Part shown: positions 1-64,000 of the stretch, in pieces
Layout of the letters: every line of letters starts with the position of its first letter
How positions within the stretch are numbered: position 1 is the first letter of the stretch
DNA from: Mytilus trossulus
Lineage: Eukaryota
Length of the DNA: 64,000 nucleotides
Direction: 5' to 3'
NCBI RefSeq assembly: GCF_036588685.1
Contig: NC_086377.1
Location: 744,001 to 808,000, forward strand
Made by a program: the position numbers and the translations under genes
Notes under the pieces: model-generated
Seen by the model: the letters and a program-made list of their open reading frames with translations, nothing else
Told to the model about the DNA's origin: nothing
Database searches by the model: none

Positions 1-502
1 TTTTGTGTTACATGTTGGGTGTCTGTGACATTTTTCTCATTCTGTACAGAGTTTTTGTGTTACATGTTGGGTGTCTGTGACATTTTTCTCATTCTGTACA
101 GAGTTTTTGTGTTACATGTTGGGTGTCTGTGACATTTTTCTCATTCTGTACAGAGTTTTTGTGTTACATGTTGGGTGTCTGTGATATTTTTCTCATTCTG
201 TACAGAGTTTTTGTGTTACATGTTGGGTATCTGTGACATTTTTCTCATTCTGTACAGAGTTTTTGTGTTACATGTTGGTTGTCTGTGACATTTTTCTCAT
301 TCTGTACAGAGTTTTTGTGTTACATGTTGGGTGTCTGTGACATTTTTCTCATTCTGTACAGAGTTTTTGTGTTACATGTTGGGTGTCTGTGACATTTTTC
401 TCATTCTGTACAGAGTTTTTGTGTTACATGTTGGGTGTCTGTGACATTTTTCTCATTCTGTACAGAGTTTTTGTGTTACATGTTGGGTGTCTGTGACATT
501 TT
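1..502. repeat. 52-bp tandem minisatellite, ~9.5 copies, runs off the window start (probably GABPB intron)
   Basis: Unit TTTTGTGTTACATGTTGGGTGTCTGTGACATTTTTCTCATTCTGTACAGAGT recurs with period 52. Confidence 0.95.
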
Positions 503-1442
503 TGGTCTATATCTTTTTCCCACTTTGTATATATAAATAAGATGTAGTATCAATTCCAATGAGAAAACTCTCAATCAAAGTCACGTTGACATAAAGCTAA
601 CAAGTATAGGTTAAAGTACAGCCTTCACTACAGAGTCTTGACTCACACTGAACAGCAAGCTTTAAAGGGCATGGTAATGACTAGTGTAATACAATTCTAA
701 CAGGAAAACCAACGGTCTTATCTACATACGAAACAAGAACCACAAATGACTACTGAACAACAGGCTCCTGACTAAGGACAGGTGCATACAACTTTGCCAG
801 CAAACAATTTTGCAGTTAAAGTCCATTCACCTCGTTCTGTGTCCTTTAATCTAACAAGAAAAGTCAACAAGATTTTGTGAATGATTGTACTTGATTTTGT
901 AAAGAAATATGTGCCAGCAGGCTCATTCAACAAGGTATTTAAATTATCTTGGCCTTAGCTATTAAATAGTTCTGTGCTAAGGATTCATTCTTTCCTTACA
1001 CAATTAAAACTGTAGAGTTTCGTGCTCACAAGAAGATGCCTGAGAAATCATGGTAAAATAAGGTGAGTGTTGAAACAAAGAGTTTTAAATTTCGTGGGCA
1101 GTACATAGACGGAGCATGCCTGCAAGCTTACAAGACACTGATGATGGTCTCTGAATTTGGAAATTTTGTAAGAAAAAAAATGTTTCAATGACAAATTCAG
1201 GAAGTACATAACACTGTGCACATTTATATGTCATATCACAAATATTTCAAACTTTGTTTTAGAGGAGTTATGGCTCAATGTAATCATTATCTTCCTTAAG
1301 TAGCATAGATTAATTATTAATTAAACTCTTCAAATATTAGTTTGATGTGATCCACAAAATCCATGAATGATTCTGACATAAGTATTTATATTTGGCAGTA
1401 ATATTATATTTTTGATTTAATTGTTTTTATTTAAATCTTTAG

Positions 1443-4400
1443 ACACAGCCACAACTGAGGCCATGAATTGGTTAGAAAGTCAGGGTATAACCATGATAAC
1501 GACCTCAGAGGGAGGGATCATCACATCAGCCATTGATAGTGGACAATCTATTACATTAACAGGTAAGAACTTGTAACCATGGTAACGACCTCAGAGGGAG
1601 GGATCATCACATCAGCCATTGATAGTGGACAATCTATTACATTAACAGGTAAGAACTTGTAACCATGGTAACAACCTCAGAGGGAGGGATCATCACATCA
1701 GCCATTGATAGTGGACAATCTATTACATTAACAGGTAAGAACTTGTAACCATGGTAACGACCTCAGAGGGAGGGATCATCACATCCGCCATTGATAGTGG
1801 ACAATCTATTACATTAACAGGTAAGAACTTGTAACCATGGTAACGACCTCAGAGGGAGGGATCATCACATCTGCCATTGATAGTGGACAATCTATTACAT
1901 TAACAGGTAAGGACTTGTAACCATGGTAACGACCTCAGAGGGAGGGATCATCACATCTGCCATTGATAGTGGACAATCTATTACATTAACAGGTAAGAAC
2001 TTGTAACCATGATAACGACCTCAAAGGGAGGGATCATCACATCCGCCATTGATAGTGGACAATCTATTACATTAACAGGTAAGGACTTGTAACCATGGTA
2101 ACGACCTCAGAGGGAGGGATCATCACATCTGCCATTGATAGTGGACAATCTATAACATTAACAGGTAAGGACTTGTAACCATGGTAACGACCTCAGAGGG
2201 AGGGATCATCACATCCGCCATTGATAGTGGACAATCTATTACATTAACAGGTAAGGACTTGTAACCATGGTAACGACCTCAGAGGGAGGGATCATCACAT
2301 CTGCCATTGATAGTGGACAATCTATAACATTAACAGGTAAGGACTTGTAACCATGATAACGACCTCAGAGGGAGGGATCATCACATCAGCCATTGATAGT
2401 GGACAATCTATTACATTAACAGGTAAGAACTTGTAACCATGGTAACGACCTCAGAGGGAGGGATCATCACATCTGCCATTGATAGTGGACAATCTAATAC
2501 ATTTACAGGTAAGAACTTGTTACCATGATAATGACCTCAGATGGAGGGATCATCACATCTGCCATTGATAGTGGACAATCTATTACATTAACAGGTAAGA
2601 ACTTGTAACCATGATAACAACCTCAGAGGGAGGGATCATCACATCAGCCATTGATAGTGGACAATCTATTACATTAACAGGTAAGAACTATTTACCATAG
2701 TGATCATGGTATCACCATGGTAACGACCTCAGAGGGAGGGATAATTACATCTGCCATTGCAAGTGGACAATCTATTACATTTTAAAACAGGTAAGAACTT
2801 CTAAAGTTTGTGAGGGCCGAACAAACTGTCAAAGGACAGGTGTCAACACACAATAATTCAAACAACCAAAAGAAATTTATTGAGGTCTTCAAAAAGACTT
2901 CAACAATTGTCAACGGTAAATTGTCAACACACAAATATTCAAACAATCAACAAACATCTTTAGAGGTTAGCAAAAAGTCTTTAACAATAGTCAAAGGTCA
3001 TTAGACATCTATTGAGGTCAGCAAAAAGTCTTTAACAATAGTCAAAGGTCAAATGTCAAGACCCAATTATTTAAATAAGCAAAAGACATCTATAGATATT
3101 AGCAAACTGCCTTCAACAATAGTCCAAGGTCAAATGTCAAGACCTAATTATTAAGATAACCTAAAGACATCTATAGATATTAGCAAACTGCCTTCAACAA
3201 TAGTCCAAGGTCAAATGTCAAGACCTAATTATTAAGATAACCTAAAGACATCTATAGATATTAGCAAACTGCCTTCAACAATAGTCCAAGGTCAAATGTC
3301 AAGACCTAATTATTAAGATAACCTAAAGACATCTATAGATATTAGCAAACTGCCTTCAACAATAGTCCAAGGTCAAATGTCAAGACCTAATTATTAAGAT
3401 AACCTAAAGACATCTATAGATATTAGCAAACTGCCTTCAACAATAGTCCAAGGTCAAATGTCAAGACCTATTTATTAAGATAACCTAAAGACATCTATAG
3501 ATATTAGCAAACTGCCTTCAACAATAGTCGAAGGTCAAATAACTATTAGACATCTATTGAGGTCAGCAAAAATTCTTCAACCATAGTCAAATGTTTACAC
3601 AATATATTCAGAAGTGTGTTTCAATATAGTAACTGTTTTATTTTCCAGAGGCAGGAAAAATTGCTCTCAACTTCATCAAACAGCAAGATGGAGAAGAAGG
3701 AGAAATTGTCGTTAAACCTGAAGTTGACCTTGGTCCTGAGGTCATAGAGGAAGAGGCTCACATAGGGGGTGATGTTGAAGATATTGTAACAGGGCTCCCA
3801 GAAGGAACGGAGTTGGTAACAACAGGAGGAGATATGGATGACCAGGTAAGGCTCACATAAGGGGTGATGTTGTAGATATTCTAATGGGGGTCCTAGGGGG
3901 GAAATTTAACGACACCAGAAGGGGCATGGACATCCAGTTACAGATCACAAGTGAATACTGTTGTAGATATTCTAATTGGGGTCCAAGTGTGCAAATTTAA
4001 TGACAACAGGCGGGTTTTGAGCCACAAGGTAAGGGGCACTAAGGGGTAATATTGTAGATATTCTAACTGGGCTTCATGTGAGGAGGGAATGTTTGCTAAA
4101 TATAATTGAAATCTGCTTTTTCTATTATTGGGGATTTATATTATTACTTTCTAAATATAAGCCTTTACAATAGTTAAATATTGAGTCCTCTAGATTAGGT
4201 GTTATTTGACCTTACCTTATTTTAAGTGATGTTCTTGTGATTTTTTATCTAATTTAAGCCAGTTAAGGTTTCATTTTATCACCATACTTTTCAATTTCAT
4301 CAGGATAAAGTAATTTTGATCAGGAAATCTTTTCCAAATTTGATTTTTTTTTACAGAATGTTTTAACGATCGTCTCAAACCAGGATCTTGGAGGTGTAAC

Positions 4401-7400
4401 GGAGGATGGTGAGATTGTTGCTATGGGTGATGATGTAGTTACCATGGAAAGTCAGGATTTAGTTGGAGATGTAACAGAACATTCTGATGGTATTGTCATG
4501 GTAACAGAAGTGGAGGGAGAGATCGTTACACCAACTGATGGAATGTTGACGATTACCGAGGTAACAGATGATGTCACCAACGTTACAATGGAAGGTGATG
4601 AAATAACAGAAACAGAATTACAGATCTCAGAAGAAAATAACATACACATCTCAGATGTTACGACAATTACAGAAACAAATAGTTTACAAATCTCAGATGT
4701 AACCATGGTAACAGACGGAGGAGGGGGCGATGCTTCAGGTTTGTTATTTAATAAACTGGACTCATTATTGTTCAGGGGATACACATTTTCAGGAATTTCA
4801 TTGTTACAGGTTATTCACGAAATTTAATTTAAACGATTACCAAGTTTCCTTAGTATCATATGGCAAAACCAAGATATCAAATATCCACCAAAAATGCAAG
4901 CTTTCCTCAATCCATGAAAATTAGTACCGAAGAAAAATAAATGAATCCACAGTACAACTTAATATTATTAAACTAATCCACAACGTCAATTACCACAGAA
5001 CACAAATATAAAATATTCTTATTTGAAACCATTTCAAATTCAAACACATTTAACCTCTAGAAATATTATTCAAATTATTATTTCTGTTTCTGAAATCAAA
5101 TCACCATAACTTCATCCACCAATGATAAAGCCAAGAAAGAGGCATTAAGTACCAACACTCCATCAATCCATTATAACTAAATATACACATCAATAGAGTA
5201 ACACCACTATTTCCTCATTGACAGATGAACCCCCAGCCAAAAGGTCGAGGACAGAAGTTGAAGATAAAGGGGATGGTGTAAGTTAAATAATGGTATATAT
5301 GTTTATGTTGTCTGTAGTCATAGTAACTCATATTACTGAGATCTTCATTTCCAAATGATAAGCAGGGTTTGACATTAACCCTAGGCCACTAGCCCAAGGC
5401 TATTAGTGAAGTTTTCATCACGTAGTCAAACAGGCTAGTTAAAATTAGGGAGGGCTAGTAAAGTTTTCATCACGTAGTCCAACGGGCTAGTTAAAATTGG
5501 GAAGGGCTAGTAAAGTTTTCATCACGTAGTCCGACGGGCTAGTTAAAATTGGGGAGGACTAGTAAAGTTTTCATCACATAGTCCAACTGGCTAGTTTAAA
5601 TTGGGGAGGGCTAGTAAAGTTTTCATCACGTAGTCCGACGGGCTAGTTAAAATTGGGGAGGACTAGTAAAGTTTTCATCACATAGTCCAACTGGCTAGTT
5701 TAAATTGGGGAGGGCTAGTAAAGTTTTCATCACGTAGTCCAACAGGCTAGTTAAAATTAGGGAGGGTTAGTAAAGTTTTCATCATGTAGTCAGACAGCCT
5801 AGTTAAAATTGGGGAGGGCTAGTAAAGTTTTCATCACGTAGTCCAACAGGCTAGTTAAAATTGAGGAGGGCTAGTAAAGTTTTCATCACATAGTCCGACA
5901 GGCTAGTTAAAATTGGGGAGGGCTAGTAAAGTTTTCATCACGTAGCCCGACAGGCTAGTTAAAATTGGGGAGGGCTAGTAAAGTTTTCATCACCTAGTCC
6001 GACAGGCTAGTTAAAATTGGGAAGGGCTAGTGAAGTTTTCATCACGTAGTCTGACGGGCTAGTTAAAATTGGGGAGGGCTAGTAAAGTTTTCATCATGTA
6101 GTCCGACGGGCTAGTTAAAATTTGGGAGGGCTAGTAAAGTTTTCATCACGTTGTCCAACGGGCTAGTTAAAATTGTGAAGGGCTAGTGAAGTTTTCATTA
6201 CGTAGTCTGACGGGCTAGTTAAAATTGGGGAGGACTAGTAAAGTTTTCATCTCGTAGTCTGACAGGCTAGTTAAAATTGGGAAGGGCTAGTAAAGTTTTT
6301 ATCACGTAGTCCGACGGGCTAGTTAAAATTGGGGAGGGCTAGTAAAGTTAATCACGTAGTCCGACGGGCTAGTTAAAATTGGGGAGAACTAGTAAAGTTT
6401 TCATCATGTAGTCCAACTGGCTAGTTTAAATTGGGGAGGGCTAGTAAAGTTTTCATCATGTAGTCCAACAGGCTAGTTAAAATTAGGGAGGGTTAGTAAA
6501 GTTTTCATCATGTAGTCAGACAGCCTAGTTAAAATTGGGGAGGGCTAGTAAAGTTTTCATCACGTAGTCCAACAGGCTAGTTAGAATTAGGGAGGGCTAG
6601 TAAAGTTTTCATCACGTAATCTGACGGGCTAGTTAAAATTGGGGAGGGCTAGTAAAGTTTTCATCATGTAGTCCGACAGGCTAGTTAAAGTTGAGGAGGG
6701 CTAGTAAAGTTTTCATCATGTAGCTATAGTCCGACAGGCTAGTTAAAATTGGGGAGGGCTAGTAAAGTTTTCATCACGTAGCCCGACAGGCTAGTTAAAA
6801 TTGGGGAGGGCTAGTAAAGTTTTCATCATGTAGTCCAACAGGCTTGTTAAATTTGGGGAGGGCTAGTAAAGTTTTCAATACGTAGTCTGACAGGCTAGTT
6901 TAAATTGGGGAGGGCTAGTAAAGTTTTCATCACGTAGTCCGACGGGCTAGTTAAAATTGGGGAGGACTAGTAAAGTTTTCATCACATAGTCCAACTGGCT
7001 AGTTTAAATTGGGGAGGGCTAGTAAAGTTTTCATCACGTAGTCCAACAGGCTAGTTAAAATTAGGGAGGGTTAGTAAAGTTTTCATCATGTAGTCAGACA
7101 GCCTAGTTAAAATTGGGGAGGGCTAGTAAAGTTTTCATCACGTAGTCCAACAGGCTAGTTAAAATTGAGGAGGGCTAGTAAAGTTTTCATCACATAGTCC
7201 GACAGGCTAGTTAAAATTGGGGAGGGCTAGTAAAGTTTTCATCACGTAGCCCGACAGGCTAGTTAAAATTGGGGAGGGCTAGTAAAGTTTTCATCACCTA
7301 GTCCGACAGGCTAGTTAAAATTGGGAAGGGCTAGTGAAGTTTTCATCACGTAGTCTGACGGGCTAGTTAAAATTGGGGAGGGCTAGTAAAGTTTTCATCA

Positions 7401-9341
7401 TGTAGTCCGACGGGCTAGTTAAAATTTGGGAGGGCTAGTAAAGTTTTCATCACGTTGTCCAACGGGCTAGTTAAAATTGTGAAGGGCTAGTGAAGTTTTC
7501 ATTACGTAGTCTGACGGGCTAGTTAAAATTGGGGAGGACTAGTAAAGTTTTCATCTCGTAGTCTGACAGGCTAGTTAAAATTGGGAAGGGCTAGTAAAGT
7601 TTTTATCACGTAGTCCGACGGGCTAGTTAAAATTGGGGAGGGCTAGTAAAGTTAATCACGTAGTCCGACGGGCTAGTTAAAATTGGGGAGAACTAGTAAA
7701 GTTTTCATCATGTAGTCCAACTGGCTAGTTTAAATTGGGGAGGGCTAGTAAAGTTTTCATCATGTAGTCCAACAGGCTAGTTAAAATTAGGGAGGGTTAG
7801 TAAAGTTTTCATCATGTAGTCAGACAGCCTAGTTAAAATTGGGGAGGGCTAGTAAAGTTTTCATCACGTAGTCCAACAGGCTAGTTAGAATTAGGGAGGG
7901 CTAGTAAAGTTTTCATCACGTAGTCTGACGGGCTAGTTAAAATTGAGGAGGGCTAGTAAAGTTTTCATCATGTAGCTATAGTCCGACAGGCTAGTTAAAA
8001 TTGGGGAGGGCTAGTAAAGTTTTCATCATGTAGTCCAACAGGCTTGTTAAATTTGGGGAGGGCTAGTAAAGTTTTCAATACGTAGTCTGACAGGCTAGTT
8101 AAAATTGGGGAGGGCTAGTAAAGTTTTCATCACGTAGTCCAACGGGCTAGTTAAAATTGGGGAGGGCTAGTAAAGTTTTCATCACGTAGTCCAACGGCCT
8201 AGTTTAAACTTTTGTTTGAAACTGGGAATTTCGAAAAATTGTAACTGTCAAGATATCCCTGTTGTGCTTTTTTAATTTGAGTAAAATAAAGCCAATGTTG
8301 TTGCTGCTTAACAGTCATGGGGTAATTATTATACAAGTGGATACTTATTATCACCTGATCTGATCTGATCTTCAAATGCTTATTTCATTAATTTTCCATG
8401 TTTTGACAAACGTTGCTTTAATTTTCCTTCATTAATCAATTATCCTCTTTTCTTTTTATGTCAGATTGTCAGAGCTGTTAATGAATATCTGATTACAGAA
8501 AAAGTAGCATTAAGAATTTTTCTGTAATCAGATATTTATTAACTGCTCTTACAATCTGACAGAGGTCATCAATTTTAAGTAACCTGATTGATCTATATGT
8601 AGTTAGAATAACTTACTTCAAGGTTATGTCTTGATCTACAAATTATTTTAGTTTATGCATATTTTTAATGAATTGTAAAAGCTGACATGCTTTACAAGCA
8701 AAAGATGATTTCTGCATGTATAATGGAATCCTGGTCTTATTTCAAATTAGATAAAACCAAGCTTGTGGGAAAAATATCAAGAAAATGTTGAAAAACACTC
8801 AGTTGAAGGGATTACATATTTACTTCTCAAATTACTTACTTCAGTGATTTTACAAAGTCTATATTTATTTTTGTGGAAATTTTTCAATTTTTCAAAGCCA
8901 TCCTCACCTAAAGATGTGATTCTGAAATCAATTGTACAAGTAGTACCTCTGACTGTTTAATAACTTAAGTTGAACGAAGTCGTAAAGGATTCCTGCTAGT
9001 TTGATTTCAAAAGACGGAATATTAAATGTATTTTAGAAGGTGACAATGTTTTTTTTCACACTTGGAGAATGAACTTTTCTCCACTAAGATAAATCTATAG
9101 AATATGTAATGAAGATTGTTGTTTTAAGCTATTTTAGTCACATTTTTTATTTTTTCAGATAAAAGTTGAGGATAAGGACGATTTGAAGAAACAGTTAGAA
9201 GAAATGCAGAAACAAGCCGAGGCCTTTAAACAACAGTTAAAACAGAAGGAAGTAGAAGCAGAGACTTATAAAAAACGTTTAAGTGACATAGGTTTACAAC
9301 CTGAGGACCAATCACAGGAAGATCAGGCAGCCAACGAATGA
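1443..9341 (+). CDS. GABPB: GA-binding protein beta subunit (GABPB1/2-like), last five coding exons; 5' ankyrin exons expected upstream of the window
   Basis: Exons 1443-1562, 3649-3845, 4357-4738, 5225-5277, 9159-9341 (TGA), all AG/GT bounded with compatible phases. Translation includes WLESQGITM...SAIDSGQSITLTEAGKIALN, DEPPAKRSR (cf. GABPB1 EEPPAKRQC) and the C-terminal coiled coil DDLKKQLEEMQKQAEAFKQQLKQKEVEAETYKKRL (cf. GABPB1 [35 protein letters not shown]). Confidence 0.85.
1487..2800 (+). repeat. 86-bp tandem array made of the 3' part of a GABPB exon plus its donor site, 15 donor copies
   Basis: ACATTAACAG|GTAAG donors at 1563, 1649, 1735 ... 2681 (period 86), plus a diverged copy at 2791. 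Confidence 0.95.
2990..3590. repeat. 81-bp intronic tandem repeat, ~6 good copies plus decayed flanks
   Basis: AAGGTCAAATGTCAAGACC at 3126, 3207, 3288 etc. Confidence 0.9.
3752..4075 (+). repeat. Old degenerate ~92-bp duplications of the GABPB exon 3649-3845 3' end and donor
   Basis: GCTCACATAgGGGGTGATGTTGaAGATATT...CAG|GTAAGG of the exon is echoed three times downstream (from ~3851, ~3942, ~4034). Confidence 0.7.
5400..8207. repeat. 52-bp satellite, ~54 copies, with a ~1304-bp higher-order duplication (last GABPB intron)
   Basis: Unit CTAGTAAAGTTTTCATCACGTAGTCCGACGGGCTAGTTAAAATTGGGGAGGG. Rare variants (GTTAATCACG at 6347/7651; TGTGAAG at 6174/7478) recur 1304 bp apart. Confidence 0.95.
8459..8561. 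repeat. Near-perfect inverted repeat/hairpin (45-bp arms, 3 mismatches, 13-nt loop)
   Basis: TGTCAGATTGTCAGAGCTGTTAATGAATATCTGATTACAGAAAAA ... TTTTTCTGTAATCAGATATTTATTAACTGCTCTTACAATCTGACA. Confidence 0.85.
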
Positions 9342-11832
9342 CTAGATATTGTATAGAGGATTTAAATGGACCAATGATTGGGATGTTTGGCAGATCATGT
9401 GACATTAAGATCAGCAGATCACATGACAGACCAACTGATGTTTAAAACAGTAAGCCTCTGAAGTGTGAAGCCTTTAAGTGACACAGATGTGTAACCAAAT
9501 GAAGCTGGATGTAAATTAAGTCAAATTATGTATTTAAATTTTGATTGACAGATATGTTTGATGCAAGAGTAAAAATATTGTCTCTAAGTATTAGATGGTT
9601 ATGATTAGGTCACAGAAATATGTTTCTTATCTTTTGAGTAAAGACGGTTAGTTTTATATGAAAGAACTTAGAACGGATACATTGTAACCTTGGTGAAATT
9701 TTAGGAAAAAGCACAATTATACTTTTGAGATTATACTTTTTAACAATGGCTCTTCCTTTTATCCATAGTTCTACTATTTGCCCCGTATTCAATGATTAAG
9801 TTGATTGTGGCAGAAATTTTCATGGAAGCTTTCAATGGATTAAGCCCCATCAGATATCAAATATCAAAATAAAGTTATAACAATAAGAAGTGATAATTGT
9901 CAAGCTATGTTTAAAAAAAACTTTTTATTTAGTAAACGTTGGGAAAAAAGTTTAAAATACATCGTTCTGTAAAAAAAAAAATTTTAAGATACAGTGGATT
10001 CATTTATTTTTATTGGTACCAAATTGTGGGTTTTGGTTAAGTCTGCTTTTAATCCTATGGAAAATTTGCAATTCATTGAATTTTATAATATGTGGTTCCC
10101 TGTTAACCACAAAACCCACAAATAAATAATAATGAATCCACAGTAGGTGAAAAATTGTAGTTATGATCAGAAATTAACACAGGAGTTTGTGCATTTTAAA
10201 GATAGAAAATTTAATTGACAGCATGATTGATGTCAGTTTTAATTATTACTTAAGTTTAAACGGTGTATGATTTAGGATTAAGGCTGTAAAAGTAAATATA
10301 GGATTGAGGCTGTAAAAGTAGATATACATGATATATGATTGAGTGAATTAAATGAATTGTTTTGTATGTTATTTATTACTACCTACTGTGTTCATTACAT
10401 GTTATATGTATGTTATTGATGATTTATAGCCCTACTGTAAAAGTTAAACTGTGTTACATTCAGCTTGTGTGTAGTATATATGTTATTGAAGATTTAAAGT
10501 CCAACTGTAAAAGTTCAGCTATATAACATTCACCTTGTGTGTGTAGTATATTGTGGGATTATTTATTTTCATGGGTACCAATATCCTTGGATTAAGGAAA
10601 ACTTTGATGTTCGTGAATATTATGTTCCAGGTTTTGCCAAAGCCTGCATAAAAGCCTATAGAAAATTAGTTATTTGTTGAACATTTAATTTTGTGGTTTA
10701 CATGTACCCAGGAAGTCCACTAAAATTGGTATCCAATGAAAAATAATGAATCCACAGTATATGTTATTGATGATTTAAACCCCTACTTGTTAAAGAGGGG
10801 CTATATTACATTTACCTTGTCCCCCTGGTTGTCCAACAATTATTTCCATCAGGTACCACTGAACAGTTCAACTACATATTTTCATCAGCAGCTTGACAGT
10901 AATGTGTGTATTCAGATCAACCTGTTTCTGTCTGCCAATACTTTGAAAATTTTGAGATAATTCCCCCTTGTAATCTAATCTGATCCAGATTTACCAATGC
11001 ACTGTTACAAAATTTTCATTATTTGCTCCTTGGTATTTAGATCTCTTTGTTGTTTTTAGATTAAGATACCCAGTGGGTTTGATAACTTAAAAAAATTCGC
11101 TACTATTTTCTTTAAAAAAAGCTTTGACACAAATGAAATATTGTATGTCTCTCTGATCTGTTAGAAACCTTCTTGATTCCAATACTTTGATTTATAAGTG
11201 AATGTATGCTTTGCATGATAAAGCTGTATTTCTTCTAAGGCTTAGATCAGTAACCTTTTGCCCATTTACACCTCAGATACACTTTAAATGTAAAAAATAA
11301 TGTTTGTGACTTCTTGATAACTTTTCTTGAATTTAAGACCAACAGTATACCTTTATCTTGGATACTTTTGGATGATATTTTTTCATCCCTCATAAGGTGT
11401 GACATTCAAGTAACAAAGAGATGCGCTCATTCTATTAAATCAATTGATTTTAAAAAGTGTAATGAACAGTAGTTTACAAACGTGCTTGCTTCAAGCAGTA
11501 TACACATTCTTGTAATCTGACATAAAAAGTTAGAGGAGGGATTCAAACATTCCAGTGTCAAGGGTTGGAGTAATATTATTGAAGTAAACCATAAAATGTC
11601 TTGGATAAAAACTAATCTACAACTGATTGTATAGAATTGAGTATCAGACAAAAATACCTGGCTAAACAATTACATGACAACCCCTTTAATTACTGATGTG
11701 TACAAAGATGATGACATAAGATATAAACTTTGTAAGCTGATGTCTTACTATGCTCACTGTCATTGATGAACTTATGAACCAATACTTTATTTTTTTTAAA
11801 TGAAAGAAATTTTGTATTTATTCCATTTTGTA

Positions 11833-11838
11833 AATAAA
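11833..11838 (+). terminator. Candidate GABPB polyadenylation signal (would give a ~2.5-kb 3' UTR)
   Basis: AATAAA followed by a T-rich tract, at the end of a largely repeat-poor stretch after the stop codon. Confidence 0.35.
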
Positions 11839-14589
11839 TATTTTATCCATAAATAGTTTTCTCTGTATTTCTTTTATGAATGTTCATGCTTATCATTTGT
11901 TTCCAAGTTAGATTGACTAATACCCTAACCCTAACCCTGGACTAACTAGTTTACTGGTGTAGAGCCTGGAGAGAATTATATACCTTTGCCCCAGAAAACA
12001 TTCAACCCAAGTCAATTAAAAGAGGAGCAAAAGATACCAGAGGGACATCAAAACTCATAGATCAAAATTAAACTGACAACACCATGACTAAAAATGGAAG
12101 GGACAAACAGACAAATAATAGTTCACAAGACACACCATAGAAAACTAAAAACTAAACAACCCAAACCCCATCAAAACCTGGTGGTGATCTCAGGTGCTCC
12201 TTGATGGTTTGCAAATCCTGCTCCACATGTCACATTTAAGGTAGTATAATGCATGTTTCCATGCAGTGTTAAAACTTTATGGAACCAACTAGTAAGAACT
12301 GAGAATGGGGATAACAACAAGATGATAATGTGTCTTTTCATTGAGTTAAGGCATTCCAATTGATATTTTATAGTGTGTCTATTTTATGATGTGATGTTAA
12401 ACTACTGTTTCAGATAAGGGCAACTGTTAGTAGATATTCAAACCTTTAAACCGCTGCATTTGATTGCACCTGTTCTGTCAGGAATCTGATGTACAGTATT
12501 TGTCGTATGTTGATGTGGCTCATAAGTGTTTCTCGTTTTTGTAAAGATTATATTTTTCCCGTTTGAATATGGTTTTATTTGGGGTGGAGGGCTTTATAAC
12601 TTGCTGTTCGGTGTGAGCCCTAGCTCCGTCTTTAAGACCGTACTTTGAACTATAATGTTTTACTTTTACAAACTGTGACTTGGATGTGTGAGTTGTCTCA
12701 TTGGCACTCATATCCACTTATATCTATCATCTAACCAGAATTAGGATAACAACAAGGATTTTGAAATAAAAATAAGGACAATAACTAAGCATATCAAATC
12801 AGAATTTGGAAAACAATCAAGCTTATCAAGTTATATAATTTATTGAACGCTTGTATCTTGCATAGATGAAATGTTAAGTGGTGAACCAAAACTATAAGCC
12901 TTGTAGATTGTTTCAGTTATAATTATTCTTCTAATCAATGATTTCAACAATATAAAATCCAACCATAGGTCATAGAAAAAAGAACACAAAGGGGACATTC
13001 AAAACGCATTCAGCTAAACAAAATTCTGCTAACTTCGTTGCTGTAGAAGAGTGAGCAGTTCCTGCTCCACAAGTATGTAATACCTGCTACTCGTGAAAGT
13101 ACACATGATAAGTATCATTCGATGATGTGGAGAATAAGCTTGGTTGTCTTACTTTTGTTCTTGAGACAGCTGATGTTTTTTGTCGGCACCTGGGTCTTTT
13201 AAAGAACAAAGGGGAGGAATTTTCAGACTTAAGGTATATGCTTCTGCAGGTAGACAAGAGTCTTGAAACGTCCAAATTCCTTTCTTGGCACTGTGGCTCA
13301 CTTTACTGTTGCTAAGAGACAGGAGCTTCTTGATAAATCGACTGAAGCTCTCCAGCCGAGACTTCTCAGTTCTCTTAAAGGACAAGTTGTTTTATGTTTC
13401 CTAAGATCTGCTTCTGTTGTCAATGTGGATGTTAAGGTCACTAATGGAAACATATTTGTCAAGACTACTCAAATAAAAAGCCTTCTTCCTCTCATCAACA
13501 CAAGGCTTCTTATTTACAGCCCATGAATATATCAGCTTTTCTCGTCCTAACCGTACAGGTGTGTATAAAGCTAAAGTTGTAAAGGATAAGAAACAGGGTG
13601 AGTGATTTGTAGTCCCCTCCGTTGAATCGTTCCCCGCTGGAAGAGGAAAACTATACTACTCCTCTTCCTCATCTTCCAGTGGGGGCAAGCTGTCCCACTC
13701 TCTAGATCAATGGTCTGATAACTTCCGACACGTGGATAATTTCATTTTTTTTTTTGTTTCCTGTTCAAATCAATCGTTCAGTGACAAATGATTCTCAAAC
13801 CAATCAGTTGTTTTAAGACTAAGTGAACATTCTTATTCAGAAGGGTGTGTTGGAAGAGATAAATCTTCCTTTTCATCGGGTCTTATTCCCGGCTGTTCCT
13901 TATTAATAATCCTTGCCGATCTCTCCTGGAGGAACACACCGATTTTGCTATCCTTTTACTCATGAGGCGCCACGGGCAACTTCAGAGTAATGGCTTAATT
14001 ATCTTCAACTTCGTACTTTATTTGGCCTTTTTATCATTTTTTTTATTCAAACGTCATTGATGAGTCTTTTGTAGAAGAAACGAGCGTCTGGCGCAAATTC
14101 AAAAATTCCATCATGGTATCTATGAGGAGTTAATTTTCACTCCTTCTACTTTAAAGGGATATAGAACTGCCATATCGAGAACTATATATCTTTCAGGAGG
14201 CTCAGATTTTGGTGATAGTGAGTTTTTATCATTGTTGATAAAAAAAAAAAAAAATCTGTTGCCTTAACATTCCTCGTCAAGGCGTTTGATTCCTTCATGG
14301 GAAAAGGTTTAGTCTTGAAGGTTTTTCTGTTTTAGCTTTTTGAACCTTTACATCCAGCCTCCTTCAAATATCTTAATGATGTTTTCGTATAGCTTTTGAT
14401 ACTGTCGTAAAAGGAACGACATTCATGCTTTGTCAATTTCTGATTACATAGATATCAAAGGTACCAGGCTTATAATTAAGTACGCCAGACGCGTTTCGTC
14501 TACATAAGACTCATTAGTGACGCTCATATAAAAATATTTATAAAGCAAATAAAGGCAACAGTAGTATACCGCTGTTCAAAATTCATAAA

Positions 14590-14760
14590 TCAGGTGGTGT
14601 GTCCTATCAGAGAACTTTGCTATTGTACATTAAGTCTGAAAATTACACCAACAGTGTTAGAATTAGATTTTTCTGCTGACAAATTATTGTCCGTCCCTCG
14701 CAGGGATTCGAACTCACATCTTTGATACACTACATCACCAATCGCTAAGCCTAATGTCCA
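14590..14760 (-). mobile_element. Degenerate tRNA-derived SINE head fragment
   Basis: Minus strand reads GTGAGTTCGAATCCCTGCGAGGG (B-box-like) followed by non-tRNA body; no complete cloverleaf. Confidence 0.5.
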
Positions 14761-15339
14761 TATAAAACTATAACTTCAATAGTTGTAGTGTAACCTTGTC
14801 ACGGAAGGCGAATCTAGAGATAAACATAAGATATGTGTTTTGAAGCGTGTGGAGATGTTATCTTATTATTAAATACACAATATATTTTTATTTGTCATCA
14901 ATCTAACTCAACAATTATCATATACCGTATGGGATAATGAACCAATTTATTATACAGTCACTTGAAATAAGTATATTATACAAACAAGTCTAAACAAGTG
15001 AAAATCGTACAATATATATGCCCACTGGGTTGTTTAGTCCTTTTTAAAAAGGAATTTCTGACATGTCTGCTTAAATCATTTCTACCTGGATTTGCAATAC
15101 AGTCATGTTGGCTTTTAAGTATGCTTATAAGTCTGGTTCATCTGAAGTTTCAGCTTAACACCAAGTTAAAGAACACGAAGTAAGAGCCTTATCCTCTTTT
15201 TGAAGTATTTTGAATTTCTCTGGTAAGAGCCTTTGTCTCTGCTTGAAACATCATAAATTCCTCGAGATCCTCGATATCGGAACTCATGTCATCTGTTTTT
15301 TTTTTAGGTCAGATAGTGCCTTTTATAATTAGAATATTT

Positions 15340-15590
15340 ACCGGATTTGTTATCTCATAAACAACACGACGGGTGCCACATGTGGAGTAGGATCTGCTCA
15401 CCCTTCCGGAGCACCTGAGATCACCCCTATCTTTTGCTTGGGTTCGTGTTGTTTATTCTTTAGTTGTCTGTGTTGTGTCATGTGTACTATTGTTTGTCTG
15501 TTTGTCCTTTTCATTTTTTAGCCATAGCGTTGTCAGTTTATTGTCGATTTATGAGTTTGACTGTCCCTCTGGTATCTTTCGTCCCTCTTT
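15340..15590. mobile_element. Unclassified dispersed repeat (related copies at ~12020-12230 and ~33778-34025 in the opposite orientation)
   Basis: Shared core CACATGTGGAGyAGGATyTGC...GGAGCACCTGAGATCACC and ...GTTGTCAGTTT...ATGAGTTT...GTCCCT...GGTATCTTT in three copies. Confidence 0.75.
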
Positions 15591-16844
15591 TATAACCATT
15601 ATTTACGCTCTATGTCTCTTCATTGTGACAACCTCTATTCCTTAAGGCCTTTAGTTGCTGCTCAACAGGTTGTATTCCTTCTCCTTTCCCCCCTGAATAC
15701 AAACTAACTGGTCTCGTCAGATGAGCAAAATAGGGAGGAACTAAAGAAGACCGATAGAAAATGTATGCATAAAAAAGTATCTGCAATACAAAAACACAAA
15801 GATATTTATGACCTGCATTCGGTTCGAGTCTATAATCATGATAATGTTGGATATTGTCCTTTGGTTAAGATTTTCTTAGTCCTAGGTGAGTGACACAGAC
15901 CTTTAAGGACCTCTAGTTTACCTTTTATGGTTGTGCCCCATTTGAACATGTTGAATCCACGCCAGTTTAAGAATAAAGTAAAATCACAAGAACACTGAAC
16001 TTTGAGGAAAATGCAATCAAAAAGTCCGTTATCAAATGGCAAAATCAAATGACAAAACACATCAAACGAATGGACAACTGTCATATTCCTGACTTGGTAC
16101 AGGCATTTTCAACAAGTGTAGAAAATGGTGGATTGGACCTGGTTTTATAGCGCTAAACCTCTCACCTGTATGACAATTTCATCAAATTCCGTTATATTTA
16201 CATCGATGCGTGAACAAAACAGACATAATCAGACTCGGACTTCTCTTGAATTGTATTTTAAATGTGCGTATTGTTATGCATTTACTTTTCTACATTGGCT
16301 AGAGGTTTAGGGGAGGGTTGAGATCTCATAAACATGTTTAACCCCGCTGCATTTTTGCGCCTGTCCCAAGTCAGGAGCCTCTGGCCTTTGTTAGTCTTGT
16401 ATTATTTTAATTTTAGTTTCTTGTGTACAATTTGGAAATTAATATGGCGTTCATTATCACTGAACTAGTATATATTTGTTTAGGGGCCAGCTGAAGGACG
16501 CCTCCGGGTGCGGAAATTTTTCGCTGGTTTTTTTTTCTGTGGTCGGGTTGTTGTCTCCTTGACACATTCCCCATTTCCATTTTCAATTTAACTTATAATA
16601 AATAACATAGTCAAACCTATTTAGTTCTGAAATATGTTTTATGCTTTTCTTCATTTTTTATATTTTTTTTTTATAAAATGTTACTTTTTATTAGATATGT
16701 ACAAATGTATTTTTGCTTTTGATCGCAAAACCTAGTTGTTTATGGCGAAATAGTGTTGAGTCTTATGACATGAATGTGAACTGTCTGATCTCTCTGTCAC
16801 ATGACGTCGTCCACATTTGACTGATAAGACAGAATCGTCTGAAC

Positions 16845-19800
16845 ATGGCTAAATTAAGTGCTGTTTCATTATTGTTATTTTTAGTATCCACCCTAGCGGA
16901 CGACGGTAAGCTTATATATATATATATCTATCTAATTCTTTCCTCAATAATTATAGTTGAAATAAATAATCACCAACACATAAATTGGTCTATAGTATAT
17001 ATGTATGAGTGGAATCCTCAGTCAATGACTTGTTCTTAGACAATAGTGTTACATGATAAATATTACCAGACACTCCTCTAACACTGTCAGATAACACGAT
17101 TATATATAGAAGTATATATGAACACGATAAGTAAAGTACAAATATAAAGTCAATTAAAGATATTATTCACCTGAAAAGAATATCATAAAAAAATCGATGC
17201 TAAAACACCAATATATAATTATAAAATAGTTTTGGAATAAAATAATATCTATATTACAAAATTATTATTTTAAAATAATCCCTTATACCGGTATAAGACA
17301 TATTTTGAGCGTGTGTTGTTTCATTTGAATTTTGCTCTTTATTGTTTAAGAGCAATTTTCTACCCAATGCTTGTAGTTGAATGCAAGTGTCAGTCTGAAT
17401 AACAATGCTTGAGCAACCATTTATACAAAGAAAGCATTCAAGCATGCCAACCAAACCTTTAAACTACAAGCATCAGACAAATAGCTTTAATATCTCGTGT
17501 ACAGTTGTGACCAGTCTTAATTTTACATTTAAACATTTTACAGTTTGCCATTCAAGATGGGGTGGTACGTGTGTCAACATGTATTACAATCATTGTTTAT
17601 CTGGTTCCTTATTCTCACGTAGTGGATGTTCATTCCAAGAAATATGCTGTATCCCTGCTACAAAGACAACATCTCCTCCATTGTTACCGGGTAAGTCAAA
17701 TTTGTACTCCTGAAAATATGCTGTATCCCTGCTACAAAGACTACAACTCACCCACCGTTATGTACGGATGATGATACCAACACATAAAGCAACAGAAGTA
17801 TACTACTATTGAAAAGTCATAAATCTAATGTTAGAACACAAATCCGGGTTACAATATCAAACCGAGGTTACACATCAACCAGATACATTTTGTTTCAGGT
17901 CAGTGTGGTATAAGATACATATTGTTTCAGGTCAGTGTGGTATAAGATACATATTGTTTCAGGTCAGTGTAGTATAAGATACATATTGTTTCAGGTCAGT
18001 GTGGTATAAGTACACCTGTTCACATATTGTTTCAGGTCAGTGTGGTATAAGTACACCTGTTCACATATTGTTTCAGGTCAGTGTGGTATAAGTACACCTG
18101 TTCACATATTGTTTCAGGTCAGTGTGGTATGAGTACACCTGTTCACATATTGTTTCAGGTCAGTGTGGTATAAGTACGCCTGTTCACATATTGTTTCAGG
18201 TCAGTGTGGTATAAGTACACCTGTTCACATATTGTTTCAGGTCAGTGTGGTATAAGTACACCTGTTCACATATTGTTTCAGGTCAGTGTGGTATAAGTAC
18301 ACCTGTTCACATATTGTTTCAGGTCAGTGTGGTATAAGTACACCTGTTCACATATTGTTTCAGGTCAGTGTGGTATAAGTACGCCTATACATAATGTTTC
18401 AGGTCAGTGTGGTATAAGTACGCCTATACATATTGTTTCAGGTCAGTGTGGTATAAATACACCTGTTCACATATTGGTTCAGGTCAGTGTGGTATAAGTA
18501 CACCTATACATATTGTTTCAGGTCAGTGTGGTATAAGTACACTTATACATATTGTTTCAGGTCAGTGTGGTATAAGTACACCTGTTCACATATTGTTTCA
18601 GGTCAGTGTGGTATAAGTACACCTATACATATTGTTTCAGGTCAGTGTGGTATAAGTACACCTATACATATTGTTTCAGGTCGGTGTGGTATAAGTACAC
18701 CTATACATATTGTTTCAGGTCAGTGTGGTATAAGTACACCTATACATATTGTTTCAGGTCAGTGTGGTATAAGTGTAACACATCAACCAGATACATATTG
18801 TTTCAGGTCAGTGTGGAATAATTACGCCTGTTCACCAGATACATATTGTTTCAGGTCAGTGTGGTATAAGTACACTTGTTCAAGATACATATTGTTTCAG
18901 TTCAGTGTGGTATAAGTACTCCTGTTCACCAGATACATATTGTTTCAGGTCAGTGTGGAATAAGTACACCTGTTCAAGATACATATTGTTTCAGGTCAGT
19001 GTGGTATAAGTACGCCTGTTCACCAGATACATATTGTTTCAGGTCAGTGTGGTATAAGTACACCTGTTCAAGATACATATTGTTTCAGGTCAGTGTGGTA
19101 TAAGATACATATTGTTTCAGGGCAGTGTGGTATAAGATACATATTGTTTCAGGTCAGTGTGGTATAAGTATCAACCAGATACATATTGTTTCAGGTCAGT
19201 GTGGTATAAGATACATATTGTTTCAGGTCAGTGTGGTATAAGATACATATTGTTTCAGGTCAGTGTGGTATATGTTGCATATTGTTTCAGGTCAGTGTGG
19301 TATAAGTTACATATTGTTTCAGGTCAGTGTGGTATAAGTACGCCTGTTCAAACAGCTGCGACGAAGATCGTAGGAGGAACTGTTGCTGCTCTTGGAGAAT
19401 TCCCATGGCAGGTAATTAACATAAACTAAATCCTGGCAGGTAATTAACATAAACTAAATCCTGGCAGGTAATTAACATAGACTAAATCCTGACAGGGAAT
19501 TAACATAAACTAAATCCTGGCAGGTTATTAACAAAAACTAAATCCTGGCAGGTAATTAACATTAATTAAATCCTGGCAGGTAATTAACATAGACTAAATC
19601 CTGACAGGTAATTAAGGTCAAGGAACAGTAAATGGGCTATGTCGCAGATTTTGCTAAAAATTTGAATACAACCTTGGCTCGTTGAACTACAACTGAAAAT
19701 CGAAAAAATAATGCATTTATCTCAATTATCATTTGAAATATTACTGATTGAAATGTTACAAAATGGGTGAACATTTGTATAGAAAGCACATAAAATCGGC

Positions 19801-22800
19801 GAAAAACCTTCTAAAATTTGTCTTGAAAACGCCAAATCTAGAATTCTTCTCCATAGATTTTTCTTAAAAAACTATATATTGTTGACACATAAATTTCTGT
19901 TTTAATGATATAAAATAATCATAGGGTCACCGACTTCGTTTTTTGTCTAATACTCAATTTGTAACCTTGTTTGTAGTGAAAAACGTCAAAAATCAACGTT
20001 TTACGGCCTGCAACGCGATAACGTTACGATTATTTCGACGTTTTGTTTGATTTTTCCACATAGAACGCATCTTTAAATGATGTATACCGTAAGAACGAAG
20101 TCGGTGACCCTATCTTTATTTTGCATCATTATAACGGAAATTTATGTATCAACAACATATAGTTTTTTAAGAAAAATCTATGGAGTAGAATTACAGATTT
20201 GGCGATTTTAAGACAAATTTTAAAAGGGTTTTCGCCGATTTTATGTGCTTTCTATACAAATGTTCACCCATTTTGTAAGAATTCAATCAGTAATATTTCA
20301 AATGATAATTGAGATAAATGCATTATGTTTTCGATTTTCAGTTGAAGTTCATCGAGCCAGAGTTGTATGCCAAATTTTAATGAAATCTGTGACATAGCCC
20401 ATTTACTGTTCCTTGACCTTAACATAGACTAAATTTCAAAACTCTGTGAATAGAATGTCATCTCACTGAAAATACAAAGTTTATAGCCAAAGCTCTCTGA
20501 ATATACTTGTTTGGTTGTCGTATTTGATTATTGCTAAATTAACTACCATAATGGCTTCAAGCAACAATGAAATTAAATGTCAAAATGATTCTTTGTGCCT
20601 TATAAAGGCAACAGTTGTATACATATGTGCAATAGTCAAAAATGGATTTAGCGAAACAAATCCGGCTTACAAACTTAAATTGAGCATGATGAGCGAAACA
20701 TCTCAACTATAAGAGGCAAACAACGGAACAAAAGTAATATTGATGTCTTTTGAAACATAACTGCTTGAGTGTTAACGGTCTTAAACGACCCCATAGTTTC
20801 TACATGTACATGTACTTATTGTTAATTGTCATAAGTAATAAGTACGTATTTTTCAGGTTTCGTTACGTTTAAATGACTACCATATTTGTGGAGGAACATT
20901 AATTGACAGTCAATGGGTCCTCACTGCTGCTCATTGTTTTAAACAGTAAGAAAACCATGTATTTAGATTAAGAATATAACACAATGTTTACTGCTGTACC
21001 CCTCTTTTTGACATATGTTTATTTTGTTTGAACATCGTTGTCATTTAAGTGGAATTGATAATTTCATACTACTTCATACATGCGAGGGGTTTAGCTAAGG
21101 ATAAAAGCATCGGTGTCAATTTGATATAATTTGATGCGACTGTCATACAAGTGGGGGCTTAAGCTAGCTATAAAATCAGGTTTAATTACAATTCATCATA
21201 AGAAAATGCCTGCACATAGTCAGGAATATGACAGTTGCTATCCTTCCGTTTGATGTGTTCGAGCTTTTGATTTTGGACTTTCTGTTTTGAATTTTCCTCG
21301 GATTTCAGTATATTTGTGATTTTACTTTTCACAAATTAGAGAGGTTCACCAATAAAAATCAATCTCACAAATATGCCCTTGCCAAGTAACCCAAAATATG
21401 CGCAACGATACATGACTATTAACTGACTTTAAACTGCAATCAGCTATTTTACTATACAGATAAAGCTATTCGTATAAACGTTACCTTTATACGTCAATGA
21501 CCTCAACACTATACGTATATTGTCTAACTATGTCATAATAAATCCGCATTTTCTAACAGTGTACAAATATCATCTCAAAGAAAAGAGAAAAAAAATGTCT
21601 AAAGTAAACCAAACGCAAATTCACTTTTAGCATACGACTACAGAACATATATTATGAATAAGGTGCTATATTTTAGATCTTCAAAAAATGCGCGCCAAAT
21701 TTTTTCTCTCTTTTATACTTGCATCTTGTAAGTGAAATTACAATCGACGCAAATAGATGGTATACCGTTTACAATATTAGAGTTTGACGTTGCCAAGCAA
21801 AATAGTCAATGACATCATTATTGTGCAATGAAAAATAAGCATGACAATGTACGGGAAAGATGATTATGAAAATATTAACCGGGGTGATAGTCTTTGAAAC
21901 TATTGACTGGCAATAGTCTGTGGAATGAAATAGCACAACTATTTCATTAGTTTTTATATAGAAGAAAACATACTGAGGTTTAATGACAATAACTGTTATA
22001 TACATGCAATGGTTCACATACAATAAGGACATTTCTGTTTGATTAAAGTTGGTCTTTACTACTGGGTTATAGAGCACTGATTGTAAATTGTGTTCTTTTC
22101 ACAGAAACAAAAATCCGTATGCCTTCACCGTTGTTGTTGGTGAACACGACAGGGCGTACATAGAAGGAACAGAAATCCTCGAGAAAGTGGATACCTTATT
22201 TATACACAGTGGATTTGATATGCAAAGTTTTAAAGATGACATCGCATTATTGAAACTAGGTCATGCTGTCCCTGCATATAACAAGTTTGTTCGTCCTGCG
22301 TGTCTCCCAGCTAACACCACAAGTTTTGATGATATGATATGTACAATCACCGGATGGGGAGCAAATCACAATGGTAAGAATGAGCATCAATTAAAACGTT
22401 TTGATTGGTTAAAATAGCCAAAAACAATGGAAACATAACTGATGAGGTACCGTTATTTGTTTACGGGTACGAACATGAAAATACCCATAGTTCTGTAGAT
22501 TCCGATACCGGGAATTATTCACATTGAAAAGGCATACATTTATAGATTAATTAAGCTGTAAAAATGAAGATGTTCTGTTAATGTTTTTGTACGTTAAGGT
22601 AGACATGAATCACATACTAGTAATTTATATAAGGCTGACGTTCCGTTATTGTCCACTAAGATTTATCGTTTTATATGGGCATGGTTAAGGTAAGCAGACT
22701 CCTATAATTGTCCAATAAGAGTAGTATTTATATGTGGCCATTATGCACATAGTCAATATAAACCAGACATTCAATTTTTTTCCAATACGATTTGTCCTTT

Positions 22801-25528
22801 TATGTGGAAATAATTTTATATGATTTATATAAAGAAGATGTTCCATTTTTGTTCAATAATATTTGTCCTTTTAGCTGGTCATGCTATACATGCTTTATTA
22901 TTGACCAATGAAAGTCTGTTATGTGGTCTAGGTACACTTGGTTTATTCACAGCTGACTTTCCATTAATATTCAATAGGATATTTCCTTTGACATTTCTTT
23001 AGGTGATCATGGGGTATATAATTTCTATAAAGCAGAGGTTCAAGTTCCATCAATGTTCAATACCATTTGCCATTTAGGATGTTGATGGTTCACACGGTTT
23101 GTATAAATCAGACGTCCCATTATGGTCCAATAAAAGGAGTAGGTCCGGTAAGGACCGATTTTGGCCTCAAATTTCAGTTTCATCTAACGAAAGATTTTGA
23201 CCACTTTTTAAACACTTAAGTGTCTATTTCATTTGATTCAATTATTGTATGTGAAAGATTTGAACTCTTTTAGTCATTTAAAACGATCCGATTTAAGCTA
23301 AAATATGAAAAATCTACCAAATATGCGAAAAAATGTCACTTTTCAGATAGTTTTTGTCAAAAATGAAAGTGGCCGCATCCGTGTTCATCCTAAATCTTTA
23401 TTTATGTTATGTATTATCATCAAATACAACTTCCATTTCAATATTTTGGATGAACACGAATGCGGCCACTTTCGTTTTACACGGAAACCGTCTAAAATTT
23501 AACTAAAATGCTGGAATTGTGAAGATTTCAGTAATTTAGCATGACTTAATGGTGCTAGTACTCAATATATGTGCATTGTATTGTCAAAAACAGCCAATAT
23601 TTATGTAGCAGTACCATTCTACTATCCAATAAATAACTAAAAGTTTACATTTTAACAATTTTGTAAAACTGCTATATTTTGGGGCCAAAAAGGGCTCTTA
23701 CCGGACCTACTCCTTTGTCTTTTAGGTGTTCAGACATGGTACACACGGTTGGTATGAAAATAGTAATCAAAGGTTCAAGGTATATAATTTAGTACTTCAG
23801 ACGTGTGTTTCGTCTACAAACTCATCAGTGACGCTCATATCAAAATATTTATAAAGCCAAACAAGTACAAAGTTGAAGAGCATTTAGGATCCGAAATTCC
23901 ATAAAGTTGTGGAAAATACGGCTAAGGTAATCTATGCCTCCGATAAGAAAATCCTTAGTTTAAATCAGACGTTCCATTATTGTCCATTGAGAATTGTTCT
24001 TTTAGGTGGTCATCGCACACATGGTTTATATAAAGCTGACGTTCCATTATTGTCCAAACAGATTTGTCCTTAAAGGTGATCATGGTACACATGGTTTATA
24101 TAAATCAGACGTTCCATTATTGTCCAATGCGATTTGTTCTTTTAGGTGGTCATGGTACACATGGTTTATATAAAGCGGACGTTCCTTTATTGTCCAATGA
24201 AGTGTGCTCTTACTTAATGGATCGACAGATACCAGGTACAGAGGTCTGTGCAGGAAGAAAACATGGCGGTGTAGATTCCTGTCAGGTAAATAAAAGACAT
24301 AAAATAGAAGTCAAAAGATGTCTGTGTAAGGATATATTATAAACATTCACCATTAACAATAAATTATAATTACAGTTGTTCTATTTCTTCGTCTTCTTCT
24401 CTTTTGTTCACACTTATTAAATTTAAAGATGACTAAAATTTGTGTCAAAGCGATAACAACCCGACCATATAGCAGACAACAGTCGAAGGCCATCAATAGG
24501 TCTTCAATGTAGCGAGAAACCCCCCGCACCTGGAGGCGTCCTTCAGCTAGCTCCTAAACAAATATGTTTAATATGCGGCGGGGTTTATACGTATTATCAT
24601 TCAAGTTTGGTAGATGACACATGTGATTAATGTTTAGACCCAAACTCATGAAAGCTTTAGTTCAATGATACGTGTGGTTTAAATTTAGACCTTAAACATA
24701 TCGGTCCATCTTGTGAAACTAAAAATGGTTTCAAAATCTGCGCCTGTTTACTGTACTTGTGTAAATTATCAAATTTACTTGTCTTGCTATTTTAAATACT
24801 TCTAGTTTCTGTCATTTTGATTGGCTGAGAATCCAAAAGTTAAACTTTATATTATTTATATTTCCATATTACGTGTGTACATGTCTAGTAAGCTTCATAC
24901 AAAATGTGATTGTCGTTAAATTTGATAGCTGCTTTTTGTGCTTTATTTATTATGTCTGTTTTGTTCATACATCGTTGTAAATATAATGAAATGTGATGCG
25001 CCTGTCATACAAGAGAGAGGTTCAGCGCTATAAAACCAGGTTCAATCCACCATTTAATATATTATAAAATGCCTGTACTAAGTCAGGAATATGACAGTTG
25101 TTGTCCAGTCGTTTGGTGTGTTTTATCATTTGAGTTTGCCATTTGATTTAGGACTTTCCGTTATAATAGATTATCCTCGGAGTTCAGTATTTTTGTGATT
25201 TTTACTTTTTGTGTATACCCTTATTATATAATATATTTAAAAGAATCATTCAATTAAAAAAAAAAAGAACAATTATGACATGTCACTTTAATTTGTATTA
25301 TTACAGGGTGATTCGGGAGGACCTATGGTGTGTAAAAAGAATGGCGTGTGGAGTTTGGTTGGTATAACGTCATGGGGATACACATGCGCAGCAGCATACC
25401 AGCCAGGAGTGTATACACGTGTTCAGTCCTACCTCGGTTGGATTCGTTCTATAATGAATACTTTTTCAGGAGAAATGCCCGCTGTTGGGAGACGAGACTT
25501 AACCGATAATAAAGTATATTACATATAA
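16845..25528 (+). CDS. Secreted trypsin-like serine protease (S1A), ~338 aa, with an N-terminal 6-Cys beta-defensin/clip-like domain
   Basis: Exons 16845-16905 (signal peptide [18 protein letters not shown]), 17544-17690, 19323-19411 (K|IVGG activation site), 20857-20945 (TAAHC), 22105-22373 (DDIALL), 24146-24285 (DSCQ), 25307-25528 (GDSGGP...GVYTRV). Phases are compatible, total 1017 nt. Asp at the S1 position implies trypsin specificity. AATAAA overlaps the stop. Confidence 0.93.
17880..19350 (+). repeat. Variable-length (32/39/41/~48-bp) tandem array of the protease exon-3 acceptor plus exon start, ~38 copies
   Basis: CATATTGTTTCAG|GTCAGTGTGGTATAAG repeated; only the last copy (19323) continues into the IVGG exon. 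Confidence 0.95.
19405..19615 (+). repeat. 28-30-bp tandem array of the protease exon-3 donor, ~8 copies; the last unit resumes after the MITE at 20423
   Basis: TGGCAG|GTAATTAACATAAACTAAATCC repeated. Confidence 0.9.
19616..20418. mobile_element. Non-autonomous foldback DNA transposon (Kolobok-like): ~330-bp TIRs, GG...CC ends, TTAA TSD
   Basis: TTAA|GGTCAAGGAACAGTAAATGGGCTATGTC ... GACATAGCCCATTTACTGTTCCTTGACC|TTAA; the host repeat unit continues after the TSD. Confidence 0.85.
22590..24200 (+). repeat. Degenerate ~70-bp tandem array of the protease exon-6 acceptor plus exon start, interrupted by a MITE and a retrozyme fragment
   Basis: TTGTyCTTTTAG|GTGGTCATGGTACACATGGTTTATATAAAGCnGACGTTCCATTATTGTCCAAT; best copies at 24001, 24071, 24141 (true), decaying upstream. 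Confidence 0.8.
23136..23713. mobile_element. MITE inserted at AAA|TTT with no TSD (Spy-like)
   Basis: AAA|GGAGTAGGTCCGGTAAG ... CTTACCGGACCTACTCC|TTT, plus an internal ~30-bp inverted repeat (23361-23390 / 23448-23478). AAA|TTT insertion without TSD is the hallmark of Spy elements. Confidence 0.7.
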
Positions 25529-27654
25529 TAAAACCGTACATGCCACATACTAGTTTTATTGTTGTGTCTGTCTTATCATTTGGGCAAGAGAACACACAAA
25601 AAATGTCTTCCTTGTTTTACTGACCTTGAATGATAGATTGTTGTCTCAAAAAGAGGTTCATTATATAAGAACATAATCGCTCAACTGCAATTGTTTGGTG
25701 AAGATCTTGGACCAATGATTATTTTGCCGTAAAAATGTATGTCAATGCGTTTTTAAACATATCCTTTATAAGATTCACACTATCTTTTATAGTTTTTGTG
25801 AAAAAATAAAATGAAAAAAAAATAGCTTTCAAGGTCACCAACTCTTTAAAGGTAGCAAATGATATTTTCCATTTTTTAATGCGTTTCCCTCGGTTTTAGT
25901 TTGTTACCCCGATTTTGTTTTTTGTCCATGAATTTATGAGTTTTGAACAGCGGTATACTACTGTTGCCTTTATTCGTCCTGTTTGATTTATTGGTATTTC
26001 AATTCAATCCTGGTATCTATGTTGAGTTTATTTACAACCACTGGGCCGATGTCACTGCTGGTGGAGTTTTTATTCCCTGAGGGTATCACAAGCCCAGTAG
26101 TCAGTAATTATGTGTTGACATAAGGTCATAATTATAACTTAACTTTTTGCAAAGTTTCATTTTTGGAATACAAATTAAGGTTTTTCTACCTCAGGATAAG
26201 ATGACCTCAGCTTTATTTGGTTAAATATTTAGGAATGTTTGGTCATCAATGCTCTTCAACTTGGTACTTTATTTTGCCGTTTGAACTTTAAACAGGGGTC
26301 GATCAATTGACAATTGCAGTCATGTTAACTATGTTTTATGTCTTATTTTGTTGAACACTTGATTTTCAAATTTTATGTCTATCTTTTTATATAGTTTCCG
26401 GAAACAAAGCTTAAAAGTTGAATGAAAATAGTCTTTCAAGGGAAATAGCTCCTACAGGGAACAACTGACAAATTCCTTTCTTATCTTTATAGATTGATCT
26501 TTATTGAATATTTTTTACTGTTTAAAAGTCATCTATATCTGTAAAAAGACAGGCGAATGATACCAAAGGTAAAGATAAATAAACTGATAAAGCAATGGCT
26601 TTAAAAAAGGCTTAAAGGCAAATATCAGTTCACAAATTTCAACAAACCTTACTAGACTGAGAAACACGAACAATGCCCAAGAAGAGTGCATATGCTGAAA
26701 TGTCTTGCTTGTTTGCTAACCATTGATATTATGTTGATAGTCCTAAATAGAAAGCTTTACTACAACTATCACTTAAACTTAGCATGATCCAAGAAAATGA
26801 GGTTAAGGTCATATAGATTAAACTAGAAATACATGTACACCTTACATTTATTCAATACACTAAATTTAGTTGACCTATTGCTTTTAATTTCTAAGAAACA
26901 GACTTAAACAAGAAAACTTAACATTGACCAATGAATAATGAAAACGAGGTCAAGGTCAGATGATCTATGGCAGGCAGACATGTTTAGCTTACAATCCTTT
27001 CATAAAACAAATATAGTTTTAAAAGAAAATTTTATAGTAAAAATAAATTTGGCGAAAAAAATAATAAAGTGGCGAAAAATATATTGTTTTGGCGAAAGAG
27101 GTGGCGAAAAAAATAATTGACCCAGGGGAAACCCTGATAGTTTACCTATAGTTTAATAAAAACAGACCGAAACACATAAACTTACACTGAGCAATGAACC
27201 GTGAAGATGAGGTCAGGGTCGAATAAAACCAGCAAGACTGACATATTCATCATAAATATTTCCATAACCCAAATATAGCAGATTATAGGTTTGACATGAC
27301 GTCATACAGATTAGGGATTTGATAAAGCCTTTGCAACAGTGACTGCAATCAATGATGTGACGTCATACAGATTAAAGGTGTGATAAAGCTTTTGCAACCG
27401 TGCTGATATCTAGATCATCACGGGTGGCTGATACAGCATGCTCGTCATTGTGTGTATGACACATACAATTTATCTGTATTTACTAATAAGTAATAAACTA
27501 ATTATGAACACTTATTTTTCTGCAAACTTCAATGAATGTCATTTACAACCCATTCTGTTAATGAGTTCAGTTATCATACTTTACTTTCAAGACAAGGGTG
27601 CACACGCGTAAATGTCTGACCATCTTTACTAACCATTGGTTTTATTGTGGTAAA

Positions 27655-27805
27655 ACATGAAGCTTTACTGAAACACTATGGTGGTTAACATGAAGCTTTA
27701 CTGAAACACTATGGTGGTTAACATGAAGCTTTACTGAAACACTATGGTGGTTAACATGAAGCTTTACTGAAACACTATGGTGGTTAACATGAAGCTTTAC
27801 TGAAA
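27655..27805. repeat. 33-bp minisatellite, ~4.5 copies
   Basis: AACATGAAGCTTTACTGAAACACTATGGTGGTT repeated. Confidence 0.9.
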
Positions 27806-27858
27806 CTATCACATAAACAGGATTAAAAAAAAAGACGTCAAGGTTATATCAAGGTTAA

Positions 27859-28653
27859 TTTTTTTGAAAAACTAAGGATTTTCTTATTCCAGGCATAGAT
27901 TACCTTAGCCATTATTTGGCACAACTTTTTGGCATTTTGGATCCTCAATGCTCTTCATCTTTGTACTTGTTTGGCTTTATATTAATTTTGATATGAGCGT
28001 CACTGATGAGTCTTATGTAGACGAAACGCGCGTCTGGCGTACTAAATTTTAATCCTGGTACCTTTGATAACTATTTACACCACTGGGTCGATGCCACTGC
28101 TGGTGGACGTTTCGTCCCTGAGGGTATCACCAGCCCAGTAGTCACGCTTCCGTGTTGGCATGAATATCAATAATGTGGTTATTTTTATAAATTTCCTGTT
28201 TACAAAACTTTGAATTTTTGGAAAAACTAAGGATTTTCTTATTCCAGGCATAGATTACCTTAGCCGTTATTTGGCACAACTTTTTGGAATTTTGGATCCT
28301 CAGTGCTCTTCAACTTTGTACTAGTTTGGTTTTATAATAATTTTGATATGAGCATCACTGATGAGTCTTATGTAGACGAAACGCGCGACTGGCGTACTAA
28401 ATTATAATCCTGGTACCTTTGATTTATACTATTTACACCACTGGTTCGATGTCCCTGCTGGTGGACGTTTCGTCCCTGAAGATATCACCAGCCCAGTAGT
28501 CAACACTTCGGTGTTGGCATGAATATCAATAATATGGTTATTTTTATAAATTTCAAGTTTACAAAACTTTGAATTTTTGGAAAAATTAAGGATTTTTCTT
28601 ATTCCAGGCATAGATTACCTAACTAAATTATAATCCTGGTACCTTTGATAACT
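27859..28653 (+). mobile_element. Non-LTR retrozyme: ~2.2 tandem copies of a ~355-bp monomer with a type I hammerhead ribozyme
   Basis: Period 355 between CTGATGA cores at 28003 and 28358. Related fragments at ~13975-14130, ~14450-14545 (-), ~23755-23960 (-), ~26000-26290, ~63478-63615. Confidence 0.85.
27997..28040 (+). ncRNA. Minimal type I hammerhead ribozyme with canonical core
   Basis: GCGUCA-CUGAUGA-GUCU uaugu AGAC-GAAA-C GCGC G-UC^-UGGCGU: stem I, stem II, palindromic mini stem III; predicted cleavage after 28034. Confidence 0.85.
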
Positions 28654-29759
28654 AATTATATAAACCAACCAAAATAATACATGGAAACCTTACAATAATT
28701 CTTTACTTTAAATGACCTATTGCTTACAGTTTCTTAGAAACAGATGTAACCTAGAAAATTAAACATGAACCATCAATGAGGTCAAGAATAGATGAACAAT
28801 GACAGGTAAACATGGAAAGCCTTCAATCCTTTCATACAACAAAAATAGTTGACCTATTGCTTGAAGATTAAGAAAAACAGACCAAAATATAAAAAGTAAA
28901 CACTGAGCAATGAACTGTGAAAATGAATTCAAGGTCAAATAAAACAGGTGCGACTGACATTAACATCATAAAATATTTTCATAAACCAAAAAAAGTTGAC
29001 CTATTCATTTGCTATTGCATATAGAAGTCATAACTTAAAACAGCTTAACTTTGACAACTGAACCATTAAAATGAGGTCAAGGTCAAATGATACATGCTAG
29101 TTGGACATGTACACCTTACATTACACCAAATATAGTAGACCTATTGAATACATTATAAAAACCAGACCAAAACTATAACTGCGGCACCATGAAAGTGAGG
29201 TCAAGGCAGGCTCGACAAAAAACTAATCAACATCATCAATGCATTTTAATTCAGTTCTAACAATAAATGTTTATAAGAACATAAACAGTACCAAATGTTC
29301 TGCACTAGATGGGCATTCTGACAATCAATCTCTCTTTGGGGTTGCTTGAGGCCGAAATACTTAAAATCCAACTTATCTTATCAAAAAGAATGACATGTTT
29401 GTAGTTAGTCAACAACAAAGAACATTTGTACATGCAACATTATTACAATTAATGATTTTTGAGATTCTGGCCTGATAAAGTTGGTCTTCCATGTCAGTTA
29501 TTATAATCAATTTTATTTCCTCATAATGGTATTATCACAACCCTCTGAGCGCTTATAGTTGAAGTTCAAAGAACGAATATAGAATGTCCAATAAAAAGGT
29601 AACTTATTGTCAATGATATAAGCACGGTGGTAACTTATTGTCAATGATATAAGCACAGTGGTAACTTATTGTCAATGATATAAACATGGTGGTGATAGGG
29701 CCTGTCGCTGTATGATTCATTCAATCTTCCACTTTTACGTAGGTAATCAGTAACTTTGA

Positions 29760-29895
29760 TGTCATGACTGTTTGGTATAAGCTCCTATCCCTCATGACTG
29801 TTGAGTATAAGCTCCTCCCCCTCATGACTGTTTAGTATAAGCTCCTCCCCTCATGACTGTTTAGTATAAGCTCCTCCCCCTCATGACTGTTTAGT
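29760..29895 (-). repeat. ~30-bp repeat x5 containing the last codons and stop of ALG13
   Basis: TCATGACTGTTTAGT (minus strand ACTAAACAGTCATGA = TKQS*) reiterated into the 3' UTR. Confidence 0.8.
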
Positions 29896-32800
29896 GTACC
29901 CCATTAAGTTGTCCAAATAATCTGCAAACAATTGTGGTTTACCAGGAGTGTAAGGCTTTAATCTGCTAAAATCACAGGTCTTCAATGTTTCTTCCAGAGA
30001 ACTAAAATAGAAAGATTACAAAAACTGAAACAAACTTGGAATAAACATATATATATCATTCATAGAAAAAGTTTGCATAAATCTATTTTTTTTTTTGTCT
30101 CCATTGTGGATACAGGAATTCTCAGTTAGATCATGTTGCCCAATTGTACAAGCTTTCTATGTAGTGTTTTGTATACTGTTATTTTTCATTAAGTCACCTT
30201 TTATTTTTTGCAATGACATTCTCCATTTTTCACTACTGTCCAATCAAATCTGGAAGACAACCAAATAACTACAGGAATCAATCCAAGTGGACAAGTGAGA
30301 AATGGCAAAATCCAATCAAATCTGGGAGACTACCAAATAACTACAGGAATCAATCCAAGTGGACAAGTGACAAATGGCAAAATCCAATCAAATCTGGGAG
30401 ACTACCAAATGACTACAGGAATCAATCCAAGTGGACAAGTGACAAATGGCAAAATCCAATCAAATCTGGAAGACTACCAAATAACTACAGGAATCAATCC
30501 AAGTGGACAAGTGACAAATGGCAAAATCCAATCAAATCTGGAAGACAACCAAATAACTACAGGAATCAATCCAAGTGGACAAGTGAGAAATGGCAAAATC
30601 CAATCAAATCTGGGAGACTACCAAATAACTACAGGAATCAATCCAAGTGGACAAGTGAGAAATGGCAAAATCCAATCAAATCTGGAAGACTACCAAATAA
30701 CTACAGGAATCAATCCAAGTGAATAAGTGAGAAATGGAAAAATCCAATCAAATCTGGAAGACAACCAAATAACTACAGGAATCAATCCAAGTGGACAAGT
30801 GACAAATGGCAAAATCCAATCAAATCTGGAAGACTACCAAATAACTACAGGAATCAATCCAAGTGGATAAGTGAGAAATGGAAAAATCCAATCAAATCTG
30901 GAAGACAACCAAATAACTACAGGAATCAATCCAAGTGGATAAGTGAGAAATGGAAAAATCCAATCAAATCTGGAAGACTACCAAATAACTACAGGAATCA
31001 ATCCAAGTGGATAAGTGAGAAATGGAAAAATCCAATCAAATCTGGAAGACAACCAAATGACTACAGGAATCAATCCAAGTGGACAAGTGAGAAATGGAAA
31101 AATCCAATCAAATCTGGAAGACTACCAAATAACTACAGGAATCAATCCAAGTGGATAAGTGAGAAATGGAAAAATCCAATCAAATCTGGAAGACTACCAA
31201 ATAACTACAGGAATCAATCCAAGTGGATAAGTGAGAAATGGCAAAATCCAATCAAATCTGGAAGACTACCAAATGACTACAGGAATCAATCCAAGTGGAC
31301 AAGTGACAAATGGCAAAATCTAATCAAATCTGGAAGACAACCAAATAACTACAGGAATCAATCCAAGTGGATAAGTGAGAAATGGAAAAATCCAATCAAA
31401 TCTGGAAGACTACCAAATGACTACAGGAATCAATCCAAGTGGACAAGTGACAAATGGCAAAATCTAATCAAATCTGGAAGACTACCAAATAACTACAGGA
31501 ATCATTCCAAGTGGACAAGTGAGAAATGGCAAAATCTAATCAAATCTGGAAGACTACCAAATGACTACAGGAATCAATCCAAGTGGACAAGTGAGAAATG
31601 GCAAAATCCAATCAAATCTGGAAGACTACCAAATGACTACAGGAATCAATCCAAGTGGACAAGTGAGAAATGGCAAAATCCAATCAAATCTGGAAGACTA
31701 CCAAATGACTACAGGAATCAATCCAAGTGGACAAGTGAGAAATGGCAAAATCCAATCAAATCTGGAAGACTACCAAATGACTACAGGAATCAATCCAAGT
31801 GGACAAGTGAGAAATGGCAAAATCCAATCAAATCTGGAAGACTACCAAATAACTACAGGAATCAATCCAAGTGGACAAGTGAGAAATGGCAAAATCTAAT
31901 CAAATCTGGAAGACTACCAAATGACTACAGGAATCAATCCAAGTGAATAAGTGAGAAATGGCAAAATCTAATCAAATCTGGAAGACAACCAAATAACTAC
32001 AGGAATCAATCCAAGTGGACAAGTGACAAATGGCAAAATCCAATCAAATCTGGAAGACTACCAAATGACTACAGGAATCAATCCAAGTGGACAAGTGAGA
32101 AATGGCAAAATCTAATCAAATCTGGAAGACTACCAAATGACTACAGGAATCAATCCAAGTGGACAAGTGAGAAATGGCAAAATCCAATCAAATCTGGAAG
32201 ACTACCAAATAACTACAGGAATCAATCCAAGTGGACAAGTGAGAAATGGCAAAATCCAATCAAATCTGGAAGACTACCAAATGACTACAGGAATCAATCC
32301 AAGTGGACAAGTGAGAAATGGCAAAATCCAATCAAATCTGGGAGACTACCAAATAACTACAGGAATCAATCCAAGTGGACAAGTGAGAAATGGCAAAATC
32401 TAATCAAATCTGGGAGACTACCAAATAACTACAGGAATCAATCCAAGTGGATAAGTGAGAAATGGCAAAATCCAATCAAATCTGGAAGACTACCAAATGA
32501 CTACAGGAATCAATCCAAGTGGACAAGTGAGAAATGGCAAAATCCAATCAAATCTGGAAGACAACCAAATAACTACAGGAATCAATCCAAGTGGACAAGT
32601 GAGAAATGGCAAAATCTAATCAAATCTGGAAGACTACCAAATAACTACAGGAATCAATCCAAGTGAATAAGTGAGAAATGGAAAAATCTAATCAAATCTG
32701 GAAGACTACCAAATAACTACAGGAATCAATCCAAGTGAATAAGTGAGAAATGGAAAAATCTAATCAAATCTGGAAGACAACCAAATAACTACAGGAATCA

Positions 32801-35800
32801 ATCCAAGTGGACAAGTGAGAAATGGCAAAATCCAATCAAATCTGGAAGACTACCAAATAACTACAGGAATCAATCCAAGTGGACAAGTGAGAAATGGCAA
32901 AATCTATATGTGAGCTGTAATTACTGGTGTTAATTTCACAAAAAAACTTACGACTAAGGTTATCCTAAGTATAATGAATTATTCATGACTTATGAGAAGT
33001 CTTAATTGTAAGTTTTTTGGTGAAACCGACTCCTGGTATTTAGATTTTTTGGGTTAATTTCTTCATACTGGTTGCTGCTTTGCATGCAGACATTGATGCA
33101 GAAAAAGAATTCAAGAGTTACTCTGATATTGTTGATAAAAACTAAAATTTGCTTCATCTAGCCATTAAAAGAGACACTTGTATAAGTAATTAAGCTTCTT
33201 GTCCAACACTTGTTTTTATAGATCATATCTCATCACTACAAATTTATCTATTTTTAAAACGTATGTTCAAACCAATCATTAACTATTTTTTTTTTTATAC
33301 CAAACCAATCATTAACTTTTTTTTTTTCATACCAAACTAATCCTTAACTATTTTCTTTTAACAAACCAATCATAAACTTCTTATTTTAAAAACCATCAGA
33401 TATTCATTTTTTTTTTTAAAGGAGCAGGTATTTCTTAGCTACATGTCGAGTACAATCCCAACGAAGGGTGACAACCCTGAGATGAGATTTGGACAAGAAT
33501 TATACTCAAGTTTGAAAAACCATGGATAATCTTATGATCACTATTTTGCCTATGATGTTGTTGATGTTTACTTTGACAACGTCAATTGCACTTTTAATTT
33601 CTGGTGATATTTTTCAATTTTGGGCAAGTAGCATGATATGAAAAATTAACACATAAAAAAGTCATTAGGAAATGAAAAAGAAATTCCAAAGTCCACTGCA
33701 TTACACATGTATGTTTCTGTCCTACGTACAAGGTCAACAACTGCACGAAAGCATGTTTTTGCTGGGTTTTTTTATAAGAGGGATGAAAGATACCGAAGGG
33801 ACAGTCAAACTCATAAATCTAAAAAAAAACTGACAACGCCATGGCTAAAATAATGAAAAAAACAAACAGAAAAACAATAGTGCACATGACACAACATAGA
33901 AAACTAAAGAATAAACAACACAAACTCCACCAATACTAGGGGTGATCTCAGGTGCTCCGGAAGGGTAAGCAGATCCTGCTCCACATGTGACACCCGTCGT
34001 GTTGCTTATGTGATTACAAATCCAGTAAATAGTCTAATTCGGTAGGTCACATTCATGAAAACCTTTTTTAAATATCTTGAGAGAAAGGAAGACTTCCATG
34101 CAAATCTAATGTAATTTCGATTATAATTTATATTTCCAAGGGCCATAACTTGTTAAAAATATTTGATCAGAACTTATTTTGGTAAGCGTTAAAGATGTTG
34201 CTGAAATAAACAGAGGATATAGGCAAGAGTTGAACACATGACAGCTCTAACGATACAATTTTCTATAAGGTTAATGTTTCCAAGGGGCATAACTCTTTTA
34301 AAAACAATTGATCGGCACTGATTTGGGATCTTGTCTAACATTGCTGACATAGATCTATCAAGAAATTTACATGTGAGAGTGCTAACAAGACTGGAGAGAC
34401 GTTACGCAAGAGACAAAAACAGAAAATAGCAATAATTCCCATACCTGCAATCACAATATTCTATGTTGCCATCTTTCTTCAGTTGTCTAGCTAACTCTAA
34501 TTGATGATTGTTCATAAGTTCATCATTAACTACTACCAGTAAAGGTTTATTAGCAGTTAGACTTTCTAAACAACTCCCGGCTCCTATAATATAAAAACAA
34601 TTTCAGTAATTATTTTGCTCAATCAATGCCACTAAACATGCTTAACAGTCACATATATATAATTATACTGAAAAATCTCTCTGTTTGTTTTGTTTGCACA
34701 TAGTTGTCGATATAATGGAATTTGATTCAACTGACATATAATGAAGATGTTTAGCGCTTTAACACCAGATTTAATCCAAGACAGAAATATGACAGATTTT
34801 GTCCATTCGTTTGTTGTGTTTGAGCTTTTGATTTTGCAGATTGATTGAGGACTTTTAGTTTTTCCTCGGAGTTTGGTATTAACTCATGAAACTAAGTATT
34901 TGCTAGTAATGGATGTAAATTCAGGAACTATTTCGAGGTTTTTATTATTGTGAAAAATGCAAGAGAGCTGTTAACCCAATAATTTACACTCACATTTTGA
35001 AATGTTAATTATGAATTAAACAGGAAATTTTCTCAAAATCGTAAAAATTAAAAATCGCATTTAAGTCTAAAATGACACAATCGCAAAAATAAATGCATGC
35101 AATAATTTCTGAAATTACAGTATATATCTTGTAAATATAGTTACCTGCATGACTTATGACCAGTGAAGCATTACTGATGTCATCAGCTATGGAGGGTTTA
35201 TATCTAGTTACTATAGTTACCTGCATGACTTATGACCAGTGAAGCATTACTGATGTCATCAGCTATAGAGTGTTAATATCTGGTTACTATAGTTACCTGC
35301 ATGACTTATGACCAGTGAAGCGTCACTGATGTCATCAGCTATGGAGGGTTTATATCTGGTTACTATAGTTACCTGCATGACTTATGACCAGTGAAGCGTT
35401 ACTGATGTCATCAGCTATGGAGGGTTTATATCTGGCTACTATAGTTACCTGCATGACTTAAGACCATTGAAGTGTTACTGATGTCATCAGCTATGGAGGG
35501 TATATATCTGGTTACTATAGTTACCTGCATGACTTATGACCAGTGAAGCGTCACTGATGTCATCAGCTATGGAAGGTTTATATCTGGTTACTATAGTTAC
35601 CTGCATGACTTATGACCAGTGAAGCGTTACTGATGTCATCAGCTATGGAAGGTTTATATCTGGTTACTATAGTTACCTGCATGACTTATGACCAGTGAAG
35701 CGTCACTGATGTCATCAGCTATGGAGGGTTTATATCTAGTTACTATAGTTACCTGCATGACTTATGACCAGTGAAGCGTTACTGATGTCATCAGCTATGG

Positions 35801-38800
35801 AGGGTTTATATCTAGTTACTATAGTTACCTGCATGACTTATGACCAGTGAAGCGTTACTGATGTCATCAGCTATGGAAGGTTTATATCTGGTTACTATAG
35901 TTACCTGCATGACTTATGACCAGTGAAGCGTTACTGATGTCATCAGCTATGGAGGGTTTATATCTAGTTACTATAGTTACCTGCATGACTTATGACCAGT
36001 GAAGCGTTACTGATGTCATCAGCTATGGAGGGTTTATATCTAGTTACTATAGTTACCTGCATGACTTATGACCAGTGAAGCGTTACTGATGTCATCAGCT
36101 ATGGAAGGTTTATATCTGGTTACTATAGTTACCTGCATGACTTATGACCAGTGAAGCGTTACTGATGTCATCAGCTGTGGATGGTTTATATCTGGTTACT
36201 ATAGTTACAAATGTACCTGCATGACTTATGACCAGTGAAGTGTTACTGATGTCATCAGCTATGGATGGTTTATATCTGGTTACTATAGTTACCTGCATGA
36301 CTTATGACCAGTGAAGCATTACTGATGTCATCAGCTATGGATGGTTTATATCTGGTTACTATAGTTACCTGCATGACTTATGACCAGTGAAGCGTTACTG
36401 ATGTCAACAGCTATGGATGGTTTATATCTGGTTACTATAGTTACCTGCATGACTTATGACCAGTGAAGCGTTACTGATGTCATCAGCTGTGGATGGTTTA
36501 TATCTGGTTACTATAGTTACAAATGTACCTGCATGACTTATGACCAGTGAAGTGTTACTGATGTCATCAGCTATGGATGGTTTATATCTGGTTACTATAG
36601 TTACCTGCATGACTTATGACCAGTGAAGCGTTACTGATGTCATCAGCTATGGATGGTTTACATCTGGTTACTATAGTTACCTGCATGACTTATGACCAGT
36701 GAAGCGTCACTGATGTCATCAGCTATGGAGGGTTTATATCTGTAATATTCTACCGTGAACCCTCTCACAGAACATTCTGTAGATGGATCAAAGGCACATC
36801 GTCCAATCTGTATCAATAGCTTGTTGTAACCTTTAGATTTCAAGATCTAGAAAATAAAATTAACAATAGTTCAAAATGTTATAAATGTTTTGGTAATATA
36901 CTTTCACTATCTAGTCTATATGGCATCCAGGGTTACTACATGTACAAGTAATCTTTATTTACATGAAGACAAATAGTCTTCTTTAAGTTAATTACAGTCA
37001 GGCTCATCAAAAATAAACTTACAACACCATGGCTAAAACAAAAGATACCAAACTAACAGTCAGGCTCATAGATCAAAAATAAACTAACAACACCATGGCT
37101 AAAACAAAAGATACCAAACTAACAGTCAGGCTCATCAAAAATAAACTGACAACACCATGGCTAAAACAAAAGATACCAAACTAACAGTCAGGCTCATAGA
37201 TCAAAAATAAACTAACAACACCATGGCTAAAACAAAAGATACCAAACTAACAGTCAGGCTCATCAAAAATAAACTGACAACACCATGGCTAAAACAAAAG
37301 ATACCAAACTAACAGTCAGGCTCATCAAAAATAAACTGACAACACCATGGCTAAAACAAAGGATACCTAACGAACAGTCAGGCTCACCAAAAATAAACTG
37401 ACAACACCATGGCTAAAACAAAAGATACCAAACAAACAGTCAGGCTCATAGATCTAAAATAAACTGACAACACCATGGCTAAAACAAAAGATACCAAACT
37501 AACAGTCAGGCTCATAGATAAAAAATAAACTGACAACACTATGGCTTAAACAAAAGATACCAAACTAACAGTCAGGCTCATAGATCAAAAGTAAACTGAC
37601 AACACCATGGCTAAAACAAAAGTTACCAAAGGAACAGTCAGGCTCATAGATCAAAAATAAACTGACAACACCATGGCTAAAATAGGAATAGATACCAAAC
37701 GAACAGTCAGGCTCATAGATCAAAAATAAACTGACAACACCATGGCTAAAATAGGAATCGATACCAAACGAACAGTCAGGCTCATAGATCACAAATAAAC
37801 TAACAACACCATGGCTTAAACAAAAGATACCAAACGAACAGTCAGGCTCATAGATCAAAAATAAGCTGACAACACCATGGCTAAAACAAATACCAAATGA
37901 ACAGTCAGGCTCATAGATCAAAAATAAACTGACAACACCATGACAAAAATAGAAAAAAGATACCAAACGAACAGTCAGGCTCATAGATCAAAAATAAACT
38001 GACAACACCATGGCTAAAACAAAAGATACCAAACGAACAGTCAGGCTCATAGATCAAAAATAAACTGACAACACCATGGCTAAAACAAAGGATACATAAC
38101 GAACAGTCAGGCTCATAGATCAAAAATAAACTGACAACACCATGGCTAAAACAAAGGATACCTAACGAACAGTCAGGCTCATAGATCAAAAATAAACTGA
38201 CAACACCATGGCTAAAACAAAAGATACCAAACGAACAGTCAGGCTCATAGATCAAAAATAAACTGACAACACCATGGCTAAAACAAAAGATACCAAACGA
38301 ACAGTCAGGCTCATAGATCAAAAATAAACTGACAACACCATGGCTAAAACAAAAGATATCAAACGTACAGTCAGGCTCATAGATCAAAAATAAACTGACA
38401 ACACCATGGCTAAAACAAAAGATACCAAATGAACAGTCAGGCTCATAGCATTAAGGTACAGTATCCGACAATCGATTGATTCGACAAGAGTTGATTTTTC
38501 CTTCAGGTTTTAATTCAATTCAATTAAAAAGAATTAATTGAATAGACTCATTAACGATCGATTTATTCAACGGAACTTTAATGATAGAAACGATCGATAA
38601 CGATTGAACATTGTTTGTCGATTCAATCAACTAAATGTATTAATGATGGATACTCGATTGTAACGATTGATACGATCGATAACAATTGAACGACATATGT
38701 CGAACCAATCAACTCAATGTATTTTGATTAAGACGTCACTCGATCGTAACGATCGATACGATCGATATCGATTGAACGTCAAATGTCGAATCAATCAACT

Positions 38801-41800
38801 CAATGTATTTTGATGAAGACGTCACTCGATCGTAACGATCGATACGATCGATATCGATTGAACGTTATATGTCGAATCAATCAACTCAATGTGTTTCATG
38901 AAGACTCGATTGAACGCCATATATGGAATCAATCGACTTAATTTGTTAATGGTATAAACTACTTAATAAATTTTAATAATAAAGATTTAACAAAATAAGT
39001 TGTATTACTGTATTTCCCACTTCAGCACTGATGGAGATAAACTCTATGGTAATAATATATGTCAGATTGGGTACGGAGATATTAGTATAGTGAACAGAAA
39101 ATGTACACACAATTGAAACAGATACAAAACTTGAAGCATAGGAATTTGCTGTTTCAAAGACTTTTTACACTGATAAAACATTTTTAACATTAATTCAAGT
39201 TTGAAGAAGGTTCATAGCAACAGTTTCAGGAGAGAAAATATGAATGTCACAAAAATGTGTATTGTAGTAGCCAGTTTATGACAGTAGTATATATAGATCA
39301 TTAAAATGAAGAAACTGAAGTGATTAAACAAACATGAAAATTATTATCAAATGAATATTAGATGAAAGATCGTTCAATGTGCCTGCTTGTGCTGTAGTAT
39401 ATGTAGTATATGTAAATATATGCTGGCTTAATTGCGCATATATAATTTTTTAATTAAAAAGCTGTATTAAATATAAGCCATCTAGAGTCGTAGACTGTGT
39501 TTATGTGCCTTTTACCAAGTCAGGAATATGACAGTTGTTATCCATTCGTTTGATGTGTTTGGACTTTTGATTTTGCCTTTTGATTTTGGATTTTCCTTTT
39601 GAATTTTCCTCGGAGTTCGGTATTTTTGTGTTTTTACTTTTTAGTGTCAATTTATCGCCTAGCACCAAAGTCTATGTTGTTGTGTCAGACTCCGGTTAGG
39701 GTTGAAGCAGGAACATATATATTACTGTATACTGTTCCCAGGTGGGAGTTCGGGTGACAGTAAGACTACATACGACTACTAGCGCCGTAGGCTGTGTCAA
39801 TATGCCGCCTAGCGCCGTAGGCTGTTATTATTATTATCAAATGAATATTAGAGGAAAGATCGTTCAATGTGCCTGCTTGTGCTGTAGTATATGAAGTATA
39901 TGTAAATATATGCTGGCTTAATTGCGCATATACAATTTTTTTTAAAGCTGTATTAAATATAAGCCATCTAGAGTCGTAGACTGTGTTTATGTGCCTTTTA
40001 GCGCCGTAGGCTGTGTCAATTTATCGCTTAGCACCAAAGTCTATGTTGTTGTGTCAGACTCCGGTTAGGGTTGGAGCAGGAACATATATATTACTAAATA
40101 CTGTTCCCAGGTTGGAGTTCGGGTGACAGTAAGACTGCATACGACTATTACCGCCGTAGGCTGTGTCAATATGCCGCCTAGCGCCGTAGGCTGTGTCAAT
40201 ATGCCGCCTAGCGCCATAGGCTGTGTCAATATGCCTCCTAGCGCCGTAGGCTATTATAAGTTATCTACGTTCATATCCGTAGATATGGATATTTTAACAC
40301 CCTGAAGTACCCCAGTACACCATGAGGCGTAGCAATACAATGTTCTTACCGGTTTCTAGGATATTTTTATGATTCAGGTTTTTTTTTAAACAGCATTATT
40401 TAAAAGCAAAATTAAACAAATCAACATGAAAATTTAAAAAATTCCAAACATCAATAAAATAAAAATTTGAAGCAATTCTAAAAATATCTGGAAACCTTCT
40501 CATTTTGTTTATATTAGCTATTTACCAGGGTAAATAAGATAAGATAAATCATGCAATTAACAGATTCAGATTCAATATTTTATTAGTCTCACTCCTTGCA
40601 TTACATAATATACAGTACAAACAGAGTACATAAACAATATAAAGCAGACAATTGACAAAGAAATATACAATTTCCATTCATAAATCATTGGTTTCGTTTA
40701 AGGTATATGAACACTAAATATTGCACCTATACGATTCGAAACCGCGCGCTACGAAACGTTTCCCAATGCATGAACGGACTTGCTTTTTGTGTAAAAGTGA
40801 GATGGAAACTGAGGAACATGTACTACTTGAATGTATGCTTTATGATGATTTGAGGAACGAACTTTATGAATATACAAACAGTGAGAATAAGAACTGTCAC
40901 ATGTTTACGAATCGTGAAAAACTGTCTTTTGTTTTGGGGTACCAATGTTAATTTTATAAACAAATGTGCTATAACCTGCAAACCTATTTTGGACAGGTCA
41001 CATTTTTATATATCAATAATTTTTAAACTTTTAGAAATTACATAAACTATCTATCTATCTATTTATCTACCATTCTTTTAAAATGATGAGCGACTTATAC
41101 TTGATTTGAAATCAGTTAGGTATACTCAATAACCAAAACACATTGAAATATTTTAAACTTTTTAAATAAATTTCATGAAAGATATAGTTTAACAATTTTT
41201 ATAATGGTCGAGGACTTACGTATAACAGTGCCAATACTTAAAATGCCATGCAAATACAATGGCAAATAACCAACGTGGTTTTTGTTTACTATTTGACATG
41301 CAAAAAGTACATATTATAAAATATGGGATAAATATATTTCAAGATATTTTCAGATATATATTTATTACTACTCCATTAATGATTTTATTTCATACGGTCT
41401 TATTGTCAATGCTCTCATTGTGGTCACAGTTGATCAAACAAAAATAAACTACTCGTTTATGCCTTGTCATATGTCTGGTGGAATATTTGAACCTGTTCAG
41501 TTTTTTAAAAGCCTGCTCACAACTTTCAGTGTTGCAGCCATGAATTTCACTGAATTTGTCTAGTTTTGGGTGAAATTCACATAACGGGTTATTGTTTAAA
41601 GGCATACAACAGGGTTTTGTGTGCTTCAGTACATGAAAAATGTCTACGAGAAACTGTACATCATTTAACATTTCTTCTGAACCTGCAACATTTTCCTTTA
41701 CAAGCCGACGCAAAAAAGGTTTCAACTCACAACATCTGTCATAACCGAGATACTTAATCCTTTTTTTGCAACTGTCATCCATAAAAAACATTTTACGTAA

Positions 41801-44800
41801 CAGCAAAAACACTTGTGTAAGGGATTCATGGCTGTACATCTCCGCAAAACCTACAATGACACCACATGGTCTTATTACGAAGAGCATACCAGCTGTTGTT
41901 TTGTAAAACTTGTTCAATTTCGATTTGTCTTTGCAACTTTTCACTTCTTCGTCTGTTACAATTATTCTCTCAATGCTTTCGTCGCTGTACAAACTTTCGT
42001 ATTCTAAATAAGAATAAAAATACATCTACATACATGTATCATCAATGATTGCTGTACAAACATTTGTATTCAGAATAATAAATGTGTTAATTAAATTGCT
42101 TATTACTTATTCAGGAGAACAACAAAAGTATTTTTTACAAGAAAAAAATACATGTATCATTTATTTCACAGTTTTTATACTCGTATCTTCAAGTCTAACT
42201 CTTGCAGGCTCGAGGCACCATTACATTTTTGCAAACTGTAAATGTTTATTGTATTTAACAATATTCTGTAACGATATACCGGCATATTGCTTTCATTTTA
42301 GTTAGTGTTTCTATATGAATTGGATTTTAAATAGAAAAGAATAATATTCACCTAACAAAAAGTACTATTCATCGGGCACAACATCATTTGCTTTTACATT
42401 TACATTTCTATTAAATGCAGACTTAAAACGTTTTATGTGCATTTGGTTCTTATAAATGAGTGTACTTAAAACGCTTAACTATTGCAATATTAATTCAAAC
42501 AATTGCTGATCAAAGTGTATAATATTCAACTTTTTTTACTACATTGTACTTATTATTTTGTGTATCATTAATGAGTGCCGGTTTTACAATAAGTGTCTGC
42601 TTTATACATACCTTTTAAGTATAATGGTAATTTCCGCTTCCGAGAAGACTTTCTTACAGTCATTTCATTTCCATCTTTATTTTCCTCATTTTCAACACAT
42701 TCTTGGTGATTCACACAAAATCTAGATAGACAAGAATTTAAATAATTATATTATAACCTATTATTTTTTTCATTAAATGCAGACTCATTTTGTATCGGTC
42801 TATTCAAATTTTTAAAGTAATTTGTACTTTTTTCATTTCTATTCCGTTCTATTTGATGACATTACATTTTTTGGAAGCATATTTACTTATTATTATTCAT
42901 ACATGTACTTTTAAGCAGTAATTCCACGTATTAACATTGCAATTACATTTTAATGTAAAAAAATCATATATATATTTATATAAAAACACATTGCACATAA
43001 AGCAAAAACCAATCTGATTAAAATACAGATCTTGTATCAATGCTTTGCTTACAAGGATCTGAAAACACTCCATTCTACTTTCTGTAAAATAAAGATCTCT
43101 CGGGATCCTCTGGTGTTATTGGATTGATACACACCTTCAAAGTTTGAAGGCTTAAATTTGAGTGGCTGATATAAATATAACCAGAACATAAAGTTCTGTT
43201 TTGTTTTTATGTATGATAGAACGCTACTTAGAGAAGCAGCAGTTTGTCATTTATCATCATTTATGACTCAAAGATTCTATTGAATTTATTTACAGGCTGG
43301 TAAAATTGTTGTACGGAGTTTTGCAATCATAATGCTTATAAAGTTTGAAAAATAATCGCTAAGTAGTTTCTGAGGAAAAGAAGTATGAAAATTGGACAAA
43401 CGAGAATTAACAACTTCCTTTTTTAACCAGGTATCTATTGGATTGGAACAAAACCAAAACAAATGCGGTTTAGTTTCAATGGAGATGATAACAATAAGAT
43501 TTCCAATACGCTTATAAAAAAAAAATTTAGTGGAGACAGATATAGTAAGACAAAACATACTTAACAGGCTTTTTAAATCGTCCTCCAAATCCAGGATCTT
43601 CTGGACAACAATCTTGAACACGTAGTCCTTCTGATGATAAAATCTTTTCCCCACTTTGTGAACATATGCTTCGTCTTAACTTTTCGTTACCATCAATTGT
43701 AACGTAACCTTCTGTACAACCCTTTACCGCACACGAATGATGAATCCAACTTTCTTGTTTTGCCATAAATTTCTGAAAAAATAACACATTTTTAACTATT
43801 TTCATGGTGTCATTTCTCATTTTTACCGATTTCAGGATTAATTCGACAAACTGATGTGTATACTTATCATTTAAGTACGGTTTTTGTGTCAACGGGTGTT
43901 CTGCAGTTGCACGATTTGGCATTTTATTTTAACAAAATTTAAGTTCTTATATAAAGCATGTTAACAGCAGTCATAATAGATTTTACTAATATTGATAATT
44001 AAATTATATGAAAAATGATTTGCTTAATTCATTCGAATGTAAATCATCTCCGTGTTAAAACAAAGCCATGCAATTTAAATGTATTACATGTTTAAGGCAC
44101 AGTGGTCAAACTTATTAAGAAAAAAAATGCTTTGCAAAATTTTAAATGTTTTGTTTTTACTATTAACCTATACATTTTTAAATATTTTTTGCAATATAAT
44201 ACTTACGTCAGTATATATTTTACACATTTCTTCAATATCCAACAATCCAGATTCCATAGTACTTATCGGTAATCCTATTGGAAAATAGGTGCTTACTCTG
44301 TATATAAACCAGGCTTCCTCTAAGCGTTGCGGATTTAAAACACCTTGTGTGAGCACTTGCTTTCCTCTTTGAAAATTTGACAACTGCTTTAAATGATATT
44401 CATTATTTCCGTTATGATGGTCGTTGTACACATCAGCAATCGATTCAAATGAAGCACCCATATACTGAATCTGTTTGGAACATAAATCAAGATACCTCTT
44501 AGAAAAACAGGTTTGTGAAGTGCTCAAAAAATAGTCCGTATTTTCAACATTCATGTTTCTTTTAGCACGATCGTCTTCAGTTGTTGTATAATACGACACA
44601 TTATATCTTGGTTTATACATACAAATCCGGCACTCTGACGTATATGAAGCTGCAATGTAACTACCAGTTTCGGTAAAAACAAATGGAAAACTTGGCGATG
44701 AAATAGTTGTTAGTTTACTTTTACATAATACACAATGAGTACATGGAGATTTCAAGATTATACATTTAAATCCATCCTTTGAGTTTCCTTGTTCGCGATA

Positions 44801-47800
44801 AAAAATGTCCCAATGAAAATTCTTTTCTAATAGCTCAGGATAATCATTTTTTACTATCGTATATAAGTTTACACACGTTTTCTCATCAAATAACTCAATA
44901 TTTACTTCTTTTGCTTTTCTGTCTCCTAATATTACTTTTAAATCCTGGTATTCTTTATCGGTTTTACGCAGTCTTTCGATATATTCGCTAACATATTTCC
45001 AACGGTTTGGTGTTCCTTCAAAGAAATGGAGAACAGCAAAAATAAAATTTCTAAGCGACGAATATGTCAATATATACTTCATTTTCAATTCTTTTTGTTT
45101 TCCTTTTCAAATATATCACGTCACAGGATCTCTACGTTACATGCGCTAAGACACACACTATTTTTTGGAGCGAAATTCGCTTTTCCGCAAATTCTTGTTA
45201 TATCCAACGTCATTCAATTGTTACGTCAAGAGTTTACTGTCGCAAATTTAAAACATTGAACAGACATACAAGATGGCCACCAGTACTTTACGTAAAAGAT
45301 ATAAAGAGGCACAGAAAGTTGATTTCCCTGGAATTGAAGAAACTTCTAACAGCTACATAGAGGAACTTATTATGGCACAAGCTAATGCTATTGGTTGTCC
45401 ACCGGAGTTTTTATATTTTCCATTTTTAACAACAACTGCCGGTAAGTTATTGGACATTTTATTTTTACATTTCCTATTTTTTTTCAAACAATCGACAATT
45501 ACTTAATTATAAAAAAAAAAGAACAATTAATACATTATTTATTGTGTCGCATCATAACATTTTCATACCATTCCGCAATTTATTAACGCTAGCTCTAAAA
45601 ATGAATGAAAATTTTTTTCAGCCGAAAAAGAGTAATCATACAAAATTGCCCCGATTGTTTTTTTGTTTTGTATTACAAAAAACAATTTGGTATGGAAAAC
45701 TTTTCTAATATTATTTTTTTTTCATTTCCTTACCATGTTATTGCAACTTACCATTGATAAAAAAATAAAATAAAAGAATCATATATATTAAGCGGCGGTT
45801 TAGTTGAACATTTGTTTCAGGGTTTTGTAGTGCTTGTTATGGATATTTACTAAAGGTACTGGCTACGGTTACTTCCAGGAAGTTACAACAATTATTTCTT
45901 ATTGTTACTTCCATGACTTATTGCCAAAAGGGAATTTCTGACAAGGCGCTGATTTCACACGGAATTTCGGATGTAACCTTTAGTGTGTTTTTTTCTTCTT
46001 CTGCGGTGTGGGATGTTGCGCACAACTGAATGCCAAGTAACATTCTTCTTAGTTAACGTACTCAAAGCCTGGTTTAAACAAGGTTTTAATTTATTTAGGA
46101 ATTATATGTTTATCTTTCACACGACAGGTTTTATGGGTTCTAAAAGTGTCATTGAATTTCACGAGGAATGGAAGGAACCAGCCATTATTTGGACCATTAT
46201 TGCCGCATCCAAGGGTGAAAAAAAATCACCAGCCCTTAAAAGAATCAAGGATGCTGTTACTAGGATACAGGATGCAAAACAAAAACAGTGGACCATGCAA
46301 CAAGAAACAAAGTCAGAAACACCCACCAGAAACACAAAAAGCTCCCTGCAAGTTCCTCCACAGATAATAATTGACGTTTTTTCCATGGAAGAAATGCACA
46401 GTGTTCTTTTAAGAAACAATTATCAGGTATGATAAAAAGTTAACTTCTTAATTAACAATACAATAAAATAAAATAAGTCTGAAACAACATACTTTTGCTT
46501 TATACGCATTCGTGAATTAATTTTGTTTTGTATATTGGATTATTGGATTTGTCAAACTATAATTAATCCAGAAACGACACAACATCGAGATAACAAAAAC
46601 AACATTTTAATATAACAAACTGAAAGAGAAGATAACTACAAGTTAGAATAAAATGTACAGACATTATTTTCCGTGCAGCACCAAAACTAGTAAAATGAAC
46701 ATAACTTTGATTTAATTTTCCTCAAAATGATTCATCATGTTTATTCCTGCAAACTTGATTTGCAATTCGAAGCATTTTCTGTCCTTATTATTCATAAAAA
46801 AAAAAAATCAATATTATTTATATACAATATCGGTTTTTCGTTTTTCGAATGCTATAAAAAAAAAAACAACACTGTGTCATACTTTTTTACAATTTCATAA
46901 AACTGGTTACAAAGATCTGATTTAAAAGTTTAATATAATTTATGAAAATAATCTATAATTGATCACTGTTTATAAAAAAAATCATGAAATGTGGTGTTCA
47001 CTTTATCAATTATAGGTTATAGGTATTTATGAAGAAATTAAGGTATTACACCAGTCACTAGATATTTATAAACCAGGAGGAAGTCTTGTTGATAGAAAGC
47101 AATTTCTCAATTTGAATGGAGGGTCCGCATGGGATAGAAATTTTAAAAATTCCGGATACAGTCATCTTCCAAGAACACATTTTAACCACACTGGCATGAT
47201 CCAACCAGTAATTTTGGCAGAGATGATGGATAGAGATGACTGGGATGGTTTCAATGATAGGTATTTATTTTTTTGTAATTAAATTTGTACATGAAAATTT
47301 CACCAAATATCAAATAAATATTAATTACATTAGATGTATGTTTCATTATAATACGTTATTCTGATTGGTTAATTGCACATCACATGGTATTACGTAAGCA
47401 GTTGTATGAGACAATAACATTTCATTCATGATGACACGAGGTCCCACAATAAAGTGCACAGGTGAATTTAAAAAATTAAAGTTCATGAAAATCGTGTTTT
47501 TATAATTCTAGCTAAAAAAAATGTAATTATAAGTATTGAATGCTTCTTTTTGTAACTTTATAGGGTTGTAAAAGCGTTGACGGTGCGTACATTTTTAGAA
47601 TGAAGCGCTTCAGCGCTTCATACAAAATGTACTTCGGTCAACGCTTTTACACCCCAATAAATGTGGGGGTGGTGCTAGGATGAAAAATTAGTCCTGCATT
47701 TTTTTTAGTTCAATTTCGATCCTGCCTTTTTATTTTTCTCTATATTTGGTCCTGTTTTTTTTTTAATTATCATGTGTTATTTACCCAGTTGCTCATTCTG

Positions 47801-50800
47801 TATTGTTTTAACTCGAAACTCCTGTCATACCTTTTCTTTTTTACTCAAAATTACTGTCCTGCCTTCTTTTTTAAATTTCATTCTATACCCCTATAAAAAT
47901 GGTAGCTCCATAACTACAAAGACACTGATGATAAATTCTTACTTTTATATCTTTTTGCAAATATTGCAAAACATACCATATTAATTCACAAGTTTAGTAA
48001 AGTCAAAGAGTGATTCCTTTTTGTATATACGACATTGGCACATCACTTATCATGCGTGAAAATATGAATACTTAGACTATACCATTTTACTGTATGTAAT
48101 TAAGAAGAAAACTAATTTGATTTTTCTTGCCTATAGAATGCACAACTTTTTATTTTGCTAATCAATGATAACACAGGTTTTTTTTAAACTTGAGAGCAAT
48201 GCAAAAACAAATTTGATATGTTAAAATAATATTTTATAGGTACCTTATTTCATGCCCAAAAGAGGTGATGTTTACTTCAAACATGTACAAGATACCAGTT
48301 CCAGAAAACTTAAGAAGTAGCATGGACAAGATATTTAAAGTCATTTCAGAAAAACATGAAACTGAAACAGTTTACAGATTTGATGAGGAAGCCAAGTCTG
48401 TTTTTAACAACTTCCACGACAATTATTATATAGAAAAGAAAATGCAGTTTACCGAAGATGAGAACAGAAGAGGGGTTCTTTCTAAAAGTCTTGGTTACAT
48501 TATAAGGCTTTCAGGAATTATAACAGCTGTACAAAATGCTTCAGCTGTAGTTAAAGGTATGATTTACATGTTGTCAATATGGCTTTTCTTTCAACAAGAA
48601 GTTAGATAAAAATTATTATGTTTTTGTTTCATTTATTCAAAATCTAATAATTACATTACATGTATATTTGAACATAATCCGTTATTTTGATTGGCTAACA
48701 ACAATCTCACATTATTCTTTTTAGCACAATGATATGTAACATCCATGATAGCATGTGCTTACACACAAAAATGCACAGGCAAATATAAGAAATATTTGAT
48801 AGAAATTGTTTATTCATGATCCTAGCAAACAAATGTAATTATAAGAATTGGATTACTTATTTTATAGGGTTGTAAAAGCGTTGACCGAAGTACATTTTTA
48901 GACACTTCCGCGCTTCATACAAAATGCAATCTGCATTTGATCAAAATGATGATAGAAAATTTGATTATGTGTCAAATACAGGATATATCACCTGGATGTT
49001 CAAGAAATACTCATATGAAGGAATAAATTGCCTTAAATCTACTACAAATTAATACTTTGAAATCTTTTATAACAAGTAGAAATATGAATTATTTTACAGA
49101 GGAACTGGACTTAGATGAATACAGATGGGATTGTTCAGTTTCGGCTCCTAATGTAAAGAAGGCTATAGCTCTAATGCAATACTTTATAGACACTAAATTT
49201 GCCCTACTACCTATATGTGACAGAATTGAAGAGTTTCATGAATCACAAACTCAATCAGGTGAGAATATTCAACTAAAATACAAATTGTTTATAGCTGTTC
49301 GGTGTGAGCTAATGCTCCGCGTTGAAGGCCGTACTTTTACCTATAATTGTTTACTTTTTATACATTGTGATTTGGATGGAAAGTTGTCTCATTGGCACTA
49401 ATACGACATATTATTTATATATTGAAGAGGACGTACTTATTAACAAATTTCTTACACTCTGAGGGTACCAATTAGTAATGTTTTTCAGGGCACCATACCG
49501 ATTGTGCACTTGGGATGTATTACGTTAGATTAACAGGTGGTTTAAATTGAGTTATCTTTACTTAGCACCCATCCCCTAAGAAGGCGACAATTTAAGCAGA
49601 TACAAAAAAAAAAGACTAATCGACTACTGTAATTAAATAGACAGATATAAAAGATATTTTTAAACATAGATTTATAATTTATTAATATGATTGGAATATC
49701 AGTTACTGAAATCATCAAAACGCTTTACAAATGATTTTAAAATTTATTCAATGTTTTTTTAGAAATTTCTAACGAGATGCAAATTATGCAAGACTGTGGA
49801 CAGAAGATTAAACGACTCTTGGAGTTTGAAACAGAGACCTTAGATATAACTTCCGCAATGGCGTGCAGGAATGCACTTTTCCCTGCTGTTCCCAAAGAGC
49901 AACGCGGAGGTGGTAATAATAGATTCCCGTCTTGGGCGGCGGACAAATTCTTCAAAACTGTAAGTTTTATTTTTAAGATTATTTATTAAAAAACACAGAA
50001 TTCAGTGAATTCATATTTTTCCCCCACAATACATATATCGTTATATAATGTATAGTTGTTAGTAAATTCGTACGGGATTTATTTAAGGATGTCTGCTGCT
50101 CTAATTTAAAATAATAAGGATTTCATGTGGTTGTTTAAAATGAAAACAACTTTGATATTTAAACAAAATAAAGAAATAAAATCATTAGTCTCGTGTGTAG
50201 TTTTCAAAATACGAGACATTTAGAAAATGGCGGGAAAAGGGTTTTCTTCAGACTTTACTATTTGTTAACATTGGAATTGTTTTTTACCCTTTAAACCAAG
50301 AAAAAATAACAAGGATTTCATGCCGCCGGATCACTAAATCTGAAATGATCTATTGAACAGATTTATGAAGACAAAAGTGGGGTGTCGTGTAAATTTTTTT
50401 TAATACATTTGGATGGATAAAACCTGAGAAAATCGAAAATATGACAAGAATTCAAAAACATGACCAGCAGACATCCTTAATTTGAATGAATGTTTTCATT
50501 TAAGTGTAAAACAAACAGGTCACTTATTTTCATATCGAATTTTCCTTCAGTTTCGAATACTTTAAGTGACTTGTAAATTCTAAATGATTTTAAAATTAAA
50601 TAGATCTAAATAGATGTTGCACTTTTCTCATATCTCAAAACTGTCGTGCTACTTAGGATCACATCTTATGTATGTATATACCTCATTTTATAAAGCAAAG
50701 GTATATATATAGTGCTTGGGGAAGTATGTCCATCCATTAGTTCGTCCGTCCGTTCGTTCGTTCCTTACAGTGAGTCGAGTTAGGTAGGAGTACTCGTTTA

Positions 50801-53800
50801 TATCCACAAAAAAACCTATAATCAAATGAAACTTAATTTTCGATTTTCGATTTTATAGTTCTAAATCATATCTGTGATGTTAATAAATATACTGAAAACA
50901 ATATTTTAGGTTTCTGAACTTGGATTTGGAACTATCGAAACAAGGACTCACGCATTAAACAAAACTGCTTCCTCATGTTTCCGGAAAAGGAAATATGAAG
51001 ACCTATCAGATGGATGCAAAGACATTGCCAAAAAACTCAAAATCGACGAAGACAAATATATGAATGGGTCAAAAGGTAAAATTGAAAAATTCTTACACCA
51101 CTATAAGCTTTAATAACACAAAATATACGTATAATATTTGTATTGAAACTGTTCCGATATATATCAAATGTGAAATACCACCATAAATAGGAATCTACAT
51201 GATATCATATAAAGGAGGCAAATTAATTGTGACTAGTATAATATTTTTTATGATTCTTTGTTAGTTAAACTTTGTATATTACTAGTACTTGATACGTTGT
51301 TAAAATTTAGAGAGCTGTGCATCTGGTCAGAAGCTAATACGTAAAGTCCATTGTAACATTTAATAGTGAATTTTATCCTCTTATTGATATAAGCAATGAA
51401 ACAAAATGTTGGGTATTTTTTATCTATTCCTGTATAATTTTTGTCACTATTATTTTCAGAAAAAGAAAACAAAGAGATCAGGGAACCATTAATCAACGTC
51501 ACAAACAGAGACAGCCAATCTTGAAGGACTGCATTATACTATATTCGCTTAATTTCAGAATCTAATAAAATAAATTCCATATTATACACATTATATGGTA
51601 ATATATTTGGTTAACATTGTGTTTCTGTTTCACACTTTTGTTATCTGTTGTAAAAAAGGATATGGTACGTCGTTATTTTTTTCCTCCACTACACTTTTGT
51701 AGTGTAACATGGATAAGCAACTTTGTGCATGTGCAGGATAAATTTTACAGTGTGAATTGTGTGAATTTGCTGTACACAGACAACTTTAATTACGCCTATA
51801 AATCAATTGTTAAAGATACTGGGGAAAAAACACACTTGTAAACTTGATACAAAATTAAAAAAAAAACACATGTTAATAATGCCATAAAGGGAAGATCACT
51901 TTTATTGTTGTCTTTCATCTTGAAAGTTGCAGTGAGATTTTCAACACGTGCATATCTATGGTAGCTGTAAATCTTATAGTCTGTTTCTGTGTATGTCGGC
52001 GTTCGCCTGTGTTGTAAATCTGTGTTTCTGATGTATCTTGTGGTTGGTGTTTTTTCCTCGGTTTTTGGTTTGTTTCATGGATTTGTTCCCTCTATATCGA
52101 TTTATGACTTTTTGAAAAGCGGTATACTACTGTTGCCTATATTCATGTCAGATTAAAGATTTTACCGAGCACCAGTTTGAGCAGAACTATATTAGTGATG
52201 TTACGGTTATAATTAAGGCTATGGTAAGACTGTTTTTAATATGCCATCAGGCGCCGTAGGCTGTTTCAACGTTTCAATATGCCTTTTGCCATCACAGGCT
52301 ATGCCAATGTGCCATGTAGCACCGGATGCTATGTTCTCGTGTGAATGTTATATTATTGTTATAGTTACGGTAGCGTGAGGTTGTATTAAGTATGCCATCA
52401 GACACCGTAGACTGTTACAATGTGCCGCCTAGCGACGTAGGCTGTGTCCTCGTGTATGAGTGATGTTAGGGTTATAATTAAGACTATGGTAAGACTGTTT
52501 TTAATATGCCATCAGGCGCCGTTGGCTGTTTCAATATATTATCTAAGGCCGTAGGCTGTGTCAATGTGCCTTAATTAAAGCAATGGAGAGCAAAGTTATA
52601 GTTAGGGTTATATTTAAGGTTAGGTTATGTGTCGTCATGCGCCGTATGCTTTTTCATTGTGCCATCAAGCGCCGTAGGCTATGCCAATGTGCTACCTAGC
52701 GCCGTAGGCTATGTCCTCACATAAGATTTGTTTTAGGGTTAGGGTTAGGGAAATGTAAATGTTACACCTAGTGTCATAGGCTAGGGTTAGGGTTAGGGTA
52801 ATGTCAATGTGACACCTACCGCCGTAGGCTAGGGTTAGGGTTCAGATTTGGTAAAGTTGTGACAACTTTGAAGGTTAAAGTCAAAATTATAGTTAGTGTA
52901 AGAGTAAGGCTTTATCAAATATACCATCTAGCGACGTAGGCTGACATATTACTTTGACATTGTTAGGGTTAGCCGTAGGCTGTGTCAATGTGCTTTCTAG
53001 CAATGAATTGTAAAGGTTTATTTAGGGTTAGGGTTATAGTTAAGGTTAGGGTAAGGCTGTTTTAAATATGTCATTAGGCGCCGTATGCTGTTTTAATGTA
53101 CCATCTAGCGCCGTAGGCTATGTTAATGTGCCACCTAGCGCCGTAGGCTATGTCCTCGCGTAAGAGGGGTTAGGGTTAGGGTAATGTCAATGTGACACCT
53201 AGCGCCGTAGCCTAGGGTTANNNNNNNNNNNNNNNNNNNNNNNNNNNNNNNNNNNNNNNNNNNNNNNNNNNNNNNNNNNNNNNNNNNNNNNNNNNNNNNN
53301 NNNNNNNNNNNNNNNNNNNNNNNNNNNNNNNNNNNNNNNNNNNNNNNNNNNNNNNNNNNNNNNNNNNNNNNNTTAGGGTTTGTTAAAGTTATGAAAAGGT
53401 TAAAGTAAAAATTATAGTTAGCGTAAGGGTAAGGCTTTAACAGATATATCATCTAGTGCCGTAGGCTGTGTCAATGTGCCTTCTTAGACTGTTTGTGTAG
53501 GTTGTTTGAATGTGTTTTATTGCGTCATATGTGTCTTGACATAGAGCTAGGTTAGGTTTAGAGAAAGGGTAAGGCTGTATCAAATATACTATCTAGCACC
53601 GAAGTATGTGTTAATGTACCACCTAGTGTCGTATGCTTTGTCCATGGGTTAGCATTACATCAATGTGCCATCTAGCGCGCCGTAGGCTATGTCAATGTGC
53701 CACCTAAGGCCGTAGGCTATGTCCTCGCGTAAGAGAGGTTAAGGTTATAGTTAAGGTAAGGGTAAGGGTTAGGGTTAGGGTTAGGGTTAGGGATTAGAGT

Positions 53801-56800
53801 AAGTGTACGGGTTTGAAATAGGATTTGGGTTATTGTAGTGTCAATGTGACACCTAGCGACGTAGCCTAGGGTTAGGGTAAGGGGTTTGGGTTAGGGTAAG
53901 GATAAGGGTAAGGGTTAGGGTTATGAATAAGAGTTAGAGTTAGAGTTAGGAATATGATTAGGGGTTAGGAGTTAGATCAGGGTTAGGGTTTGTTAAAGTT
54001 ATGATAAGCATGATAAGGTTAAAGTAAAAATTGTAGTAAGTGTAAGGGTAAGGCTATAACAAGTATATCATCTAGTGCCGTAGGCTGTGTCAGTGTGCCT
54101 TCTTAGTTTATTTGTGTAGGTTGTTTAAATGTGTTTTATTGCGTCATATATGTCTTGGTAAAGAGCTAGGTTAGGTTTAGGGAATGGTTAAGGCTGTATC
54201 GATAAGATCGTTCTCTGTTTATTATATGCATATACAATTGACTGAGTTGATTATATTGATTAACCGTGGCAATATCGATACTACCAAGCTCCAATAAAAA
54301 TTTTGAATATACAGTTGACCGAGTTGATTATATTGATCAACCGTGACACAATCGTATCGATTGTACTCGATCGATACGATCGTATTCCACTTAAAATATG
54401 AATATACAGTTGACTAAGTTGATTGTATTGTTCAACTGTGGCACAATCGTATCGATTGTACACGATTGATACGATCGTGTTCCATTTAAATATGAATATC
54501 AAAATTGACTGAGTTGATTGTATTGATCAACTGTGGCACAATCGTATCGATTGTACACGATCGATACGATCGTGTTCCACTTAAAATATGGATATACAGT
54601 TGACTGACTTGATTATATTGATTAACCATGCCACATTGATCTTTACTTAAAATATGAAATTACAGTTCGGAATGTCTAGTTTTGTGTACACTGAACCTAC
54701 GCAAGGCCTACATCGACCATCGACTGCATGTAGACAAAACATGATTTAAACTACATGTAAACCTTGAGTTTTATCAATGGGAACGTAATTATGTTTAGTT
54801 TATATGTGAGTTACACTAACACAACACCGAGTTTAGGTCAATGTGAACACGGCCTAAGGTTATAAGAATATGTATTAAAATACAGAGTTGACTGAGTTGA
54901 CCATATTTATCAACATTCATAATTAGTTTGTAATTTTAATGAAGAGTTGACTGAGTTGAATAAATTTATCAACTGTGGAACAATTGTAACGATTCAATAC
55001 GATCGATACGATCGTGCAACGTTTTAAATATAAAAAAAAAGGGTTGACTGAGTTGAATAAATTGTTCAACTGTGGCACAATCGTAATGCTTGAATACGAT
55101 CGATACGATCGTGCAACGTTTTAAATATATAAAAAAAATAGAGTTGATTAGATTGATCAACTGTGGCACAATCGTAATGATTGAATACGATAGATACGTT
55201 CCTGCAACGTTTAAAATATAAAAATATAACAAAAATAGAGTTGAATGAGTTGATTAGATTGATCAACTGCGGCACAATCGTAATGATTGAATACGATCGA
55301 TACGATCGTGCAACGTTTAAAATATAAAAAAATAGAGTTGACTGAGTTGAATAAATTGTTCAACTGTGGCACAATCGTAACGATTGAATACGATCGATAC
55401 GATCGTGCAACGTTTAAAATATAAAAAAATAGAGTTGACTGAGTTGAATAAATTGTTCAACTGTGGCACAATCGTAACGATTGAATACGATCGATACGAT
55501 CGTGCAACGTTTAAAATATAAAAAAATAAAGTTGACTGAGTTGAATAACTTGTTCAACTGTGGCACAATCGTAACGATTGAATACGATAGATACGATCGT
55601 GCAACGTTTAAAATATAAAAAAAATAGAGTTGACCGAGTTGAATAAATTGTTCAACTGTTCCACAATCGTAATGATTGAATACGATCGATACGATCGTGC
55701 AACGTTTTAAATATATAAAAAAAATAGAGTTGACTGAGTTGATTAGATTGATCAACTGTGGCACAATCGTAACGATTGAATACGATAGATACGATCGTGC
55801 AACGTTAAAAAAGAAAGAGTTGACTGAGTTGATTCAATTGATCAACTGTGGCACAATCGTAATAATTGAATACGATCGATACGATCGTGCAACGTTTAAA
55901 ATATAAAAAAAATAGAGTTGACTGAGTTGAATAAATTGTCCAACTGTGGCACAATTGTAACGATTGAATACGATCGATACGATCGTGCAACGTTTAAAAT
56001 ATAAAAAAAAATAGAGTTGACTGAGTTGATTAGATTGATCAACTGTGGCACAATCGTAACGATTGAATACGATCGATACGATCGTGCAACGTTTAAAATA
56101 TAAAAAATAGAGTTGACTGAGTTGATTCAATTGATCAACTGTGGCACAATCGTAACGATTGAATACGATCGATACGATCGTGCAACGTTTAAAATATAAA
56201 AAAATAGAGTTGACTGAGTTGAATAAATTGATCAACTGTGACACAATCGTAACGATTGAATACAATCGATACGATCGTGCAACGTTTAAAATATAAAAAA
56301 AAATAGAGTTGACTGAGTTGATTAATCCAGACACTAAGAAAGTTTGTAAATTTGGTACAACAATTGATTGAATCGACACATTGACACGATCGAATACAGT
56401 TGACAAGATAATTATACTATAAAAAAAATATTGTCGAATCAATCGATTGTCGAATACTGTACCATACTCGCTCATAGATCAAAAATAAACTGACAACACC
56501 ATGGCTAAAACAAAAGATACCAAACGAACAGTCAGGCTCATAGATCAAAAATAAACTGACAACACCATGGCTAAAACAAAAGATACCAAACGAACAGTCA
56601 GGCTCATAGATCAAAAATAAACTAACAACACCATGGCTAAAACAAAGATACCAAACTAACAGTCAGGCTCATAGATCAAAAATAAACTGACAACACCATG
56701 GCTAAAACAAAAGATACCAAACTAACAGTCAGGCTCATAGATAAAAAATAGACTGACAACACCATGGCTAAAACAAAACATACCAAATGAACAGTCAGGC

Positions 56801-59675
56801 TCATAGATCAAAAATAAACTGACAACACCATGGCTAAAACAAAACATACCAAATGAACAGTCAGGCTCATAGATCAAAAATAAACTGACAACACCATGGC
56901 TAAAACAAAAGATACCAAACGAACAGTCAGGCTCATAGATCAAAAATAAACTGACAACACCATGGCTAAAACAAAAGATACCAAACGAACAGTCAGGCTC
57001 ATAGATCAAAAATAAACTAACAACACCATGGCTAAAACAAAGATACCAAACTAACAGTCAGGCTCATCAAAAATAAACTGACAACACCATGGCTAAAACA
57101 AAAGATACCAAACGAACAGTCAGGCTCATCAAAAATAAACTGACAACACCATGGCTACAATAAAAGATACCAAACGAACAGTCAGGCTCATAGATCAAAA
57201 ATAAACTGACAACACCATGGCTAAAACAAAAGATACCAATAAACAGTCAGGCTCATAGATCAAAAATAAACTGACAACACCATGGCTAAAACAAAAGATA
57301 CCAAACGAACAGTCAGGCTCATAGATCAAAAATAAACTGACAACACCATGGCTAAAACAAAAGATACCAATAAACAGTCAGGCTCATAGATCAAAAATAA
57401 ACTGACAACACCATGGCTAAAACAAAAGATATCAAACGAACAGTCAGGCTCATAGATCAAAAATAAACTGACAACACCATGGCTAAAACAAAAGATACCA
57501 AACGAACAGTCAGGCTCATAGATCAAAAATAAACTGACAACACCATGGCTAAAACAAAAGATACCAAACGAACAGTCAGGCTCATCAAAAATAAACTGAC
57601 AACACCATGGCTACAATAAAAGATACCAAACGAACAGTCAGGCTCATAGATCAAAAATAAACTGACAACACCATGGCTAAAACAAAGGATACCAAACGAA
57701 CAGTCAGGCTCATAGATCAAAAATAAACTGACAACACCATAGCTAAAACAAAAGATATCAAACGAACAGTCAGGCTTATAGATCAAAAATAAACTGACAA
57801 CACCATAGCTAAAACAAAAGATACCAAACTAACAGTCAGGCTCATAGATAAAAAATAGACTGACAACACCATGGCTAAAACAAAACATACCAAATGAACA
57901 GTCAGGCTCATAGATCAAAAAATAAACTGATAACACCATGGCTAAAACAAAAGATACCAATAAACAGTCAGGCTCATAGATCAAAAAATAAACTGACAAC
58001 ACCATGGATAAAACAAAAGATACCAAACGAACAGTCAGGCTCATAGATCACAAATAGACTGACAACACCATGGCTAAAACAAAGATACCAAACTAACAGT
58101 CAGGCTCATAGATCAAAAAATAAACTGATAACGCCATGGCTAAAACAAAAGATACCAAACTAACAGTCAGGCTCATAGATCAAAAAAAAACTGACAACGC
58201 CATGGCTAAAACAAAAGATACCAAACGAACAGTCAGGCTCATAGATCAAAAATAAACTGACAACACCATGGCTAAAACAAAAGATACCAAATGAACAGTC
58301 AGGCTCATAGATCACAAATAGACTGACAACACCATGGCTTAAACAAAAGATACCAAATGAACAGTCAGGCTCATAGATTAAAAAATAAACTGATAACACC
58401 ATGGCTAAAACAAAAGATACCAAACGAACAGTCAGGCTCATAGATCAAAAATAAACTGACAACACCATGGCTAACACAAAAGATACCAAACGAACAGTCA
58501 GGCTCATAGATCAAAAATAAACTGACAACACCATGGCTAACACAAAAGATAAAAAATGAACCTGTTAATTTATAGTGTTTTTGTTTGCTATGCATCAATT
58601 TTTCTTTTGTCAAGCATTGATTGTATTTAAGCACTGATTCTTTACACTATAATTCCAGAGTGAATAAAATAAGCCAGTTACTGAGTTAGTGAAGTGATAG
58701 AATTTATACTTGAGTATATTTTAACATAGTATTCATTGAATAATAATACATCACTACTAATTTGTTGAGTGTATTTTCTGTGGTATATTATATTATTTTA
58801 TTTTATCATTTATAAAACTTGTTACATACCTTTTATTGTTTGTGTATTTATAGATTATCATTGATCATCTCAATGAGATTGATTTTCTCGGTTGAGCTGG
58901 TACAGCGAAAGTGAGAAAAGTAATTGAGTTGAGATGACCAATAATAATCTATTTATCGCTATTTTACCTTTGACGAGGTTGTCAATTTCGTTAGCAACGC
59001 CACGTGGCCTCCTTAGTTTCTAGTGATAATTTTTCCATCTCAAGCGAGAAGCATGATATGAAAATTATCACAATAAAAGATCAAAACAAAATAGCGATAA
59101 TGCGTATTAGTCCAAATAATTAGGACATCTTGAAAAGGCTATTATATTAATATATAAATATAATAGCCTTTCAAGACGTCATAATTATTTGGACTAATTG
59201 CATATATGTTATTGTTTATAATAATATTGTCTGTATGATATGCCCTCCTGGGTGGGTCTCATTGGGGTCTAAGCGTGATGCAGGATTGCTGATTTTTTTG
59301 TAAGCGTGACACGTGAAAGTCAAATTTTTGTGTCGTGAAAACGGGAAATGAGGTCTTTCCGGACCCAGAAATGACAAGAAAATGAGAATTGCTTAGGTAT
59401 ATAGTGTAAGCAGGATACGGAAATCTGACAAAACAGTAAGTGGGATACGGGATCGGAACCCCCAATGAGACCCACTCCTGGGGCCCTAATTTGGTAAATA
59501 AAAATATTCTATATTTATACAGATATTTGTAATATATACATGTCATCTATAAAAGAAAACACCCGATACTTCAATGTGAATAACAAGTAACCTTATAAAT
59601 GGAATCTTTCGTTAAACTTTGAATTAAGGAATCAAACTCTGTAGTACCAACTGTAACAAATACAGTTTTAGACAT
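29881..59675 (-). CDS. ALG13: UDP-N-acetylglucosamine transferase subunit ALG13, short form, 169 aa
   Basis: Exons 59675-59592 ([18 protein letters not shown]), 36846-36681 ([11 protein letters not shown]...[21 protein letters not shown]), 34583-34445 ([32 protein letters not shown]), 30001-29881 ([17 protein letters not shown]...*). Canonical splice sites, 510 nt. Intron 1 is 22.7 kb. Confidence 0.96.
30238..32905. repeat. 72-bp satellite, ~37 copies (ALG13 intron 3)
   Basis: TCCAATCAAATCTGGAAGACTACCAAATAACTACAGGAATCAATCCAAGTGGACAAGTGAGAAATGGCAAAA repeated. Confidence 0.97.
35135..36742 (-). repeat. 76-bp tandem array of the ALG13 exon-2 3' end plus donor, ~21 copies
   Basis: Minus strand AGATATAAACCCTCCATAGCTGATGACATCAGT...CATGCAG|GTAACTATAGTAACC; period 76; two copies carry a 10-bp insertion. 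Confidence 0.95.
36995..38448. repeat. 66-bp satellite, left part (~22 copies), target of the KDZ element
   Basis: ATCAAAAATAAACTGACAACACCATGGCTAAAACAAAAGATACCAAACGAACAGTCAGGCTCATAG; ends exactly at GCTCATAG 38441-38448. Confidence 0.95.
38530..38940. repeat. Left subterminal array, ~86-bp CpG-rich units
   Basis: TCGAATCAATCAACTCAATG...CTCGATCGTAACGATCGATACGATCGATATCGATTGAACG at ~38701, 38787, 38873. Confidence 0.85.
39340..40255 (+). repeat. Internal ~490-bp duplication ending in 30-bp TAGCGCCGTAGGCTGTGTCAATATGCCGCC repeats
   Basis: TTATTATCAAATGAATATTAGA at ~39341 and ~39831. The first copy has a ~130-bp dispersed-repeat fragment in place of GCGCCGTAGGCT. Confidence 0.8.
40718..40990 (+). 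pseudogene. 3' fragment of a non-LTR retrotransposon ORF2 (C-terminal CCHC region), frameshifted
   Basis: [11 protein letters not shown] and [28 protein letters not shown] (different frames) match the typical LINE C-terminal 'IETGRY..ER.C..C...E.E.H.LL.C..Y..LR' pattern. Confidence 0.7.
41390..45082 (-). CDS. KDZ transposase with CxC5- and CxC6-like cysteine clusters, ~603 aa
   Basis: Exons 45082-44207, 43772-43561, 42721-42612, 42003-41390; phases compatible, 1812 nt, no stops. Motifs: CTHCVLC...ECRIC...YNVSYY...[11 protein letters not shown] (CxC5-like); [27 protein letters not shown] (CxC6-like and first Asp); [21 protein letters not shown]; YDRCC; VDIFHVLKH; NTESCEQAF. Confidence 0.88.
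45083..45272. promoter_or_regulatory. Putative bidirectional promoter between the transposase and ATPase genes
   Basis: Only 190 bp separate the divergent ATGs (45082 -, 45273 +). CpG-containing, with GCGAAATTCGC, TTTTCCGC and TTACGTCA motifs. Confidence 0.6.
45273..51524 (+). CDS. DUF3987/YfjI-like AAA+ (MCM-like) putative helicase/ATPase, ~538 aa
   Basis: Exons 45273-45441, 46128-46426, 47016-47260, 48240-48556, 49100-49258, 49763-49959, 50910-51075, 51460-51524; all GT-AG, 1617 nt in frame, AATAAA at 51564. Motifs: [29 protein letters not shown] (Walker A-like), [17 protein letters not shown] (Walker B-like), [13 protein letters not shown] (Arg-finger-like), [22 protein letters not shown]. 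Confidence 0.82.
47335..47660. mobile_element. Non-autonomous element ending in a ~100-bp palindrome; second partial copy at ~48655-48925
   Basis: TTCTGATTGG near the start; GGGTTGTAAAAGCGTTGAC...GTCAACGCTTTTACACCCC palindrome; two intronic copies. Confidence 0.6.
50087..50476. mobile_element. Kolobok-like MITE nested in intron 6 of the ATPase gene
   Basis: TTAA|GGATGTCTGCTG ... CAGCAGACATCC|TTAA. Confidence 0.75.
52190..54200 (+). repeat. Complex repeat of GCGCCGTAGGCT motifs interspersed with (TTAGGG)n telomere-like runs; contains the assembly gap
   Basis: ~20 GCCGTAGGCT-type motifs; perfect (TTAGGG)4 at 53769-53792; many 2-3 unit runs and GTAAGG/TTAGAG variants; N at 53221-53372. Confidence 0.85.
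54235..56330. repeat. Right subterminal array, ~97-bp CpG-rich units (~14 good plus ~4 degenerate)
   Basis: AGAGTTGACTGAGTTGAATAAATTGTTCAACTGTGGCACAATCGTAACGATTGAATACGATCGATACGATCGTGCAACGTTTAAAATAT(A)n. Confidence 0.92.
56470..58550. repeat. 66-bp satellite, right part (~32 copies)
   Basis: Same unit and orientation as 36995-38448; restarts at GCTCATAG. Confidence 0.95.
59105..59198. repeat. Short palindromic hairpin (similar hairpins at ~58852-58951 and ~62761-62887), probably MITE remnants
   Basis: ATTAGTCCAAATAATTA...GAAAAGGCTATTATAT / ATATAATAGCCTTTCAAGA...TAATTATTTGGACTAAT. Confidence 0.65.
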
Positions 59676-61320
59676 TGCCAGCAATCACCTGCTGTTCGTA
59701 AATCGGGTCCGGATTTGACTTTAATTTTAGTTCGATCATTTTTACATTTTTTGGTTGAAATACTGTTTTACTGTAATTTTTTAATAAAATTTCATTTTTC
59801 TGCTAAAATTTGTTTTTGATATTGATAAAACAACATTCCAAGACTATAATTCATCTTTATTTTTATTACCTTGACCTTGGTTTTTAACCAATCAGGTCAC
59901 GGATAAAATTAAGCCCACTCCGATTACCGAAATGGATTTTACAAACAAAACAAATCAAACCTGAGTGAAAATTTACATATAAAGGTATATTCTACTTTAA
60001 GATAGAAAACAAAATACATTAAGCTTTAGTATAAAAAAATGTTTTACATAACCAACTAGTCAGTTTTACATTTAACAATTTCCTGACTTCGGTTTTCACG
60101 AACGAACTTATCGACCCTGCTTTTGTTTGTTTCTTTTCCTTTTAACGTCTGTCATATTGTCTTGAAAGGTGCGGAAGACATTGACTAATCAAGAAACCTC
60201 GTCGTCTTTCATGTAAATAAGATTTAACATTTCGCACAATTTCATGTTTGATGGCGATCATGGGGGAATAGGACCTTTATCTGGTCTTATCTATTTAAAA
60301 GCTTTTAAGATGCGAAGGCCATAGTTTGCAACATCTATCATGTCTATAGGATGTGCCAGCCAGGCGGTATCAGGATCGTTCTCTGTATGTTCGTTCGCAC
60401 TGAGTTTGTTTGCCCTGATAGTCTCTTCGCCCTATAATCATTTATGATATGTATAATATATGTTACATCAATGAACCGTTTAGGAAATAAATGTGTGCGA
60501 AGTACAGTTCGGAATTGATCTTGTTTATATAACTATTACTGAATATTTTTAAATTGTTAAAATGTATCAATAAAGTTCATGAAGTTAATAAATATGTAAA
60601 TAACTTAGACATGTTAGTCTTTAGTTGTTTTATGTCAAATACTTTGTAGTCTTTGAATTTACAGAAAATTATCCTTGTAGAAGCAAGACAACAACTTAGT
60701 CTTCAGTTGTTTTACATTTGAAAATACAATGTAGTGCTGAAATTCTGAGAAACTTATTTCCTAATAGCAGTACCACAGCATATATCATGTAAATAAATAT
60801 TCGGTGAATATTAACACGATTAAAGTCATAAGAAACCTCAAATCAAAAAAAAATATGCATATGTTTTTTTATAACTAAATGGATAGTTTCCATTACACAA
60901 CTTGTGTACATTTATTTTTTTCTGAGGAAAATTCTTTAATTTGTCCACATTTAGAAGAAGTTTACTTATTTTTAATTGCTTGCTTCCAGGAAGCAATTCA
61001 CCAACACATTTTCCGTATGCATAGTGACCCGAGTGTAACCCTCTTCGTAAAAATCTGGTGACCACATTACGCATGGATCTGTTATTGAAATTAACAAATA
61101 TCTGATTATACATTTGAAACACATGCTCAATACCCATGCTTTTTGTGATTTGTTTACTATAAGGTGACAATCGGTAAAACTCGGCTTCAAAACAAGGCAT
61201 TTAATGAGCAGCCATATTTGTTAAATCATAACAAACAGAGAGAAAAAAATTGACAATTATATAAAATGTTTGCGAAAATAATGATTAAATCGTGCACATA
61301 GGACTAACACATGTAACAGT

Positions 61321-61970
61321 CAGAGCTCAGACATAAACAAGTCGATTTTTGTTTTTGACTTAAATAAGTCCAAACATGTATTTATTATAAAAATGTAGTT
61401 TCAATTTTAGACTTATCTAAGTCAGAAAATGACAGACTTGTTTAGGTCTATTCATGTTGGTGAAAAAACTTAATGTTACTTTGTGGCCAAACTACACCAC
61501 CTATGACAGCAAAAACCTGTATGAGAGTTCAAAAGGACTTGAGCTATCTATATTTAATTATCTAATTGAACATCCCTACTAAACACAGATGTTTTACCTC
61601 ATTAAGTGTGATTCCAGGTGGTTGCATTGTAAGGTTAATTAACATTATCTCCGATTTTTTAGACTCTCATTCATATTTTTCTTTAGAAGACAAAGCATTG
61701 ACTTTCAATGATGTCATTATTTGATTTAGATGCATGACCTCCTTATAAATATGCGTGGGTCTTGAAGTTAACCAATTTTTATCACTTATTGACTTGCAGG
61801 AGTCGATATTTGCAACTTTTTGATTCTGGTCAATTATTTATTGTTTAACAATATTGGACTTATTCAAGTCATATTTTGTGTTACATTAAAGGGAGACAAA
61901 TCCTAAAACTCACATATTTAGACCTCTATGAGTCAAAAGCAGATTCAGACTTATTTATGTCTGAGCTCTG
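61321..61970. mobile_element. MITE-like element with CAG...CTG termini (hAT-like ends; no TSD seen)
   Basis: CAGAGCTCAGACATAAAcAAGTC ... GACTTATTTATGTCTGAGCTCTG. Confidence 0.55.
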
Positions 61971-63292
61971 ACACTAAGTTTATGATGTATACATGCATTG
62001 GTTCAAGAATTGGACAAACATTATTTTTCACCGCTCACTCGTTTCATATGACTTTAACTTCAACATATTCAATTACATACAAATTATTTAGTCTTCAGTT
62101 GTTTTACATTTAAAAATACAATGTAGTGCTGAAATTCACAGAAACTTATATTTCCTAGTAACGCAATTACATACAGATATATCATCAATACCTTGAAGTC
62201 ACAATATTTTGTAGTCCTGAAACGTACTGAACTTATAATCAGTATATCAGTATAGCAGCTAGCTTTAGACAAGTTAACATGAAACATCGTAAATATTCGG
62301 CGAAATGGTAGACTGACTTCAACATATTCAATTATATAAACACAACCCAACAGTTACTATGGTTACACTATACTTAAAAATAACATCAGGGCGAACGGAC
62401 TCGGGGCAAACAGGTTTTAGGGCGAACAGAAACTGGGGCGAAACAAAATCAGGGCAGACAGACCCGGATTCCAGCCAGGCCACCACACTCATACACTGTG
62501 ATAGCCTCTTTATTTTGTTATATTGTATTATTCTTTGTCGTTGTGTTTTTAGAGACGTATCGTCCATAATTATAAAAATATAATAATGCAACATAGTTAT
62601 GACATAAATATATTGTAGTATTTACATGATAAATAGCGAAATAGTTGCATTAAAAATTTGACATAACCAGATAAAACAGACACTATTTTATTTATATGTC
62701 CATATATATCATGTATATTTGGGGTATTTTACCTGATTTATTATACGCTTTAAATAAAATATAGCTGAGAGGGTGATGGAGCAGATAATTTGGTACCACA
62801 AAAAATCCTTGTCACCTGCGTTGAAACCATGGCTGACAATGCTTTTTTTAAGGGGTACCAATCTGCTCTATCACCCTCTCAGCTATGTGTTATTGAATTT
62901 ATTATACTAAATGATTATTATTGTCTTTTACAGATTTTAAAATTATAATTTAAAAGTATTTTCTATGACATCTCGACATAAACGTTATGGGTATTAGAAA
63001 GAACAAACGTTAGACAAAATATTTTTTTATTTTTTTATTTTGACAGTCAGATAATAAAGTCTGAGCCAAAACGTAAAACTGAAGCATTGTATTTAATTAC
63101 TTGATGTTCATTCAATTCAGTGTCCTTTAAATTTTTTATTGGTCTGGACAAGAGGGTAACATTAAAAATAGTTGTCACCTGCTCAGCCATGTGATAGAGT
63201 AAAGTAACACCCTCTTATTAGCAGCATTTCAACGTGAAGTATAAATCATGTAATAATAATATGATGTAATATTGATGTTGTGATTTCTAGGA

Positions 63293-63382
63293 ATGGAGTC
63301 CAGCCATCTGCCAGTCAGTCCAGACCTAGATGAACCTCCACCAACATGGACCAGTGGGGCGGCATTTCAGATCAAAACAGAG
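63293..63382 (+). CDS. Possible first coding exon of an unidentified gene divergent from ALG13
   Basis: TTTCTAG|GA-ATG...GAG|GTACAC; 30 codons MESSHLPVSPDLDEPPPTWTSGAAFQIKTE; GC-richer than its flanks. Confidence 0.4.
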
Positions 63383-63530
63383 GTACACACCAATCAAGTG
63401 CATAATCAAAATTGAGAATGAAAACAGAAAATATGTTAAAGAGACAACAACCGGACCAAAGAGCAGACAACAGGCTCCTCAATGCTCTTCAACTTTGTAT
63501 TTTTTTGGCTTTTTAACTATTTTGATATGA

Positions 63531-63583
63531 GCGTCACTGATCATGCTGATGAGTCTTATGTAGACGAAACGCGCGTCTGGCGT
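63531..63583 (+). ncRNA. Hammerhead ribozyme copy with a 9-nt insertion at the core/stem I junction
   Basis: GCGTCA-CTGATCATG-CTGATGA-GTCTTATGTAGAC-GAAA-CGCGCGTC-TGGCGT. Confidence 0.6.
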
Positions 63584-64000
63584 ATAAAATTGTAATCCTG
63601 GTACTTTTGATAACTAATTAGGCCATCAATGTTTGAAATGAAAAAAGTTCGGCCAGGGTTTTTTAATTTGTTCGTTTACTGATTTTCCCCATAAAAAGAT
63701 TGGGTCAGTCGGTTGGGAAAAAAAAAAATATCTTTCAAGACAGAAAAATATGCAAAATAAATATTTCACCTTTCTAACAATATGTTTGTTATGCTACATT
63801 TGTATTTTGTTGTAAATAAGTTTCAACACACGTGTCGAAAACGTAATAGACTCGTCCACTGGAAAAACTAGAATATCAGGTTAATCTGTTGTCATGCATT
63901 CACGTTTTTTATCCAAATGGACGATATTTTTTTATTTTCTATCAAACAAGAAAATTCCAAATGATTATTTAACTTGATGTCTTCCACCTGTCCACATTTG

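What the first reader, a model, noticed from the sequence alone, without database searches (positions are those of the whole stretch)
45273..51524. Intron-rich eukaryotic DUF3987/MCM-like ATPase with non-canonical Walker motifs
Seen: 8 exons absent as a whole from the ORF track. Walker A-like AASKGEKKS and Walker B-like IGIYEE (E in place of D), Arg-finger-like DGFNDRYL, an IIRLS stretch resembling MCM sensor 2, and a ~130-aa C-terminal extension ending in basic FRKRKY. Seven spliceosomal introns show long residence in eukaryotes rather than contamination. Inference: an oligomeric DNA-dependent ATPase with a possible C-terminal winged helix and NLS.
Basis: partly seen in the sequence, partly recalled or inferred. 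Interest (0 to 1): 0.8.

Follow-up and report, generated by a model that had tools for sequence, protein, structure and literature searches.

The report
Transposon-borne MCM-like helicase gene
A real, spliced and expressed eight-exon gene for a phage-type (DUF3987, MCM-like) helicase sits head-to-head with the transposase inside an 18-kb jumping element of an animal-like genome; this pairing is not described in the papers I could search.

Summary
The + strand gene 45273-51524 has eight exons and seven GT-AG introns (538 codons). Transcript-like contigs from three studies carry every junction. Exons 1-7 tile one protein-family profile in order. Pfam calls DUF3987 on exons 2 and 4.

A full-length database homologue (P0050) folds as an MCM-type AAA+ domain (Z 17.6 to archaeal and eukaryotic MCM). 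Its closest structural kin are tailed-phage DUF3987 helicases and primase-helicases (Foldseek E 1e-18). Its C-terminal domain is a winged helix.

The "non-canonical" Walker A is conserved across the eukaryotic clade and resembles the MCM type. Only the D-to-E change in Walker B is specific to this genome's lineage.

The gene belongs to an 18-kb KDZ (Zisupton-like) DNA transposon (38449-56469) with about 33-bp inverted ends and 8-bp target duplications. Three full copies exist, each with its own target duplication. One copy has diverged to saturated synonymous sites but keeps the same exons and the same head-to-head transposase. Selection is strongly purifying.

My best reading is an ATP-driven DNA motor that serves the element's transposition. 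That step is inferred, not shown. The FRKRKY "NLS" is more likely the wing of the winged helix. The scan also noted the whole element as a separate finding (s1-826600).

The parts
45273..45441 (+). Exon 1 (ATG; N-terminal helices; ends in phase 1)
   Evidence: Sequence and GT donor. Joint 45441|46128 in contigs of X1, X2 and X4. Matches family profile positions 8-41, E 3.6e-10.
46128..46426 (+). Exon 2: first core strand, P-loop (AASKGEKKS, 46202-46228) and a lineage-variable insert
   Evidence: Pfam DUF3987 E 2.1e-6, profile 17-76. Family profile 43-130, E 2.7e-28. Joints on both sides in three runs.
47016..47260 (+). Exon 3: Walker B (IGIYEE, 47019-47036), hairpin ahead of the sensor-1 strand (SAWDRNFKN, 47124-47150), sensor-1-like GMIQP (47193-47207), DGFND (47244-47258)
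   Evidence: Pfam DUF3987 profile 186-229. Family profile 131-207, E 6.5e-24. 91% aa identity to the C10 copy although pS is 0.92. Secondary-structure placement comes from the P0050 model.
48240..48556 (+). Exon 4: completes the invariant Arg codon (47259-60|48240, Arg-finger candidate) and encodes the lid helices with ENRRG (48460-48474) and IIRLS (48499-48513)
   Evidence: Pfam DUF3987 E 1e-6, profile 244-333. Family profile 209-310, E 7.6e-38. 65 relatives in the 1.84-billion-protein library. This Arg is invariant in alignment A1.
49100..49258 (+). Exon 5: end of the lid and a variable linker
   Evidence: Family profile 318-351, E 1.7e-8. Joints in X4 record 19. It is the least conserved exon, 46% identical to the C10 copy.
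49763..49959 (+). Exon 6: first half of the C-terminal winged-helix domain
   Evidence: Family profile 372-427, E 3.3e-13. Joint 49959|50910 in three runs. Domain model pLDDT 92.9, and the top structural matches are all winged-helix proteins.
50910..51075 (+). Exon 7: second half of the winged helix (LGFG turn; FRKRKY at 50979-50996 on the wing strand) plus two helices
   Evidence: Family profile 429-481, E 1.3e-16. The loose ends of contigs at 51075 read the first letters of exon 8.
51460..51524 (+). Exon 8: short acidic/polar tail and the TGA stop
   Evidence: AG acceptor and reading frame. Contig overhangs at 51075 match 51460 onward. It is not conserved in the family.
41390..45088 (-). Divergently transcribed KDZ transposase gene (exon ORFs 44168-45088, 43527-43922, 41390-42025)
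   Evidence: Pfam KDZ PF18758 E 6.6e-11, 42.8 bits against a cut-off of 26.6, on 41390-42025. Weak CxC5 hit on 44168-45088. The same head-to-head order is found in the C8 and C10 copies.
45089..45272 (.). 184-bp spacer between the first exon ORF of the transposase gene and the DUF3987 ATG (candidate two-way promoter; inferred)
   Evidence: Coordinates. Contigs of X1 begin at 45232. Promoter function was not tested.
38441..38487 (.). Left 8-bp target duplication GCTCATAG (38441-38448), element start CATTAA (38449) and left inverted end (38455-38487)
   Evidence: The C8, C13 and C10 copies share the same terminus.
56431..56477 (.). Right inverted end (56431-56463), element end (56469) and right 8-bp target duplication GCTCATAG (56470-56477)
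   Evidence: The C8 copy has TSD TTAAATAT and the C10 copy has ATAAATCA at the equivalent places.

Best explanation
SHOWN. The gene is an intact, spliced and transcribed member of the DUF3987 family. DUF3987 is the superfamily-6, MCM-like AAA+ helicase family known from phages and prokaryotic mobile elements. The product has short N-terminal helices, an MCM-type AAA+ core with a beta-hairpin ahead of the sensor-1 strand, a helical lid and a C-terminal winged helix. It has no primase domain and no MCM-type N-terminal domain. It is one of only two genes of an 18-kb KDZ (Zisupton-like) cut-and-paste transposon (38449-56469) with about 33-bp inverted ends and 8-bp target duplications. It lies head-to-head with the transposase. 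Both genes have been kept together under strong purifying selection in two element lineages.

INFERRED. The protein assembles into a ring and uses ATP to bind, melt or translocate on the element's DNA. Its P-loop Lys-Ser, Walker B Glu-Glu, sensor-1 Gln and invariant Arg finger are all in place. The winged helix would dock it onto DNA or onto the transposase. The motor would therefore be a required helper of KDZ transposition, for example in opening the ends, in assembling or dismantling the transpososome, or in a replication- or repair-coupled step. It would not be a host gene or a passive passenger.
For: Gene model and expression.

Family: Pfam DUF3987 on exons and on full-length kin (P0050, E 2.4e-30). 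PHROG 2373 'DNA helicase', E 5e-18.

Fold: MCM AAA+ at Z 17.6 and Foldseek E 3.5e-5. Phage DUF3987 helicases and primase-helicases at E 1e-18. Winged helix.

Catalytic residues conserved in the transposon-type subgroup.

Family biochemistry: a PriCT-DUF3987 protein is an oligomeric 5'-3' helicase that depends on Walker A and B (PMC11724360). DUF3987 is classed as SF6, MCM-related, with a C-terminal wHTH (PMC4889955).

Transposon context: KDZ Pfam hit. The identity between the C5 and C8 copies ends exactly at the termini. TIRs and three different 8-bp TSDs. 8-bp TSDs are the Zisupton hallmark (PMC12730594).

Selection: one nonsynonymous change in about 1277 sites, against 1.38% intron divergence. 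pN 0.227 against a saturated pS of 0.84, with identical exon borders and the same paired transposase in the C10 lineage.
Against: No activity, oligomer or interaction was tested.

The fold was predicted for a homologue, not for the window protein, because the exons were not joined.

The Walker A lacks both canonical glycines, and the first Walker B acidic residue is Glu rather than Asp, so ATPase activity could be weak or lost.

The transcript contigs carry A at 49905, like the C8 copy, so expression cannot be assigned to this copy in particular.

The runs are only guessed to be RNA.

The KDZ-DUF3987 link is shown in one genome only, because the tool for neighbouring genes elsewhere was closed.

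KDZ elements in fungi carry a non-essential passenger gene (TET/JBP), so a second gene need not take part in transposition.
Confidence: 0.6

Rival explanations
1. The protein is an AAA+ partner that regulates rather than unwinds. It would be an ATP-dependent DNA-binding switch that chooses targets or activates the transposase, in the way MuB, TnsC and IstB act for Mu, Tn7 and IS21. It might have little or no helicase activity.
For: It is encoded next to a DDE-type transposase and co-inherited with it. The P-loop lacks both canonical glycines and Walker B reads EE. There is a winged helix for DNA contact. The element has no primase or polymerase gene that a replicative helicase would serve: apart from the two genes, the element's ORFs of 110 aa or more lie in its tandem repeats.
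Against: The closest folds are replicative helicases, namely phage DUF3987 and MCM, not the DnaC/IstB or MuB clades. The hairpin ahead of sensor 1, with conserved W/R/K residues, and a full catalytic set are retained in the transposon-type subgroup. The one DUF3987 protein that has been assayed is a true helicase.
Confidence: 0.2
2. It is an accessory gene that helps the element in some way other than the transposition chemistry. It might replicate or maintain excised copies, or counter host silencing or repair, much as TET/JBP genes ride on fungal KDZ elements.
For: KDZ transposons are known to carry accessory genes (PMC12730594). In prokaryotes, DUF3987 helicases serve element replication together with primases.
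Against: The element has no primase or polymerase partner. The gene pair and its order are conserved across lineages with saturated dS, and constraint is very strong (91% aa identity in exon 3 at pS 0.92). That fits a core function better than an optional passenger. The only copy seen without the gene (C13) is a truncated remnant.
Confidence: 0.12
3. It is a domesticated host gene or part of a segmental duplication, not a transposon gene.
For: The copy number is low: three intact copies. The gene has introns and is steadily expressed. A related subgroup in other invertebrates looks single-copy and host-like. It includes unionid mussel proteins with Q-rich inserts, a C-terminal KxEP motif and degenerate motifs.
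Against: Identity between the C5 and C8 copies stops exactly at the inverted ends. Each of the three full copies has its own perfect 8-bp target duplication. Truncated and decayed copies exist on further chromosomes.
Confidence: 0.04

Closest known systems
DUF3987 (PF13148) helicases of tailed phages and prokaryotic mobile elements, e.g. the PriCT-DUF3987 helicase AgaPH
   Same: Significant Pfam and PHROG matches. The closest predicted structures (E 1e-18). An AAA+ core with Walker A Lys-Ser/Thr, Walker B, an Arg finger and a C-terminal winged helix. Carried by a mobile element.
   Different: It is eukaryotic, with seven spliceosomal introns. It has no fused or neighbouring primase (AEP, DnaG or PriCT). 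Its partner is a KDZ DDE-type transposase. The P-loop has Lys/Arg where the second glycine normally sits. Walker B is EE in this lineage.
MCM2-7 / archaeal MCM (superfamily 6 replicative helicase)
   Same: The AAA+ domain superposes at Z 17.6 over 272 residues. There is a hairpin ahead of the sensor-1 strand. The P-loop has a non-glycine before the Lys, and an Arg lies just before the fifth strand, as in MCM (the MCM side of this comparison rests on my own knowledge). A C-terminal winged helix is present.
   Different: No Pfam MCM hit. No N-terminal OB-fold/zinc domain. Sequence identity is only 12-18%. It is not part of the host replisome.
Two-gene DNA transposons with an NTPase partner (Mu MuA/MuB, Tn7 TnsB/TnsC, IS21 IstA/IstB; in eukaryotes Helitron Rep-helicase)
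   Same: A transposase and a P-loop/AAA+ motor are encoded together and inherited as one unit.
   Different: The motor comes from a different AAA+ clade (MCM-like, not DnaC/IstB-, MuB- or Pif1-like). The transposase family (KDZ) is eukaryotic. No functional link has been shown yet.
KDZ (Kyakuja-Dileera-Zisupton) transposons, especially Zisupton
   Same: A KDZ transposase domain, terminal inverted repeats, 8-bp target duplications, and the capacity to carry a second gene.
   Different: The described second genes are TET/JBP dioxygenases in fungi. An MCM-like helicase partner is not mentioned in any paper I could search.

Membership tests
DUF3987 (PF13148) | Score over the Pfam gathering cut-off (27 bits) | tested here: met
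   Exon 2 alone scores 27.6 bits and exon 4 alone 28.6 bits. Exon 3 scores 13.5 bits at colinear positions. Full-length kin score up to 106 bits. The joined protein was not scored.
DUF3987 (PF13148) | [quoted passage not shown] | tested here: met
   The Lys-Ser of the P-loop and the second (catalytic) Glu are present. Both glycines of the canonical pattern are replaced (A....KKS) and Asp is replaced by Glu. The pattern is as stated in PMC11724360. So the feature is met in a variant form.
DUF3987 (PF13148) | [quoted passage not shown] | tested here: met
   The C-terminal domain of homologue P0050 was modelled with window exons 6 and 7 as alignment rows (pLDDT 92.9). All top matches are winged-helix proteins. 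The scores are only middling: Foldseek E 0.034, VIA Z up to 7.1.
DUF3987 (PF13148) | Association with an AEP or DnaG primase (fused or adjacent) | tested here: not met
   There is no primase domain in the protein. In the 18-kb element, the only ORFs of 110 aa or more outside the two genes lie in its tandem repeats. This association is usual in phages but does not define the family.
DUF3987 (PF13148) | ATP-dependent 5'-3' helicase activity, oligomeric state | not testable with these tools
   Known for AgaPH only.
MCM (PF00493) | Sequence match to the MCM AAA+ profile | tested here: not met
   No MCM hit at E <= 0.1 for eight homologues, or at E <= 1 for the exons. No MCM chain appears in a profile search of PDB sequences.
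MCM (PF00493) | MCM-type AAA+ fold | tested here: met
   Z 17.6, rmsd 3.6 A, 272 residues against SsoMCM and Mcm2-7 subunits.
MCM (PF00493) | N-terminal OB-fold/zinc domain | tested here: not met
   Only about 65 residues of helices precede the AAA+ core in the model. The structural alignment starts at residue 32.
KDZ/Zisupton transposon (as the carrier of the gene) | KDZ transposase domain, TIRs and 8-bp TSDs | tested here: met
   PF18758 E 6.6e-11. TIR of about 33 bp. TSDs GCTCATAG, TTAAATAT and ATAAATCA at three copies. The 8-bp TSD is as given in PMC12730594.
IstB/MuB/TnsC-type transposition ATPases | Homology to those AAA+ clades | tested here: not met
   None of them appears among the listed structural matches, which are MCM and phage DUF3987. 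Only the gene arrangement is analogous.

The most novel reading that the evidence does not exclude
Animal KDZ/Zisupton-type transposons are two-component machines: a DDE-type transposase plus an MCM-like ring helicase acquired from a phage or plasmid replication module. The helicase would be mechanistically required, either to melt the ends or to couple excision or integration to DNA synthesis. That would be a eukaryotic counterpart of the bacterial transposase-plus-AAA+ systems, and the first cut-and-paste eukaryotic transposon family that depends on an SF6 helicase. A derived, single-copy branch with degenerate ATPase motifs may have been domesticated in other invertebrates.
Probability: 0.3. 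Interest if true: 0.8.

Novelty: new variant of a known kind. Interest (0 to 1): 0.6.

Why it matters
DUF3987 helicases have been described only in phages and prokaryotic mobile elements. A 2016 survey found their SF6 kin in bacteriophages and archaeal viruses but none in eukaryotic viruses. Here one sits in a eukaryote, with old introns and under strong selection, as the fixed partner of a KDZ transposase. The biochemistry of KDZ transposition is hardly known. A conserved ring-helicase partner gives a concrete, testable handle on it. It also adds a case of a prokaryote-type replication module being reused by a eukaryotic transposon, and it points to possible host domestications.

Tried and rejected
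Tools and searches that gave nothing:
- The protein atlas would not read a new sequence. A stored homologue only showed a eukaryotic (Rotifera-rich) DUF3987 cluster and then bacterial ones.
- The word-based protein search gave 2-3 hits only, both with P0050 and with the alignment.
- Cluster look-ups gave names only for two unionid mussel proteins.
- tblastn of P0050 against phage genomes found nothing.
- A profile search of PDB sequences found nothing real.
- Iyer et al. 2014, the paper that defines KDZ, is not held.
- Literature searches found no paper linking KDZ/Zisupton with DUF3987 or an MCM-like helicase.

Readings rejected:
- Gene conversion as the reason for 91% identity in exon 3: synonymous sites there are saturated.
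- A segmental duplication: the copies have distinct TSDs.
- Contamination: the gene has introns, and the window lies in an 88-Mb contig.

Exons were searched one by one, and folds were made from database homologues. I could not do a residue-level superposition on MCM, so the sensor-2 residue stays unassigned.


Full report
CONTEXT. The window is G000:C5:744001-808000 of a 1.3-Gb, 541-contig eukaryotic assembly with about 33% GC. The only named relatives of the protein are from freshwater mussels.

OBSERVATION. I rebuilt the gene by hand from the sequence and checked it with a script.
- The exons are 45273-45441, 46128-46426, 47016-47260, 48240-48556, 49100-49258, 49763-49959, 50910-51075 and 51460-51524.
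- All seven introns are GT-AG. The CDS is 1617 nt, or 538 codons before TGA.
- Each exon was searched by itself, and that joined step is left out of this work.
- Pfam finds DUF3987 on exon 2 (E 2e-6), exon 4 (E 1e-6) and weakly on exon 3, at colinear profile positions 17-76, 186-229 and 244-333.
- Against a profile of 19 homologues (A1), exons 1-7 hit consecutive positions 8-41, 43-130, 131-207, 209-310, 318-351, 372-427 and 429-481, with E from 7e-38 to 2e-8. The splice model therefore yields a complete, ordered family member.

EXPRESSION. Twenty-four public runs hold about 0.2-0.4 of the sampled words of a 6-kb stretch whose exons make up about a quarter of it.
- Contigs of X1, X2 and X4 (three studies, two organism labels) lie on the exons and jump across every intron at the predicted GT..AG borders.
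- One 1591-nt contig of X4 covers exons 1 to 7 and continues. Contig overhangs at 51075 read the first letters of exon 8.
- The large DNA-like run X19 covers the introns and has none of these joints.
- Caveats: the 'RNA' label of these runs is a guess. The contigs read A at 49905, as the C8 copy does, so expression belongs to the element family rather than provably to this copy.

RELATIVES. Exon 4 alone finds 65 proteins at E <= 0.001 among 1.84 billion, most of them exon-sized fragments from long eukaryote-like contigs.
- The full-length kin fall into two groups.
- Group (a) includes P0050, P0080, P0010, P0011 and others, some of which belong to multi-member clusters. The window protein groups with these. 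They keep [AG]xxKGx[KR]K[ST] in the P-loop, DE (here EE) in Walker B, a W/R/K-rich hairpin, IQP on the sensor-1 strand, an invariant Arg in D/S-R-x-L, and RR...LSK..GQ..RLA in the lid.
- Group (b) includes two unionid mussel proteins annotated 'DUF3987 domain-containing', plus P0017, P0027, P0053 and others. They have long Q-rich inserts and a C-terminal KxEP motif, and they have lost the hairpin and several catalytic positions. They look like host genes.
- All 19 share the C-terminal domain.
- The ESM Atlas lists a eukaryotic (Rotifera-rich) DUF3987 cluster. Eukaryotic members are therefore already in databases, although none of the 13 papers that mention DUF3987 deals with a eukaryote.

FOLD. 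P0050 is 40/82, 41/81 and 32/96 identical to exons 2, 3 and 4. It was modelled with alignment A1 and gave pLDDT 79.7.
- Foldseek against the PDB returns only MCM subunits at the top (E 3.5e-5), with one plasmid replication protein (PriRep1) lower down.
- VIA-align gives Z 17.6, rmsd 3.6 A and 272 residues for model residues 32-363 against the AAA+ domain of SsoMCM and Mcm2-7.
- Against viral models, the best matches are tailed-phage DUF3987 helicases and primase-helicase fusions, down to E 1e-18. None of the rows that carry a name is a eukaryotic virus.
- PHROG 2373 'DNA helicase' matches at E 5e-18.
- In the model, the P-loop follows the first core strand. DE ends the third strand. A two-strand hairpin precedes the sensor-1 strand. 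The invariant Arg sits just before the next strand. The RR...RLA segment forms the long lid helix.
- The C-terminal 113 residues were modelled alone, with window exons 6 and 7 as separate alignment rows, and gave pLDDT 92.9 with H-H-S-H-H-S-S topology. All top matches are winged-helix proteins of the MarR, PadR, ArsR, Z-alpha, TFE and ESCRT-II kinds, at modest scores (E 0.034; Z up to 7.1).
- FRKRKY aligns with the last strand, the wing, so it is more likely a DNA-contact or structural element than an NLS.

LITERATURE. DUF3987 was assigned to SF6, distantly related to MCM, with a C-terminal wHTH and usual linkage to primases. Divergent SF6 members were found 'not in eukaryotic viruses' (PMC4889955). 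A PriCT-DUF3987 protein is an oligomeric 5'-3' helicase that needs Walker A and B (PMC11724360). By my own knowledge, MCM P-loops also carry a non-glycine before the Lys, so the 'non-canonical' Walker A is an MCM-like, clade-wide trait.

GENOMIC SETTING. The minus-strand neighbour has a KDZ transposase domain (PF18758, E 6.6e-11) and a weak CxC5 hit.
- A second copy on contig C8 matches the window only from 38445 to 56463, at 96-98.8% identity.
- The ends are about 33-bp inverted repeats.
- The element (38449-56469) is flanked by GCTCATAG on both sides. The C8 copy is flanked by TTAAATAT. A much more diverged copy of about 25 kb on C10 is flanked by ATAAATCA.
- Eight-bp duplications and TIRs are the Zisupton pattern (PMC12730594).
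- A C13 copy is truncated and lacks the helicase gene. Further copies on C5 and C6 are decayed.
- The C10 element has the same seven exon borders (exons 1-7) and the same head-to-head transposase.

SELECTION.
- Window against C8: exons differ at 3/1617 sites (one nonsynonymous, two synonymous) and introns at 57/4141. Fisher p is 8e-6.
- Window against C10: pN is 0.227 and pS is 0.84, which is saturated, with no stops. Exon 3 is 91% identical in protein at pS 0.92.

INTERPRETATION. Shown: a real, expressed DUF3987/MCM-like AAA+ protein with a winged helix, which is an integral and selected gene of a mobile KDZ element. Inferred: it is an ATP-driven ring motor that works with the transposase. 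The rivals are a MuB/TnsC/IstB-like regulator, an accessory function, and a domesticated gene. They are weighed in their own sections.

LIMITS. There is no biochemistry and no multimer model. The sensor-2 residue is unassigned.

Noticed in passing
L001-L005 (G000:C5:87323918-87324424, C1:62257611-62258096, C27:2052746-2053231, C9:31732145-31732618, C5:48974926-48975240): A second, distant DUF3987 lineage in the same genome, with long uninterrupted ORFs (up to 279 aa, Pfam 42-51 bits). It is only about 21-23% identical to this family. Fragments resembling the second half of exon 3 lie within about 20 kb of two of these loci (C1:62275241, C27:2034786).
   Followed up: partly
proteins P0024, P0077, P0014, P0017, P0027, P0053, P0029, P0025: A subgroup of homologues, including unionid mussel proteins, has Q-rich inserts, a C-terminal KxEP-type motif, degenerate Walker B and sensor positions, and no hairpin. 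They belong to clusters of one or two members. They are possibly domesticated host genes derived from the transposon helicase.
   Followed up: partly
window 47150-47750, 48550-48950, 49150-49550, 49950-50550: Very high-copy repeats sit inside introns 3, 4, 5 and 6; depth reaches 1e5-1e6 in the DNA-like run. A shared short element (ATAGGGTTGTAAAAGCGTTGAC...) occurs in introns 3 and 4 at about 47560 and 48866. These are MITE-like insertions within the transposon.
   Followed up: no
window 40721-40951 (+): A short ORF with a zf-RVT (reverse-transcriptase zinc-binding) match (E 1.5e-4) inside the element, downstream of the transposase gene. It is probably a remnant of a nested retroelement.
   Followed up: no
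window 38385-38440 and 56486-56530: The same stretch of about 45 bp (CAAAAATAAACTGACAACACCATGGCTAAAACAAAAGATACCAA) lies on both sides of the element, outside the TSDs. The element seems to have landed inside another repeat.
   Followed up: no
G000:C13:2227600-2233000 (L029/L030): A truncated copy of the element. It keeps the left end and the 3' part of the KDZ gene (99.5% protein identity to the window's KDZ core exon) but has no DUF3987 gene.
   Followed up: partly
window 54900-56470: A tandem array of about 97-bp units fills the right sub-terminal part of the element and produces spurious long ORFs on the minus strand. It is more diverged between copies (88-92%) than the rest of the element.
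   Followed up: no
window 49905: All four runs laid, including the DNA-like one, read A where the window has C. This is a synonymous CGC/CGA difference, and the C8 copy also has A. The window copy may carry a private variant, or reads may derive from the other copy.
   Followed up: partly
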